Notes: generated by a model from the letters alone, not told the origin. Counted from the first letter of the stretch, positions 1 to 64,000 are shown. The stretch: 64,000 nucleotides of DNA from Trypanosoma brucei (GCA_000002445.1 CH464491.1:1408001-1472000); one strand, 5' to 3'. A program made the numbers and translations.

Positions 1-3000
1 CTCTACTCCTGCGTATGCGCTATGGGGCACATGTTACGTGTGGGTGCCCCTGCCTCGGCATGTCATAAGGTCATTGAGTTTGTAGAAGGGAATTCAGTGC
101 AGCCGATTATGCCGCCACCTGAGGGGGTTACCAAAGGAAGTATGGTTGTTAAAGCTCCAGTTGTAAGGTCTGCTTCACTTATACTTCTGCGTGACATTCT
201 TTCCTCAAAGCTGGCAACTTTAAGAGTTCATCAGCAGGTTTCTACTGCTTTATACAACGCGATGTCCGACCGTTGCGCTGTGGTACTCCGTAGGGCGTGG
301 GAGCTTCAACTACTTTGGTTTGGTAGTGACTCTTCCAGTGCATTGTCTCACATGCAAGGCGGATTTCTCCGTGTGGTGATGAACAGTATCACGGATTGCA
401 ACGACCCTGAGGTGGCAGAGATTATTTACCCGTCACTCGTACCATTGCTTGTTCCAGTCACTCGTTCTTCAGCCTTCGCCAGCGCGATTGAGGAATTCAG
501 CGAGGTGCTTCAACGCAAGATCCTAAATGTCAGTGATGTGGTACAGCGGGAATGGGATTTAGTGCTTTCCTCACTAATGCGTGTGTGGGAACTTCGGTGT
601 GTCCGCTCAGCGAAGCTAGGGGAGGGACACGAACGCGAAGGCGCCACGATGTTTTCTTCTATAGTAGCAACACTGGCCACAGCTCTCGAACAACCAGCGC
701 GGCGGGGACGGCTTCTCAGCACAACAGCCTCCGTCGTAGCACAGACATTGGAGCGTGTAGCTCGTCATACTGAGTGCTTCAGTGAATGTGTGCAACTCTT
801 GTGTGGCCCCACGGACTCTTTTTCTCAACGGACTGGTGGAGGGGCAAGCGCTGCACTGGTGGAAAGCTTCGATGTACTTCAGGCGGCATTAATTGGCTCT
901 TCTGTGAGTTTACCGGGCGTGCTTGTCGGGGCGGAAACGCTTATGGCAAAGTACGTGGAAAAGAAACAATGGAACATTCTTGCGGAACTGTTGCAGTCAA
1001 TGACAGACGCGTATGGAAGTTGTGTTCGCGAAGAGCATGCACATTCTCCCGTGGGTATCCCTTCTAAAGAGATTCAAAAACTTGTTACGAACGGTGTTTT
1101 ACGTGCTGTGAGACTGAGCATATCAGCAGAGCGGAAGGATAGTGATGGGGTGGAACCGATGCACCCCCTTCAGCGGGTTCTCTCTTACGTCCTACAGTGG
1201 AGTGACGATGATGCACTTAGTGAACTGCAACAGATCGCTGCCACCGTGGGACCGGGACCGTTTTGGTTGAAGGATTTACTTCGAAGTCACGAGTTAAGGG
1301 ATCCTGAGCGGTTGATCACTTTGTTTTCAAAAGCTTGTGAGGAAGCTGACTTTCGTACAGTGGAGCTATGTGTGGATTCGCTTCTCGGCGAACAGGAGGT
1401 TAACCCCCGCCCACTGACGAGTGCCGAGAAGAAGGGGCTCAGGCAGGCTGTTCAGGAGTCGTTGCGGAAACTACACCTGCTAGTGTCGGTCGACAACGAT
1501 GAAAGTGAGGAAGAAGCAGAGGAGTCCTCCAAGGAAGGTGACAGCGGATCGGGTTACGATGGCAGCGGGGCAGGTGACAGCAGTGGTGACGAAGGTAGCG
1601 AAGGCGCTGCGGAGGCTGACGGTAGTGGAAATGAAGGCGACTCAAATAGCGGCACTTTGGTTCAACAGCAGCTCATCGCATGGGCGAGGTTTCTACGGAG
1701 TGGCGAGCCCTTCGCTTCACTTCTGGAAGTCAGTAGCGAGGACATCGATTTACCAATGGTATTCCGCATCGTTGCTTCCATCGCTCCGCGGTTGCATGCA
1801 GAGCAATACATGTCTATTAAGGCACTTCGCATGGCCCTGCAAATGGAAGAGGACCCACTTCTGGTGGCGATGTCAAAGAAAATACATTCTATCGATTCGA
1901 AGGCCTTCAATGTAGTCGTGGAGTCTATCGAACAACTGCTCAACTCGTACGGCGTCTCAGTGGAAGAGAGAGATACTGTATCACTGGAGTTGTTTGATAG
2001 TGTCATGAGCGACCCGCAGAGTAGCATCGCAGCGTGTGGGAGGCTGCAGCACATTGTGCCCTTCGCTTCTTGTAGTCTGATCCAAGGAATTGCGTGCAGC
2101 GGCGACGTCTGGTTGGAGCACCAAGTTCACCTACGTGCAAATGTGGCTGCCACAGGGACTGGGAAAGTACCGTTTGCGTTGTTGGATCAGTACTCTCCAC
2201 TATGCGGAATCGTACCATCAATGTTGCGTTGTGTACGAACCTCTCAACTGATTCACTTGCTTGCTTCCTCGGTGGAACTTAACTCAGCGAGTGCCGCTGT
2301 TGTTGGGCGGCCCCTGTTGCACGCCGCCCACGTGCAGGAGGTGCTGGCTGAGCCAACGAGGAGGCTGCTCGTGACAAAGCTGCTGCCGCGTGTCTTACTC
2401 TCCATCTCATCGCCCAAAGAAGTAGACACACTGCTCCTACGCGGAGAGGAGGTGCACAAACTTCTGTTTACGCTTGCTGTCGTGATCCGGGATACCGCAG
2501 TTCACTCCAGTGGTGACGCGTTCAACTCTAGCGTCCGGTGCATTGTAAGCACCATTACACAGTGGATTGCCGAAGCCGCTCTTCTGCATGTGGGCGATGC
2601 GCCGACACATGAAGAAGCTATTCGCCATTATCGTGCGTTATTTTCTACACTGGATGAAGCTGCTGACATTGTTGGGGATTCTTTTCTCGCTAAAGTTCCT
2701 TCTGGCGAAGCTGCTTCTGCTATTCAAGAATCTATGTGCATGATCCCTACACTGCATCCCAATACGGGATTGCTCGCGATGACGCTTCACAGGCATCTAA
2801 GTCATTTACCAGTTGTGAGGGGTGATACTGTCCGTCAGGTTATTGACTACGCCAGGAAAAAAAAGCCTCTCGATGGCCTCGAATTCCTGGCGGAACTCAC
2901 TTCCAGTCGCATTATTGACACGGAGGCCTACAACGAGCTTGTGCATGTCTTCACACGCTTGCTAGCGAGTTCCTTCAGACTTCGCTATATGCCACCGAAT

Positions 3001-4521
3001 AATTGCCTTGTTTCTCAAGCACCGAATGATGCACCCATTTCGTTATGCGATACTCAACGTGCAGTTGTCGCCGTTGTTTCGGCAAGGCGTGGTATTAACT
3101 TGCACAACCGCGTTGATGATACGTTACGGAGCTCCATAAATCTTGTGTTGTTCGACGCTGTGGCAGGATCTGTGGTTTCACTTAAGCAGGCGAACGAGGA
3201 GGAACTGTCACTCATGACTAAACTCATTGCCTTCACCTCGAACTGCCTTAGTGATTTGGGCTCGTCGGATGTGACGGTTCTGCGGGCTTCGGAGGTAAGC
3301 GTCACGAAGGTGGCTGCAGTTATGAATTATGCCTATCAGTGGCTCTGCGCCACCTCTATTACTCGGTTAGACAGCATTGGGATGGAGACTGTGACAAGTG
3401 CTATTCGCGCTATCGCGCTGCTTTCTAACTTAACACTCGTGCGCTCTGGGTTCGTTCTGCTTCCCATCATGCGGCCGATAACGGGAAGACGCTCAATGAA
3501 GGACATTCGGGAGGAGTTTAGTTCAAAGTCACCGGCAAAAGCAATAATATTCCGGAGGCAGGCGGCTGTAATTGCCAAAACGAACAAGCAAAAGTTAACC
3601 CTCTTTCCGCACTTGCTTGCGTGGTGTGTAACGCTCAGTGGTCCTGTGCAGGAGCGTGTAAGCAAAGAATGGCGAGAGGAAGTTTTTCAACTTCTTGACG
3701 TCTTATGCGCACTATTGCTTTCCCCGGCTGTACCAGGAAGCAAGCGGGTTGAAAATACATACCTTTGTAACGGTAATGGTAGTAGTGGTGCTGGTGAGCA
3801 GCTGGGTTTCGAAATAATTGCGTTAACACGTCCCAATGCAGCAGATCCCATGCGTGAGTTGGCGAAGGGCGCCGCCGCCGTCTTTGCCCTTTTGTTGCAG
3901 AGCAGCACACTTTCCATTGTCAAGAGTTGGCTTGAGACTGTGGAGCGAAAACTGCAGGACTATTTTTATACATTTGTAGAGGAGCACTTGTCACCATGTC
4001 TCATACGAGAGAGCCTCCTCATGGTGTTAAGCAAGAACCCAACCGGGGGCTCGACCTTCGACGTGAACGAAAGGTACACCGTGTCCGTGTGCACCTTGAG
4101 GAATCGCATTACACTTAAATATACGGTGGAAGATACAGATTCAACGGTTCATATAGAATTTAAGCCTGATTTCCCGTTAAGGCCCCCGGTGGTCACATGT
4201 GAAAAGACACGGGGCTGCGGGGTATCCGCGGACAAATGGCACGTGTGGATGCGGAAAATGACTGTATTGCTTTTCGGTGGGTCATCCAATGTATGGGACT
4301 GTGTGATGCTCTTCGGCAGGAATATGGACGAGCACTTTTCCGGTAAAGATCCTTGCCCCATTTGTTTTGCTATCGTTTCAGCTTCGAGTAATCGTCTTCC
4401 CGATATGCAGTGTGCAGTGTGCCGTAACTCTGCAATACACTCCGATTGCCTCTACTCGTGGTGGGCGACCGGGGGGCGAACCGTGTGCCCGCTTTGTCGT
4501 TCCCCATGGGTAGCAACCTAA
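1..4521 (+). CDS. LTN1: Listerin/Ltn1 (Rkr1)-like E3 ubiquitin ligase, 5' partial; ORF is open to the window edge, first in-window ATG at 22
   Basis: The C-terminus CPICFAIVSASSNRLPDMQCAVCRNSAIHSDCLYSWWATGGRTVCPLCRSPW matches the Listerin RING-H2 signature (CP-C-[YF]..LP...C..C.N.FHS.CLY.W......CPLCR). It is preceded by an RWD-like block (YTVSVCTLRNRITLKYTVEDTDSTVHIEFKPDFPLRPPVVTCE). The long alpha-helical body is consistent with HEAT/ARM repeats. No in-frame stop occurs between nt 1 and 22. Confidence 0.85.
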   Translation, partial: LYSCVCAMGHMLRVGAPASACHKVIEFVEGNSVQPIMPPPEGVTKGSMVVKAPVVRSASLILLRDILSSKLATLRVHQQVSTALYNAMSDRCAVVLRRAWELQLLWFGSDSSSALSHMQGGFLRVVMNSITDCNDPEVAEIIYPSLVPLLVPVTRSSAFASAIEEFSEVLQRKILNVSDVVQREWDLVLSSLMRVWELRCVRSAKLGEGHEREGATMFSSIVATLATALEQPARRGRLLSTTASVVAQTLERVARHTECFSECVQLLCGPTDSFSQRTGGGASAALVESFDVLQAALIGSSVSLPGVLVGAETLMAKYVEKKQWNILAELLQSMTDAYGSCVREEHAHSPVGIPSKEIQKLVTNGVLRAVRLSISAERKDSDGVEPMHPLQRVLSYVLQWSDDDALSELQQIAATVGPGPFWLKDLLRSHELRDPERLITLFSKACEEADFRTVELCVDSLLGEQEVNPRPLTSAEKKGLRQAVQESLRKLHLLVSVDNDESEEEAEESSKEGDSGSGYDGSGAGDSSGDEGSEGAAEADGSGNEGDSNSGTLVQQQLIAWARFLRSGEPFASLLEVSSEDIDLPMVFRIVASIAPRLHAEQYMSIKALRMALQMEEDPLLVAMSKKIHSIDSKAFNVVVESIEQLLNSYGVSVEERDTVSLELFDSVMSDPQSSIAACGRLQHIVPFASCSLIQGIACSGDVWLEHQVHLRANVAATGTGKVPFALLDQYSPLCGIVPSMLRCVRTSQLIHLLASSVELNSASAAVVGRPLLHAAHVQEVLAEPTRRLLVTKLLPRVLLSISSPKEVDTLLLRGEEVHKLLFTLAVVIRDTAVHSSGDAFNSSVRCIVSTITQWIAEAALLHVGDAPTHEEAIRHYRALFSTLDEAADIVGDSFLAKVPSGEAASAIQESMCMIPTLHPNTGLLAMTLHRHLSHLPVVRGDTVRQVIDYARKKKPLDGLEFLAELTSSRIIDTEAYNELVHVFTRLLASSFRLRYMPPNNCLVSQAPNDAPISLCDTQRAVVAVVSARRGINLHNRVDDTLRSSINLVLFDAVAGSVVSLKQANEEELSLMTKLIAFTSNCLSDLGSSDVTVLRASEVSVTKVAAVMNYAYQWLCATSITRLDSIGMETVTSAIRAIALLSNLTLVRSGFVLLPIMRPITGRRSMKDIREEFSSKSPAKAIIFRRQAAVIAKTNKQKLTLFPHLLAWCVTLSGPVQERVSKEWREEVFQLLDVLCALLLSPAVPGSKRVENTYLCNGNGSSGAGEQLGFEIIALTRPNAADPMRELAKGAAAVFALLLQSSTLSIVKSWLETVERKLQDYFYTFVEEHLSPCLIRESLLMVLSKNPTGGSTFDVNERYTVSVCTLRNRITLKYTVEDTDSTVHIEFKPDFPLRPPVVTCEKTRGCGVSADKWHVWMRKMTVLLFGGSSNVWDCVMLFGRNMDEHFSGKDPCPICFAIVSASSNRLPDMQCAVCRNSAIHSDCLYSWWATGGRTVCPLCRSPWVAT

Positions 4522-4973
4522 CGGCATTTGCCTCGTGTTGCCAGTGTGTGGTGTTTCAAGGATATTGTGAACAAATGCTTCACTTTACCGTCGTTGTTGA
4601 CTCCTTCCTTTTTTCAAACACATATGTCTGGTACCAAAGGCTCTTGGTGCCATTTACTGGAACGTTTTGTTGACCCTCCTGAAGTGTAATTGGTGTGCAA
4701 AGTGTGTCTTGAAGTGGATCTGTTACATCGTGCATCACAGATAGCTATCTTTCAACGTCGAATCCGCATTTTTTTCCCGTTAAAGCTAGGAAGGTAGACA
4801 TAAAAATACCCACATATATATATATACATTTATATATATTCAGCGTGATCGTGGTTACGGTAGTTTAGTTCTTCCGTCCAACATAAACCTGTTTGCATCG
4901 ATTCCTATTACTGCTAGCTTTTGCTCGTTGTCGGTGCCATCACCGTTGCTGCCGCGCAACTTCGTTTTTGGCA

Positions 4974-5918
4974 ATGGGGCCCCGCATATATCCGTTACAG
5001 CGCGAGTCACCATCCTCTCCCTCTGCTCGTGCCATCTTTGAGCGCACACGGCGGATGCATGCCGGGACTTTGAATATTTTCGCTGAGAACAACGGCGAGT
5101 GCGATGCGCAACCAAAACCGCAAACTCCACAACCAGAGCATGAGGCACGCAACGTGCAGCGCAATGAGGAGTCACAGGAGACAAGGGAATTCGGCTGGCC
5201 GCACCTTCGTCGTGTACGTTTGCCTACGCGACACGAAACACCGCAGGGTCTTCACCAGGTTCCCAGTGCTGCGGGGAAGGTTCAGCACATTCAAGTTGTC
5301 GGCGTTACTGACTCCTATAAGGATCCGGCGATGATGACGCCGCGGCGCACAGGATTACGCTGCTTTTCCCGTAGCCACTCCACTTCTATGAGCGAAATAA
5401 TGTGTCACGAGGAACGCGGCTGGTCACCTTCTCTACCGGCCTCTGTTGCGGGTAGCGCACCGGTCAGTAGGAGTAGCAGCCGCTGCAGTTCCCGAGGATG
5501 TAGGCGAGTGACTGATTACACCCCGCAGGAGCGCTTTTTTCAAGCTGTGCGAGATCATGTGCAGCGCAGACGCGGGGGTGCAACGGAATTTTACGTAAAT
5601 CTTGCACGTGGGCTGGTGGGGTCGGTTCCACGAAGTCGTGCAGAGATGACACCTCGCCCGTGGCGTCTGGATGAGGGGCCGGTAATTCACAAGTTGACAC
5701 TCGGCAGTTTCAGGGAACAGTTGCAGTCCTTAACGGGAATTGAGGTTTCCTTGGTAGAATTGGCGCAGATGGTGTGGGGAAAAGAGGAGTTCGAGCGGAA
5801 GGTACAAGAATGTCCAGACGAAGAGCAGTTGGCAAGTCTTAGGGTAACTTACCGCGAGTTTTCCACAGCATTCGGGGATAGCCCGTCTGGTGATAAATTT
5901 GCGACCTTCAAGATATAA
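4974..5918 (+). CDS. hypothetical protein; the track ORF 4893.. starts on TTG and the first ATG is at 4974 (an alternative start is MHAG.. near 5056)
   Basis: Long + strand ORF in the same orientation as its neighbours. It is Arg/Ser/Pro-rich with no recognisable motif. Confidence 0.35.
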   Translation: MGPRIYPLQRESPSSPSARAIFERTRRMHAGTLNIFAENNGECDAQPKPQTPQPEHEARNVQRNEESQETREFGWPHLRRVRLPTRHETPQGLHQVPSAAGKVQHIQVVGVTDSYKDPAMMTPRRTGLRCFSRSHSTSMSEIMCHEERGWSPSLPASVAGSAPVSRSSSRCSSRGCRRVTDYTPQERFFQAVRDHVQRRRGGATEFYVNLARGLVGSVPRSRAEMTPRPWRLDEGPVIHKLTLGSFREQLQSLTGIEVSLVELAQMVWGKEEFERKVQECPDEEQLASLRVTYREFSTAFGDSPSGDKFATFKI

Positions 5919-6423
5919 AAAGGGGTCTTTCTGAAAATATTGTGTTGCATCTACAGGCGTTCCCATAGCTTCTCACCACCTGGGGTGCGAGGGACCATCT
6001 ATTTGGTTTAATTTAATTTTTTTGTGTGACGCTGGCAACCATAATTGTACTATGTGCTATTAGGTAATGTGGGGGTGTATTAAAAGTGAAGAATGAGTAG
6101 AAGAATGACACGGGAAGGAGAGGGGACAATTCGTGTTTGGTAGTGAACAATGGAAGGGAGACGTGTGCTTCTTCTTTTCATACTCTGCCTTTTAACTGAA
6201 GGGAGTTTCCCCTTCATTCCGCGCTCCCATTGTTGTTCTCGCGGTTTCATGTACTATTGCTACCGGTGTTGTTGTTGTTGATTTTGTTTTGATTATAGAG
6301 GGATATCCATAGAGGTAAAAGATTCTACTCCTACAAAACATGCACACATTGTTTCTTGACCCTTTTCGTTCGCTTTAACATCTCTGTACGTCGGGTTTGT
6401 TTGACTCCCTTTTTTCGGTGTCA

Positions 6424-6464
6424 TTTATTTTCCCCCCTCCGAATTTCCTTTTTTTTTTTTTTAG
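6424..6464 (+). promoter_or_regulatory. polypyrimidine tract + AG: candidate spliced-leader trans-splice acceptor / upstream polyadenylation-coupling signal
   Basis: tcccccctccgaatttccttttttttttttttAG lies about 315 nt upstream of the LRR gene ATG (6779). Confidence 0.4.
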
Positions 6465-6778
6465 AAACGTATCACATTATGTTGTATTTGTGTGTACGTG
6501 TTCATGCATAGATGCTTTGACATCTACGGGGCCGCAATGATTGTTCGTGTTGATTTTTGCGGTGTATGCAATCCGTTACCACGAAGGTGCGATCCACAAT
6601 TCAGTGCATGTGGTGTGTGCCATCGGCTCCCTCCGCTTTTTCGCTTCTTCTACAGCTATTTCTTTCTTCCATTTTGTTCTTGTTATTATCCCCCCCTGAA
6701 CATCTCGTTTACACCGGTTGCAGATTTATTTCCTGGGGGCTCGTTGCTGTAAAAGAAAAAATAATAATAACATCTTGA

Positions 6779-8101
6779 ATGAAAGTGGACAGCCTTCTGT
6801 CTCCTCGAAGTGCGTTCAGCACTGAAAATGACCCCTGTGGCTCCGTTGAGAGCGTCGCAAATGATGTGGCATCCGCCAGCGATGTTGTTGTCGCGTATCC
6901 TCAACCTGGAAAGCGATGGAGCAGAATTATTGCGGGGCCTGAACTGGTTGGGATGTCTTTGAAAGAAAATCAGATTAAGGATGGGAAGGCTCTGTGTATA
7001 TATGGTCATTGTTTCGACGATGGAATCATCGACTACATTACAAACGAAGTCCTTCCGGAGGCACGAGTGCTAACAAAGGTGGAAATAGCTGAGACAAAGT
7101 TTAGCAGCGCAGGTATGAAGATTCTCTTGAGGGCTCTCTGGACAAATTCTCCATGTGAGCAAATGGAGGAACTTCTGCTTCATGACGTGCATCTCCACTT
7201 TGAGGAAACTCTACAGCTAAAAGAAGTTATTATGAAGAATCGAAAGTGCCTGCGGCGTTTGGTTCTGCAACGTTGTCACATGGACGATAGCGCGGCTGAA
7301 CCCATTGTTCAGGCTATTTCGCACTGCGAGCAACTGCGGGAAGTGAACTTCTTGGATAACAACATAGTTCACGCACTGGCTATCCCCACGGAGAGGGAGG
7401 ACATTTTTCCACCAACGCTGCAAATTTTTGACATCAGCGGTAACCGTATAGAGCCAAAACACTTCACTGGTTTGGGCAATGCGCTCCGTCGTTGCATGGC
7501 AAACCTTCATGAAGTTTACTTGGCTCGTTGCTGTGTCACGGAGAGCGGACTAAAGACGCTGCTGTGCGGTGGGCTTTACAACTCACAGGTTCTTTCGGTG
7601 CTGAATGTATCGGCTGGACGACTTTTGCATACAGCTGGTAAGGTGCTTTCGTCGGTCATATCAGAATGTCCCAACCTTCAGCGAGTGTACATGCAGGACA
7701 ATCTCCTGGATGTAGAGGGGGCTGCTCAAATTGCTTTGGTTATTCCCTACGCTAAGAAACTTACTGTATTGGGAATGGGAAGGTGTCACTTGGGAGGTCG
7801 AGGGGCGCGTTATATTGCAGAAGCTGTGAAACAAAGCGCATCACTTCGAGAATTGGACCTCTCTGGAAATGGTGTGACGGATGAAGATGTACATCGGATA
7901 TGCGCTTGCAATGATGATGCGTCTTTTCGACTTTCATATCTTGATCTCTCTGATAATCCCCTCACGGAGGACTGCCGCTGCTCTCTCGAAACCCTTCTGG
8001 AACACCAGAAGGATAATTCATGCATTGTTGTCGTGCGTGGTACGGGGCTTGCGGTCGTGTCTTCTTATATGGAATATCATAATAAGCCCACACCTGGATA
8101 G
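6779..8101 (+). CDS. leucine-rich repeat protein, ribonuclease-inhibitor (RNI)-like LRR
   Basis: ATG start. Repeated LxxLxLxxNxL / LxxLDLSxNxxxDE units, e.g. LRELDLSGNGVTDEDVHRI and LSYLDLSDNPLTED. The ORF is preceded by a polyY tract and AG at 6424-6464. Confidence 0.7.
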   Translation: MKVDSLLSPRSAFSTENDPCGSVESVANDVASASDVVVAYPQPGKRWSRIIAGPELVGMSLKENQIKDGKALCIYGHCFDDGIIDYITNEVLPEARVLTKVEIAETKFSSAGMKILLRALWTNSPCEQMEELLLHDVHLHFEETLQLKEVIMKNRKCLRRLVLQRCHMDDSAAEPIVQAISHCEQLREVNFLDNNIVHALAIPTEREDIFPPTLQIFDISGNRIEPKHFTGLGNALRRCMANLHEVYLARCCVTESGLKTLLCGGLYNSQVLSVLNVSAGRLLHTAGKVLSSVISECPNLQRVYMQDNLLDVEGAAQIALVIPYAKKLTVLGMGRCHLGGRGARYIAEAVKQSASLRELDLSGNGVTDEDVHRICACNDDASFRLSYLDLSDNPLTEDCRCSLETLLEHQKDNSCIVVVRGTGLAVVSSYMEYHNKPTPG

Positions 8102-8106
8102 ACGCC

Positions 8107-8167
8107 ACTTTTTTATTTTTTTTCTCCTTTTTTCTCTGTGTGTTTTTTTTTCTCTTTCTTTCTTTCG
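8107..8167 (+). repeat. homopyrimidine (T/C) low-complexity block immediately 3' of the LRR gene stop
   Basis: ttttttattttttttctccttttttctctgtgtgtttttttttctctttctttctttc. Confidence 0.8.
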
Positions 8168-8216
8168 AATAGGTGGGATTGTTGTATATTCACTTCTATT
8201 GCATTTAAATTTGTTC

Positions 8217-8243
8217 GCTTGTTTGCTTGTTTGCTTGTTTGCT
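8217..8243 (+). repeat. (GCTTGTTT)3 short tandem repeat
   Basis: gcttgtttgcttgtttgcttgtttgct. Confidence 0.8.
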
Positions 8244-8344
8244 GTCTTTTTTTTTTTTAGAAGTTGAAGGTCTCTCACGAGGTGTTGGAGAGAGAGATCG
8301 AGAGAGTCAATAATCGTCGAAAAGCACCGGGACCACATGTTCGT

Positions 8345-8432
8345 GGAAAGGAAGAAAGAAGGGGGAGAAAGAAAAAAAAAAGAGAAGAGAAGAGAAGAAA
8401 GGATAAAGGGAATGAAATAAATGAGGAAAATG
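8345..8432 (+). repeat. homopurine (GAA/GA-rich) low-complexity block
   Basis: ggaaaggaagaaagaagggggagaaagaaaaaaaaaagagaagagaagagaagaaaggataaagggaatgaaataaatgaggaaaatg. Its composition mirrors the homopyrimidine block at 8107-8167. Confidence 0.8.
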
Positions 8433-9283
8433 TGTATGTGTGTTTTGAGTGTATGTGTGGGAAAACCGAGGAGCACACGATGCTAATAAGAGAGTGTCCA
8501 CTATCATTGTTAACACTGAAAAGGGATTTGATATGTTTTTTAACGCATTTACCCACTCGCAGTTGCTGATATGAACCCGTACAGCTATTGCGCACTTTAA
8601 TGTTATAGACGGTGTATAGGAAAATGTAAGTTCGCGAAGGCTATGTCCAACGGGCGACCGAAAAAGCGAACAAATCTTCTACAAAAAGGAAAAAAAAAGG
8701 AAGGAAACATTCAGAGTTGATATGTATATACGTGTGCGCGGACGTACGCAAATATGTTTTGGTTTTGTTGTTGTATGCTCGTATACTTATGTAACTATTG
8801 AGTAACGGGGAGGTGAAACATGAAGGAAGAACATAGGTTACAAATGCTCCTCTGAAAGTTGAACGGAAAATTCCTGTTTGCTTTTTCTTTGTATTTTCGT
8901 TGCTTGAACGGCTGCTTTCAGGGAGGTGGTGGCTAACAAAATAGCACGGGTGAAACTCGTCAGATGCAAAACCATTGGTAATAAAGAGCAAAAGAAAAAA
9001 AGAAATGAACGGAACTGAAGTTAAGGTGAAGGGATACCGGTGGGAAAGTGTGTGCATCAGGAAATAGTGGATGCTCCTACTGTTGCGCCACACTTACGGT
9101 GACACACGCGCTGTTTTTCATAAGTTCTTCTTTTTGTGTTTCTTTACGCTAAAAAAAAAAATATGTTCATAACTATTTTTCCGCTTTTTTTGTTTGCCAT
9201 TGTATTTGGGCACATTCTTTAAAAGGCTACTTTTTTTTAACGTTCGCCCCACCATGTTTTTTTCTAACTTTTATATCCATTGC

Positions 9284-9390
9284 TGCTTCTTCTTTTTTTT
9301 TTTTGGTTAACCTTTTTTTTATATTGTTTTCTTGTGGTTGCTGCTCGTTTATGTTGTTTCTTGTGCTCTTACTTGTATCCTGTAACACAG
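9284..9390 (+). promoter_or_regulatory. polypyrimidine tracts followed by AG: candidate trans-splice acceptor region for FHm
   Basis: tgcttcttcttttttttttttt...cctttttttt followed by the first AG at 9389-9390. The ATG is at 9555. Confidence 0.4.
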
Positions 9391-9554
9391 TTTGTAAACC
9401 CATAAAATAGTCAATTTCCTCCCCCGAAAATACAATAAATCATAATAGCTCGTTGCGCAAAAAACAAAAAAACAACAACAACAGCAACATCAAAATAACT
9501 AATTTAGGTGAGTGAAGACAAAACCATTAAATATCAGCATTATTAATCGCTCAC

Positions 9555-11222
9555 ATGTTACGACGGTCGTCCCTCTGGTTTGCACCCAAGTCGGCACCTC
9601 CCTTTAAGTTTGTCCCACTGTTGCCTCATCTTCACCACAAAGACACCGAGTACACATTGGTAACAAAAGATTACGTATCTGTTGTCAATCCCGGTGCCGG
9701 GTTACCGGAAATTCTAAAGGTGGAAGCGGCAGGATTAACATTGCTCGCCTCTCGTGCCATTGGCGATGTGCAACATTTCCTCCGCCCATCACACCTGGCG
9801 AGCTTAAGAAGCATTTTTGAGGATCCGGAAGCGAGTGACAATGACCGTTTTGTTGCGCTGCAGCTTATAAAGAATGCCAATATTGCAGCAGCTCGGATTC
9901 TCCCTGGTTGCCAAGACACGGGCACCGCAATTATTGCAGGTTACAAGGGGGAGCAGGTGTTTACCAACGGAGATGATGAGGAGGCGCTGAGCCGCGGTGT
10001 GCATCATATTTATACGACGACGAATTTGCGCTACAGTCAGAATGTTCCGCTTACCATGTACGACGAAAAGAACACCGGATGCAACCTTCCCGCACAGATA
10101 GATCTCTACGCAACAAAGGGATGTGAGTACGAATTCTTTTTTGTGGCTAAAGGCGGCGGGAGTGCGAACAAGGCATTTTTGTTCCAGGAAACAAAATCTG
10201 TTCTCAATCCCAAGTCGCTGCGCAATTTTCTGGAGGAAAAGATTTCGACGATTGGTACTTCCGCTTGTCCACCATATCATATGGCCGTCGTTGTGGGAGG
10301 AACCAGTGCTGAGATGACAATGAAGGCGGTGAAGTACGCTTCCTGCAAGTATCTGGATGAACTCCCAACGAAGCCTGATGAATCGAAGGGTTATACCTAT
10401 CGCGATCTGGAAATGGAACAAATGGTTATGGATATTTGCCGCAATATTGGCATGGGCGCACAGTTTGGTGGGAAGTATTTTGCCCACGATGCACGCGTCA
10501 TCCGCATGCCACGTCACGGTGCCAGCTGCCCCATCGGAATTGGCGTTAGCTGCAGTGCGGACCGCCAAGCACTTGCTAAAATTAACAAAGATGGCATTTG
10601 GGTCGAGAAACTTGAAATGGACCCAGCGAAGTATCTGCCAGAGGTAACGGAGGATCAATTACTTAAGGTGCCACCAGTGAAGATCGACTTGAACATGCCC
10701 ATGGACAAAATACGTGCAGAGCTCTCGAGACACCCCGTGAAGACGCGCCTGTCTCTCACTGGAACCATCATCGTAGCCCGTGACATCGCGCATGCCCGTA
10801 TGCGGGAAATGTTGGAGAACAATAAACCCCTTCCAGATTACATCAAGAACCACCCGGTATATTATGCCGGTCCTGCCAAGCGACCAGAGGCGTTGGCATC
10901 CGGTTCCTTTGGGCCAACCACAGCGGGCCGTATGGACCCGTTTGTGGATCTCTTCCAGGCAAATGGCGGGTCTTTCGTCATGTTGGCTAAAGGCAACCGT
11001 AGCAAACGTGTGACTGAGGCATGTAAGAAGTACGGTGGGTTTTACCTTGGAAGTATTGGGGGACCTGCCGCGTTGCTAGCAATGGATTCCATTCGCAAAG
11101 TGGAAGTACTTGACATGGAGGAACTGGGAATGGAGGCGGTATGGAAGATTGAAGTTGAGAACTTTCCCGCATTTATTGTTGTGGACGATAAGGGTAATGA
11201 CTTCTTCCAACAGCTCAGGTAG
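9555..11222 (+). CDS. FHm: fumarate hydratase class I (Fe-S dependent), mitochondrial isoform
   Basis: The [15 protein letters not shown] block and the C-terminal beta-subunit-like region ([33 protein letters not shown]) are class I fumarase signatures. The N-terminus [19 protein letters not shown] resembles a mitochondrial presequence. Confidence 0.9.
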
Positions 11223-11345
11223 CGGATGGATTTGTTGTTGTTGTTATAAAGAAGAGGCGCTGAGAAAAGGAAAGGGAAACGAGGAGGAAGAGAGAGAGAG
11301 AGGCAACCGTTGGGCATAATGTGCTCGGCCAAATGAATATACGCG

Positions 11346-11371
11346 TATATATATATATATATATATATATA
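11346..11371 (+). repeat. (TA)13 microsatellite
   Basis: tatatatatatatatatatatatata in the FHm 3' intergenic region. Confidence 0.9.
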
Positions 11372-12483
11372 GTTTAAGCTCTACATGCGGTGGAAATGGA
11401 ATGTTTCCGCGGGTGAAGGGAGAGGCACGGAGGGCGCAAGGAAAGAGGAGAGGGATATTCAAATAAAACGAGAGTATTCGACAAAGAAAAAAAAACATAC
11501 TTACTACTTAGACGAAATTAAATAAAGGCGAGTAAAAGAAATACAAACATTGGGAAGGAAGAATGCGTGGAGTATGACACTGAGGATGTAGTTTCCACGT
11601 CACCGCACCATACTTACAAGCAAGCAGAATACGCCAGAACAGTTCTTTGTTTGTAGTATATATATATTATCGTTTTCGACATGAGATTAAACGATGCATA
11701 TTGCTTTTGTCATTATTGCCATGTTGTTCGTTTATTTATTTATTTATTTTTTTGCAGGGTCCCGTTGCATAAAGGGGTTAGGGAGGAGATTGTTTGTTTG
11801 GTTCGTCTTCTTAAGGAAAAGAATTGTACGGCCATGCAGTTACTTTTGTATATCTTTTTCTTCCTACGAATTCGTAGAAAATGTGACAGCGAGCGATTTT
11901 TTCCCCCTCCGTTTCAAGCGGAAGCGAAGTCACCTGGTTGAAATGGAAGGAAGGGAATGGATTATGGCAGAGGAACTACGTTATTTAAAAAAAAAAAATG
12001 ACACGTGGAAATGGATATGATGGAGGTTCATATACTGAGGGAAGAAACTTCAAAAAAGGGTTATGTAAGGTGTCCTTGCCTTCATTGTTTCCGTTATTTG
12101 TTTACTTATTAATTTTAAAGTGTACCTGTTTGCGATGTGCCCAATCCCTAAAGTATCGGTTCCGGAGAGCCTCTGATGTGCCCAATTTGCACACGGTAGA
12201 TGCTGACTTGTTTGCTTTTCTATTTTTTTTTCTAAATTCCTCCTTTATTTCTTTTTGTATTGGCGGCTCTGTTGGCCTCAGACCGTTTTGATCTGAAGAT
12301 TTGCGTACTATTCACCGACAACAACCCTCTACAATTCACACCATTATTTACATGCTTTCTAGTTTGTACAGGGAATCCCGTTGTCTTGTGGAGGGAATTT
12401 CAGCCGTCTCAAGGGAGGGCAGAAAAGTTGTGGGCGAAGGAGGAGTATAAACGGTTAAACTGAGGCTCGCTGCGAAGGGGGAA

Positions 12484-15400
12484 ATGTTCTTCAGGTTTCA
12501 TAGCACAACATTACAAACATGCCTGACGTCTGGAGTCGCTCGTTCCTCCGTCGCCGTTGCAGTGCCTTTACGAGCGGGGTGTACTCGACGGGAAATGTCA
12601 TCGGGAGGCGACGGGGTTTTGGAAGGTGCGATGCATAAGCCTGGCGAATCCGGTCTCCAGGCGGGGAGCAGCACCACCATTGCTGGTAAGGAAACATGGT
12701 CTCAATTTAGTACCAAAATGAGGTATGGTAGGCGTCGTATTCGAGTTATTGATGTTGCAGCAAAGATGTCATATGAGTATCAAATGCTCCGGAAAATGTG
12801 CAAGCGTCGCCCCGCCATGCGGCAGTGGGCAGTGCGGGATGACTTCTGCGATATGAATCCCGGTGTGGTGATCATGTCGCCTTCGATGCAAGCAGCCTTT
12901 ATGAAGGTATTTCGTATGAAGGAAAAGGGTCTCATTCGTCAGTGCCTACGTGATATTGTCCCTGTCATTGAGTACCGCAACCGAGAGGAACCAGCACGAC
13001 TCCCAACAAACCCAGCAGACATGATCCCGGAGGGTGAACCCGATACGCTAAATCAGAAAAAACGGGAACTATTTGAGCGGCGTGAGAAGGGTGAAAACTT
13101 TGCCGATCTCCGTCTCCACGACAAAAGATCACAAGCGAAACTCCGCTTTAGGATTCGCCAACGGTTGCTAAAGTTTCAACGGCAACTGGCAGTCGCCAAT
13201 GCAATTGCCAGCCGATCTGTACTTTACTCCACAAACGATGCGATTGGCTACTTTCTGTTCCGTGGGGCAGCCATGTATGCCGGGATGCATCGCGTGTTTT
13301 TTGAACTCAGCAAACAATTGCCACACTTCGTGCCCAAAACTATGTTAGACTTCGGGGCTGGCACTGGGACTGCCATACTTGTCGCGAAGGAGGTGTACGA
13401 TCCCGGTTCCCTTGCTTACCCGCTTTACCGATCACTTCGGCAGACAATGCAGGGAAATGATTCCTCCCGTACACATCAGCTCTCCGAGTTGCGGTATGAC
13501 CTCAAGCGACTGCAGCGCAACAACGAGGAGAAAAAGAAGGTGCGCTTCATGGCGGTTGCAGCGTTACTGGAGCGCGGCGAGGTTGACCCTGCAGATCTTC
13601 CAGAAGACCTAAAGCGAGAAATTGCTGAGGTTGCGACCGCTGCTGCAACTGCAAAAAAGGACCGCCTTGTGCGGGAGGCACATGCGAGGTACCGTGACGT
13701 AGTTGATGGTACCGAATGGGAGAGCGGCGATCCTCTCGGGGAGGTTCGTGCGAGTACGGAGGATCCGGAGGATGTTATCGACGGAGAACAGGGCGACGGC
13801 GGCGATGACGGCGAGGCGGCGAAGGGTCGCCCGAAAACGTGGTGGGAAAAGCTTATTGATGTGGAAAATGAAACAGCTCGCACTCGCGCCGCCAGACGAC
13901 TTCGCCCTCTTCAGGAAGTTACTGCAGTAGAGCCAAGTCCAGGCATGATGGAGATAGGGACGATGGTTCTTCATGACGATGTACCCAACGTTACGTGGAA
14001 GCGTTATTTGCTTCCCGAAGATGAAGCGATCCAACACGATTTGGTTGTTGCCGCGTATTCACTTAGCGAAATTGCCACCTCAGAGAACCGCCGCCGCATT
14101 GTGCAGCAATTGTGGAAGATGACCAAAGGTGTTCTTGTGTTTGTTGAGTTTGCTAATCTTAATAACTTTAACATCTTAATGGAGGCGCGCGACTGGATCC
14201 TCGAGGAAAAGGATGTTGGTCTCTGGGATTGGCAGCCCACCATTGTAGCTCCTTGTCCCCACGAACATCGCTGTCCTTTGAGGCACTGCAAAACTGGTGT
14301 GAAGCGAAAGCGTATGCGTATTTGCAGCACGGAAGCGCACTACCGTTCCACATTTGTTGAGGTGTGGGCACGGCATATGCCGCTGAAGGTTGGCATTGAA
14401 CCGATTTCTTACTTGATTTTGGCACGTAATGAGCTTGTACCTGAGCGGGCCGAACGCCGACGAGAACAGTTGAAGAAAGCAGAAGAGATGAAACGGCGGG
14501 AACGCGATGTGAAGCAGCAGCAGTTGCATGAGGCGTCGCTCGCAGTCAAAGACGTCGTGTTCGAGCGCCTTAGCGATGAGGCACTTCACCGCGTGCAGAG
14601 TGGTGTTCCTCAACCTTTAACTGATATCGATGAAGTTCGGGAGGCTTCCACCTCCGCAACTTCGACTTCTCTTCTCAAAGATTTGAAAGACGGTGCGACG
14701 AGTACGGGTGAGATTGGTCATATGCCAACTGATGTGCCGCGGTTGGTGAAGACAGGCAACACCCGGCACAATCGGCTCATATTTCCGCTCCAATTTCCCC
14801 CGGCGACGCATAAGTTTAACCGTGCGTTTGTGGATGCGGGTTATCAGAGGCAACGCGCCATCACGCCTGCAGAAATGCTTGTGGTGCGCCAAGAAGTTGA
14901 ACAGCTGCAACAGCGTGTCATGCGAGCTGCCCCGAAGTATTTGCGTGTTGTGAGGGACCCACGTTGCCACGGCAAAGTGCAAGCTGATTTTTGTACCCCA
15001 GAGGGTGATCTTGTGAGTGGTCGCGTTTATAGGCGTTTTTACGGCGATAGGAATCGCGTGAGTGCGCACAGTACGATGCGATGGCAACACATTGGCGGCT
15101 GGAAGTTGCTGAAGCGCATTCGACGGGGATCTTTGTTCCCACACAATGTTCCGCTGTATGCTGTGACGAAGCACGCTCAGATCGACTTTCCCAACACTCT
15201 TCTCGACACCAAGCACTCAACGGTAGAGCAGACGGCCATGCAGTACAACGATCCTATGTCACTTGTGGAGATGCCGGATGATGGACTAACCCGCGAGGAA
15301 CTTAAACAAAAGCGTCGTTTGCAACGTGACGTTGAGCTGCAGAAAAAGGTGGAAGAGAAACTGGAAGATATATTTGGTGTAAATGCTAAGGACTGGAAGA

Positions 15401-15609
15401 TGGATGACTTGGGTGGCGGACGTTTAGATGCTCGCCGAGAGATCAGTGAACAACAGTGGGCCGATGCGGTTCGTCGTGCGAAGATACGAACCGTACAGCA
15501 CACTAAAAATGCTCTCCCTTTTGCAGCAAAGAAACGCGCGGCTCAACGTGCCCTGCAGGTGCGGAGACGCAACGTGAGACTGGAGATGTCAGGGAACCGA
15601 CGCCGTTAA
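12484..15609 (+). CDS. Rsm22/METTL17-like SAM-dependent methyltransferase (mitoribosome small-subunit assembly factor family), with low-complexity insertions
   Basis: SAM-binding motif I LDFGAGTGTAILV. A downstream Cys cluster CPHEHRCPLRHC is typical of the Rsm22 family Fe-S site. Basic N-terminus. Acidic insert EDPEDVIDGEQGDGGDDGE. Confidence 0.55.
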   Translation: MFFRFHSTTLQTCLTSGVARSSVAVAVPLRAGCTRREMSSGGDGVLEGAMHKPGESGLQAGSSTTIAGKETWSQFSTKMRYGRRRIRVIDVAAKMSYEYQMLRKMCKRRPAMRQWAVRDDFCDMNPGVVIMSPSMQAAFMKVFRMKEKGLIRQCLRDIVPVIEYRNREEPARLPTNPADMIPEGEPDTLNQKKRELFERREKGENFADLRLHDKRSQAKLRFRIRQRLLKFQRQLAVANAIASRSVLYSTNDAIGYFLFRGAAMYAGMHRVFFELSKQLPHFVPKTMLDFGAGTGTAILVAKEVYDPGSLAYPLYRSLRQTMQGNDSSRTHQLSELRYDLKRLQRNNEEKKKVRFMAVAALLERGEVDPADLPEDLKREIAEVATAAATAKKDRLVREAHARYRDVVDGTEWESGDPLGEVRASTEDPEDVIDGEQGDGGDDGEAAKGRPKTWWEKLIDVENETARTRAARRLRPLQEVTAVEPSPGMMEIGTMVLHDDVPNVTWKRYLLPEDEAIQHDLVVAAYSLSEIATSENRRRIVQQLWKMTKGVLVFVEFANLNNFNILMEARDWILEEKDVGLWDWQPTIVAPCPHEHRCPLRHCKTGVKRKRMRICSTEAHYRSTFVEVWARHMPLKVGIEPISYLILARNELVPERAERRREQLKKAEEMKRRERDVKQQQLHEASLAVKDVVFERLSDEALHRVQSGVPQPLTDIDEVREASTSATSTSLLKDLKDGATSTGEIGHMPTDVPRLVKTGNTRHNRLIFPLQFPPATHKFNRAFVDAGYQRQRAITPAEMLVVRQEVEQLQQRVMRAAPKYLRVVRDPRCHGKVQADFCTPEGDLVSGRVYRRFYGDRNRVSAHSTMRWQHIGGWKLLKRIRRGSLFPHNVPLYAVTKHAQIDFPNTLLDTKHSTVEQTAMQYNDPMSLVEMPDDGLTREELKQKRRLQRDVELQKKVEEKLEDIFGVNAKDWKMDDLGGGRLDARREISEQQWADAVRRAKIRTVQHTKNALPFAAKKRAAQRALQVRRRNVRLEMSGNRRR

Positions 15610-15670
15610 TTTATTAGTGATTAAGGTGCTTGAGTGAAAGAAGGGGACCGCGTGGAGGTGCGGTCGCGTT

Positions 15671-15693
15671 CACACACACACACACACACACAC
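15671..15693 (+). repeat. (CA)11 microsatellite, imperfectly extended to about 15720
   Basis: cacacacacacacacacacacac followed by gtacacgtacatacacacgtgtatg. Confidence 0.9.
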
Positions 15694-16252
15694 GTACACG
15701 TACATACACACGTGTATGCCTAAGGTTACTCGGTTAAGCGCAACACTGTGGCAGCACACGTGATTATTTTAACCGTATATAACTAAAACTGACGATTTTA
15801 ATCGGACATTTTTTTTTCTTTTGGAAGGCAACCCCATTGGTTGTCATTGTTCTTCTTCGGGTTTACCGGAACATTTTCAGTTACTATCACAACGAATAAT
15901 TTTTTTTTTGCGTTTGGTTGCGATACCGCTTGCTACCCTATCTTTTTTGTTGTTTTTTGCTTTATGCACCTTCTTTAGACTTGAATACCCCTCCAAACCC
16001 CGGATCGTATCGTGATACGCACGCTGAGCTCACTTGTCTTGTGGTTGTACATTACCGGTGTAAAGAGTATCATATCGTGAAGCATCACTAGGTGGGGGTA
16101 AAGTTGTGTGAAGTAACGTCATTGCCGAAGAAAACAAAGTTCTTAGCACTTGCTAACATAAAATCTCGTAGTGTTGCCGTGTCAAACGTTTTTACCGATT
16201 GAGAAGTGTGAGCACTAGACGCTGACTACCCGTGTGTAACTTTGCTGAAAGT

Positions 16253-18769
16253 ATGACCTCACGCTCTGATGCTGGTGTATTCCATGTCCGTGCCCTACTC
16301 CTCGGAGTCTTATACGTATGCGGATCATTGCTATTTGTAACATCGATGTTATCAAAGACAACAACTCTGACAAATGTTTCTAGCAATACTTGCCCAACTG
16401 TACGGGGTGTCGATCAAATCATTGTGCTTTTGGTTGACGCATTGAGGCCGGACTTCGTACTTCCTGCTCTGTCACCCCATTACCTCGATGGAGTGGAGTG
16501 CTCTACCGTTAGTGCCCGCGGTGTTGACGGTAACGTTAACGGCGACCGCCGTTCAACACTGACATACATGGAAGAAAACCTGAAGCGTGTCGCTCACCCC
16601 TCGCATGGTTTTTTTTTCCTTTCTGATACCCCAACCATAACGGCACAGCGGATCAAGGCGATCACCACAGGGACAACGCCAGCATTCCTCGAGGTAGGGA
16701 CAAACCTCAATACCGATGAGGTCCAAATTGACAACATACTTCTGCAGTTACGAAGGCGGTCTATATTACTTGGAGATGATACATGGCTCAACTTATTCCC
16801 TGACCATCAGGGTAACGCATCTTTCTGGAAACACACTCACGCACTTCCACCATACAATGTCAGTGATTTTGACACTAACGATGCAACAGTAATTGCGGAT
16901 TTGATGCCGCTGCTCCTTTCCGAAACGGCAGAGCAGGCGCCAGACGACTACGCACGACTTATTATTGGACACTTACTGGCTGTGGATCACGTTGGTCACC
17001 GTCACCATGCCAGCCATCCTGCTATGTACAAGAAACTCTCTGATATTAACGAAATGTTGCGAAACGTGACTAAGCGGCTGCGCGAAGAAAGGCAAACGTC
17101 AATGCGGACACTTCTTGTTGTGTTTGGTGATCATGGAATGACAAACAGTGGTGACCACGGCGGAGACTCCGAAGGGGAGAGAGACTCTTTTATGTATGCA
17201 GAGCTTTTCGAGAGTAGCAGAGACTCGGTGCATGCACCTGTAAACTCTTCGGACAAATTTCAACGGAAAAACAATTTAACTGAGAAGCGGTGGGAAGACA
17301 ACATTGACGAAGATCTTTCGCGCTTGAAGGCGTGCCGTGATGTTGCGGGAGTTCATCCCGGAAAGTTGAGTGCTGTCCATCAGGTTGACCTCACCCCAAC
17401 GCTTGCACTTCTTCTTGGTGTGCCCATTCCCTTCAGTAACGTTGGTCGTGTGATACCAGAGATGGTTGCGCTTTCAAATCCCGATGTCAATATGAGTGCA
17501 TCCGAGGAATGCAACTGGAAGCAGTTAACTTCATATTTTGACGAGGCAGGTTTGTACATAAAGCCTGAGTGGAAGGATAGTAATCTTTCTTTGCGGAGAC
17601 GTATTGCACAAATGAGTCACTTTGCACGGTCCATTCGCATGGAAATAAGGCGGGATGGGGCATTTATAGGATCATCTCTTTGCATGGTTACGGCGCTTTC
17701 CCTGTTGAGGAATGGGGACATACAACAAGTGATTTGTGGAAGGTCCGTTCTCGGGATTGGGACATTGTTTCTACTCGTTCTTAGATTACTTGCTGTATTT
17801 GCAAATAGTTTTATCATCAAAGAAAGCGTCGAGGTATTTTGTCTACTACAGCTACTGCTTATAGCTGCCTTGTTTGTTGCGCCAACGAAAGGCGGTGGGA
17901 GGCATGCGTCCTTCCTCATTGTCATTCTTCTTGTGTTGCTGCGGGTAGCTGTGCCGCTAGTGTCCCGTGAGCGTTCGCACATCACACACACGGCTGAAGC
18001 GACGTCGCACCTGGAGATGTGGTTGGCGAAACAGTTTCCCGAGTTTCATTACAATAGCGTTGGGATCATACTGGGAGCTGCCCTATTTGTTTTTTCGGCA
18101 CCTACAATGCCTCACCGTCTTATGGGAATCGTCCTTGGGACAGTAGCAGCAGTGTGTTATGGGCAGCCGCTGATTCATCACATTGGACCGTTTGTATTTT
18201 TCGCACTGACGTTCTTTTTTCGAGGCATGGGCCCGCTGCGATACACGGCGCTGGTTTTGTGGTCGAGCTCGCTTTGTAATGATAACTACGTTGCAAGCGC
18301 CTCAATAGCTGTTAGTGGTGTCCTTTTACCCGTTGTTCTCACCGCCACACGCCATTTGCCCGTGGTGCCGCAAGCTTTAATGCTTCATCTTTACATGTGG
18401 GTGTCCTTCTTTGCACAAGGTAATCAGTGCCTGTTGAACACCGTTGATCTCAATGCCTCATTTGTGGGCTTGCCCTTCAACAGTGTGGCTTTGGGATCAG
18501 TTTTTGTTTTGTCAAGGCTTTGCAATGCCTTTCTGTTTGCCCCCATTGCCGTGATGATTACTTACGGTACAGACCGTGCACGGGGCTGGCGCGTCTGTTA
18601 CTTACTTCTTTATATAACCTTGGCGCAGAGTGCGGTGTCTAGTTTCAATGGATATATCCAGAAGTCGCATTTGATGTTCTTTCCAATCTTTTGTCCCAAA
18701 TTTATTTTCGATTTTTGTATCGGTATGGCGGCTTGTATTGGCTACGCACTGGCTGCGTTACTGGCATGA
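16253..18769 (+). CDS. GPI13: GPI ethanolamine-phosphate transferase, PIG-O/GPI13 family; track start 16232 is GTG and the first ATG is 16253
   Basis: N-terminal signal-anchor. Alkaline-phosphatase-superfamily metal-site motifs HLLAVDHVGHRHHASHPAM and VFGDHGMTNSGDHGG. Very hydrophobic multi-TM C-terminal half. Confidence 0.75.
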   Translation: MTSRSDAGVFHVRALLLGVLYVCGSLLFVTSMLSKTTTLTNVSSNTCPTVRGVDQIIVLLVDALRPDFVLPALSPHYLDGVECSTVSARGVDGNVNGDRRSTLTYMEENLKRVAHPSHGFFFLSDTPTITAQRIKAITTGTTPAFLEVGTNLNTDEVQIDNILLQLRRRSILLGDDTWLNLFPDHQGNASFWKHTHALPPYNVSDFDTNDATVIADLMPLLLSETAEQAPDDYARLIIGHLLAVDHVGHRHHASHPAMYKKLSDINEMLRNVTKRLREERQTSMRTLLVVFGDHGMTNSGDHGGDSEGERDSFMYAELFESSRDSVHAPVNSSDKFQRKNNLTEKRWEDNIDEDLSRLKACRDVAGVHPGKLSAVHQVDLTPTLALLLGVPIPFSNVGRVIPEMVALSNPDVNMSASEECNWKQLTSYFDEAGLYIKPEWKDSNLSLRRRIAQMSHFARSIRMEIRRDGAFIGSSLCMVTALSLLRNGDIQQVICGRSVLGIGTLFLLVLRLLAVFANSFIIKESVEVFCLLQLLLIAALFVAPTKGGGRHASFLIVILLVLLRVAVPLVSRERSHITHTAEATSHLEMWLAKQFPEFHYNSVGIILGAALFVFSAPTMPHRLMGIVLGTVAAVCYGQPLIHHIGPFVFFALTFFFRGMGPLRYTALVLWSSSLCNDNYVASASIAVSGVLLPVVLTATRHLPVVPQALMLHLYMWVSFFAQGNQCLLNTVDLNASFVGLPFNSVALGSVFVLSRLCNAFLFAPIAVMITYGTDRARGWRVCYLLLYITLAQSAVSSFNGYIQKSHLMFFPIFCPKFIFDFCIGMAACIGYALAALLA

Positions 18770-19343
18770 GTGCGGGCTCCGTGTTCTCGTCATCCTTTTT
18801 TTCTTTGTGTGTTGTTGTTGATGCTGATGGTATTTCCGCTTCGTCTTGCTTTTGCAGTTGAGCCATGTCACAAAAGTTTTGAGGAGGGAGGAGAAGTGAC
18901 AGATGTGAGCAAAGGTGGAGAAACGACGTGAATGACTTGAGGAGGGTTTGAGCGTATCTGCCATTTTGTGTGTGTGAATGCCGGAAGTGAATAGACAAGG
19001 ATGAGTAACTCTGCTGAATTCCCTTTTTGTTTTCACTCGATGTGTTACCCATTATTTGCTCTTTCTTTTCCTTTTTCTCTTTTCCTCTTTGATTGTGGTT
19101 GTGATTAAACGTTTATATACACATTTAGCTGCCTTGGAGGTTAAGAAAACGAGCGAAACGGGTAGTAGGCGAATAGGAGAGGTGGCAATACTCCTCAACG
19201 TTGTGCGCAAGTGCTGCGCTAGGGGAAGTTTCTTTTTTTTTTTTTTTTGCCCCCTCTTCTTCATCTTTGGAATCTTACGGCGCTGTTAACTTGTTGGTGG
19301 GTCAGGCGGGGCAATTGAATTTTCTTCGCCCACATCTTCACGA

Positions 19344-20048
19344 ATGCAGCCGCATGGTGGAGCAAAAAACATTCGCCCACGTGATGTTTTCACCTACGTG
19401 ATGCGCCGCATTTGGCCTCCGGATCGTCCCATGCCAATTTTCACGATGTTAGCTGTTATTGTTAATGGTGTACAGCTTATTTATAGCTTCCCTGTGCTAC
19501 TTTCTTTAGATTGTAAGAAATGGATGTCACAGTGGTGTGCAATTGGCACTGCAAATACAATAGGCAACATGCTTTATCCAATTGTCCTGATGTGGCGCTT
19601 CCGACGTAAGATCGAGGAGGGTATTCCAACAGCTGAAAGCAACATACACCTTTTCGTAAAGGAACCAACGAATATTGTCTTCCTTTTGTTTCTCATCTGG
19701 GAGATTCTGTGGATGTCACACTCCCCAAGCCTTCCTGATTCTTCGTTATCCTCGGGCCAATGTAGCCACTACGTTTTATTTTTAATTATATTCTCTAGTG
19801 TTTGGATGTTTTTGTTGTTGCTGCTCGTAATGTTTACTTTCATGACGGACTTTGGACGGCCACCGCGGTGGCGCGAGTGGGCGAATGAACGCTGGAGGCA
19901 AAGGCAGGAAATTTTTTCATTAGTGCATTACGGTGTTCCTAATCCTCCTGAAAATACTCGACGCAAAACGTTTTCTGAAACATTTGCAGATATAATGGGA
20001 ACGCATACCGATTTGGGGCCTGCTCAGCCGGATGTGAGGCGCGGTTGA
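19344..20048 (+). CDS. hypothetical multi-pass membrane protein
   Basis: Three to four hydrophobic helices (IFTMLAVIVNGVQLIYSFPVLL, IVFLLFLIWEILWM, VLFLIIFSSVWMFLLLLLVMFTF). Orientation is consistent with the array. The start could be an internal Met. Confidence 0.4.
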   Translation: MQPHGGAKNIRPRDVFTYVMRRIWPPDRPMPIFTMLAVIVNGVQLIYSFPVLLSLDCKKWMSQWCAIGTANTIGNMLYPIVLMWRFRRKIEEGIPTAESNIHLFVKEPTNIVFLLFLIWEILWMSHSPSLPDSSLSSGQCSHYVLFLIIFSSVWMFLLLLLVMFTFMTDFGRPPRWREWANERWRQRQEIFSLVHYGVPNPPENTRRKTFSETFADIMGTHTDLGPAQPDVRRG

Positions 20049-20146
20049 GTCTCTTTCTTTTTTTTTTGTAGGGGTGGGGCGGGTTGGGAGGTGAGCGTAT
20101 GTTTCTGTGATGAGGGAAATAGTGAAACTTTATTTGATAACTTCAC

Positions 20147-20190
20147 CTCCTTCTCTTTCTCTTTCTCTTTTCTTTCTTTTCTTTCTTCTC
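20147..20190 (+). repeat. (CTTT/CTCTTT)n pyrimidine microsatellite
   Basis: ctccttctctttctctttctcttttctttcttttctttcttctc. Confidence 0.8.
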
Positions 20191-21510
20191 GCCCTTTTCA
20201 TCTTCTTTTTGCTGCATCACCTCCCGGCCCGAGCAACATATGTGAGTGGTGGTGCCTCTGTCCTTTGGTTTGCTTGGTAAAATGATCCATTCATGCCATT
20301 CTGATTATCTTTTGGTTGTGTGAAGAGGAGGCTTCTTGCGTCCCTATGGAAAGCTGAGAAGTCACCAGCTGATTATTGAAATGTTTCTTTATATTACCGT
20401 TATCTTCACCCCCAGCCGGGTATTAAATATCGGCTAGTTTCAGTGCCTTGTAGGCGCGGAACTTCTTTTCTTGCGCATCGAGATATAAGGGCTTGCCTCT
20501 TTGACTGGTGCATGTATGCAATGGTGTCATATTTATATATACATTTATTTATTTATTTACGTATATGTTCTTGTATGTATGTCTCTTTTTTTTAAAAAAA
20601 AACAATTGGTGTTGAATGTTTGTGTTTATATGGTTAATATAATAACATAATGGTGGGTGGTGCTTGGTTGCTTCAGATGACAATGGTATTGTAATGGAAC
20701 CAAAGGCTTCAAAAGTTAGGCTTGATGAGCAGAGTATATTTGTATATCAACGTACACATTTACACATTTGTGAACTGGCATCAATGCATTCAATTCCTTC
20801 TTTTTTTCTTTCTCTGTTTCATACGCCTGACTGCAGTTGGTATATCAGGTTGCTCGATATATTTGAGGTTGGAGGGACGTGAGATCACAAGTGGGTTCAT
20901 AATTCTCTGCGTATACGGATTGGAGCTCCTTTCAAAAAGGGAGAGAGAAAGAGAATAAGCAAAGGAAAAAAGAAAAGAAAAAGCCTTCGAAAGTGTGTTG
21001 AAAAGTCAAAATTGCGCGATGTGGTGGGTGAAGTGCAGCGTTGATTTCACTTATTTTGCAGCTGTTTGTATGCCTGTAGATAATGAAGCAGTGCTTCGGT
21101 GAAACACGTCATTGCGCAGTATTTGGAAAGGGAAACTAATATTTGTATATGTTTCTTGCTTCCTGCTTTGTTTTTTTATCACACTTTTTTCTTTGTGGTT
21201 CTTTTTCTTTTTTTTTTTTGGCTTTGCGCCGTTATTTCCTTTTCTTTTTTTTTGAGAGGTGGGCTATAGAAAAAGCTGTTGTTTCCCCCCTCCGTTTCTG
21301 ACTTTGTATTGCTACTAATGGCGTGCGTATTGTCATTGTTCCCGTATGGTGGCTGCTTTCTTTTTTTTTCTTTTGAGTTGCTCCGACATGAACACAATCG
21401 AGTGTTGAGTTAAGAAATGTGCTGATGGAAGATGATGGGAGAATATTGTACTACACGCGGGGTAAATGATCGAATCTCTTGGCGCCGAGTGCTTCTTTTA
21501 TCTCCCTTTT

Positions 21511-21546
21511 TGTTGTTTTTGTTTTTGTTTTTGTTTTTGCTTTTGT
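21511..21546 (+). repeat. (TTTTTG)6 microsatellite
   Basis: tgttgtttttgtttttgtttttgtttttgcttttg upstream of mASAT. Confidence 0.85.
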
Positions 21547-21901
21547 CAAAAAAAAAAAGAAAAAAATAGCGGTGAAAGATATCTCTTCCTTTTCTCCTTC
21601 TCCACTTATGCTGTTGTTAGTCTTCTATTCGTAAGGTATCCCTCATTGCTTTATTTGGGTGCTTCTGCGAATTCCTTTATTCATTTCTTCACTGTGCAGA
21701 ACCACACTGAAATATCAATTTAAGGCATAGATGAGTGTCCATATTTCCCCTTCAACTTGTCTCTCTGCAAACGTTGTTTCACCTTAGTATAGCTTTCAAC
21801 CGCACTGATACCAACCTTCTGAAAAAGAAATCGAAGAAGAATACATAGACAAACAAACAATATAATTACATATAATTACATATATATATATATTTGTTTG
21901 T

Positions 21902-23155
21902 ATGCTCAATCCCACAACACAGCGGCATATTGCAAAGGTCGGGATGGAAAGCCAACGAGCCATCGGTAGTGTTTTTTCCAACATTCCAATGGGGAAACCG
22001 GATCCCATCCTCGGCCTCGGGCAGGATTTTCGTATGGATCCCGCCAAAAGGAAGGTGAATTTGTCTATTGGTGTGTACCGCGACGACGCCGACCAGCCTT
22101 TTGTGCTGGAATGTGTGAAACAAGCCACATTAGGCACCAACATGGACTACGCCCCAGTCACAGGAATTGCAAGTTTTGTAGAGGAGGCTCAAAAACTGTG
22201 TTTTGGCCCAACGTGTGCGGCGCTTCGGGATGGACGCATTGCAAGTTGCCAAACGCTTGGCGGCACAGGTGCGCTTCGGATTGGTGGTGACCTTCTCAAT
22301 CGCTTTGTGGCCAATTGTAACCGCATTTACGGTCCTGACGTCGGTTATCCGAATCATGAGAGTATCTTTGCTAAGGCGGGGATGGAACTTACCCCATATT
22401 CGTACTATGATCCTGCCACAAAAGGTTTTAACCTTGCGGGTATGCTCGAGTGCCTAGACAAGGCGCCTGAGGGCTCTGTTATACTCGTTCATGCCTGCGC
22501 ACACAATCCAACTGGCGTCGATCCAACACACGATGACTGGCGACAGGTGTGCGATGTGATAAAGAGGCGTAACCATATTCCGTTCGTAGACATGGCTTAC
22601 CAAGGTTTTGCTACTGGTCAATTGGATTATGATGCCTTCGTGCCACGCCACCTGGTGGATATGGTGCCAAACCTGATTGTTGCGCAGAGTTTCTCCAAGA
22701 ACTTTGGCCTGTACGGGCATCGCTGTGGTGCTCTTCACATCTCGACGGCGAGTGCTGAAGAGGCGAAGCGTTTGGTCTCACAATTGGCCCTACTGATTCG
22801 GCCCATGTATAGCAATCCGCCTCTTTATGGTGCCTGGGTCGTAAGTTCTATTCTAAAGGACCCGCAGCTGACTGCACTCTGGAAGAAGGAATTAAAGCAA
22901 ATGTCATCTCGCATTGCTGAGGTGCGCAAGCGTTTGGTTTCAGAGCTGAAAGCATGCGGCTCCGTCCATGACTGGTCTCACATTGAGCGCCAAGTTGGTA
23001 TGATGGCATACACAGGCCTAACAAGGGAGCAGGTGGAGTTACTGAGGAGCGAGTACCACATATACATGACGTTGAATGGTCGCGCTGCGGTGTCCGGACT
23101 TAACAGCACAAATGTTGAATATGTTTCCCAAGCTATTCACAACGTTACTAAATGA
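21902..23155 (+). CDS. mASAT: aspartate aminotransferase (class I aminotransferase), likely the mitochondrial isoform
   Basis: PLP-lysine region SFSKNFGLYGHRCGAL (consensus S-KNFGLYGERVG). The N-terminal block is PDPILGL. Overall length is about 417 aa. Confidence 0.9.
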   Translation: MLNPTTQRHIAKVGMESQRAIGSVFSNIPMGKPDPILGLGQDFRMDPAKRKVNLSIGVYRDDADQPFVLECVKQATLGTNMDYAPVTGIASFVEEAQKLCFGPTCAALRDGRIASCQTLGGTGALRIGGDLLNRFVANCNRIYGPDVGYPNHESIFAKAGMELTPYSYYDPATKGFNLAGMLECLDKAPEGSVILVHACAHNPTGVDPTHDDWRQVCDVIKRRNHIPFVDMAYQGFATGQLDYDAFVPRHLVDMVPNLIVAQSFSKNFGLYGHRCGALHISTASAEEAKRLVSQLALLIRPMYSNPPLYGAWVVSSILKDPQLTALWKKELKQMSSRIAEVRKRLVSELKACGSVHDWSHIERQVGMMAYTGLTREQVELLRSEYHIYMTLNGRAAVSGLNSTNVEYVSQAIHNVTK

Positions 23156-23938
23156 TAGGAGAATGTTGCATATATATATATATATCTGTTACATGCCGTG
23201 ACATTCTTCTCCGTTCTTAACGCCTTCCCCTTCTTCGTAGCGTTTGACTTACTTTTTTCCGTTCTTAGTGTTATCAACTTTATATATATAATTTTTCAAT
23301 GCTGCTGATGACTTGCAGTGTGTTTTTTACATTTTCCTCCTCCTTTTTTGTCCTTTCCGTTACTCTTCTTTTTTTTTTCCTTTTGGAGACTAAGTGAGTT
23401 CATTTGAACTTTCTTGGATGTAAAATATATTTGTTTTTGTTTAAATATATTTGTTGCGGTGTTTTGACACTCGTTATTTTTTTTTGATTATTTTCTACTA
23501 CTTTGCCTATAAATGTGCTTTTCGTCCGATACTTAACGGGCACGGTGCGGAGAGAATGAAGAATAAAAGAAATGATTAAAACCCCACTCCCGCTGCGGGA
23601 ATGTTGGGTCCTATGCATTTCAAAAATAATAAATGATAACCACAAGCGTGGAGAGGTGGGAGTAAAGAAGAGCGAATGAGAACAAGTATGTTTTAATCTG
23701 TCATGTGCATAAAAACAAGTAGATATACATTTATGTATTTATGCATACATACAAATATATCTGTAAATAAAAACATATATGTTAAAAGCAGTAGAAGGGC
23801 AGAGGGTTACTTCGCCTCTATTAGGCGGTAGGGCAACTTTATTTCGCTGATCCCGCAGGGGTTTTCTCTTTTTCTCAATTTCCTACGGTATTGTCAGCAC
23901 TTCCTTTTTTTTTTGCTGTTATCGACATTTTTCGTTAT

Positions 23939-23958
23939 GAATATATATATATATATAT
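23939..23958 (+). repeat. (TA)9 microsatellite
   Basis: gaatatatatatatatatatt. Confidence 0.8.
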
Positions 23959-24346
23959 TCGTCTTCTTGATTTAGTTTTCATTTGGTTGCTTGGGGAGGG
24001 GGAAAAAAGACAATTAATTGATGTGTGTTGCACCACCTGTCGCCATTTTTTTAAATTATTTCATTGCATTGATCATCCCACGGAAACCTCCTTACATTTT
24101 CATGTACGTGAAGCAAAAGAGAAATAAACGCATTAACCTTACTCACTTCCATTAAGTGAAAGTACTGTGTATTTCAATTTCATCTTCCTTTACGGGCTGG
24201 TACCGATCTCTTTTTAGTAAAAAAAACAGGGGAGGCGATTACATTTCTTAAACTGCAGAGGGATGTGCTGCTGAAGAAGGGGGGAAGGGGAAGGAGATGA
24301 GAGAGAGAGAACATGATAAAGTGGATGAGGTGATATCGCGGCAAAA

Positions 24347-24387
24347 AAACAACAACAACAACAACAACAGCAGCAGCAGCAGCAGCA
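24347..24387 (+). repeat. compound (AAC)7(CAG)7 trinucleotide microsatellite
   Basis: aacaacaacaacaacaacaacagcagcagcagcagcagcag within the 2.4 kb gene-free interval. Confidence 0.9.
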
Positions 24388-24516
24388 AAGTCTGGGTTAA
24401 GACGTGTAGTTATGTGGAATGAAATTGTTAAATGGTTGTAATTCTTGGGTGTGCACAAGGGACACCTGTGATTGGTAACTGGACAGCTGGAGGTCGTTTT
24501 TACATCCTTGTTAATT

Positions 24517-24542
24517 TGTGTGTGTGTGTGTGTGTATGTGTG
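24517..24542 (+). repeat. (TG)12 microsatellite
   Basis: gtgtgtgtgtgtgtgtgtatgtgtg. Confidence 0.9.
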
Positions 24543-25589
24543 AAAGTAAAAGTAAAAAATAAAAAATAAATAATGAAAAGCATATGCATATACATATATG
24601 TAAACACGAGTGCATGTACATACATGTGTTTTGCTTATTTTCTTTTTCTTTTTGTCGTTGTCATTGACAACCATTTCCATCCGTACCAAATCTACCTTTT
24701 TTTAAATTTTTTTCCCGCTTCGCGTGGGTGTTTTATTTGGGTTGCCATGGAGTAAGGGTCACGAAAGGAATAACTGTGCCTTTTAACGGGGTTAAATGCA
24801 TACATGTAAACAACACGGGTTGGTTAAAACTATGAACGTTTGAGGGGTAAAATAACACTAATAACATGTGACGGAACTTTCTCTCTGCTCCTATGTATTA
24901 ACTCACGGGTACGTAATCTCTACTTTTTGTTTTATAGTGGCCTTTTTTTCCCTCTCCCCTCCTCTCCCTCTTCGCACATTTCTTTTTTTTAGGTATTGGT
25001 TGGGTGCATACCCAAGAAAGTAGAGACACCTTCTAACGTTCAGTTTGATATTCTCCCCCGTGGCACACAGTGGGGGACCCACTTGAAAAGTTTGCGATGG
25101 TAACAAGGGGAGGATGAAATGAGGAGGTAAAGAAACTTGTGTGGGTTTCCGTAATGCCTGTAACAGAAGGTCAAGGAACTGTAAATACAAACACACACAA
25201 AAAAAGAGGAAGATTCAGTTAGACCTAAAGTCTGCCGTTAACACCTTTCCCTCCCCCCCGTGAAGCGGCATTTATGTGTGTATTTGTGTGAGGAAGGGAA
25301 GTGTTGGGAGCTAAACGGTGAGGCAGCGGCCCGCTTATGTTTAGTAGAACTTATCATCTCATACATCCTCCTATAAGAACATATGCTTGTATCCGTGGCT
25401 GTTTGCTTTGCGTATTCGCACGTGCTGTTCTATTGTTTTTTTCATTTGTTTTCATTAGCTACCCCTCACAACCTTTTTACCTTGTTTGTGAGCCTTTGGC
25501 AGCGCATTAGTAGAGAAAAAGGAGTGGAGAGCAACCTGTATTGTATCATTACAACACCAGCATCCATTGTAGAGATATCTGGAGGTAAT

Positions 25590-28283
25590 ATGATATCAGA
25601 GAGCCAGATGTTTAGCCCGTGGCGCAACTCTGCGCGAGATCAAGCACAATTACGTAGTTGTGCCCTAGCTGCCCCCAGTGCAGCAGCTTCTCGTTACATT
25701 CACCGGCTTGAGGAGGAGGTTTCGGCTCTCACGCAGCACTACAATACGGCCTGCCACTTGTTGCACCGCGCCATTTTAGTACAGGATTTATCTTCTGTTA
25801 TCATAGACGAATTGGAGGGTCGCAGCCACATCGTTGAAGAAGAGAGCACGTTGAGAAGCAATATGATGTGGCTGTGCATGAGTATGACATCTGTTCTTAG
25901 GCGCACTGTGCCGCAGCACAGTACTGCAGTGCGAGCGGGAACAGCGTCCCAGGTAGATTCAGACGCTGCACGAGACCTAAATGGGTTGCCAGAGCGTATT
26001 ATAAACGCTGTGCGGCACACAGTAGAGCAGGGGAGCGAACGTGTCAGTGAGTTAGTGAGTGCCGTTCCACGAAGGGTGTGCATGGCACTTTCGACTGAAG
26101 ATATCGGAGTAAACAGGTCAAAACATAATGCCAGCGTGATGCAGAACGAGGAGTACCGCTCTGGATTTTCTACAATGCAGCGACAATTAGACCGTGTGCT
26201 AAGTCGTGTAGAAGATATTCTTAGCGAGTTTAACACTGCTCAGCATGCACTAGTGAATCAGCAGCGTGACGACGAGTATAGCAAGGGATACGTTGTATCG
26301 CTTCAAACAGCAGCCAAAAATGTGGAGGATTTATCAACGCAAGTTGCTGAGCTATTGCGCCAACTACAGCAGATGCGGCGGGACCAGTTACAACACCAAC
26401 AAACTTCTGTAAGCTCATCATCACAACCACAACTTTCACCTGCAAAGGTAACCTTTACAGAAACGACTCAGACGACCGGTCCACTACCATCGTGTGATGC
26501 AGTGACTCAGACGCTTCCGCAACCCGAACCTGCCGCATCAAAGGTAGAGAGCCCTGCAACACAAAGAGTTAAAATTGTCCAAGCTTCTTCGGTTACTGCG
26601 CAGACCCAAACTGCTGGCCCTCCACCTACTGCCACAACCGCAACCCAAACAAAAACGCCCCCATCGTCACCAACAGACGTAACGAGGGAGAATCGTACAA
26701 CTCAGCGATCGATACTTACAGCGCCACTGCCAACAGTAGCAACAGGAACTCAAACCGACACCCCTAAACCATCAGCTGCAGAACTGGCGCCATCGACCGA
26801 CAAGTGTCTCCGGGATTCGCGAGCTGCAGAGGAGTGGAAACTGTTGATGGAATTTGCTGTCAACGCCATTAACGTCCTATCGTCGAATGTGCGTGATTAC
26901 GTCTCAACTTTCGAGAAGATCCAGAGACTCTCGGAGCAGGAAATAGATTTCCTCCAACAAGTGGGTGACAGCCGGAAAACGAGACGATGGGAGTCTCTTC
27001 TTGCAGAAAAGAGCGCTGAGATTGTGCGACTTAATGAGGAGGTAACAAAACTAGACAGCGCTATCAAAGCTGCGGAGAAACCAAGGACGAGATCTTCCCC
27101 TAGCCCGGCGCGTTCGGAGGATAATAACACACCTTCTCTTGCGCAATTATACGCCGCGTATTCTGCACCTTTCATACCACCGAAGCTTCGTACCACTCAG
27201 AAGGTCAAATTGCTTCCCACCACTGAACTGCTGAAAGCAGCTTTACGTGCTGGAGCTCGCTCTGCTACAGAAGGAGACAGTACAGGGGCTCGTAGCGGTA
27301 CAGTGACGCCTAAGAGCGTGAGCCGAAGTCCTGGAAAGAGTGGCGAGGGCTCGCCCGTTTCGAGGCAGGGATTGACACCGGATGCAAAAGCTGCTAAAAA
27401 AGTTGCAATAAGTGAGCCCAATAAAATGCCTTTCCAATCAGCCCCGAACGCAGCGGTTAGGGGTGGTGATATTTCTCCCCTGACGGGATCGCGTAGATCT
27501 ACTGTCGCCGCTCCTCCCGCTGCTACGAAACACGTTGAAAAGCGCACTCATAGGGTGTTTGACGATGACACTCCCGTGGCTACTCCAAGGGTTTCTACAG
27601 TCACTAAAGCTCCTGACACCAGTGACAAACCGTCTTTGCCTTCTAGTAAGATTCGGAAATCCGACGCCGCCGCTGCGAAAAGCTCCCCCAGGGCTGCTTC
27701 TCCACCACCAACGTCCGCAGTTTCTATAGGCGGTGACGTTGTTACTGTGCGAAAATTCAAAAGGTCACTTTCCTCGTCATCTTCGTCCTCTGGGAAGGCA
27801 GATACAATTGCCCCGCTACGAGCCAAGAAGAGTGAAGTTGGCAACAAAGAATCTCATGAAAAAGGAGAAGACGGGAAACCAAAGGATGAGCCCAAGAAAT
27901 TGGAGATGCGCCAACTGAAAAAGAAGTCCTTTTCTAGCGACAGTCTCAGTGTCTCGCTTTCTGATGTTCCTGTCACCCGTCCAAAGGTAGAGAAGGTTGC
28001 CGATAAACCAAAATCAGCAGCTGCCAACAACTCATTCGACGAAAGCAGCGATGACGAGCCTAAGAGAGCTTTACACCGCGTATCTGTGCCGGCGAAGAAC
28101 AATGAACGCAACGAGCAAACTCCGAGCAACAAGTGCCAAGACAAACCGAGAGAGAAAAGGTGGAGTGAAACCTCCTCTTCGTTGGATGATAAAGAAGGAG
28201 GAAATGAGAAAGCTGCAGCCAAAAAGGGTGTATCCAAGAATGCTTCAAAAAGTACTGATACATCTCTAACGTTAACTCTGTAA
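25590..28283 (+). CDS. hypothetical Ser/Thr/Pro/Lys-rich disordered protein with N-terminal coiled-coil; the track ORF 25383.. runs through polyY sequence and the first plausible ATG is 25590
   Basis: Continuous 2.7 kb ORF. Coiled-coil-like heptads near the N-terminus and at QVGDSRKTRRWESLLAEKSAEIVRLNEEVTKLDSAIKAAE. The C-terminal ~500 aa are S/T/P/K-rich with many SP/TP dipeptides and TQT repeats. Confidence 0.5.
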   Translation: MISESQMFSPWRNSARDQAQLRSCALAAPSAAASRYIHRLEEEVSALTQHYNTACHLLHRAILVQDLSSVIIDELEGRSHIVEEESTLRSNMMWLCMSMTSVLRRTVPQHSTAVRAGTASQVDSDAARDLNGLPERIINAVRHTVEQGSERVSELVSAVPRRVCMALSTEDIGVNRSKHNASVMQNEEYRSGFSTMQRQLDRVLSRVEDILSEFNTAQHALVNQQRDDEYSKGYVVSLQTAAKNVEDLSTQVAELLRQLQQMRRDQLQHQQTSVSSSSQPQLSPAKVTFTETTQTTGPLPSCDAVTQTLPQPEPAASKVESPATQRVKIVQASSVTAQTQTAGPPPTATTATQTKTPPSSPTDVTRENRTTQRSILTAPLPTVATGTQTDTPKPSAAELAPSTDKCLRDSRAAEEWKLLMEFAVNAINVLSSNVRDYVSTFEKIQRLSEQEIDFLQQVGDSRKTRRWESLLAEKSAEIVRLNEEVTKLDSAIKAAEKPRTRSSPSPARSEDNNTPSLAQLYAAYSAPFIPPKLRTTQKVKLLPTTELLKAALRAGARSATEGDSTGARSGTVTPKSVSRSPGKSGEGSPVSRQGLTPDAKAAKKVAISEPNKMPFQSAPNAAVRGGDISPLTGSRRSTVAAPPAATKHVEKRTHRVFDDDTPVATPRVSTVTKAPDTSDKPSLPSSKIRKSDAAAAKSSPRAASPPPTSAVSIGGDVVTVRKFKRSLSSSSSSSGKADTIAPLRAKKSEVGNKESHEKGEDGKPKDEPKKLEMRQLKKKSFSSDSLSVSLSDVPVTRPKVEKVADKPKSAAANNSFDESSDDEPKRALHRVSVPAKNNERNEQTPSNKCQDKPREKRWSETSSSLDDKEGGNEKAAAKKGVSKNASKSTDTSLTLTL

Positions 28284-29110
28284 CATTTTTTGCTGTTGTT
28301 CTTGTGTCTGCGCTATAAATATCTGTTGTCGTTTGCGCTCCCAGCGATGACTTTCACCCTCTACGCGGAGAACCTTTTTCGGCGTGTGTGTGTATGACTA
28401 ATTGAACGTTCTTTTTCTTTTTTTTTGACCTATCGTGTGAAGATGAAACGCATTTCTCCTTAGTGAGACTATCTTCTATGACGATGTCCGTTCATTTTTG
28501 TTACAACAGAGTTACGTGAGAGAACTGTGGGGAAACGGGAGGGGATGGGTGGTGAGGGGTTCCTTCTTGATTGCTTTTCTTGCTTTTTTGTTCCCTTTAA
28601 GTACATATGGCCACATAGATTTTTTTTTATGTGTTGCTTACCATCGCTTCCGTTAGTTACGCGAATTTATTTGGCACGTTACCTTACTGTGGCCCTCTAG
28701 CACTTTTTTGTACATTGTATATTTTCGTCCTATTCCTCTAATTCGGTGCTCAGCACATGCGCACGTTCAGGTATTTTGATGAATTATGCTATTGAATCAG
28801 TTTTACTCTATTATTGCTTATAGATCGTAAAAAGAGGAATAAATAATATAGATACACATGCTTATATATATATGTTAGTTTAATCGAAACGTAAGAAGGA
28901 GGATCGTGTTGCAGTGGCGTGAGATTCTACATTTTCTGTGGAGGTGGTTTTGTGGTTCTGTTGAGTACTTAACACGAGTTGCCTAGCGCCAACTCGTTGG
29001 AAATAATATCGTAGTTAGCAACTTACCATTTTGTCCTCGTTTCTCACCTTTTCTCCTCCGCATAGCGTGCAGTACTAGTTTTATCATACCGCGTCTTTGT
29101 GCGGTTGCAG

Positions 29111-30475
29111 ATGGCACTGAATGTCGTGAGCATGGTGATTAAGATCAACCGCGTGCTGCTCATCGGCTGCGTTGCCTACCTTTTGTCCCGCGTTGTTGAC
29201 GGATTGATCAGGGGCGACGATCTCCTTGGAAGGGAGAACCATCAACGTTTTAGCGTGCTACCTAACGGTAATGCAATTCACCTAAACTTTGTGATCCGAA
29301 AAAACCGCAACTGTACCGACCACCACTCATCACACAGTGATGAGGGAATCAAAGATAGCATCAGTGGTATCAGTACTGCTGCCGACGCAATACCAAAAAA
29401 ACGGTCGAGCACGGCCCCACATCATGTGAAGCAGCCAAGTTCGACTGGGGTAATGGCCGTCTTCACATTTGGGCGACCGCACCTCCCCAACGGTGCCATA
29501 ACCGACACGTTTAAGAAGCGGTTAGTGCATGCAGTGCGAATGGCGCTTCTTACCGGTGCTCCTTGGATTATTGTCCCATGTAGTCGAGGAGAACGCACGA
29601 ACTCCGAGGCATTCTTGCGGAACATGGGCTCTCCAGGAGATCTTCTCTTTAATGATGCCGTCGTAGAGGATCTTCCCCCCGAACTACAGGAACTGGCTAA
29701 GCAGCTGCGCGATTCGATGCGTTTCGCCGCTTCGTTAGACGAATGGATTCAAAGTGGCAACCCTATTGAACATTTTGCGCGAGTTGCCAACGTAGAGGGA
29801 ACTGGTGTATCGATTGCCTCCCCGCGCCTCTTACGACACGGACAATCTCAATGGATTATTCCGGAGTTTGTGTGGGTTGATCGCAATGAGTCGTGGGTGG
29901 TGAATACAAAGGAAGATATCAAACATGGTTTACTTGTCTTGCTGAGGCGTGTCCTTCAAATTGATTTCTATGGCGAAAATAGTGAGTCACAATCCAAGCA
30001 GGATGCAGACGCAGCTTGGTTGGAACGGGGCATATTTGATATCATTGTGGTGGGAAGTATGCATAACGAGGGATTTCTTTACTCAGCTACCTCAAGGGAA
30101 TTGAGCTTTCTCTCGCGGGCACATCGTCAAAGTACCGTACTCCAAAGACAGGGACGAGAAAACTTGCTTGTGTCGTGGCTTTCGAAGAATATTAACGTTC
30201 GAATTACTTCTGCGGAGGACTCCGTCCCAGAAATTACAGTTCCAGAGCCATGGATCGTTGACGCTCAGCCCGAACCACGCGCCTTGAGGAAGGCCTGGTG
30301 GTTGTTTAGGATGCTTGCTCCATTATCTCACACTATCCACCTGAATTATTGCCGCTGGAGTGCGTGCATACGCTGTTCACTGACATCTGTCAGGATTATC
30401 AACTTCGTCTTTGAGTTTTTTGCCGCAATTGAGGCTATTTTGACAGAAAAGGTGAACATGCTCGGTTACTTTTGA
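29111..30475 (+). CDS. hypothetical protein; track start 29099 is GTG and the first ATG is 29111
   Basis: Hydrophobic N-terminus MALNVVSMVIKINRVLLIGCVAYLLSRVV (signal-anchor-like). No recognisable catalytic motif. Confidence 0.45.
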   Translation: MALNVVSMVIKINRVLLIGCVAYLLSRVVDGLIRGDDLLGRENHQRFSVLPNGNAIHLNFVIRKNRNCTDHHSSHSDEGIKDSISGISTAADAIPKKRSSTAPHHVKQPSSTGVMAVFTFGRPHLPNGAITDTFKKRLVHAVRMALLTGAPWIIVPCSRGERTNSEAFLRNMGSPGDLLFNDAVVEDLPPELQELAKQLRDSMRFAASLDEWIQSGNPIEHFARVANVEGTGVSIASPRLLRHGQSQWIIPEFVWVDRNESWVVNTKEDIKHGLLVLLRRVLQIDFYGENSESQSKQDADAAWLERGIFDIIVVGSMHNEGFLYSATSRELSFLSRAHRQSTVLQRQGRENLLVSWLSKNINVRITSAEDSVPEITVPEPWIVDAQPEPRALRKAWWLFRMLAPLSHTIHLNYCRWSACIRCSLTSVRIINFVFEFFAAIEAILTEKVNMLGYF

Positions 30476-30900
30476 AGGACCGCAACGGCGGCGGTAAATC
30501 GGTTAAAATAGGGGAGGGAAAAGTGGTCTCAAGGCTTTCCACTAGCTGCATTCCAGGAGGGGTGGGGTGCATACATGTCTGTGTACCTGTGATAATTGTG
30601 TTGGTTTTCCGTTAGTGAACACGCGTCGCGCAGCTGAGGACCATCTGGCGTAGTGCTGAAGTTGTTAAGCCGCTTTGGCTTTGGTGCTTATGTTTTCTGG
30701 ACCGGTGTTTGTATGTGTGTGCCTGCAGTGCCGCCAGATGCCCGTAGCTCACAATATACCATACTTCGTATGCACCGGCACGACGTAGTGCTTCCATTTA
30801 GATGTGCTCAGTAACCGCTTATTCCCTTTGCTGCGCTACTTGCATACCTCTCCTCTCTGCGATGGGTTCTTAGTGGTATTGAGAATACAAAGGTTGAAGT

Positions 30901-32853
30901 ATGCAGTTAGCTGAGGAACTAAAACAAAAAGGAAACGCGTGTTTTGCGAGTGGTGACGTGGATGGAGCAGTGGCCGCTTATCAGCACGCAATCAATTGCC
31001 TGACAAACGACGCAATACCCGACGATAGAAGCGGTGAGCAGTTGGACACCACTTCTGAGGTTGGGAGGATGTTGGCTGTTCTGTATTCAAACTTGAGTAA
31101 TGCCTACCTTTCGCAACACGATTATACCGGAAGCTGGGAGACTGCTGAAGAGGCGACGCGTTACGACCCTATTTTTGTGAAAGCATGGGTACGTTACATT
31201 CATGCACGGCGCCTGGACGGTTATCCCTTTGAGGCCTTTGTCGCCCTGCTACGGCACCTGCGGCCCTTGTTGCGGAGGGAGGCAGCCACATCTGGTGGTA
31301 AAACAAGTGAGGATGTGGAGGCCAGTCTTAGCCTACCGTTGTACGAAGTCTTGGGTCTCTCCGGTGTGTTGCCACATATTGAACTTCATGATTTTGAAAA
31401 TGGCATAGGAATTGTTGCTCTTCAACCAATAAAACCTAATGAGGTGATTTTGGTGGAGAAACGATTCGAAACGTCGTTCGCGGAGGTTCAGCTAAATTTT
31501 CGGAAAAATTTGACAACAACTAGGATTGTGTCAAGTTTTGCTCAAAAGGTTTTTGCACATCAACAGCGGTGCTCAGAGGAGTGGAAGCGCTTCAAGAAAG
31601 AATTCAAAGGCTGCTGGCCGCGCTCCCCCGAGGATGTGCCTGACGACGTGCGGCGGGAGATTAGCGGTACACTACGGCCAGAGCTGCCACCGATGGAAGA
31701 CAGGGACTTTGAGGAATTGTTCCTCGCATCCACCATGTGCCGCTACAACTGCTTCCACACTGGTTTTTTCCGTGCTTGTGCGCTGGCCAACCACAGTTGC
31801 ATGGCGAACGCGGCAATGAAGTTGAACTCAAGAGGTGACTCGGTGACGCTTATTGCTGTCCGCCCCATCGCTGCCGGCGAGTTCATCAATGTGAAGTACC
31901 TTAGCGATGCACAGTTTCTTATGGGAGTGGGAAAACGCAGGGAGTACCTTCGTTCGTGGCTCTTTTGGTGTGACTGTAGTCGATGCCTTAGCGACAGAAA
32001 CGGCTCATCTGTCAGTGAGCATGTGCAGTGCGGCCACTGTTACCGGTACACTTGCGTGCCACTGCGCGGAGATGGGGCGGAGAGTAAAGAAGTTGACCCA
32101 CTTCTCTCCCAAGTTGTGCCATGTTCTCATTGTGGCTTGGACTGCTCATGGTCACCCGAATCATGTGACGGTGTGGAGAGGATAATAGATTCGTTGAAGG
32201 AAGCGACATCTTGTCCATCGTATTATGAACTTCAGAAGTGGTTTCTGGTTAATGTTCGAAAAGTGAAGGAGCTTCGCGTGCACCCGGAGCACTGGCTGTA
32301 CCGCATGCTGCTCTACTACTTTTGTTTTGTTGTTACTCCTTACATAGATGATGCGTTCGTGGGTTACCAAAGGGTTGGGTGGGGGGCGCCTAATGTTGGC
32401 ATGTTGTTGCTCAACTTCGGGTTCTGCTCTGAATATAGTCTGCCCAGTGAAGGCGATTGTGGGACTGTGAGGTGCAATGATCCTAACACCGGTAATGTAA
32501 CCAACAATGGCTCTCATGACACCGATTCTATCATGGATGGAAAGGTACTTGGCGATACGCTATACATTCTTTGCTTACTGTGGCGGTTGATTGAACCGTT
32601 TTACCCACCATATGAAGGATGGGCGGTGCATCGCGCAATATGTTACATGGTGCTCTTTGCACACACCCATCCAAAAGGAGAAATGGTCTTACCTGGGTCC
32701 CTGACACTGCAGCTACTTAGCAAACATGGAAAATACATTGGAAGAAATGAATTATCTACGTGGGTTGCTGCGTATAGTCGTCACAAGCTACCAGACAGCC
32801 AAAAGGGGATACTAAGCGTTAGGCAAATTAAAAAGGCAGTCGAGAAGGTGTAA
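30901..32853 (+). CDS. TPR-SET domain protein (SET methyltransferase fold with N-terminal TPR and Cys-rich post-SET)
   Basis: TPR-like ELKQKGNACFASGDVDGAVAAYQHAI. SET motifs CRYNCFHTGFFRACALANHSCMANAAMKL (NHSC) and GEFINVKYL. Cys-rich post-SET WCDCSRC...CGHC...CSHCGLDC. Confidence 0.7.
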   Translation: MQLAEELKQKGNACFASGDVDGAVAAYQHAINCLTNDAIPDDRSGEQLDTTSEVGRMLAVLYSNLSNAYLSQHDYTGSWETAEEATRYDPIFVKAWVRYIHARRLDGYPFEAFVALLRHLRPLLRREAATSGGKTSEDVEASLSLPLYEVLGLSGVLPHIELHDFENGIGIVALQPIKPNEVILVEKRFETSFAEVQLNFRKNLTTTRIVSSFAQKVFAHQQRCSEEWKRFKKEFKGCWPRSPEDVPDDVRREISGTLRPELPPMEDRDFEELFLASTMCRYNCFHTGFFRACALANHSCMANAAMKLNSRGDSVTLIAVRPIAAGEFINVKYLSDAQFLMGVGKRREYLRSWLFWCDCSRCLSDRNGSSVSEHVQCGHCYRYTCVPLRGDGAESKEVDPLLSQVVPCSHCGLDCSWSPESCDGVERIIDSLKEATSCPSYYELQKWFLVNVRKVKELRVHPEHWLYRMLLYYFCFVVTPYIDDAFVGYQRVGWGAPNVGMLLLNFGFCSEYSLPSEGDCGTVRCNDPNTGNVTNNGSHDTDSIMDGKVLGDTLYILCLLWRLIEPFYPPYEGWAVHRAICYMVLFAHTHPKGEMVLPGSLTLQLLSKHGKYIGRNELSTWVAAYSRHKLPDSQKGILSVRQIKKAVEKV

Positions 32854-33974
32854 GGTACTTTCTCCATGAGAGCTAAAAAAAAAATCGCATATGTAAAAGT
32901 TTTTCCTTCTTGCTCTTTTGTACACATATACTTCTGTATGATATTAAGTGGACCCTAGTTTTCTGTTTTGTTTTATTTGTGAGAGATTCTCAACCAGATA
33001 TTTCAGTTTATCGCTACGTTACTGGTGTCGAGTAGTAGTTGTGGTGAAGCCGAAAAGTAAAATAACCCGAACTCTCCACCGTTATCAAGTAATAATAGTG
33101 GTAATAATTACAATTCTCTCACTCTGATTTTTTTAAACTTTATCCCCCGCTTGATGTACTGTGGTTCCTTTCCCACTTATCATTTTCTTCCTCCATTTTC
33201 CGTTTCTTATGTTTTTTTCTTTTTGATTACTTGTGTTGTTCTTAATTTTGTTGGTACCAAACTACACATCATGTTGTGCGGTCGCGAAAATATATGAGTT
33301 TGCGTATCTGTATGTGCTGTTGCCTCGGCCTGGGGATGGACCATCCTCCTTTCTTTCAGCCCCCCTCTGCAGCGAGCTTTGGTCCTGCACACATGAATTA
33401 AAGAGAGCGAAATGAATGGGGAACAAAAAAAATAATAATAAAAGGTACATGGTGGCGTCTATGTGTTAGGCCACTGCGCTATCATTGATTGCACGGAGGA
33501 TGGTGAATTTTTTTTTTTGGTGCGGAGTTGTGTTGTTGAGTTGTCACACTCTGCGATCACTTCCGTGTGTTATGAAGTTTGCCCGCTTTTTCGCCTGCTC
33601 TGCTACCTGGGCATTCTTCAGTTGGACTCGTTCGCGTTGTGGCTGCGTGCTCTGATGTGGCTGCGTGTAATAGTCGTAATATGCTCGTGTAGTGATTCTG
33701 ACTAATCACGTTTCTTATACTGATACATTTTTTCTTTTCTTTTCAACATTGAGCCATACTCCGTGTATGGCGGTTACCTTTTATACAATAACTGGATACA
33801 TTCATTTCACTTTTCTCTCTTATTTGCTGACGCCTTTTTCGACGCCCCGGGCGAAGCTATGCGGTCACCATGGTATTGTTATGTGCCAGCGTTACGTTAT
33901 TAGAGGAAACCCATGCATAGGTTATAAGTTTTGCTTGTAATCATCACCTCCTTCTCTGCTCCCTACTGCCATCG

Positions 33975-34011
33975 TCTCTCCAATTTTTTCTTTTTTCTTC
34001 TTCTTATTTTT
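33975..34011 (+). promoter_or_regulatory. polypyrimidine tract + AG: candidate trans-splice acceptor
   Basis: ttttttcttttttcttcttcttattttttttttgaAG lies 37 nt upstream of ATG 34048. This supports the shorter gene start. Confidence 0.45.
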
Positions 34012-34047
34012 TTTTTGAAGGCGCTGGAAGTTGGTGCGGGAAATCTG

Positions 34048-35883
34048 ATGGTGGAACTTACAGTGTACGAAGGTCATGATGTTTTTCTCCAGAACGCCGT
34101 GCGGTTGCACATTCCTTGCAAGGTTGATACGATTGAAGGACTTCTGTCACTAGTTGGTAGGGCAGTAGCATCCTCCCCTGGAGGCCCTTCAGCGGCAAGG
34201 AGGTATCGTTTTGTTTACTCGTTAGATGGCTCGCCTTTGAGGAGCGTCGATGAATGCCTTGAGGTGGGAACGGTGATCGTAAGCTGCACGCCTGGGTTTC
34301 AAAAACGCAAACATCATGTCGAGTCACCGTCCAACCCGGTACTTGACTTGCTCAACAGGAAAGGGTATGAAACATATAGTGCTGCGGAGAGCCGAGGCTT
34401 GTCCGCCACTCCTCCATCCCACGACGGTTTCGTGCCGATTTCTTTCCAACAACATTCAGTTTCTCGCGCATCCCCAAAATATGTTTTCTGCGATAGTAAT
34501 CCTGGGCCTATTCCCAATTTTTCGTCAATTGGGGGAGCTTCCGTGGAATGGGGTGGAGTGTCCTGCCGTGTTGGGGATGAGAGGATTGTTCTTCCACCAA
34601 CACCCAGTTTTGACGTACCGTTTCCCGACATGAATTTAGACATATCGCACGCTGAACGCGTCGCTGCTGTGAAAACGCTGATAACACTGAAACTGTGCGG
34701 GCGTTCCTTCTTGAATGACGAACTTCTTTTCGAAAAAGAGCTTGAGGAGGTATTTCGACCTATTGTTGCAGAACAGGCCTCGTGTCCATCGTGGAGGGAT
34801 CAGACTTTAGATCGACCTCCCCCTCATGTAGTGGTGGATGGCCCCCCAAAAAGTGGTGTTTCGACTTCCCTGGCGTATTACAGTTCCATGCTGGTCTCGT
34901 CGGCGGCGAGTCGGTATGCCACATTTCTGATATTGCCGCTGAACTTTGAGCTTCTATTTGACGGATCGTTGGGCATTTCATCTTACAGTGCAAATCGTCA
35001 TTTGAGGGGGAGTAAAAGTGCAAATTATAATGATGCAAGAACTCAGTCACTACTTTTGGACGTTCCGTTCTTCTATATGACAGTAGTTCGTGCTCTCATA
35101 GACTCTGTTGTTGCTCAACGCCCTAGTGTGCGTAACTGTTCCACGGCACTTGTGGAAATGTGGGAACAACTTATCAAAACAACCGCAGGCAGCGGGGTTC
35201 GTTTGAACACATGCGAGGTCGCGCACGCCGTTGGGCACTCTGCGCTTTATAGATGGGAGACATTTGCCGCCCCTGCTTCCCAGATACTGAGGGCTGCCAA
35301 ATTGAACCCACGCGACATGAAACTACGTGATGCCGTGTTGGAATTAGTGCTAGTGGAGCTCGTAGCGCAGGTCGCTTCAGCACTTCACTTTTCCGGTGTT
35401 GTGTATGTGGTTGACGGACTGCGGCCGCTTGCACGTTCGTTGTGCGACCGATTGAGGCGACCGGGTGGAGATGCAGCTGTTTTCCTGGACCGAGTTGCAC
35501 AACGGTCATGGGTTCATCTTGCCGTTGGTGTTGATTCCCTTTCGACCCAGGTGTTAGAATCCGCTCTGCTTACTCGGGTGCGCCGCGTCAAACTTCTCCG
35601 TATGCTTTCCGTGGAATATGTAACGAAGATGTACGGGTTCCCCAAGGCTATACACTGTGGCAGCAATAAGTATCCACTTGAGATGTTTCTTGGAACACCT
35701 GGTTACCTGCGAATGGTGCACGACCTTCTGCGCTCGTGTGAAGGTCGTAAGGCTCACAAGGGAGATTCGGACGGTTACGCTGTTCGGATTGAAGATTTGG
35801 ATGTCTCTAACGCCCTGCTGGAATTTGAAGCGGTGCGAAAGTTGGGACAGGATACGCAAAAAGAAATGTGGTCATTGTCGTGA
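34048..35883 (+). CDS. hypothetical protein with a possible N-terminal doublecortin/ubiquitin-like domain; the track ORF 33931.. reads through the upstream polyY tract
   Basis: N-terminus MVELTVYEGHDVFLQNAVRLHIPCKVDTIEGLLSLV...RRYRFVYSLDGSPLRSVDECLEVGTVIVSCTPGF resembles the DCX-domain pattern. PolyY + AG at 33975-34011 lies just upstream of the ATG. Confidence 0.5.
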   Translation: MVELTVYEGHDVFLQNAVRLHIPCKVDTIEGLLSLVGRAVASSPGGPSAARRYRFVYSLDGSPLRSVDECLEVGTVIVSCTPGFQKRKHHVESPSNPVLDLLNRKGYETYSAAESRGLSATPPSHDGFVPISFQQHSVSRASPKYVFCDSNPGPIPNFSSIGGASVEWGGVSCRVGDERIVLPPTPSFDVPFPDMNLDISHAERVAAVKTLITLKLCGRSFLNDELLFEKELEEVFRPIVAEQASCPSWRDQTLDRPPPHVVVDGPPKSGVSTSLAYYSSMLVSSAASRYATFLILPLNFELLFDGSLGISSYSANRHLRGSKSANYNDARTQSLLLDVPFFYMTVVRALIDSVVAQRPSVRNCSTALVEMWEQLIKTTAGSGVRLNTCEVAHAVGHSALYRWETFAAPASQILRAAKLNPRDMKLRDAVLELVLVELVAQVASALHFSGVVYVVDGLRPLARSLCDRLRRPGGDAAVFLDRVAQRSWVHLAVGVDSLSTQVLESALLTRVRRVKLLRMLSVEYVTKMYGFPKAIHCGSNKYPLEMFLGTPGYLRMVHDLLRSCEGRKAHKGDSDGYAVRIEDLDVSNALLEFEAVRKLGQDTQKEMWSLS

Positions 35884-36473
35884 TGTGTGACATTCTCTTC
35901 TTTTATCCATGTTCGGTTAACTCATTTGAGTATCCAATATCTGCGTTACTTTCCACCACACCTTGCGTACGAGCCGTTGCTACAATACCTACGTATGATA
36001 CGTTGCCATAGATGTTGTTGATGAAGATTTTTAAAATATATATTCGCTTCCTTTTGGGCTCATATATCGCCTTCTTAGTTGTTTTTTTTTTTAAAAGACA
36101 TTTCCCTTTGCTTTCTTTACCTCCTTTCTGCCTCAACTGTTCTTACCATCACTTTCGCATTGGACGTGCATGGTCACGATGTTGATGATGGACTCGTGTG
36201 TTTTCTGTGCTACCGGGATTGTCTCGAAGCGCCACTAAGATTACTTGTTATATCCATCATTAATTTGCTTCTTTTCTCCCCGAGCGTTTGTATCAAAAGA
36301 GTTTCAAAGAGGTCAAAAAGAAAGCACCGGCAGGCTATAAGCGTATCGTTTCGCCGCGAAGTGAAGGGCAATATACACCAGGGTGCAGATAAACCTACCT
36401 GTATACTAGCTTTTGCTATCGGTGTGAGCTTTGCATCGTGCGGGAATAATCTCCTCGCTGCTGTTTGTTCCAT

Positions 36474-37403
36474 ATGCCCAGTTGGTGTCTTATTGAAAGC
36501 GATCCAGCGGTTTTCACGGAGCTTATCCAACGGTTCGGCGCCCAAGGCGTGGCCGTTGAGGAAATCGTACAGCTTGAGCAGGAGTATCTACGCGTCCACA
36601 CTAATGTCTACGGTCTGATTCTTCTTTTCAAATGGAAAGCAAGGAAGGAAGGTGCTGCGACTGATGGTGTAGTCGTTCCAGATGCCCCTGTATTTTTCGT
36701 CCAGCAGACTGTTAACAACGCCTGTGCCACGCTTTCCATCGTGAATATTCTCCTGAACCACAAGGAGAGTATTGAACTTGGGGAGGTGTTAGGCAATTTT
36801 CTCTCCTTCACCCAGGACATGAATCCGTATCTTCGAGGCACGCAAGTGGGCGAGTGTGATGCCCTTCGTGAGGCTCACAACTCTTTTGCGCCGGTGGAAC
36901 TCTTCTCTTTAGACCATAGTGTGCCTGATGCAGGCGATGCATACCACTTTGTTTCGTTTGTGTACAAGAACAGTGCCATATGGGAACTAGATGGGCTTCA
37001 GGAGGGACCTATTCTCGCCTCCGATGCTAGTGATGAGAACTACAGGGACAAACTGATGGAAGTTGTGCGGAAACGCATCAGGGATCACAGCGCTGAGGAC
37101 ACGACAGGAGCTGGGCAGGGGATTTCCTTCTCTCTCATGGCTGTGGTTGATGATCCCCTTGTATTGTTGGAGAGGAGAATATACGAAGCGACACTACAGG
37201 AGGCCCCCACGCATTATTTGGAGGAGCAGTTGAATCAACTGACGAAACAGCGTGCGCGTGAAAAACTCGAAAACCAGCGCAGGCGTCATAATTACGTTCC
37301 TATGATCGTGGAGTTGTTGAAGGCACTCGCTGAGAAGGGGCAGTTGAAGGGGATCTTGGACGATGCGCTCGCAAAAAAAAGTGGTCAAGGGGCTAAGCAG
37401 TAG
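36474..37403 (+). CDS. UCHL5: ubiquitin C-terminal hydrolase UCH-L5/UCH37 (peptidase C12) with C-terminal ULD extension; track start 36465 is TTG
   Basis: MPSWCLIESDPAVFTELIQRFG, active-site region QTVNNACATLSIVNILLN, HNSFA, AYHFVSFV, WELDGLQEGPI and C-terminal RRRHNYVPMIVELLKALAEKGQL align closely with human UCHL5. Confidence 0.9.
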   Translation: MPSWCLIESDPAVFTELIQRFGAQGVAVEEIVQLEQEYLRVHTNVYGLILLFKWKARKEGAATDGVVVPDAPVFFVQQTVNNACATLSIVNILLNHKESIELGEVLGNFLSFTQDMNPYLRGTQVGECDALREAHNSFAPVELFSLDHSVPDAGDAYHFVSFVYKNSAIWELDGLQEGPILASDASDENYRDKLMEVVRKRIRDHSAEDTTGAGQGISFSLMAVVDDPLVLLERRIYEATLQEAPTHYLEEQLNQLTKQRAREKLENQRRRHNYVPMIVELLKALAEKGQLKGILDDALAKKSGQGAKQ

Positions 37404-37770
37404 AGCGACATGTGGAGATTCCAAATACATCCAACATAACACGAATTTATGTGCCCGGATGTCATTGGCATAACTTCTTAGCCCTTAGAGAGAAAAAAGA
37501 AAGAAGACTGAGGAGGGAGGATAAGTTGTTCTGGAGGACGACAAGCAGCCGGTAAGGGCAAATCGGTGCTATCTTTGCATATATATGCGTGATTGTTTGT
37601 GCCACTAGGGATAAATTAAAAATAGTGTATAATACTGTTTATTTACCGATGTTTCCCTGTTTCCATCGTCCCTTTGTGTCACGCTTTCCATCTCCATCGT
37701 GTTTGTTTTGCAACCTACTTGGTGAGGTAGTTTCGCAGCCTGAGTCTGTGAGGTATCTTGTGTCGAAGAA

Positions 37771-39357
37771 ATGGATAAGGCATTGTGTACCTCTCTGAGT
37801 TGCCAGTCGCGCCCAAAGCGATGCCGTGGGAGTGACAACCCACAATTTGGCACTAGCTTTTCATCAGGAAGCAACGTCCCTGAGATGTCTTTGTTGTCCA
37901 GCGCTGTGCAGCAGGCTGTTGAGAAGGTGTTTTCGGAACATGCTAGTGATGTGGGCTCGGAATTGTTGAGCGATGAAATTTTTACTTCATCAGTGTGTAG
38001 GGCAATATTACCTTCAGAGGACGGAGCGAAGCCACTGAGTGATCAGGAATTACAGCAGAGGGTTCGTTCGTGTTTGGAGGTTGTCCTTGCGGGAAAGGTG
38101 GATGAAGAGAGGCAGTTACTAGTTTCCGAGGCACTTACGCACCAGTTAGCGGAGGTACTGCTCAAAGCACCTCCTTTGATCGCTGCGACTGGGGTGTCAC
38201 AGGAGGAAAACGTGCAGCCGGATGTCAAACGCGTACGTTCAGTGTTTGCGGGCTCTTCCATGTCCACAGTGAGAGTAGGTGTGGCACCCGTGGGGAAGGT
38301 GAATTCCTCAGGGTCCCTGTTGCCGCCACCGGCGCCGCTTTCGAGCGTTTTTTCGGGGAGTGCTGTTTATCCTGTTCGCGTTGTCGCGTTCCACAATTTG
38401 CCCTCGAAGTACTGCGAAAAGGAGGCACTAAAGGAACAGCTCGCCGAGATATGCGCTCGAATACCCCATTCATACTATCTGAACGTCCACTGCGTCCAAT
38501 CTGAACACAAAGCTATTGCCTCATTTGGTACGAAAGAGGCGGCTGCTGCGGTGGCATTTATAGTCAACACATCAGGCATACATGCCCCACAGACGGACGG
38601 CAAGGATGCGGGCGCACCGACTGTTTCTGCACAACCGGCGACTGAAGAAGAGCAGGAGGCGGTGTGGGCCCCTCTTGTCGAGCAAGTGAAGGCATTGGAG
38701 GAGAGTTGGTCCTCTTGGGACGAAAAGTTTCGGGCAAACCCGCCATATAAACTTTATCAGGAGTGGGTGGAAGCGAAAAACAGAGGTGTTGGCCTGGACG
38801 AGGCCCTGCAGCAACTTACCGCTACCAATAAAGTTAGTGAGGGACAGGTGACAGACACTGCTAGTTACGGAGTAGTTGAGAGCGGCACCGCTACCGTGGG
38901 TTTAACACAAGAAGGTTTGCAGAAGAAGTTGGTGCTTCTTCAGGGTCGGCTGGAGTGTAAAAAAATTATCGAGCGGACTGAAGAATGCATGAGGGAGTTA
39001 CTTGGGGACACATTTAGTGGAAGCCTTGAACGCGCTTGTTCTGGACCCACGCACTCCACTAGTAGTGCAACACTATCAAATCCACGTAAGGCTCTCTTCA
39101 TCTATGACCTGCCGCGACCCTTCGATGACGTTGAGTTGGTGCGATTTCTTCAATATGTTGGCGTAGAACCTGTCCACATTTGGCGAAATTCGGCAGTACC
39201 AACAACAGTTTGTGTCGAACTACCGTCCATCGGTCGGGTATTTACAGTCCTTCGGCAACTGGATGGCACTAACATGAAATTCGCAGGCGCAACCTTCTCC
39301 CGTAAATACGCCTCCACCCCTCAAAACGCGTCTTCCTGTCCATTAACAGTGACATAA
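37771..39357 (+). CDS. hypothetical protein with a C-terminal RRM-like fold
   Basis: ATG start. C-terminus KALFIYDLPRPFDDVELVRFLQYVGVEPVHIWRN...VCVELPSIGRVFTVLRQLDGTNMKFAGATFS resembles an RNA-recognition-motif pattern. Confidence 0.45.
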   Translation: MDKALCTSLSCQSRPKRCRGSDNPQFGTSFSSGSNVPEMSLLSSAVQQAVEKVFSEHASDVGSELLSDEIFTSSVCRAILPSEDGAKPLSDQELQQRVRSCLEVVLAGKVDEERQLLVSEALTHQLAEVLLKAPPLIAATGVSQEENVQPDVKRVRSVFAGSSMSTVRVGVAPVGKVNSSGSLLPPPAPLSSVFSGSAVYPVRVVAFHNLPSKYCEKEALKEQLAEICARIPHSYYLNVHCVQSEHKAIASFGTKEAAAAVAFIVNTSGIHAPQTDGKDAGAPTVSAQPATEEEQEAVWAPLVEQVKALEESWSSWDEKFRANPPYKLYQEWVEAKNRGVGLDEALQQLTATNKVSEGQVTDTASYGVVESGTATVGLTQEGLQKKLVLLQGRLECKKIIERTEECMRELLGDTFSGSLERACSGPTHSTSSATLSNPRKALFIYDLPRPFDDVELVRFLQYVGVEPVHIWRNSAVPTTVCVELPSIGRVFTVLRQLDGTNMKFAGATFSRKYASTPQNASSCPLTVT

Positions 39358-39700
39358 CTACCCGATTCATAACTGTCGCCTTTTTGTCCAAGCACAAAAG
39401 TTCTGCTGTTACTCATCTCGTTTAAGAGGTTGCTACTGCCGTAATCTCTTGACTACCTGCTTTCTTTTCCTCTCCTAACGCGGCAGAAGCAGTGTTGGTG
39501 TAGAAGGTTGCAGAGAGGTGCATGCGAGGTGGAACGAAAGTTAAGATGCTGTTGCGTCTGTTGGTATTACCCTTGGTGTTGGTGGACTACGTTATTTCTC
39601 ACGTCTTACTTACCCACAGGGCCAAATGTCGGAGGCGGCGATGTGACAAATAGGTTTTCTGGGGTGAGATGGTACTTGAAGAAAGCAAAAGTTGTATATG

Positions 39701-39725
39701 ATATATATATATATATATATATATA
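39701..39725 (+). repeat. (AT)12 microsatellite
   Basis: tgatatatatatatatatatatatatatag. Confidence 0.9.
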
Positions 39726-40384
39726 GGTGAAAAAGAAAGGGGTATCGGAACAGGAATGATCGGTTTATTCACATCTTTCTGCATTGTGTTGTGCTTGTGC
39801 GTAATCATTTTTTTTTTTGAAACTAGCAACTCCAATGGTTGGCTCGAGGCTTTTTGTTCGTGCCATCCTTTGGTATCCCTTACTTTGCTAGAAAATGTTC
39901 CGCATATTGCTTCATGTTTCTTTTTAACGTTTTCCCACGACCTTTTCCTTTTCTTGTGTCTTTATTTTCTTCAACAATGTGTTTGTTTGTGTGTCTTGTT
40001 TAATAGATGGACCTGTATACAGGTGTATAGAAGCCACCATTAACCACACATTACTTGGTTGTTGCGCAAGAGGAATACAAGACGCAACCTCTTTTGCGGC
40101 GGCGACTAGTGCTGTTGCAGGGCTTTCCGCCCTTGGAAGTGACAAAACGATTTGGTGGTTGCGCTTTGGGGACCGGATGTGGAGCACCCGACAAACCTGG
40201 AAATTATAAACGTAATGATCGACCAAGTTTCGCTCTTCCACACGATTCCATACTTCGAACAAGGCGGTGGCTTAGCGTTGTTTGTAACCGTCACGTACTG
40301 GAACGCGAGGGTTACGTTGACTCAGTGCGTGAGTTGGGTGCATTCATAGTTTGCTCGGCTTATTGTGCCGACGATACAGCTTGT

Positions 40385-43165
40385 ATGAAGGAGTTAAACG
40401 CCATTCTTCATGTATTGCACACTGACGCATTGTTGGCACTCATGGAATATATTTTGGTATGCCATCCCCGCGTTCTATTCCATCCCGCTGTTGGTGGTGT
40501 GGGAGGGACTAGCGGCAATGAATCGCCCTTTTGCAACGCCATTCTGTCGGCAATTCTCTGCCGATGTGTTGAGCTTTCCTCCAAACACGTCGCGTTCCTG
40601 GCCGGGCTCTGCGGTTCCAATGGCATAAGCTCTTATTTGTTGCTTTTAATTCTGTACCATACGCGGCAATCATTGCGACGGACCCAGGCAACACAGGTTC
40701 TGCAGTCGCTGTGTTCCCTCGCCCTGCACCGCAAACCCATAGTGGCGGGAGAAGCCACAGCCTCCCATATTTCTGTGCAGTCCACCGTACTAAGTTCGCT
40801 GCTGGTGCGCTGCATGGAGTTGGAGGCAGTGCATGAGGGACATGATATGCGACTGTTGCTTTGCCGCGCCTTACTTCTTCACGGAAGCGATATGCAGAAG
40901 GAAATTAGAGCTGCGTGCGGTTGGTGGTGTCGAAAGGGAACCACCTCTCGCCGTCGTGCCGAGGTCCGCAACGATAGCTATATCAAAAAAGGGAATGCAT
41001 CCTTACTTTCACTTCCATTCGAGATAGAGCTAAGTGATGCTTCGTCACCTGCAGCCGCCTTCGCCGCAATGGAGGCGGCTAGTCGGCTGCTCAATTTGCC
41101 TGACGTCAACAAAGAATACTTGTTGTTGCTTGCGAGGCGTCGAGTTCTTGTTTCCTCTAGGTCGCCATCGTGTACCGGAAGCGTTGGACCGATATCAGTG
41201 AAGCTGGGACCCTCAGTTGCTTCGACTGATACCATCTCGTGTAAAGTACCTCCCGCACTCCACCAAGAGATACCAGCGGCGAAACAGCTTAAGGGTGAGG
41301 CCAGACTTTTAGGGTTGGAGGCACTGACACGGCGCTTGTTGGATGTGACACAATTACACTCGGCGGTCAGCTTGGTCGACGCCGTTCTTCAGAACTGCCC
41401 GGCCCTAAGCCAATTGCTGGTTCACCGCATTTTTCAGCTTTGTCTCGCGGAGGAGCATTGGGATGTGAGTCCGGCTGGAGTTTCCGCGGCGGAGGAACTG
41501 ACAGTGGAAGTGCTCACTGCTTTGTATCGTTTATTACCACACGTAGACGTGGCGGATACCCTGGAAGAAGTCATTATGTACTGCGGACCGGCCTGTGTGC
41601 GGTGTGAGGAGGCATGTGCACGTAGCAGCACCTCGCTGACACTGTATTATTCGCTAATCAAATGTGTCGCGTTACACATTCCGCCTGATACTCTTCCTAA
41701 ACTCTTTTGGCGGCTGCACCGTAAGCGAGAGCTTGCGGCATTTCGGGTTTCTTCAATAATGCTGCGTATTTTACTGCAATCAGTGGAGTACAGTGCCCTT
41801 GGCTCGTTCACTGCTGAAGAGGTGGGAATTGTACACAGTTTTGTGCAGCAGGAACGTACGAAAGTAGATCCATGTGTTGTAATTGAACATCAACAAGAAG
41901 GGAAAGAGTTGAAGAACAGTGACAATAGTACCACGGAGTCGAGCGGCGCTCTTCTAGATGCTATTGATGAATATACAAGGATGAGATTACAATGTGTTGG
42001 TAACTTTAAATCGTTGCCCCTCTACTTGCTAGGAAGCCCTAACGATGCTGTGGAAGGGGATTCAACGTCTGCGCAACACGCGTTTTCGGTGGCCCTGATG
42101 GACATGTTCGGTTTGAAGGCTGCAAGTTACGTTGGACCAACTGCCGTGCTGCGGTACCGGGAAATGCTGGCGTGGTTGTATGTTGTTTATCACATGTCGA
42201 TATCTGTTGGTTGCGATGTGGAAGTTCTTACAAAATTGGCCACGACGCAGGGGATGAAGCTGCGCATTAGCGAGAGGTGCAGGGTGCTGGTAGAGTTATC
42301 GGAGTCTCTAACGGATAATGTTGTCATGACTGCGTTTAGCAGCCAAGTGTTGCGACAGGAAAGTGTTGCGGAGACCCCAGGGTGGAATATATGTTTCAAG
42401 AGTTGGTTGCTTCGTCGGCAGCAAAGCCAAGCAGAGCTTCAGCATGTGCTCGCAGGGGCTGATTTTGACGAGTCAGCGGCCGCATTCATCAGCTATGTTG
42501 CACTGTCCCAGAACGATACTGCAGTTATACACCAAATCAAGCAACGTACATCGTGGACGTCTTGTGCTGCTGTTCTCCTCCGCACAGACACCGAACTGAA
42601 CAGCGAAAAGTACCGAGCTCCATTTTCAGGGGGTGAAGGCGGCGTGACATTTTGTGCCAACTTCAATATTGATAATACTTTCGGCGGCACATATGGTGGA
42701 GGTGTTGTTAGGGAACAGGTTGCACTTGTGGGTGAAGTTCTTGCGGTTGCGAGGTGTGCTATAAAGTTTGCTGAGGGGTGGTGGGACAACCCTTATTATG
42801 AAAACAGTGAGATGCCTGCAACGGCACAGCTGGCGTGTATTTGGGCTCACACCGACTTGCTTTTTCTGGAGGAAGATTGCGTTCGAAAGTTAGAACATTA
42901 CGAAGCTCTTCTACGGCTGTGTAAGGGCGAAAGGTACGTAAAGTTCCTGCAGCACTTGCCCGAAGGTACTCACTCCGATATATTTGGTCTCACTCTGGGA
43001 ATGTGGCAACGAGGGTTGGCGTTGCTTGGACTTGCAGAGCAACTTCCTCAGAGTTTCTCCCTTCCAGCTGAGGTGTATCGTACAAGCATGCGGGCATGCC
43101 TGATGAACCGTGTACCGATCCCTAGCTTCATCCGTCAGAAGGCAATGGGCCTAGGTCCAAGCTGA
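40385..43165 (+). CDS. hypothetical conserved large protein; the track ORF begins at a TTG at 40055 and the first ATG is 40385
   Basis: About 2.8 kb uninterrupted + strand ORF, helix-rich with no diagnostic motif. Start choice is uncertain. Confidence 0.45.
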   Translation: MKELNAILHVLHTDALLALMEYILVCHPRVLFHPAVGGVGGTSGNESPFCNAILSAILCRCVELSSKHVAFLAGLCGSNGISSYLLLLILYHTRQSLRRTQATQVLQSLCSLALHRKPIVAGEATASHISVQSTVLSSLLVRCMELEAVHEGHDMRLLLCRALLLHGSDMQKEIRAACGWWCRKGTTSRRRAEVRNDSYIKKGNASLLSLPFEIELSDASSPAAAFAAMEAASRLLNLPDVNKEYLLLLARRRVLVSSRSPSCTGSVGPISVKLGPSVASTDTISCKVPPALHQEIPAAKQLKGEARLLGLEALTRRLLDVTQLHSAVSLVDAVLQNCPALSQLLVHRIFQLCLAEEHWDVSPAGVSAAEELTVEVLTALYRLLPHVDVADTLEEVIMYCGPACVRCEEACARSSTSLTLYYSLIKCVALHIPPDTLPKLFWRLHRKRELAAFRVSSIMLRILLQSVEYSALGSFTAEEVGIVHSFVQQERTKVDPCVVIEHQQEGKELKNSDNSTTESSGALLDAIDEYTRMRLQCVGNFKSLPLYLLGSPNDAVEGDSTSAQHAFSVALMDMFGLKAASYVGPTAVLRYREMLAWLYVVYHMSISVGCDVEVLTKLATTQGMKLRISERCRVLVELSESLTDNVVMTAFSSQVLRQESVAETPGWNICFKSWLLRRQQSQAELQHVLAGADFDESAAAFISYVALSQNDTAVIHQIKQRTSWTSCAAVLLRTDTELNSEKYRAPFSGGEGGVTFCANFNIDNTFGGTYGGGVVREQVALVGEVLAVARCAIKFAEGWWDNPYYENSEMPATAQLACIWAHTDLLFLEEDCVRKLEHYEALLRLCKGERYVKFLQHLPEGTHSDIFGLTLGMWQRGLALLGLAEQLPQSFSLPAEVYRTSMRACLMNRVPIPSFIRQKAMGLGPS

Positions 43166-43647
43166 TTCAACTACCGTGGTTTCATTTTTCATTTCCAAGA
43201 CGACGACTGCTGTTCATCAAACCATGCCAATGAGCACCGACCATCGTTCTGCCAGCACGCTTTGGTTTGAGCGAGTGTTTGCAGCGCCCTTTGAGTGGCT
43301 CTTGTTTTGTAGTGTAGTTGGATGGAGGATTGCTGTTCTTGTTCCATCCCCCTCCTTAATCGCCGTCCCGCACTTCATGCTGAACGTTTCGGTGTTTAGC
43401 CTCTAGCATGTTGTGGAAAAGGGTGAGTTGTACCGGCATAATATATTGTTTGGAGTTGCATCCTTCTGTTTTTGTTTCTAACCCAAGGCTAGGTTTGTCA
43501 TATACGCTGAGGTAAGTTTTGGGTGGTTGTGGTTCGAATTTCCAAGCAGTTCATCAACCAACTCAAACTGCAGCTCGCGCATACGCAAGAGACACATCAT
43601 CAATTATTAGGCGAGGGCCAATATTGCGGTCCAGACGGTGGTGGGGC

Positions 43648-44481
43648 ATGTTGAATGCGGCGCTTTACGAGCGGACGCAAATTATAATCGGAGATGAGGG
43701 CGTGAAAAGGCTCCATCAGGTTAATATATTTCTTGCTGGAGTTGGGGGTGTGGGAGGCCACTGTGCTGAGGCTCTCGTGCGAGGTGGCGTCGGTAAGATT
43801 ACCATATGCGACTACGATGTTGTGTCCGCGACCAATAAAAATCGACAACTCGTGGCAATGGATAGCACTGTAGGAAAAAGCAAGGTAGACGTCCTTGCTC
43901 GTCGGTTGCAGGACATCAACGCCCACTGTCGCGTGACAGCATTGGAGGCGTTGTTGCTTCCAGAGGATATGGAGGATTTTTTGACACGTCAGCGCTACGA
44001 TTATGTGGTGGATTGCATTGACAGCGTCGAGTGTAAGGTTGCGCTGCTGAGCACAGCGGTGCGACTCGGGCTGCGCACGTATGCCTCATGTGGTGCTGGC
44101 GGCCGGGTGGACCCTTCACTCGTTAGGGTTAGTGACATTTTTGACACCGTGAACGACGCCTTAGCTCGCTGTTGTCGAAGTGAGCTACGTAAGCGCGGTG
44201 TTGGACCTGGTGCCATTACAGCTGTGCACAGTAGTGAGTTGGGTTGTCCTCCCTTGGAACCCCAACGGCAAGAGGCGGGTGGACGGGACCGAGCCATCAA
44301 CGGTACGGTAAGTTACATGCCACCTTTGTTCGGGCTGTTGCTTGCATCTTCTGTACTGAGGCACGCGGTGGACCCTGTAAAAGCAGAAAAAGAAGCAGAG
44401 CGGAGATTGAAGAAGGCAAAGAAAGAGGAGGCTCGGGCTCACAAGAAGGCTTCCCGGTTGGTAGGCGTGAAACGATGCTGA
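43648..44481 (+). CDS. ThiF/MoeB-family E1-like enzyme, TcdA/CsdL-type (tRNA cyclic-t6A dehydratase family); the track ORF begins at a TTG at 43519
   Basis: Nucleotide-binding loop IFLAGVGGVGGHCAEALVRGGVGKITICDYDVVSATNKNRQ matches the TcdA pattern (V.GLGGVGS..AEALAR.G.G..TL.D.D.V...N.NRQ). A basic C-terminal tail follows. Confidence 0.7.
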   Translation: MLNAALYERTQIIIGDEGVKRLHQVNIFLAGVGGVGGHCAEALVRGGVGKITICDYDVVSATNKNRQLVAMDSTVGKSKVDVLARRLQDINAHCRVTALEALLLPEDMEDFLTRQRYDYVVDCIDSVECKVALLSTAVRLGLRTYASCGAGGRVDPSLVRVSDIFDTVNDALARCCRSELRKRGVGPGAITAVHSSELGCPPLEPQRQEAGGRDRAINGTVSYMPPLFGLLLASSVLRHAVDPVKAEKEAERRLKKAKKEEARAHKKASRLVGVKRC

Positions 44482-45023
44482 AGGAGCGTGTGCGTGCGTG
44501 TGTCATATTGTAATAATTGCGATGAAGCACCGGACTTTTGCATCTTTGGTTTAAATTGTGTTGCGCATTGCTTGTCCACACGTTTAATGGGCATTGGATT
44601 AAAGCATGCACATCACCTGCGCTGTCGCTTCGCATAACATCTCCATGCCCTCAAGTTCGTTGGTACTTGGAAGCTGTGTGTGACACGCACATGAGGCATA
44701 GCTAGTGTCTGAAGGTAATGAAGCGGAGGTCCCCTTTCCCGTAGTTTCCCCCTTCTTACCGGCGGATCATTGATGTCTCCCTTTTATTCTCCTTATAAAG
44801 AAAGGAAAAAAGTTTAAACCACCCATTACGCAATACTCCGTTCCTGACACATACATACAGGATCTAATAACACCAGCGAGGTCAACATCACATACACATT
44901 TACATTTGTTCCACTAGCTTAGTTAGTTGTTAGGTGAAGTGCAGCGGAACAGCGCGGTTGGCCTTTTGCTGCGGCCTTACGCTCCTCTTCTAATTTATTA
45001 CTTAGGGAAGTTTGGTTTTAGGG

Positions 45024-45776
45024 ATGCAAAGGCACAGTTCGCACCTGCTTTTGCTCCTAGTTGCAGTTGTCATCCCCGTTTGTTCCGAGGATAAACTGGA
45101 CTTTACTAAGTTGCGTGACCCGTTTGACATGGATGAAATAAACAGGAAGCTTCAGGAAAAAGTTGCCGACGATGATCCGGTCCAGAAGGCGATGCCAGAT
45201 CCAATGGATCCAAAGTTTCGCGCACCCCTCCGGTGCTCCGCATGTGGAGCCGTTATTGAGCACGCTGTCCGACTTCTAAGGCCCATCATTGAACGACAGT
45301 CAGAGCGAGCAGCTCGCAGCGGCGGTGTTTTGCCGGCTGACGCACTGCCAAAAGAGTACGAAATGGTTGACATTTTTGAGAATTTGTGCGGTGAGGTGGG
45401 GCGCCTGTACGGACTGGAGGTTGAGAAAGACAAGAAGAGGCCCACGTTGCGCTTTTCCAAATCATTTGGTGTAAGCCGCCTGCAGGGCGCATGGATGCCA
45501 TCTTTTCTTACCTCTACATGTGAGGGTGTACTTGATGTGGAGGGGGAAGAGAAACTTGCCGCCATGATCCTTGGGGTTGCGAGGTCTGAGGCTGAGGCAG
45601 GGAGGGGAAAAGTAATATCAATGAATCCAGATCAAGGGATCGTAGACAAGGTACGCGAGATGGTCTGCACAAAATGGGAAGAGTCTGCGAAGGGATGTGA
45701 CGCATATGGTGTGGCAATCGATCCGAGGGAGACTGACAACGATGATGGTGCTGAAGAAGCTGCTAGTGATCTATAG
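45024..45776 (+). CDS. hypothetical secreted/ER-lumenal protein with signal peptide; track start 45012 is TTG
   Basis: MQRHSSHLLLLLVAVVIPVCSED is a classic signal peptide. Paired cysteines (CSACG, LCGEV, VCTKW, KGCD). Acidic C-terminus. Confidence 0.5.
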   Translation: MQRHSSHLLLLLVAVVIPVCSEDKLDFTKLRDPFDMDEINRKLQEKVADDDPVQKAMPDPMDPKFRAPLRCSACGAVIEHAVRLLRPIIERQSERAARSGGVLPADALPKEYEMVDIFENLCGEVGRLYGLEVEKDKKRPTLRFSKSFGVSRLQGAWMPSFLTSTCEGVLDVEGEEKLAAMILGVARSEAEAGRGKVISMNPDQGIVDKVREMVCTKWEESAKGCDAYGVAIDPRETDNDDGAEEAASDL

Positions 45777-46558
45777 GGCCTGCAGGGACGTATGATCACT
45801 TGCTGAATTAATGTGAGTCGTGGGATCTGTAGAGATGCGGCGGAATGTCGTTCAACGTTTTGTTAGTTACTATTTGTTGTTATCATTATTAATACTGTTA
45901 TTATGTTTTGGTCGTCAGTTTATATTGTGTGATGTTCGTTACGCTACTACATGAGTTTTTTTTGCCGGTCTCCTGGTATGATGAGAGCATTTCGCCATAA
46001 TCCTCCACTGTTACCCCCTCTTTCCGTTTGTTTTGGTGTGTGTTTTTTGCCTATCTCAGTGGGTCGACTGCAAGGTCGATGTCTTCTCTATTTATTTTGT
46101 TGCTTTTCAATCTTCCTTTTTCTTTTTAATTTTTTAATGGTTACAGTGGAACAGTAACGCACACAAGGGATCCAAAAAAAAAAAAAGTAATAATCATATA
46201 CGGTAATCCTTGAGGGCATTTTCAGTACCATTAATTCCTAGGGTTGGCCGCGGAAGCCTTCCCACGAACTCTTTGTTTTTAAATTTGTTTTCTGCTGTTA
46301 TTGCTGTTGCTAACACAGCTTTCGTTTTGGGTTCAAGAGAGAAAGATCACGTAGGTTCGTTATTCGTAGCGAGGGAGAGGAGTCGCAAAAAAAAAAAAAA
46401 AAGAAAAAAGTGGCACTTGTGGAAAAGGCCAAAGAGGCCTCTCTTCTTCGTGTTCTTCTTCCTTCATTAGTGTGAGGGTTGAGTTTACCACCGAGAAAGT
46501 GACTGTGTTTGCTTAGTTTCACCGTGTCCTACATTTTACTAGAGGGTGTGACGAGAAA

Positions 46559-49500
46559 ATGGTGTATGAGAGTGAATCTTGCAGAAATATTACTTCTGCT
46601 GAAGATCGTGGTAGGGCATCGTCAGTCGTCGTGGAGCACCTGCGCGCTGCAATCGTTCAGGCAATGAAGAGTTCTGAGACGGCGGAGCTCGTCGCATTAA
46701 TATGTGACAACAACGGGCTAACGGTGGAGGAATTTCTTCAGGCGCCGCATGAATTTACGGAAATGGAACTTTTTCTGCTGGCGACACCACAGCTTCCTCA
46801 ACTGCGCTTATTTCCGTACCTTACCGTTGTTAAGGTCATGCACGTTGGACTGGAAAGTATGGAGCCTTTTTCACCTCTGCACCACATAGAGGAGTTGTGG
46901 TTGTGCGATAACAACATCACTGTGATTGAGGGCGTGCGGCAAATGCGGAGCCTCAAATATCTTTATTTGCAGGGCAATCTTATCGAGTCAATGGATGGTA
47001 TTCCGTCTCTTCCCAATCTGGAAAGACTGTGGCTCTGTAGGAATCGGCTCCAGAATATACGGAAGCTTGATTTACTGCCGCAGTTACGGTCGCTGTGGGT
47101 CGCATCGAACCGTATCACGTCACTGGAGGGCGCTTTTGATTCCAGTATGACTGCATTGGAGGAACTTAACTTGTCCAACAATCAAATATATTTCTTCGGA
47201 CAAATCAAGAATTTGAGTGTTCTCAAATCTCTTCGCGTTCTGTGGCTGAGTGACCCTATGTACGGTGACGCCCCCATTTATCACTTGAGTAATTACACTA
47301 CCTTTTCATTGCAACATTTACCACACTTGGAGCAACTCGATGGTGTTTCAATTACGATGGAGCAACGTTCATTGACCGTGTCTGTGTACGCAAAAAAGAG
47401 CATATATTACAGCATGAGAGGGGCTATACTCAACGGTAATGTAGCTCTCATGTATAAATTTGCGCAACAGGAGGCGGAGAAGAAACGCAACTTCGCGCGC
47501 GATGCGATACGTCGTTTGGATATACAACTGATGAAGTTAGGCGAGTATGGCCGTGACGGCCAATATGTGAGTCGAGTTGTAACCGCCGAAGAGGAAGCGC
47601 ACCGTCAAACGCTGAAGCGTGCGCGAGAAACCCGGGAGGTGGAATTAGAGGGGATTGAAAGACAGTTATTAGAAGCATGGAGCCGGACCACGTTCGAAAC
47701 GGAAAGTTTACACGAGAGACTGCTTCTAGAACTTAATTCGTGTGGAAGCATTCGACTAGAAGAAGGCTCTGAAGCCGATAGTTGGTATGTCAATGCCGGG
47801 GAATTGCTGACTTCGCGCTTTGACGCCGATTTGTACGAAGGTATGGGCGTGACGGGCGTAAAGGTGAATCGCGTGTTTCGCATTACCTGTCAGGGCCTGC
47901 GGGAGCGCTTTGACAACCGGATACGTGAACTTGACGTTGACCTCGCAGATACTCGAAACCGACGCGCACTAATTCGTCTCTTTAGTGCAATACCTCGACA
48001 TGCTAAAGACCAGCGTAGTTTCCTGTATGAGGTAATGACTAATGGTTTTCCTGGACTCTATGCTGAGGATGAGGGTGTACCTTTAACGAACAGTTTGTTT
48101 TACGCGGATCAAGAACGACTTCTTTCATTGAAGAGGAATCGGAATATATTCGGTCTGACGTCGCAACCGGATCAACTTTCCGCCCAGCTTTTGGTCTCAC
48201 GCTTATTCCTAGGCAAATGTGTTGCAGAGATGGGAGGCGGTCGGGACACCAGTTTGGAAGAAGGAGGTGATAAGGCTGTCGAACAGCCTTTCATGACCGG
48301 ACGCCGCAAAGTCACGAGGCGACACTATGGTGACGGGGTATTTTCTGTTTATCGCGCATCCGAACACAACCCTGCTGTGAAGGTGTGGCACGTCTTTGAT
48401 AAGTGTCTCTTGCTTCCCGAGTACGTGATTGATTTTACGTACACGACGAAAGCGCACCTCACCATCAGTCCTCCACTGTCCATGTATGATAAAAGGGAAT
48501 CGTTACAAGCTCTGCTTGATAAAGTAATGCCTATGGGCGCCCAAGACGCTATCAACGACGCGCGGACGGCAGGATATCCACTGCTTCACTTCTTGCATTG
48601 GTTGGACAGCAACGCCTTTCATGTTTATAGCAGTGGTGAGACGGAGAAGGCTATTAGTCGCGCCAAGGAACTATACCAACCTAAACACGGTCTGATGCTT
48701 ATCAATGGGCCACTCACTAATGAACTAGTGGACTCATACATTAGCAACTACGGCACTCTTAGTGACTCTATGTTAACATATTGTGACATATCTGAAAAGC
48801 AAATTCATTGCATCCCAGAATCACTCACCACTTCCGCGTGGGGAGCACTGAAAACACTTCTTCTACACCATAATAAAATAACTACTGTTGCGTGGGAGGC
48901 CCTTGCAAACGCTGCTCCGACCCTCGAAACGTTAGACCTTGGAAACAATGAAATTGCGCGAATCGATCTCGGAGCTGCATCGTTTCCAGGCCTGAAAAAA
49001 TTGTGTTTGAGCTTCAACAGCTGTAGTGCGATGGATGACCTGCGTCAGTTGCCGGCGAAGATGCCGGAGTTGTGCTGCCTTCACATAGACCATAATCCGT
49101 GGATGATGAACAAGGTTGTGGAGCCCTTTTGCGTTTCTATCATGCCAGAGTTGCAGCAACTCAATGGTATTGCCATCTCAAGGCATGCCCGCCTCAGCTA
49201 TTTACGGAAGCGAACTTTAATGCTGAACCAGTCTACGTTGCAGTACATAGTTTCTGAAGAGCAGAAATTGCGCGCGGAGTCGGCGACCGAAGCATTTCCC
49301 AACAGTGGGTGCGGGAATGTGTTAGATGACAGTAGTAGTAGTAACAATAACAATAGCGATGTCTTTAGATCACGCTACTTCGAGCAGGTGATTGCGAACA
49401 TGGCTGATAGGGTGAACCAGGATCGCCCGTTCGCGCCAACTGCGGGGAAGGAGTTGTCAGGACCACCACTGAGAAGTGTTCGCGCCTTTTCATTTCATAG

Positions 49501-51055
49501 TAGTCTTAGCAGTGATATCAAGTGGGTCACACTACTGCCGCAGTTACGTCATCTTAGTCTTACTTCTCACCTAATAGAGGATATTAGTCCTCTGGCGCAG
49601 CTGCGGCATCTTAGGACACTGAATTTGAATGACAATCTTGTTAACTCAACAAAACCACTGGAAGGAATGAGGTTAATTTCCCTCGATCTTTCTAGAAATT
49701 GTCTTTATGAGGTGGACGGTATAGCAAGTCTTTGTGATTTGCGGTTTCTCTCCATCCGGCAGAACTTCATCACCAGTGTTACGGAACTACAGAATTGTCT
49801 TTCCCTTGAAGAACTATACCTTGCAGACAATAATGTCCCCGATGTACGTGAATTGTGCTTGCTTCAGAGCTTACCGAAACTAGTTTCAATGGACGCTGCG
49901 GGAAATCTTTGTGCTGAGCGTGAGAACGCGGAGAAGCTCACGGAGTATCGAGACTGTCTCTTGTACAATATGCCAAAGCTGAAGGTGCTTGATGGTCTCC
50001 CTGTTGCGGAGGCCGACCAGCAACGTGCACGGGATGTTTTTGCGGGACGTGTAAGCGCTGACTTACTTATTGAGCGTGTGGGGCCCGTTGAAATGTGGGG
50101 CACGGCTCAAGAGGTGGATCTTTCACACTGCGGTTTGAGGGAGTTGACCTTACTCGATCCCTTCAGTTGCCTCAGGGTGCTCCACTTGCATCACAACAAT
50201 TTGGAACGGATTGATGGGCTCTCATCCTTAACCAGTATTGTTGCACTTGATCTTTCCCACAACAGGTTGGGACATTGCGCCGTTGGCCGAGTGCTACGGA
50301 ATCTTCCGAACATTCATTCACTTTCTCTCGAGGGTAATCACATTACTGATGTTTCAGCCCTAAGCCTTGCTTTACCACGACTTCAATTTCTGAATCTCAA
50401 AGGGAACGAAATTTCTTCGATTGAAACGGGCTTACAAGACCTCCCAGCACTACGCGAACTACTGTTGGACAACAACAAATTACGTGCCTTAGGACCCGAT
50501 TGCTTTGCGAACAATCACCAGCTTACAGATGTTTCAGCCGACGAAAATTATATCCGCACCATCGATGGTCTGCAGTCGTTACCGAGGCTCTCAATCTTGT
50601 CACTTGGGTCCAACCGACTTGGCGATATCCGTGCAATCGCCCAGGTTCTGCGGCACAGCGGCTGCCTCGCTGCTGCCACCTTTATAGGGAATGCTGTTGC
50701 CCGTAAACCTCCGTATCGCGTGCATATGATAGCGGCACTTCCCACGCTAACAACTCTGGATCATCGTGAGATTACTGATGATGAACGTGAGCGAGCTGAA
50801 TTGATGCGTAACGCGGAGATCGGTACTCCGCATAATGTCGTACTCGATACAACTTTCCCCGCTGAAGCGGTGGGTGGTGCCCGAGCGAGTGCTCCTGTTG
50901 GGACCCTTCGCTCGATTGTGTTACATTCGCATCGCTTTCCTGCCCCAGCAACCCCGCGCCTCCAACTGCCGGTATGTAAAAACCCTCGTGGGGAGCAGCA
51001 TGGACGAGAGGGCGTTGGGAAGGGATTTGCTCCGCGGCTACACGGTGCCCGTTAA
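46559..51055 (+). CDS. large leucine-rich-repeat protein (SDS22-like/typical LRRs in at least four blocks)
   Basis: ATG start. LRR blocks at about aa 90-260, 740-860, 990-1120 and 1180-1400, e.g. LEELNLSNNQI, LETLDLGNNEIARIDL, LRTLNLNDNLVNS, LDLSHNRL, LNLKGNEISSIE. Coiled-coil segments lie between the blocks. Confidence 0.75.
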   Translation: MVYESESCRNITSAEDRGRASSVVVEHLRAAIVQAMKSSETAELVALICDNNGLTVEEFLQAPHEFTEMELFLLATPQLPQLRLFPYLTVVKVMHVGLESMEPFSPLHHIEELWLCDNNITVIEGVRQMRSLKYLYLQGNLIESMDGIPSLPNLERLWLCRNRLQNIRKLDLLPQLRSLWVASNRITSLEGAFDSSMTALEELNLSNNQIYFFGQIKNLSVLKSLRVLWLSDPMYGDAPIYHLSNYTTFSLQHLPHLEQLDGVSITMEQRSLTVSVYAKKSIYYSMRGAILNGNVALMYKFAQQEAEKKRNFARDAIRRLDIQLMKLGEYGRDGQYVSRVVTAEEEAHRQTLKRARETREVELEGIERQLLEAWSRTTFETESLHERLLLELNSCGSIRLEEGSEADSWYVNAGELLTSRFDADLYEGMGVTGVKVNRVFRITCQGLRERFDNRIRELDVDLADTRNRRALIRLFSAIPRHAKDQRSFLYEVMTNGFPGLYAEDEGVPLTNSLFYADQERLLSLKRNRNIFGLTSQPDQLSAQLLVSRLFLGKCVAEMGGGRDTSLEEGGDKAVEQPFMTGRRKVTRRHYGDGVFSVYRASEHNPAVKVWHVFDKCLLLPEYVIDFTYTTKAHLTISPPLSMYDKRESLQALLDKVMPMGAQDAINDARTAGYPLLHFLHWLDSNAFHVYSSGETEKAISRAKELYQPKHGLMLINGPLTNELVDSYISNYGTLSDSMLTYCDISEKQIHCIPESLTTSAWGALKTLLLHHNKITTVAWEALANAAPTLETLDLGNNEIARIDLGAASFPGLKKLCLSFNSCSAMDDLRQLPAKMPELCCLHIDHNPWMMNKVVEPFCVSIMPELQQLNGIAISRHARLSYLRKRTLMLNQSTLQYIVSEEQKLRAESATEAFPNSGCGNVLDDSSSSNNNNSDVFRSRYFEQVIANMADRVNQDRPFAPTAGKELSGPPLRSVRAFSFHSSLSSDIKWVTLLPQLRHLSLTSHLIEDISPLAQLRHLRTLNLNDNLVNSTKPLEGMRLISLDLSRNCLYEVDGIASLCDLRFLSIRQNFITSVTELQNCLSLEELYLADNNVPDVRELCLLQSLPKLVSMDAAGNLCAERENAEKLTEYRDCLLYNMPKLKVLDGLPVAEADQQRARDVFAGRVSADLLIERVGPVEMWGTAQEVDLSHCGLRELTLLDPFSCLRVLHLHHNNLERIDGLSSLTSIVALDLSHNRLGHCAVGRVLRNLPNIHSLSLEGNHITDVSALSLALPRLQFLNLKGNEISSIETGLQDLPALRELLLDNNKLRALGPDCFANNHQLTDVSADENYIRTIDGLQSLPRLSILSLGSNRLGDIRAIAQVLRHSGCLAAATFIGNAVARKPPYRVHMIAALPTLTTLDHREITDDERERAELMRNAEIGTPHNVVLDTTFPAEAVGGARASAPVGTLRSIVLHSHRFPAPATPRLQLPVCKNPRGEQHGREGVGKGFAPRLHGAR

Positions 51056-52659
51056 ATGAACGTTTAGGAAGTTTCTGCCCCGTAACTTCTCACCTTTTTT
51101 TATTTTTGTTACTGTTTCCCATTGCCTAACGGAGCCGATGCATGTTTGTTTGGCTGATGGCGTAGTAGTTTACTTCCTCTTGTTTTTTCCTCTCCCTGTC
51201 TCGTACGAGTTTTGATGAGCGTGTTTATAGGCCGTGAAACTGAGGTACGCTGCGTTAGGTTTGCGAAGTACGTGTGCTTGTGTTGGCGCTGGTGTATTCC
51301 GTTTAATTTTTTCTCTTTGTTTCGGTTTCACCACCCTTCTCTATCTCTCTCTTCATTTCTTTTGGTTGCTTTTGTTGTTATTGCTGTTTCACACCGTTTC
51401 CTTTCACTTCAACCGTTTTCGCGCGGGGTGTTGTACAAGCAAATATATAGATATATACCCATGTACAATTCGTAGAATTTTTGTGTGTGTGCGAGCAGTT
51501 GTATATCTGCCAGCACCATCAAAAAGAGAGGGGGGAAAATGAATGTGGGCCACGAAAGAAAAAAAAAAATAATAACTAAAATAACATAATAAACGCGGGA
51601 TCAGAAGGATGAAAAACTGTGTAAAATGCCGAGTGTGTTGAAGGATGCAGAATGAGGGAGTGATACAGGGAAGGAGATGACGGTGGTGTGAGAAGTCATT
51701 TTTTTAAAAAAAGTTTTGAAGGAAGATGACTTCAACCTTTTTTTTGTTTTAAAGGACTGCATTAAAGGGGGAAAGTAAAAACATTGCCCTATGTATTTAT
51801 ATAATTATATCTCAACTTATATATTTATAATTTTAGGAAAGCTTTCCCCTCGAACGTGTGGGAAGAGAGAAACAAGGAAGAATTATGTACATTGCGTACC
51901 GTTGGCACCGTGTAAGATAACACACCATCACTTTCTTTTTTTTTTTTTGTGGTATTTGTCTCTCACACTTTTTTCGCCGCTTTTTTGTTTATTATTCTAC
52001 ACGACTACTGCGGTACATACATACTTATTTGCATGCATGACCAGACGTCGGTAACTTTGTTCGGTGCCCTTGTCACCGCTGTATTACTGTCCTTGTTGCT
52101 TAAGTTGATGCGGCGGTGAGATTGTCACTCCTTCTTTTCAACGTCAAGTGAGTAGTTATAACGGGGCTCTCGGGTCACCAGCGCAACACGCTCACGCGGA
52201 AAAAAAATATATTGCAAACCAAAACGGTTGTTACAATCCCTCTTATTTCCCTCTTTCAATCATTTATACATTTCCAGTTTACCGTCAACAGTTATTCGGA
52301 ATACACGTCACACGACTGCGGTTCAGCAGGAGAATGCATAAATAGCCAAAGTCGGCGATCCTTGTAGTCGCTGCAATAACTGATTAAAAAAAAAAACAAA
52401 AACAACATGTCAACATATTTCTTGCACATCCCTTCTCCTCATACAACTGTTTGCTTCTGCCGTTCTTGTGAATACCCCTTTCACATTTAGTTCAGCGCCA
52501 CTCTCACAAATCAAGGAAGGAGATCATTGGAGCGGCAAGTTTACGAATTGAGGAGGAAACTGGAGGGGGATAAGCTGACACGCTACCTTTCCTGTCAAAA
52601 AGGTGGATAGGCGGAAACGTGTTTACCTGCGTCGAACGATATTTGCTTCACCGTAAGTG

Positions 52660-53253
52660 ATGGACAAGAGTAAAACGATGGAGATCCTCCGGAGCATGAA
52701 GTTTATGCAACGCAAAGAGGAGGCGAAACGCCGCGAACTGTTTGAAGCAGACCAAAAGAGGCGAATGGAGGAGCGCTTGCGCAAGCCTTCAGCGGCGGGA
52801 AGTGGTACCAGTGGCGCTGGGGATGGCTCTTTTGTTACACCCGCAATAAATGGTCCATCCGCCGACACGGGCCGAAAAACAGCGACGATTTTCTACGATG
52901 TCAACTTTCCCCGTGAACTCTACTCTCACTCACGCCTCTCCTTCGCTGCGAAGGCGTTGGCAACAGCTTCATCTTCTTCAGTTGCTGGAGCAGGAGCGGA
53001 AGAGGCAAGGGAATTCCAGCAGCGTGAAAAAGAGGAGGAAGATTGTGGGTCGCGACACGGTGGAGGTGCTGAACATTCCTCTGATGACGGGGAGTATTGG
53101 GAAGATATTAATGAGAAGGATGCTACAGCTGTTGAGTTTGGAAACAAAAAGAAGCGTTTCTGCGTGAAATCGAATGCCCCGAAGTTACCCAAAGATCTTG
53201 AACGAAAGGTGTCTGGGGTTAAGCGAAAGCGACGCGGAGGCCGGGGCGAGTGA
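52660..53253 (+). CDS. MPP6 (M-phase phosphoprotein 6)-like nuclear exosome cofactor candidate; track start 52657 is GTG
   Basis: The N-terminus MDKSKTMEILRSMKFMQRKEEAKRRELFE carries the MKFMQR signature of Mpp6-family proteins. Small basic/acidic protein with a KRKRRGG tail. Confidence 0.5.
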   Translation: MDKSKTMEILRSMKFMQRKEEAKRRELFEADQKRRMEERLRKPSAAGSGTSGAGDGSFVTPAINGPSADTGRKTATIFYDVNFPRELYSHSRLSFAAKALATASSSSVAGAGAEEAREFQQREKEEEDCGSRHGGGAEHSSDDGEYWEDINEKDATAVEFGNKKKRFCVKSNAPKLPKDLERKVSGVKRKRRGGRGE

Positions 53254-53612
53254 GTAGTTGAAGTACATGTGCTAAATAACAAAACACCAGGCATTGTCGG
53301 ACAATGTTTTTGGTTGTTATTGTTGTCGATTCACGGACCACATCTGTCAGTAGGTGGGAAAATAGGTGGAGTTACCGAGAGGGGTTGGGGGTAGAGGGAC
53401 GATGCGGATGATGGAATCGTACCTTAGTGTCGCAATAATTGGTTTTTCCCGCTTCATTTCTAACGACAGGATGGATGGGTGCTTCGATTGCAGACTACAT
53501 CTTCTTCAACCCCTCATTTTTTCATATTTTGTTCGCTGCGCTGTTATCGCAGCTACATTTAAGGAGACGACGGTAAATATACAGAAGAAAAAATTACATC
53601 AAATAACCGTTC

Positions 53613-55400
53613 ATGGCCGAACTACGGGAAGGTCTTCATCCTCAGACACAGGAGTGTTCTGGTACGAAGTCTGAGACGGACGCAGATGAAAACTTTGAGG
53701 CCATGCGCCACGCCGCCCTTTCAATGTTTAAACAGCGTACCAAAGATCTTACGATGGTTTCAGCCCTCACCGCAGAAGCCGACCAGGTGGAACAACTAAA
53801 CACACAGGTGCAATCAACTATACAGAAACTGCAAGAGCAGAAGGCTTCACTGGAAGCTCAGATTGAGGCGGAGGAGCGTCGAGTCAAGCAGTGGGAAGCA
53901 CAGCTGCGTGAAGTACACGGAATGCTCGCGCAAATGAAGGAGGACCAGACAATGTTTGCGGGTACGCAACGCTCATCCGAAAAAATAGTGCTGACGTTGC
54001 AACATTTCGTCTCACAATACACTGAAAAGGGTGGTGACGTTTCACGTTTGCTGGATCGAGCTCAGGAAGCGACAGGGGGGCGCACGCCTAATGAGTGGCG
54101 CGGGGCTGCTAACGACTTGCGCAGGCGTGGAGTTGTGCTCCGCGAGCACATTGAACAAATCGAGAAGCAACAAATCGTCCCTCAGGCACTCATGGATTTA
54201 ATTATTGAGTGGACAAAAGGCGGGTGGAAAACATCTCCGGATTACTCCCCTGCGCTCTGTGTCTGTGAACAACTCGTTTTCTACGATCCTGAACAAGACG
54301 TAAGGGAGTTGGTAGCCTCGCGGTTGCGTTGGGATGCGGCGAAAAGCAGAACCATAAATGCCTCAACAGAGGGAGCAGAGACACTGGTTGATGACGCCAT
54401 CCGTGAATTGGATGAACTTCTCGAAGCCGTAGCCGCCGTGGAGAGGGAGTGCGAAGATGCTGGTCTCTGTTGCACTTCTACCTTGAAAGACAGTCTAAAC
54501 GGTGTAAAAGAACAGTGGTTAAATGTCCCACAATCACGGCAATTACTCATTGATGGTGTGAGATTGACTGAAGTTTGGAAGAAGCAACTGGAAGAACATG
54601 TTCTGGTGTCCAATCTTGTTTCTGAGCGCGTGGGTACACTGAGTTCTCACATCGATGAAGCTGAATCAAATTTTCAACATGAGAAGAAAAACTCAGAGTC
54701 TTCGAGGGAAATGTGCAACAACCTCCAGCTTTCGTGGACCAAGGCTCTTAATTTGGTGCTGATGCACGAGCGGAACATTGCGATCCGTGAAGTGGCAATA
54801 TGGACTGTAGAGGCGGAGTCACAGAAACTTCAAACAAAGTTGGAATCCATTTTGGCACTGACAGATGCTCGCTGGGGGGCGATCCAAGCGCAAGTAATTC
54901 AGCTCTGTGCCGCCGTTGCTGCGGGGAAACAGGAGGCGGCAGCAGCGCAGTTGCTGTTGGAGGGCACCGCAAAGGATTGCAAGTCAGTGTCAGAAAACCT
55001 CTCCGAACTGCAAGACACTTGTACAAAGTTTGAAGCGGAGTTGCGCCACGAGTGCGAAATGATTCCCGGGAGACTGCCAATATGCTTTACCACAGAGCCT
55101 CCACAATCGGAGGAAGAAACTTCACAGACAGAGGAAGAGGAGGAGAATCTCATTCCTGAGACCACCACACGTCAGGACGTTCTGGACGAATTGCTTAAGT
55201 TTCCTGTGGGCAGCGATGTCGGTTTCACTGCTTCGGCATTAGGCACTGGATTAACTTCAACTGGGCTGGAGGTGGAGTTGTTGCGGTGTGTTGCTCAATG
55301 TGTCATTGCAATGAAAAAGCAGGGACTTGATGTTGAGGAAAAGTATCGTGCGTGGAAGTGTCGCATGGATGAGGAGCTCGCTGCAGCCAATGCCGACTAA
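53613..55400 (+). CDS. hypothetical coiled-coil protein
   Basis: ATG start. Long heptad-rich stretches (QVEQLNTQVQSTIQKLQEQKASLEAQIEAEERRVKQWEAQL). Acidic C-terminal region. Confidence 0.5.
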   Translation: MAELREGLHPQTQECSGTKSETDADENFEAMRHAALSMFKQRTKDLTMVSALTAEADQVEQLNTQVQSTIQKLQEQKASLEAQIEAEERRVKQWEAQLREVHGMLAQMKEDQTMFAGTQRSSEKIVLTLQHFVSQYTEKGGDVSRLLDRAQEATGGRTPNEWRGAANDLRRRGVVLREHIEQIEKQQIVPQALMDLIIEWTKGGWKTSPDYSPALCVCEQLVFYDPEQDVRELVASRLRWDAAKSRTINASTEGAETLVDDAIRELDELLEAVAAVERECEDAGLCCTSTLKDSLNGVKEQWLNVPQSRQLLIDGVRLTEVWKKQLEEHVLVSNLVSERVGTLSSHIDEAESNFQHEKKNSESSREMCNNLQLSWTKALNLVLMHERNIAIREVAIWTVEAESQKLQTKLESILALTDARWGAIQAQVIQLCAAVAAGKQEAAAAQLLLEGTAKDCKSVSENLSELQDTCTKFEAELRHECEMIPGRLPICFTTEPPQSEEETSQTEEEEENLIPETTTRQDVLDELLKFPVGSDVGFTASALGTGLTSTGLEVELLRCVAQCVIAMKKQGLDVEEKYRAWKCRMDEELAAANAD

Positions 55401-55906
55401 GTGGTCGGATGAGTGTGAATGATTTATTACTTCAGGCTACTTTTTTTTCACTTATGATACTTGTTTTTTTTTTAAAAGAATACTGTACATATGTATGTTT
55501 CTGCATCGCTTTTTGGTTTGTTTCACATTCACAGGGCCTTGCTTTGGCAGTTCGTGAAGAAAAGATTTTTTTTCTTTTTTGCAAAGCTGGTGATGGACAC
55601 ATCACCTGACAGCTTGGAGGTAGATCCAAGGGATCAAACCAAATAACTCAAAAAGTTTCATCGTTTTTCATTTATTTTCGTTGTAATGGCTTAGCAGCGC
55701 TGAACATTCAATGTTCGTAGGTTTTTCCTTGTTTCACGTGTTTCAACTTATTTGATTTTTTTTTCGCAATTGCTGCACAGTGCACCCGGTTCAGTCGGCG
55801 TCCGTTTTCTTTAAAATATTAATGACAGATGACGAAACTTCTTGTAGCCTTGCCTTGTAGTTTTCTCTGAGTGACTGTTGTTGTACCAATTTTGCGACAT
55901 AATCAA

Positions 55907-55953
55907 ATTCATTCACTGTCTCTTATTTACACATTTTTTTTTTTACGTCCATT
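55907..55953 (+). promoter_or_regulatory. polypyrimidine tract + AG: candidate trans-splice acceptor for the DnaJ gene
   Basis: tgtctcttatttacacatttttttttttacgtccattctccccccAG lies about 210 nt upstream of ATG 56162. Confidence 0.4.
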
Positions 55954-56161
55954 CTCCCCCCAGGTTCATTTAGTCGTGACCTACCGGTTAGCAGGTGATA
56001 GTTTCATTTCATTGTAATCAAAACAAGACGTGGGGGTGACGAAAGAAGAAAAACGAGTTTTTGTGCGCGAAATAAGTACAAAAGTAGAAGGGGGTATCAG
56101 TCAAGGAGAGGACATCAGGAGGAGATATCGCCATTAAAACAGAGAGACGGAGTGGAGAATC

Positions 56162-58462
56162 ATGCAGTTGCATTTATCTTCAATCAGCATGATGTGTTTG
56201 CTGTTAGTAACACTGCAGTTGTCCTTCACCCCAAAGGTAACGAATGCCTCCATTTTTGGACAACCTAATGACCGTGATCTGTATGGTCTACTGGGTGTGT
56301 CACGTGGCTCCACAAAGGCCGAAATTAAGCGAGCATTCCGTACGATAACGCGGGAGCACCACCCCGACATGCAAGAGGGTGCTGAAGCAAAGGAAAAAGC
56401 CAAGGAATACATGGCAAAAGTGCTTGTCGCGTATAATATTCTATCAGATGATATCAAACGCAGTGATTATGATCAGTTCGGAAGGATTGCTGGTGAACGG
56501 CTTAACGCGGCAGATTTTACATCCGATGAGTTATTCGAGCGCTTTAATCAGCATCCACCTATTTTATCGAAATCTTTGCAACTGGAGAATCTCATAGTCT
56601 TGCGAAGGATTCTCAACTTCCGCGGAAACCGACTTTTCCTCCTTCAAGTGTACGATGACACGTGCAAGTCATGTCAATTGTTCTCTTCAGTGTGGGAGAA
56701 TCTTGTGCACTCCACCCTCGTTGAATCGGGTGCAGTTGTGCTGTTACGTATTGACGCCTATTCTGACGAGGGTCCGGAACTGCTTAAGGAACTTCATGCT
56801 TCATACGACAAGGAAGTGAAGGTTTATGGTATTGCAGATGGGGTGGTGTGGAACATGCCACAGATGGCCGTCGCGGTGAAGAGTAACAGTCAGCGTCAAT
56901 TGGATTACGCCTTAATGGAGTTCGTTGGCAACTTTTTTTATGACCGACGTGCCGAGGTGAATTCAATGGGCAATGTGGAGGATGTACAAGTTCTCCTTCA
57001 ATGGCTGCGGGAGCGCCGTTCTGAGGGCGATTCCGTTCGCGTTTTGCTTCCCCCACTTGCAACAAACGATATGGGGGTGGCTTTATCCGCTCTATACGAA
57101 GGTTCAGCACTGGTTCGCAGTGTTCCACGGGCAGTGCTACTGAGTCTTGTTGAAGAATACTGTGCGCAATCCGTTGATGTGCTCGGTGGTGGTGGTGAGC
57201 CCGTTCCCTTACCAGAGTTTGTGGTCGCTTCGGTTGAGCAATTACCTAATATATCTAGTGATGAATCCGCTGGTAATAAAAGTCAAATGAGAAGTTGTAG
57301 AGGGATAGTAGTTGGAGCTGCTGCTGCCCTGACCTACCGCAAGGCCGTTAATTTCCTGAAGGAGAGTTTTCCACAACGTCACCTCGGCATGTCAGGTCTT
57401 ACGCATGTTACCAGTGTATCTTTCTTTGATATATGCAAAAAACACTGTTTGCTTTGGTTACGTGATAACTGCGAGGGTGAGCCCACCGGCACTTGGTTGG
57501 AAGCGTTAAGAGGTGACTACAAACCGTTCAAAGTGGGTTACATCTGTTTGAGCTCCGAGCCTTCTCTTAGGGATGCAGTTCCTCTGCCTTTGGGCACAAC
57601 GGGGAACTTACTCCTGGCTCTTGTCGATGGTGACGATAGTAAGCTTCACGTGATGCCGGACATTCCTGATAAGGTAAACATAGCGCAGTCACTGTCCAGT
57701 ATACTTGCAGAAGTTGGTTCCACCACACCACTGCAACTTGATGCACCACTTTCCCGCATTCTGTCGTCAGTACCGTTCCGAATGTCACGCAATCAATACT
57801 TATACATGTGTTTCCTCTGGATTTTTGGCCTGGTGTATCCATTCTTCTCTACGTGTTACCCCTTTTTCATGATGTTTGTGACGCACAAGTTGTTACAGCG
57901 GTATAACCTTCTCGGAAACAACAGAAATGACAACAACAGTCAGACAAACGAACAGCCATCGGGTGCGTCCAACACCTGCAGCCGCTGTAGCGGCACCGCC
58001 CCTTCAGGCAGTTGTAAATCCACCGCTTCAGTCACCCGTGGAAGCGCATGTGATAATGGTACATCTAGCAAAGAGGTTATTTCGTGCCCTATTGAGGTTT
58101 ACACCTCAGCTGATTTGAGGGAGGCAAAAGATGGTCGAGGGTTTCTTATACTAATCTTTGCCGAAAACGGTAAAACTATTGAGCCGCCACAGTGTTTCGC
58201 GAAGGACTCACGCTTTGTCTTCCGCGCTGTTCCAGAAGATGACACCCTGTGGAGGCAGTGGCTTTCGCAACATGTGACTTCCACACACACGGGCGGTGCA
58301 GAAGAAAATGGCTTGAATAAGGGGGGTGCATTGCATGTTGTTGCGATCCGTCGGGGGAAAATGCTCGCTGCAATTAAATCCCTGTGTGCTTCGGTGGAGG
58401 CCTGGTTGTTTGATATGGCTGATGGTACAATTGTCGCTGACTTACCGCTTCCGGAGCTGTGA
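56162..58462 (+). CDS. DnaJ (J-domain) protein with thioredoxin-like CxxC region and C-terminal TM segment (DNAJC16/ERdj-like)
   Basis: Signal peptide MQLHLSSISMMCLLLVTLQLSF. J domain DLYGLLGVSRGSTKAEIKRAFRTITREHHPDM...YDQFG with an HPD motif. CxxC in VYDDTCKSCQLF. Hydrophobic segment YLYMCFLWIFGLVYPFFSTCYPFFMMFV. PolyY/AG at 55907-55953. Confidence 0.8.
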   Translation: MQLHLSSISMMCLLLVTLQLSFTPKVTNASIFGQPNDRDLYGLLGVSRGSTKAEIKRAFRTITREHHPDMQEGAEAKEKAKEYMAKVLVAYNILSDDIKRSDYDQFGRIAGERLNAADFTSDELFERFNQHPPILSKSLQLENLIVLRRILNFRGNRLFLLQVYDDTCKSCQLFSSVWENLVHSTLVESGAVVLLRIDAYSDEGPELLKELHASYDKEVKVYGIADGVVWNMPQMAVAVKSNSQRQLDYALMEFVGNFFYDRRAEVNSMGNVEDVQVLLQWLRERRSEGDSVRVLLPPLATNDMGVALSALYEGSALVRSVPRAVLLSLVEEYCAQSVDVLGGGGEPVPLPEFVVASVEQLPNISSDESAGNKSQMRSCRGIVVGAAAALTYRKAVNFLKESFPQRHLGMSGLTHVTSVSFFDICKKHCLLWLRDNCEGEPTGTWLEALRGDYKPFKVGYICLSSEPSLRDAVPLPLGTTGNLLLALVDGDDSKLHVMPDIPDKVNIAQSLSSILAEVGSTTPLQLDAPLSRILSSVPFRMSRNQYLYMCFLWIFGLVYPFFSTCYPFFMMFVTHKLLQRYNLLGNNRNDNNSQTNEQPSGASNTCSRCSGTAPSGSCKSTASVTRGSACDNGTSSKEVISCPIEVYTSADLREAKDGRGFLILIFAENGKTIEPPQCFAKDSRFVFRAVPEDDTLWRQWLSQHVTSTHTGGAEENGLNKGGALHVVAIRRGKMLAAIKSLCASVEAWLFDMADGTIVADLPLPEL

Positions 58463-59058
58463 CGAAACCAGTCATTTTTAGCGTACGTTTCTACGTCTTT
58501 TCCATTTTGTTGTAACCTCTTCTTCTTTTCTTCACTTCCGAGGCTCGCGGTGGAATGAGGTACAGATACTTTTGACATTTTTTAAAAAAAATGACAACAC
58601 AGCGGATTAACGAGTGACCTTTCGGAATTCTTTGATATTGTAAGTAATTTGTGTGCATAGATGGTATTTTGTATCGTTACCTCTCCCATGGTTCGTTTCC
58701 TTCTCTTACAGTCGTGCGAAACATTTTTGTTACATAGTCGCGGCGAAAGCTTCTTCTTACAGCACCACCTTTTCCCGTACCCCCGGGTATTTTGCATGCT
58801 ATTTTTTTTTGTTGTTGTTGCTTTTACCTGTTGACTCCAATTACTCGTCTACGGCGCTTAAACCTTTCGCTGCGCTCATCATTGTGTAACTCCCTTTCGG
58901 ACCCCCTTTCGATAATACCCATGGCAAATACAGATTAAAAAAGGAAGGAGGGGAACGTACACAATAGACGAAAATAAGATAAAAATAGAAAACGTATTTG
59001 ATTTTGTTGGCTAAAACAGCACATTTTCCCGTTCTGTGATTACGTGAAATAGGCTTCT

Positions 59059-59766
59059 ATGAGTGCTTCTGGAAGTGGAGTGGCTGCCATCTATGGCAGG
59101 GCGGAGGAGGCCCAAAATGCCCCGGTGAAGCTGCAGCCAGTCCCCGCTTTTGAACTCTATAAAGCTGCACGCGAGGAGGAGCTGTGTTCGTACCGCAGCC
59201 TTTGTCGGGTGTTGTGTATGCACAGCGGCGGGAAGTTGACCAAACAACAACGACGGATTTTGGAGGACATGCGGGAGGAGTTGTGTTTGCCCACGGAGCG
59301 CGCCGAAGCCGAATTGGCGGCGGCCCGGGAGGATGTTTTGGTCACGAGTGTTGCCGCCTCTGGTGTGTTGAAGCGTCGCCAGGATTTTTTTGATGGGGTC
59401 ACTGATGTTCCTCTTGACACACTGAGCTACGCGGAGTCTGCGAAGGATGATAATAATTCCTTATACGTCGCACAAACGAAAGTGGCGAGAACAGAGCAGA
59501 TTGTCGGTGGTGTTCACGGTCGTCATGCAGCTCCAAGTAAGATGTCGATCCGAGAGATTCATAAAAACTTGGAGCGAATCGGGAGGGAAGTTGCTGCAAC
59601 TAGCAGTAAGTTGCTTTACTGCACCTCTGTGGTAGATCAACAAGCGTACCGTAACGTACTGCAACAGAAGCGGGAACAACTTCAAGCGATGCTTAGGGAA
59701 GTGGAGGATGCCCCTCCAGACATGTCTGGTATCGCCAGTGTAATGCCTTCAGAGCATGTCTACTGA
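59059..59766 (+). CDS. ENT (EMSY N-terminal)-domain protein
   Basis: SYRSLCRVLCMHSGGKLTKQQRRILEDMREELCLPTERAEAELAAAREDVLVTSVA parallels the human EMSY ENT segment ISALRAQGDLTKEKKDLLGELSKVLSISTERHRAEVRRAVNDERLTTIA. Confidence 0.55.
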   Translation: MSASGSGVAAIYGRAEEAQNAPVKLQPVPAFELYKAAREEELCSYRSLCRVLCMHSGGKLTKQQRRILEDMREELCLPTERAEAELAAAREDVLVTSVAASGVLKRRQDFFDGVTDVPLDTLSYAESAKDDNNSLYVAQTKVARTEQIVGGVHGRHAAPSKMSIREIHKNLERIGREVAATSSKLLYCTSVVDQQAYRNVLQQKREQLQAMLREVEDAPPDMSGIASVMPSEHVY

Positions 59767-60369
59767 TGGTGGTTTGTATTGGTTTCCCCCTTCTCTCTCT
59801 ATCCTCCCCTCTTCTGTTTACTTTTTAATTTTTATTTGATGCGTATTTGGTTGCACTTTGTGGGTCTCAGACTGCTCTCTGGTGGTGGTGTTGGTGATTA
59901 TGGTGTAATTGTTGTGTTTGATTCGGGTTGGACCCACTTGATTCCACGCATCGTGTATTCCTCTTTTTTTATATCCCTTTTCACATACCGGTGGTGGCAG
60001 GTGGAGGAAGGCGCTTCGTATGCTTTTCCCTAATTGCCCTGACCAGTAACAATTAAAGAAGGAAACATCCCTGAAATTATGACAGCAGCGAATTGGTGTA
60101 CGCCCTTTTTGTGGATTGCTGCAAAGGTTTCCGTGACGTACTATTATTTCTGCTCTCAGCCTACTTTGTGCTATACTGGAGCGTTGTGTTACTCTGTGGG
60201 TAGCGGCGTTACCTCCCTTCTTATCATTGTTATCGCTCACCTTTGCCATTTTGGAGTGACCGTCTTTTTCTTCTTCTCAAATTGTGTTGACACTTTCTTC
60301 TACATATCTATCTAGCGTCCCGTTGCGACTCATTGTTGTGTCGTAAAGTAAGACAGCATTACGAATGGA

Positions 60370-61902
60370 ATGCAAGGGACCGCATGTGCTAGCGCATATG
60401 CCAGGTACAACTGCCGCCAGAAGCAATACCACGGCATGCGCAACGCCGTTCAATTCGTGTTCCCTCTTCTGAGGAAAGTTTTATCTTTTGCCAGAACTCC
60501 CCCTCGCGAGCAGCTGTTGAGCATGTTGGTAGGTGCCCCTTATTCGCTAGCGCACGAGGGTCCTTTAACTTGCACTCACCTGCACGCATTTGTCAACACT
60601 CCTGAGGGCGAACTTCTACGCATGTTCGAGGGATGCATTGCAGAACGGCTTGCAGCGCCACCTTCGCAACATGTGATGAAAATGTGGTCACCTGACTTGC
60701 AGGAATATTACAAACGCGCAACTGCCAAAGCGTGCGTGGACGCATCAGGCGAAAGGAAACCACAGAGATTCGAGGCTGGTCTAAGTGCTTGTAGCGTTTT
60801 TTCATTAGGAGTACAAAATCACACTGTCGAGAGCGATCTCTGGGGGGAATTCGGAAGCGGACATACACATCAAGGCACTTATTTGAACCCGTTTGGAGAT
60901 CAGGCTGCACGTGAAGGTGAGGAGGACATAGCGAGTGATTGGTGTCGCTTAATTGACATGTACTCCTTGTTTTTACCAGATCGCTCTCCGTTGCATGAGT
61001 TGGAGAACCTTCCACAAGAAATCGGAATTGGCGAACTCTTGCTGTCACTCCTGAAACATGTCTACATGACTGATATAGATATCAAAACGATTGTGGATGT
61101 GGGTGGCGGTAATGGTTTTTTAGCTGCACAGCTCGCAGAACGGCTTGGTTGTGAATCTTTTGTGGTCGACCCATTTACACCTAAACATGCTATTGATAAT
61201 GCGAATTTTCCACACTGGACCGTGGGAGCTCGCGTTAGGCAACGCAGGGAACGTCGATATCCGCTGCACCGTATTTCCAAGCGACTACAGGATGTTGACT
61301 GGGGAAATACTCACATAGATTTTGATTCTTGTGCCGTTGTGGCAAAGCACCTCTGTGGAACTTCTGTTGATAGTTGTTTGCGTCATTTAATGGCTTCTAA
61401 CAAGCTTCCTCGGGTACTGGTTGTGGTCCCCTGCTGTTTTAATAAGGGAAGATACGCTGAATACTGTAACCCTGGTTTCCTCTCTCATGTGGCTGATGTG
61501 GAAGGTGAGTTGTCGTGGGAGCAGTGCACTCGCCTCACTGATTGGAATAAATCCTGTTACCAACAAGCTGGGAATCCATTAAGTTGCTCGTCTTGTTGCA
61601 GCTGTTGTAATGGTAGTTATGATCGAAGAGCTGGGGAGAAGAAAGTCAGCCGGAAAAGGAAGATGGAACACTTTCTTCCTTGTATGGACGACATAGCTAC
61701 TCTAGTGGAGGTGATTATAAATTATGGACGCGTGCTGTGGCTGCGTGAGATGGGTTACCAGACCTCCGTCGTAGAATATGTTCCTCGCTGTGTTACACCG
61801 AAGAATCGAGCAATTGTAGCGGTGCGCAGAGAACGCAGTAGTGACGCAAGTCTGGAAATTACGATGTCGGACACACACCCCTCATTACCTGCCTTTCAAT
61901 AA
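60370..61902 (+). CDS. TRM13/METTL25-like SAM-dependent methyltransferase
   Basis: Glycine-rich SAM loop IVDVGGGNGFLAAQLAERLG followed by the conserved KHLCG motif (VVAKHLCGTSVDSCLRHL), which is characteristic of the Trm13 / Methyltransf_32 families. Confidence 0.55.
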   Translation: MQGTACASAYARYNCRQKQYHGMRNAVQFVFPLLRKVLSFARTPPREQLLSMLVGAPYSLAHEGPLTCTHLHAFVNTPEGELLRMFEGCIAERLAAPPSQHVMKMWSPDLQEYYKRATAKACVDASGERKPQRFEAGLSACSVFSLGVQNHTVESDLWGEFGSGHTHQGTYLNPFGDQAAREGEEDIASDWCRLIDMYSLFLPDRSPLHELENLPQEIGIGELLLSLLKHVYMTDIDIKTIVDVGGGNGFLAAQLAERLGCESFVVDPFTPKHAIDNANFPHWTVGARVRQRRERRYPLHRISKRLQDVDWGNTHIDFDSCAVVAKHLCGTSVDSCLRHLMASNKLPRVLVVVPCCFNKGRYAEYCNPGFLSHVADVEGELSWEQCTRLTDWNKSCYQQAGNPLSCSSCCSCCNGSYDRRAGEKKVSRKRKMEHFLPCMDDIATLVEVIINYGRVLWLREMGYQTSVVEYVPRCVTPKNRAIVAVRRERSSDASLEITMSDTHPSLPAFQ

Positions 61903-62496
61903 CTCAGGGGGGGGGGACGGCTTACCCCACTAATTTTTTTTCGTGTAATATGGCATCCATGCCTCTACAGCTGCTGCCAAAGCGACTGATGCAGTGACTA
62001 CTTGGGACTTTCATTAGGAACTGTGTTATGCGAGACAAAAATTTAGCGCACCAATGCATCATTTCCATGGGACCAACGCGAGATGTAAGTGCTTTTTGAT
62101 GAAGCGATTTGGTATTGAGTTTGTTGATGGGCGTATATGGTGGTGGCTGGAGCGAGTGGTGGCAAGTCTGTTAGGTGGACATGAAAGGGGTGGGTGGGTA
62201 TGACTGCCCTTTCCTTTTACAGTTAACTAGCGTTCGAGGTTCCGCGATACAGCGGTGAATGAAGAGTTGACATATATGAAGGAAATTGTACCGAACCGCT
62301 ATACAAATTCCCTCTTTATTTTGTTACTTCAACTACCATGTGGGTGCGGTGGTATTTTTTTTTTTCTTCCTTCTCTTCCAGTAACCTTAAACAGCACCCT
62401 GAAGATCCCGAGTGGGTATCGTAAGTGGGCACATCACGTCAGAGCTAGTGCATTAGGTCCCCTCTGCTCCATAGGTTAACGCAATCACATTAACCA

Positions 62497-64000
62497 ATGG
62501 CTCTCGTGGAACCACTGGTAGGTCACTTATTGTCTAAGCACAACGACACCGTGATTGAGGGTCTTAGCAAAATAAAGAAAAATGCAACGGATAATGAGGG
62601 GTTTTCAACGGAGTTTTTACTTCATCCACAAGGTTTTGCAGCGCTTCAAAATGCACTATACAAGCAGGAACTTGCTGCTCCCGTTCTTCAAGCGATGGCA
62701 GAACTTGTGAAGTCGTGCAATAATGCTGGAGTTCGTTCGTTTGTTCTACGAGAAATGTGCCGTGGGCCATGCTTCAGCGTGCTGCGACATGCCCTCTCCG
62801 TGCTGTCCGATGCGACACTTCCAACGACGATTGCCGCGCTACAGTTTGCCTCTGTAGCTGCCGTTTATACGCCTAAAGTTCTTCTTTCGCGTTTTGGCAA
62901 TGTGGTCCCCTTTCACTTTGCCTGCTTCCGCCCGCAGTTGCCGTATTCTCAGCGGCGCATTCGTCTTGCGCGGGCGAAGTTTTTAATAGATCTTGTTATA
63001 TCCTCGCGTGCCGATGTTGCCGAGTCCGTTCTGTGTATGCACGGTTTTCTCACTCACCTCCTTGAGGACGCCGGAGAACTTCTTCAGGAAGGAACAGAAA
63101 CTGGTGTTGAAGTTGCACAAACTGCGCTACAGGTGTTCGGCAAGCGGTTCATTGACTCGCGGATCCCGCCAGCAAAGAAACGATCGGTTCTTCTTGCGCA
63201 GAAACACACACTCCGCTTACTGGTTAAGGCACTGGGCCATTCACTGGTCTCTGAGAGTGTGCTGCATATATTATACCGAACAGTTACTGAGCTAATGGAA
63301 TCACCGATGGATTTTCAGCTCATGCATGTCGATGAAGAGGACAAAGGAATGCCAAACCGGCTGCTTTTCTTCATTTTGAAGCGACTCCGACCGAGAAACA
63401 CACCGGCGGCAGCGCGGCTTCTGATATTTATCTTACACCAAGCACCAGGTCTTATTCGACCATACTTCACTCGTGCGTCTTCCCATCTGGAGGAGGAAAG
63501 CGGGAATGGTCGTGTAAGCGCGTCTATCGGAACAATTTCCACAATGAACGTTATAACACGGGCAATGTTGGCGCCAATACCTTACCATCTGGCAGCTGGC
63601 AAGGCGAAGCTGGAGCCTGTGGAGGCGAGGGCCACAACGTTTTTTACAATGAGCCCCGCACACGTAGCCGAGGAAGTGTGCCCACCGTGGGTAGCTGAAT
63701 ATGTTCATCGAATGATCAATGGGTCCACCGATCTACTGATGCTTTCCTTCGCTCTGCAAATGACGTACGCCATTCTAACACGAGCAAAAACCGTATTGGG
63801 TCTTGTGGTCAAACTACAAGAGAAACAGGGAAGAATCGAGGATGAGGAAAGTGTTGAAAGTGAAAATGAGGACAACGAGTGCGACTGGGACGCGTACAAC
63901 GCAAAGGTTCAGTCAGCGTTGTTGAAAACCGTTCCCAGTTGGGAGGAGTTTTGGCATCGGATGACCCAGCAACTTCATCACATGATGCTCCCGCCAGGCC
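62497..64000 (+). CDS. hypothetical protein, 3' partial; the ORF is open to the window end and so is absent from the track, which lists only stop-terminated ORFs
   Basis: My manual translation from ATG 62497 (MALVEPLVGHLLSKHNDT...) reads without a stop through nt 64000. Same orientation as the array. Helical, with an acidic patch near the end. Confidence 0.5.
   Translation, partial: MALVEPLVGHLLSKHNDTVIEGLSKIKKNATDNEGFSTEFLLHPQGFAALQNALYKQELAAPVLQAMAELVKSCNNAGVRSFVLREMCRGPCFSVLRHALSVLSDATLPTTIAALQFASVAAVYTPKVLLSRFGNVVPFHFACFRPQLPYSQRRIRLARAKFLIDLVISSRADVAESVLCMHGFLTHLLEDAGELLQEGTETGVEVAQTALQVFGKRFIDSRIPPAKKRSVLLAQKHTLRLLVKALGHSLVSESVLHILYRTVTELMESPMDFQLMHVDEEDKGMPNRLLFFILKRLRPRNTPAAARLLIFILHQAPGLIRPYFTRASSHLEEESGNGRVSASIGTISTMNVITRAMLAPIPYHLAAGKAKLEPVEARATTFFTMSPAHVAEEVCPPWVAEYVHRMINGSTDLLMLSFALQMTYAILTRAKTVLGLVVKLQEKQGRIEDEESVESENEDNECDWDAYNAKVQSALLKTVPSWEEFWHRMTQQLHHMMLPPG

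What the first reader, a model, noticed from the sequence alone, without database searches (positions are those of the whole stretch)
25590..28283. Large intrinsically disordered Ser/Thr/Pro/Lys-rich protein with dense SP/TP motifs
After an N-terminal coiled-coil, about 500 aa are low-complexity with many SP/TP dipeptides, KK clusters and TQT repeats (e.g. GTVTPKSVSRSPGKSGEGSPVSRQGLTPDAKAAKK, SSSSSSSGKAD). The composition resembles proline-directed-kinase substrates such as MAP-like cytoskeletal or nuclear scaffold proteins. The start is ambiguous: the track ORF begins 200 nt earlier inside pyrimidine-rich sequence.
Basis: partly seen in the sequence, partly recalled or inferred. Interest (0 to 1): 0.5.

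Follow-up and report, generated by a model that had tools for sequence, protein, structure and literature searches.

The report
Orphan trypanosome coiled-coil scaffold protein

Summary
The ORF is real. The window is T. b. brucei TREU927 chromosome 11, and 25590-28283 (+) is Tb927.11.5100, annotated "hypothetical protein, conserved". It shows normal codon bias, purifying selection, and syntenic orthologues in eight other trypanosomatid species including Leishmania. Phosphopeptides have been detected by mass spectrometry.

The ATG at 25590 is the start. The 966-aa database models translate a polypyrimidine tract.

About 470 aa are predicted disordered, but in two stretches (aa 276-403 and 557-897).

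SP/TP density (19 sites) barely exceeds what composition predicts (13.3 ± 3.1). It is not enriched in any orthologue, and no site is conserved across the genus. The only phosphosites found in the datasets I could search, S819/S820, lie in a conserved acidic motif (NSFDESSDDE) that is not proline-directed.

The five TQT triplets are significant (0.6 expected; p = 1.5e-4). T. congolense also has five in an otherwise ~33 % identical linker. TQT is the anchor of the LC8 recognition motif.

Best reading: a kinetoplastid-specific dimeric scaffold carrying short docking motifs, possibly a multivalent LC8 client. Localisation and function remain untested. No Pfam or PDB family matches. Interest is modest.

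The parts
25590..28283 (+). Coding sequence of Tb927.11.5100 (897 aa plus TAA stop)
   Evidence: ORF and translation. The 966-aa ORF is identical to TREU927 XP_828585.1/Q385Q8. Frame-1 codon log-likelihood is 0.127 bits/codon, against 0.11-0.20 for neighbouring genes and negative values in all other frames.
25383..25589 (+). Upstream in-frame extension used by the 966-aa GenBank/UniProt models; most likely 5' UTR/intergenic sequence, not coding
   Evidence: It translates a polypyrimidine tract (MLVSVAVCFAYSHVLFYCFFHLFS...). Orthologues in T. congolense, T. vivax, T. theileri and T. grayi start at the Met equivalent to 25590. Phosphosite numbering fits only the 897-aa model.
25428..25501 (+). 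Polypyrimidine tract (25428-25489) with candidate trans-splice acceptor AGs at 25457, 25491 and 25501
   Evidence: Pyrimidine and AG scan. There is no ATG between 25383 and 25590. Use as the splice site is inferred, not shown.
25629..26414 (+). N-terminal helical, heptad-rich (coiled-coil-type) region, aa 14-275
   Evidence: AF2 helices with pLDDT 55-82 but no confident packing (pTM 0.22-0.26). Heptad a/d occupancy exceeds the 99th percentile of shuffles.
25680..25787 (+). Most conserved block, aa 31-66 (SRYIHRLEEEVSALTQHYNTACHLLHRAILVQD)
   Evidence: R35, Y36, I37, L40, E41, E43, V44, L47, Q49, A54, C55, L57, A61, Q65 and D66 are invariant across the Trypanosoma sequences of alignment A3; with T. 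theileri, T. grayi and Leishmania added, R35, Y36, I37, L40, E41, E43, V44, L47 and D66 remain invariant. RYIxRLEEEV is also present in Leishmania.
26415..26798 (+). Disordered T/Q/P-rich linker, aa 276-403; long only in T. brucei and T. congolense
   Evidence: pLDDT 26-35. It is the least conserved segment, with mean identity 0.09. It is much shorter in T. cruzi, T. vivax and T. grayi.
26466..26474 (+). TQT motif 1 (aa 293-295, TETTQTTG)
   Evidence: It aligns with T. congolense TQT at P0129 aa 38.
26505..26513 (+). TQT motif 2 (aa 306-308, DAVTQTLP)
   Evidence: Position -4 is D (favoured for LC8) but +2 is L (disfavoured) under the rules in PMC6607443.
26604..26612 (+). TQT motif 3 (aa 339-341, TAQTQTAG)
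   Evidence: Spacing to motifs 4 and 5 (13 and 35 aa) matches T. congolense (12 and 34 aa).
26643..26651 (+). TQT motif 4 (aa 352-354, TTATQTKT)
   Evidence: It aligns with T. congolense TQT at P0129 aa 110.
26748..26756 (+). TQT motif 5 (aa 387-389, ATGTQTDT)
   Evidence: Position +2 is D, which is favoured for LC8.
26799..27077 (+). Second helical region, aa 404-496, ending in a leucine-zipper-like coiled coil (aa 463-496, RRWESLLAEKSAEIVRLNEEVTKL)
   Evidence: AF2 helices 404-458 and 461-496, pLDDT 62-80. The W..(E)K..E(I/V)..L..(E)(V/I)..L pattern is conserved as far as Leishmania. The segment is triplicated in T. vivax. Sub-threshold PDB profile hits are all parallel coiled coils (GCN4, Par-4, Csm1, Spc42).
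27138..27266 (+). Conserved island, aa 517-559: LAQLYAAYSAPFIPP ... LLKAALRAGARSA
   Evidence: Y521, P527, P530, A551 and G555 are invariant in all 8 species including Leishmania. AF2 predicts short helices at 517-534 and 544-553. There is no Pfam match even at E ≤ 10.
27258..28280 (+). Basic, Ser-rich disordered C-terminal tail, aa 557-897
   Evidence: pLDDT ~30 throughout. pI 9.95, net charge +22. Frame-1 coding signal 0.124 bits/codon.
27735..27791 (+). Conserved basic-then-serine motif, aa 716-734 (VVTVRKFKRSLSSSSSSS; pattern hydrophobic-x-R-x-x-S)
   Evidence: Conserved as IRRLQRDGS, IRTFKRDIS, MRQLNRSLS and VRRLNKSES in other trypanosomes. That a basophilic kinase uses it is inferred.
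27900..27947 (+). Second copy of the same motif type, aa 771-786 (LEMRQLKKKSFSSDSL)
   Evidence: Aligns with T. vivax LEIRQLKRDLSSSS.
28029..28064 (+). Conserved acidic motif NSFDESSDDEPK, aa 814-825; S819/S820 (nt 28044-28049) are phosphorylated in vivo
   Evidence: NSFD(E/D)(S/T)(S/T)(D/E) is kept in eight of the nine Trypanosoma/Leishmania sequences compared, including both Leishmania species (T. rangeli has NSSDESFD). Phosphosites S819 and S820 of Tb927.11.5100 are listed in Dataset S1 of PMC11408851. Their mapping onto serines is shown.
28260..28280 (+). C-terminal TSLTLTL
   Evidence: (S/T)(I/L)(T/S)LTL is C-terminal in T. brucei, T. congolense and T. vivax, and internal in T. cruzi, T. 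rangeli, T. theileri and T. melophagium. Function unknown.

Best explanation
The region encodes a genuine, expressed, kinetoplastid-specific protein, Tb927.11.5100 (897 aa, 97 kDa, starting at ATG 25590).

Architecture:
- a ~260-aa helical, heptad-rich N-terminal region;
- a 128-aa disordered T/Q/P linker;
- a second ~95-aa coiled coil ending in a leucine-zipper-like segment;
- a short conserved helical/PFIPP island;
- a 340-aa basic, serine-rich disordered tail.

It most likely works as an elongated, parallel-dimeric scaffold or adaptor. The two coiled coils would hold two chains in register. The disordered parts would present short linear motifs to partners.

The conserved motifs are not SP/TP sites. 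They are:
(i) five TQT triplets in the inter-coil linker. This is the anchor of the recognition motif of the LC8 dynein light chain. LC8 dimers bind two client chains side by side, so an array would zip and stiffen the linker.
(ii) a hydrophobic-x-R-x-x-S plus poly-Ser motif, present twice;
(iii) the acidic motif NSFDESSDDE, which is phosphorylated in cells on S819/S820 in a casein-kinase-2-like context.

Shown: gene identity, coding status, start codon support, conservation and synteny, predicted helices and disorder, TQT enrichment and its retention in T. congolense, and S819/S820 phosphorylation.

Inferred: dimerisation, LC8 binding, which kinases act, and the scaffold role. Cellular location and process are unknown.
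For: Gene identity:
- The 966-aa ORF is 100 % identical to TREU927 XP_828585.1/Q385Q8.
- The next gene, Q385Q7 at 51.1 kDa, is Tb927.11.5110. The upstream gene is mASAT Tb927.11.5090. The target is therefore Tb927.11.5100.

Coding status:
- Frame-1 codon log-likelihood is positive in every segment, including the low-complexity ones.
- dN/dS is 0.35 against T. b. gambiense. Against T. congolense, non-synonymous differences per site are well below synonymous ones (~0.42 vs ~0.77).

Orthologues:
- Syntenic orthologues lie between mASAT and a SET-domain gene in T. cruzi, T. vivax, T. theileri, T. grayi, T. congolense and L. martiniquensis, and after mASAT in L. tarentolae, where the SET-domain gene was not identified.
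- phmmer over 1.84 billion representative proteins finds only Trypanosoma proteins.

Structure:
- AF2 helices and disorder.
- Heptad windows coincide with the predicted helices.
- Sub-threshold PDB hits are only coiled coils.

Conserved islands are listed.

TQT:
- 5 observed against 0.60 expected (p = 1.5e-4) in T. brucei.
- 5 observed against 0.18 expected (p < 5e-5) in T. congolense.
- It is the top tripeptide in both linkers and the only one repeated in both. The chance of any tripeptide reaching 5 copies is 0.022 and 0.0056.
- Spacing of the last three motifs is conserved (13/35 versus 12/34 aa).
- T. theileri and T. melophagium carry one near-canonical EKGTQTEE in the same linker.

LC8 background:
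- LC8 binds 8-10-residue motifs in disordered regions, anchored by TQT, and duplexes clients. Multivalent clients exist, such as Nup159 and ASCIZ (PMC12057147; PMC6607443).
- T. brucei has LC8 acting outside dynein, in the CITFA transcription factor (PMC6562600).

Phosphorylation: S819 and S820 of Tb927.11.5100 appear in Dataset S1 of PMC11408851 with localisation probability 1. They fall on NSFDE-S-S-DDE.
Against: - No localisation, interaction or phenotype data were found for this gene. The text-held TrypTag and hyperLOPIT supplements have no entry for it.
- AF2 confidence is moderate at best (mean pLDDT 43, pTM 0.22, nine-row alignment). Dimeric coiled coils are inferred, not modelled.
- Many TQT-containing peptides do not bind LC8 (PMC6607443).
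- The T. brucei and T. congolense flanks meet the published preferences only partly. Position -3 is often A or T. Position +2 is L, A, T or K in four of five T. brucei motifs. One T. congolense motif has P at -4.
- The TQT array is absent from T. vivax, T. cruzi, T. rangeli, T. grayi and Leishmania. It cannot be the family's core function.
- Only one phosphoproteomic dataset could be read for this gene, so phosphorylated SP/TP sites may simply not have been seen.
Confidence: 0.55

Rival explanations
1. The protein is chiefly a substrate of proline-directed kinases (CDK/MAPK type), and a MAP-like cytoskeletal or nuclear scaffold regulated through its many SP/TP sites.
For: There are 19 [ST]P sites, four times the density of neighbouring proteins. 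Four fit S/T-P-x-K/R. The tail is basic (pI 9.95, net +22) and S/P/K-rich like MAP projection domains.
Against: - Enrichment over composition is marginal (19 versus 13.3 ± 3.1; p ≈ 0.05). It is absent in the tail alone (p = 0.18) and in all seven orthologues tested (p 0.17-0.92).
- No [ST]P position is conserved across the genus.
- There is no tubulin-binding repeat or any Pfam domain.
- The phosphosites actually recorded are acidophilic.
- The CRK2 phosphoproteomic supplement held as text does not list the gene. This is weak evidence, because only 2 small files were held.
Confidence: 0.15
2. Same scaffold protein, but the TQT triplets are not LC8 sites. They would be relics of a degenerate T/Q-rich peptide repeat inherited by T. 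brucei and T. congolense, or they bind some other reader.
For: - The linker is 23 % Thr and 9 % Gln.
- Flanks fit LC8 preferences only partly.
- Many TQT peptides do not bind LC8.
- The array is missing from most other species.
Against: - TQT exceeds composition by about 8-fold in T. brucei and 28-fold in T. congolense.
- It is the only repeated tripeptide shared by the two linkers, although they are only ~33 % identical.
- No DNA tandem repeat is detectable.
- T. theileri and T. melophagium carry a single near-canonical E-K-G-T-Q-T-E-E in the same place.
Confidence: 0.3
3. It is a DNA-damage-response adaptor. The acidic NSFDESSDDE motif would be a damage-regulated phospho-docking site. This parallels LC8 clients in mammalian repair such as 53BP1 and ASCIZ.
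For: - S819/S820 are listed among the 'significantly changing' sites, about 2.5-fold up 12 h after an I-SceI break at a chromosome-internal locus and unchanged (0.98-fold) at the subtelomeric locus (PMC11408851 Dataset S1).
- 53BP1 and ASCIZ are LC8 clients (titles and abstracts).
Against: - This is a single dataset. The same list is full of cytoskeletal and flagellar proteins (FAZ2, CALP1.1, PIFTA1), so membership is not specific.
- Digits were lost when the table was stored as text, so the significance value cannot be read.
- There is no nuclear localisation evidence.
- There are no BRCT, FHA or other repair domains.
Confidence: 0.1
4. The 966-aa model is right. The hydrophobic N-terminus (MLVSVAVCFAYSHVLFYCFFHLF...) would be a signal peptide or membrane anchor, and the T/S/P-rich regions would be mucin-like.
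For: The in-frame ATG at 25383 is used in the GenBank models for TREU927 and DAL972. The extension scores 0.124 bits/codon in frame, but over only 69 codons.
Against: - The extension is the translation of a polypyrimidine tract followed by AG sites.
- Orthologues start at the downstream Met. The analogous T. cruzi 829-aa extension is likewise poly-Phe and is absent from the 791-aa models of nine other T. cruzi sequences in the same cluster.
- The phosphosite numbers fit only the 897-aa protein.
- Coiled coils and Ser phosphorylation point to a cytosolic or nuclear protein.
Confidence: 0.02
5. The region is a non-coding spacer misread as an ORF.
For: Low-complexity sequence with no domain hits.
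Against: - A 2.7-kb open frame with gene-like codon usage in every segment.
- Intact syntenic orthologues as far as Leishmania.
- Purifying selection.
- Phosphopeptides detected by mass spectrometry.
Confidence: 0.01

Closest known systems
Tb927.11.5100 orthologue group ('hypothetical protein, conserved': XP_828585.1/Q385Q8, TEOVI_000492100, T. cruzi Q4CPD5, T. rangeli TraAM80_00305, T. vivax CCC53043.1)
   Same: Identical sequence to the TREU927 entry, with syntenic orthologues. This is the gene itself.
   Different: Nothing differs except the start codon. The TREU927 and DAL972 GenBank models are 69 aa too long. No function, domain or motif is described in any source name.
Multivalent LC8 (DYNLL) clients: Nup159, ASCIZ/ATMIN, KANK1 L2 linker, 53BP1
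   Same: A disordered segment carries several TQT anchors and lies next to a self-association (coiled-coil) domain. In such clients LC8 dimers bind pairs of chains and turn a floppy linker into a ladder or rod (PMC12057147, PMC6607443, PMC12803091 abstract).
   Different: - There is no sequence homology to any of them.
- Flanking residues are sub-optimal by the LC8Pred rules.
- Binding is untested.
- The array exists only in T. brucei and T. congolense, with one motif in the T. theileri group, so it is a lineage-specific addition to an older protein.
Microtubule-associated proteins with basic S/P/K-rich projection domains (tau/MAP2/MAP4 type)
   Same: A basic, proline- and serine-rich disordered region with SP/TP dipeptides.
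   Different: There are no microtubule-binding repeats and no Pfam hit. SP/TP sites are not conserved. Two coiled coils dominate the conserved part.
Acidic casein-kinase-2-type phospho-motifs in disordered scaffold tails (for example the MDC1 SDT repeats; recalled from general knowledge)
   Same: S/T residues are followed by D/E at +1 to +3. The motif lies in a disordered tail, is phosphorylated in cells, and is reported to rise after a DNA break.
   Different: There is a single copy with a conserved N-S-F-D prefix not seen in those motifs. No reader domain or kinase has been identified. The resemblance is a lead from memory, not a test.

Membership tests
Tb927.11.5100 orthologue group (kinetoplastid conserved hypothetical protein) | Sequence identity to the reference entry | tested here: met
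   The window's 966-aa ORF has 0 differences from P0004 (XP_828585.1/Q385Q8). It is 99 % identical to T. equiperdum P0001.
Tb927.11.5100 orthologue group (kinetoplastid conserved hypothetical protein) | Conserved gene order (mASAT, target, ~450-aa gene, SET-domain gene) | tested here: met
   The full order is seen in T. cruzi, T. vivax, T. theileri and T. grayi, and the downstream half in T. congolense. In L. martiniquensis and L. tarentolae the orthologue follows mASAT, but the downstream genes have no SET hit on record. An environmental kinetoplastid-like contig keeps the full order.
Multivalent LC8/DYNLL client | TQT (or close variant) anchor lying in an intrinsically disordered region | tested here: met
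   Five TQT at aa 293, 306, 339, 352 and 387, all in the pLDDT < 35 linker.
Multivalent LC8/DYNLL client | Anchors are more frequent than composition predicts and are conserved in relatives | tested here: met
   p = 1.5e-4 in T. brucei and p < 5e-5 in T. congolense. TQT is the only tripeptide repeated in both linkers. Spacing is conserved.
Multivalent LC8/DYNLL client | Flanking preferences: large residue at -3, polar at -4, P/D/E at +2, no internal proline (PMC6607443) | tested here: inconclusive
   - The rules are met only partly.
- Motif 5 (TGTQTD) and motif 1 (TETTQTT) fit best.
- Motif 2 has L at +2.
- Several motifs have A or T at -3.
- The T. theileri EKGTQTEE is near-canonical.
- The LC8Pred matrix itself was not available.
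Multivalent LC8/DYNLL client | Self-association domain next to the motif array | tested here: inconclusive
   Heptad-rich helices are predicted on both sides. The oligomeric state was neither modelled nor measured.
Multivalent LC8/DYNLL client | Physical binding to LC8 | not testable with these tools
   This needs a pull-down, ITC or a multimer model.
Proline-directed-kinase substrate / MAP-like protein | [ST]P sites enriched beyond amino-acid composition | tested here: inconclusive
   19 versus 13.3 ± 3.1 (p ≈ 0.05) in T. brucei. There is no enrichment in seven orthologues.
Proline-directed-kinase substrate / MAP-like protein | Positional conservation of the [ST]P sites | tested here: not met
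   None of the 19 sites is kept across the genus. At most two are kept in T. congolense, and one aligns with TP in T. rangeli and T. grayi.
Proline-directed-kinase substrate / MAP-like protein | Microtubule-binding repeats or another recognisable MAP domain | tested here: not met
   No Pfam family reaches its cut-off for the protein or any of seven orthologues. The only hits are chance-level or generic coiled-coil matches.
Proline-directed-kinase substrate / MAP-like protein | Phosphorylation observed on SP/TP sites | not tested
   Only one dataset listing this gene could be read. It reports S819/S820, which are not followed by proline. The larger phosphoproteomes were not held or were cut when stored.
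Any curated protein family or solved structure | Significant profile or fold match | tested here: not met
   - Pfam: no family above its cut-off.
- PDB profile searches with three alignments: best E-value 0.09-0.7, all coiled coils.
- Foldseek against PDB: best E-value 1.6.

The most novel reading that the evidence does not exclude
In African trypanosomes of the T. brucei and T. congolense lineages, an old kinetoplastid coiled-coil scaffold has gained a five-site LC8-binding array between its two coiled coils. LC8 dimers would convert the floppy 128-aa linker into a stiff ladder, as in Nup159, ASCIZ or KANK1. The protein's acidic tail motif (pS819/pS820) would respond to DNA breaks. It would be the first multivalent LC8 client described in a kinetoplastid, and a lineage-specific one.
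Probability: 0.3. Interest if true: 0.5.

Novelty: new member of a known kind. Interest (0 to 1): 0.3.

Why it matters
About half of trypanosome genes are "hypothetical", and this is one of them. The analysis makes it testable in three ways:
- It corrects the start codon.
- It divides the protein into two coiled coils and two disordered regions.
- It gives a short list of conserved motifs that can be mutated one at a time.

If the TQT array does bind LC8, it would extend the "LC8 duplexes disordered clients" principle to kinetoplastids. There, LC8 is so far known outside dynein only in the Pol I factor CITFA. It would also show a motif array being gained within one parasite lineage.

If it does not, this is an ordinary lineage-specific scaffold protein. 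The practical lesson also stands: SP/TP counts in a Ser/Thr/Pro-rich protein say little unless they are checked against composition and conservation.

Tried and rejected
1. Word-indexed homologue search with the full protein returned only the T. brucei-group cluster, because low-complexity words swamped the candidate list. With the N-terminal 271 aa it returned only a T. congolense fragment and, oddly, not the identical P0001.
2. Exhaustive phmmer found 7 proteins, all Trypanosoma. Leishmania orthologues were reached only through synteny.
3. Pfam scans of the protein, of seven orthologues, and of the linker and the island at E ≤ 10 found nothing real. The hits (Clusterin, TMF_DNA_bd, PKcGMP_CC and others) were single-member coiled-coil noise.
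4. PDB profile searches with the whole-family, block-A and block-B alignments gave no E-value below 0.09.
5. The AF2 full-length and N-terminal models have low pTM (0.22 and 0.26). Foldseek against PDB gave no hit below E = 1.6. I ran no further search on low-confidence helices.
6. Literature. No main text in the library mentions Tb927.11.5100, its old-style ID, its UniProt or RefSeq accessions, or the guessed T. cruzi/Leishmania IDs. The TrypTag (preprint and journal), hyperLOPIT, cell-cycle phosphoproteome and CRK2 supplements held as text have no entry. Two papers had no held supplements. Urbaniak 2013 and Kirkham 2016 are not held.
7. Tandem Repeats Finder found no DNA repeat in the gene.
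8. I considered a WH2-like reading of 'LLKAALRAGAR' and an FFAT-like or FHA-ligand reading of NSFDESSDDE. Both came from memory, found no profile support, and were dropped.
9. I suspected paralogy among equal-length ORFs in the window (650/650 aa and 1499/1498 aa). They are unrelated.

Full report
**What and where.** All large ORFs in the window lie on the + strand, separated by pyrimidine-rich spacers. This is a trypanosomatid polycistron. The target ORF runs from ATG 25590 to TAA 28283 (897 codons). The mechanical ORF begins at an in-frame ATG at 25383 (966 codons).

The 966-aa translation is identical to T. b. brucei TREU927 XP_828585.1/UniProt Q385Q8. It differs at 12 residues from T. b. 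gambiense DAL972. The 897-aa T. equiperdum entry differs at 5 residues. So the window is TREU927 chromosome 11.

Three observations give the gene name:
- The upstream aminotransferase is mASAT, Tb927.11.5090.
- The next gene downstream (458 aa) is Tb927.11.5110: a proteomics table gives that ID as Q385Q7, 51.1 kDa.
- The target, Q385Q8, is therefore Tb927.11.5100. Every source names it only "hypothetical protein, conserved".

**Is it a gene?** Yes.
- With a codon model trained on 16 other ORFs of the window, frame 1 scores +0.09 to +0.15 bits/codon in every segment, including the low-complexity ones. Neighbouring genes score +0.11 to +0.20. The other five frames (one minus-strand frame in the tail is neutral at +0.03) and the intergenic controls score negative.
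- Against T. b. gambiense there are 9 synonymous and 10 non-synonymous changes, giving dN/dS 0.35. Against T. congolense, synonymous sites are saturated while non-synonymous divergence is ~0.6.
- The gene order fumarate hydratase, Rsm22, phosphodiesterase-family, small ORF, mASAT, target, ~450-aa gene, SET-domain gene recurs in T. cruzi, T. vivax, T. theileri and T. grayi. Part of it recurs in T. congolense.
- In each of these species the ORF in the target's slot is homologous (tblastn E-values 1e-42 to 1e-16).
- In Leishmania the orthologue follows mASAT: 1019 aa in L. martiniquensis, and split by a frameshift in one L. tarentolae assembly.
- Phosphopeptides from the protein have been recorded (see the phosphorylation section).

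**Start codon.** Four lines favour ATG 25590.
- The 69-aa extension translates a polypyrimidine tract (25428-25489). AG dinucleotides follow at 25457, 25491 and 25501, and no ATG occurs before 25590.
- The T. congolense, T. vivax, T. theileri and T. grayi proteins begin at the equivalent Met.
- The analogous extension in one T. cruzi model (829 aa) is likewise poly-Phe and is absent from nine other T. cruzi sequences in the same cluster.
- Published phosphosites S819 and S820 fall on Ser-Ser only in the 897-aa numbering. In the 966-aa numbering they would be Val and Gly.

Use of those AGs for trans-splicing is inferred, not shown.

**Architecture.** AlphaFold2 was run on a nine-row alignment (mean pLDDT 43, pTM 0.22). 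It predicts:

| Region (aa) | Prediction | pLDDT |
|---|---|---|
| 18-106, 133-174, 183-223, 228-275 | helices | 55-75 |
| 275-403 | disorder | ~28 |
| 404-458, 461-496 | helices | 62-80 |
| 517-534, 544-553 | short helices | — |
| 557-897 | disorder | ~30 |

- A separate run on aa 1-280 gives the same helices without confident packing (pTM 0.26).
- Windows whose a/d heptad positions are unusually hydrophobic (above the 99th percentile of shuffles) coincide with those helices.
- The disordered part is thus ~470 aa in two pieces.
- The tail is basic (pI 9.95, net +22). The helical parts are acidic.

**What is conserved.** A nine-sequence alignment (eight species plus T. brucei) shows conservation concentrated in a few islands:
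- aa 31-66, RYIxRLEEEV...ACxLLxRAxLVQD;
- aa 467-488, W..L..EK..EI.RL..EV..L, a leucine-zipper-like heptad run that is triplicated in T. vivax;
- aa 517-559, LAQLY..(F/Y).(A/S)PFIPP ... L(R/K)..A.R.GA(R)PA;
- aa 716-734, hydrophobic-x-R-x-x-S followed by poly-Ser, with a second copy at aa 771-786;
- aa 814-825, NSFDESSDDEPK;
- a (S/T)(I/L)TLTL element, C-terminal in the Salivarian species.

Most of these are recognisable in Leishmania.

**Family membership.**
- Profile searches against PDB gave only sub-threshold coiled coils (GCN4, Par-4, Csm1, Spc42, designed bundles).
- Pfam scans of eight family members gave nothing above any family's cut-off; the few single-member hits below E = 1e-3 (best: TMF_DNA_bd 2.1e-7, PKcGMP_CC 1.3e-5) are generic coiled-coil matches.
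- Foldseek gave nothing below E = 1.6.
- phmmer over 1.84 billion representative proteins found seven hits, all Trypanosoma.

The family is a kinetoplastid orphan.

**SP/TP.**
- There are 19 [ST]P (2.1 per 100 aa, against 0.49 in the window's other proteins).
- Shuffling the protein's own residues gives 13.3 ± 3.1 (p ≈ 0.05). In the tail alone the figures are 10 against 7.5 (p = 0.18).
- None of seven orthologues shows enrichment (p 0.17-0.92), and their densities are 0.9-1.5 per 100 aa.
- No site is conserved across the genus.

The SP/TP density is thus a by-product of composition and is not under detectable selection. This does not exclude phosphorylation at some of these sites.

**Phosphorylation actually recorded.**
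- Dataset S1 of a SILAC study of bloodstream forms after an I-SceI break (PMC11408851) lists Tb927.11.5100 S819 and "S82".
- The stored text drops zeros elsewhere in the same table ("FK56-binding"; a log2 of -0.25735 printed beside a fold change of 0.98). "S82" is therefore S820, and it carries the same ratios as S819.
- Localisation probability is 1.
- The fold change is about 2.5 at a chromosome-internal break and 0.98 at a subtelomeric one.
- The sites are the two serines of NSFDE-S-S-DDE, an acidophilic (casein-kinase-2-like) context inside one of the most conserved tail motifs.
- The same list holds many cytoskeletal proteins, so a specific DNA-repair role should not be read into it.

**The TQT triplets.** This is the one feature that clearly exceeds chance.
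- The linker (aa 276-403) has five TQT against 0.60 expected from its own composition (p = 1.5e-4). The 16 other ORFs of the window have none in 11,722 aa.
- The T. congolense linker is only ~33 % identical. It also has five (expected 0.18; p < 5e-5). Two align directly (motifs 1 and 4) and the last three keep their spacing: 13 and 35 aa versus 12 and 34 aa.
- TQT is the commonest tripeptide in both linkers (next best 2 and 3 copies). It is the only one repeated in both. The chance that any tripeptide reaches five copies is 0.022 and 0.0056.
- T. theileri and T. melophagium carry a single EKGTQTEE at the same place.
- T. vivax, T. cruzi, T. rangeli, T. grayi and L. martiniquensis have none.

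TQT is the anchor of the 8-10-residue motif by which the LC8 dynein light chain binds disordered clients. An LC8 dimer binds two chains side by side. Clients with several motifs next to a self-association domain (Nup159, ASCIZ, KANK1) are zipped into ladders (PMC12057147, PMC6607443, PMC12803091). T. brucei has LC8 acting outside dynein, as a subunit of CITFA (PMC6562600).

Against the published flank rules (large at -3, polar at -4, P/D/E at +2, no internal proline):
- the T. brucei motifs score only moderately;
- the best are TGTQTD and TETTQTT;
- DAVTQTL has a disfavoured +2;
- the T. theileri-group motif is near-canonical.

Many TQT peptides do not bind LC8. I therefore put LC8 binding at about one in three, and I could not test it.

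**Most likely mechanism.**
- The protein is an elongated dimeric scaffold. Two coiled coils would keep the chains in register.
- The linker (in T. brucei and T. congolense) and the tail would present short motifs to partners.
- Regulation would run through an acidic CK2-like site, shown to be phosphorylated, and through basophilic R-x-x-S/poly-Ser sites, which are inferred.
- The cellular process is unknown.
- The neighbour's TrypTag localisation (Tb927.11.5110: spindle pole and nuclear envelope) says nothing about this gene, because trypanosome polycistrons are not functional units.

**Novelty and verdict.** The gene is already catalogued. What is new is the corrected start, the domain and motif map, and the TQT/LC8 lead. 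It belongs to a known kind of protein (coiled-coil plus disordered phospho-scaffold) but to no known family. Interest is modest (0.3). It would rise to about 0.5 if the LC8 array proved real.

Noticed in passing
window 25383-25589; also T. cruzi P0138 (829-aa model): Public protein models for TREU927 (XP_828585.1), DAL972 (XP_011779723.1) and one T. cruzi CL Brener allele carry N-terminal extensions that translate polypyrimidine tracts (Phe/Leu/Ser-rich). They could be mistaken for signal peptides. The starts are probably mis-annotated.
   Followed up: yes
L003:12626-15273 (T. vivax GCA_021307395.1); L004:13319-16551 (L. tarentolae GCA_009731335.1): In these two assemblies the orthologue is split between two reading frames. 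T. vivax Y486 (882 aa) and L. martiniquensis (1019 aa) are intact, so these are probably assembly indels rather than pseudogenes.
   Followed up: partly
L006:10635-13475 (T. grayi): The orthologue is not annotated on the + strand. Two short minus-strand ORFs are called instead, and the gene runs into a gap of Ns.
   Followed up: partly
T. vivax P0143 / L003 about 13750-14100: The leucine-zipper segment of the second coiled coil (EKDAEIQRLRGEVAKLEKAQARAKAHDG) is present three times in tandem in T. vivax. This lengthens that coiled coil.
   Followed up: no
L005:10001-11254 and 13906-15159 (T. theileri): T. theileri has two 417-aa aminotransferase (mASAT) genes in tandem upstream of the orthologue. 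The other species show one.
   Followed up: no
window 29099-30475 (+), Tb927.11.5110: The downstream neighbour (458 aa, hydrophobic ends) is reported by TrypTag at spindle poles and the nuclear envelope. Its positional counterpart on an environmental kinetoplastid-like contig carries Pfam DUF218. The T. brucei protein gives no Pfam hit even at E ≤ 10.
   Followed up: partly
JGI metagenome 3300059473, 11,850-bp contig (no DNA available): An environmental contig has an mASAT 55 % identical to the T. brucei one. It keeps the order mASAT, 1070-aa protein, DUF218 protein, SET protein. A large protein therefore occupies the same slot outside the sequenced trypanosomatids. Its sequence could not be fetched.
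   Followed up: no
T. theileri L005 and T. melophagium P0132, N-terminal region: These two species lack the middle of the N-terminal helical region (equivalent to T. brucei aa ~107-190). That part is therefore dispensable for the family's core function.
   Followed up: no
window 22-4521 (+): The first ORF of the window (1499 aa) ends in a UBC-like domain plus a RING finger. This is an unusual pairing of E2-like and E3 modules in one protein.
   Followed up: no
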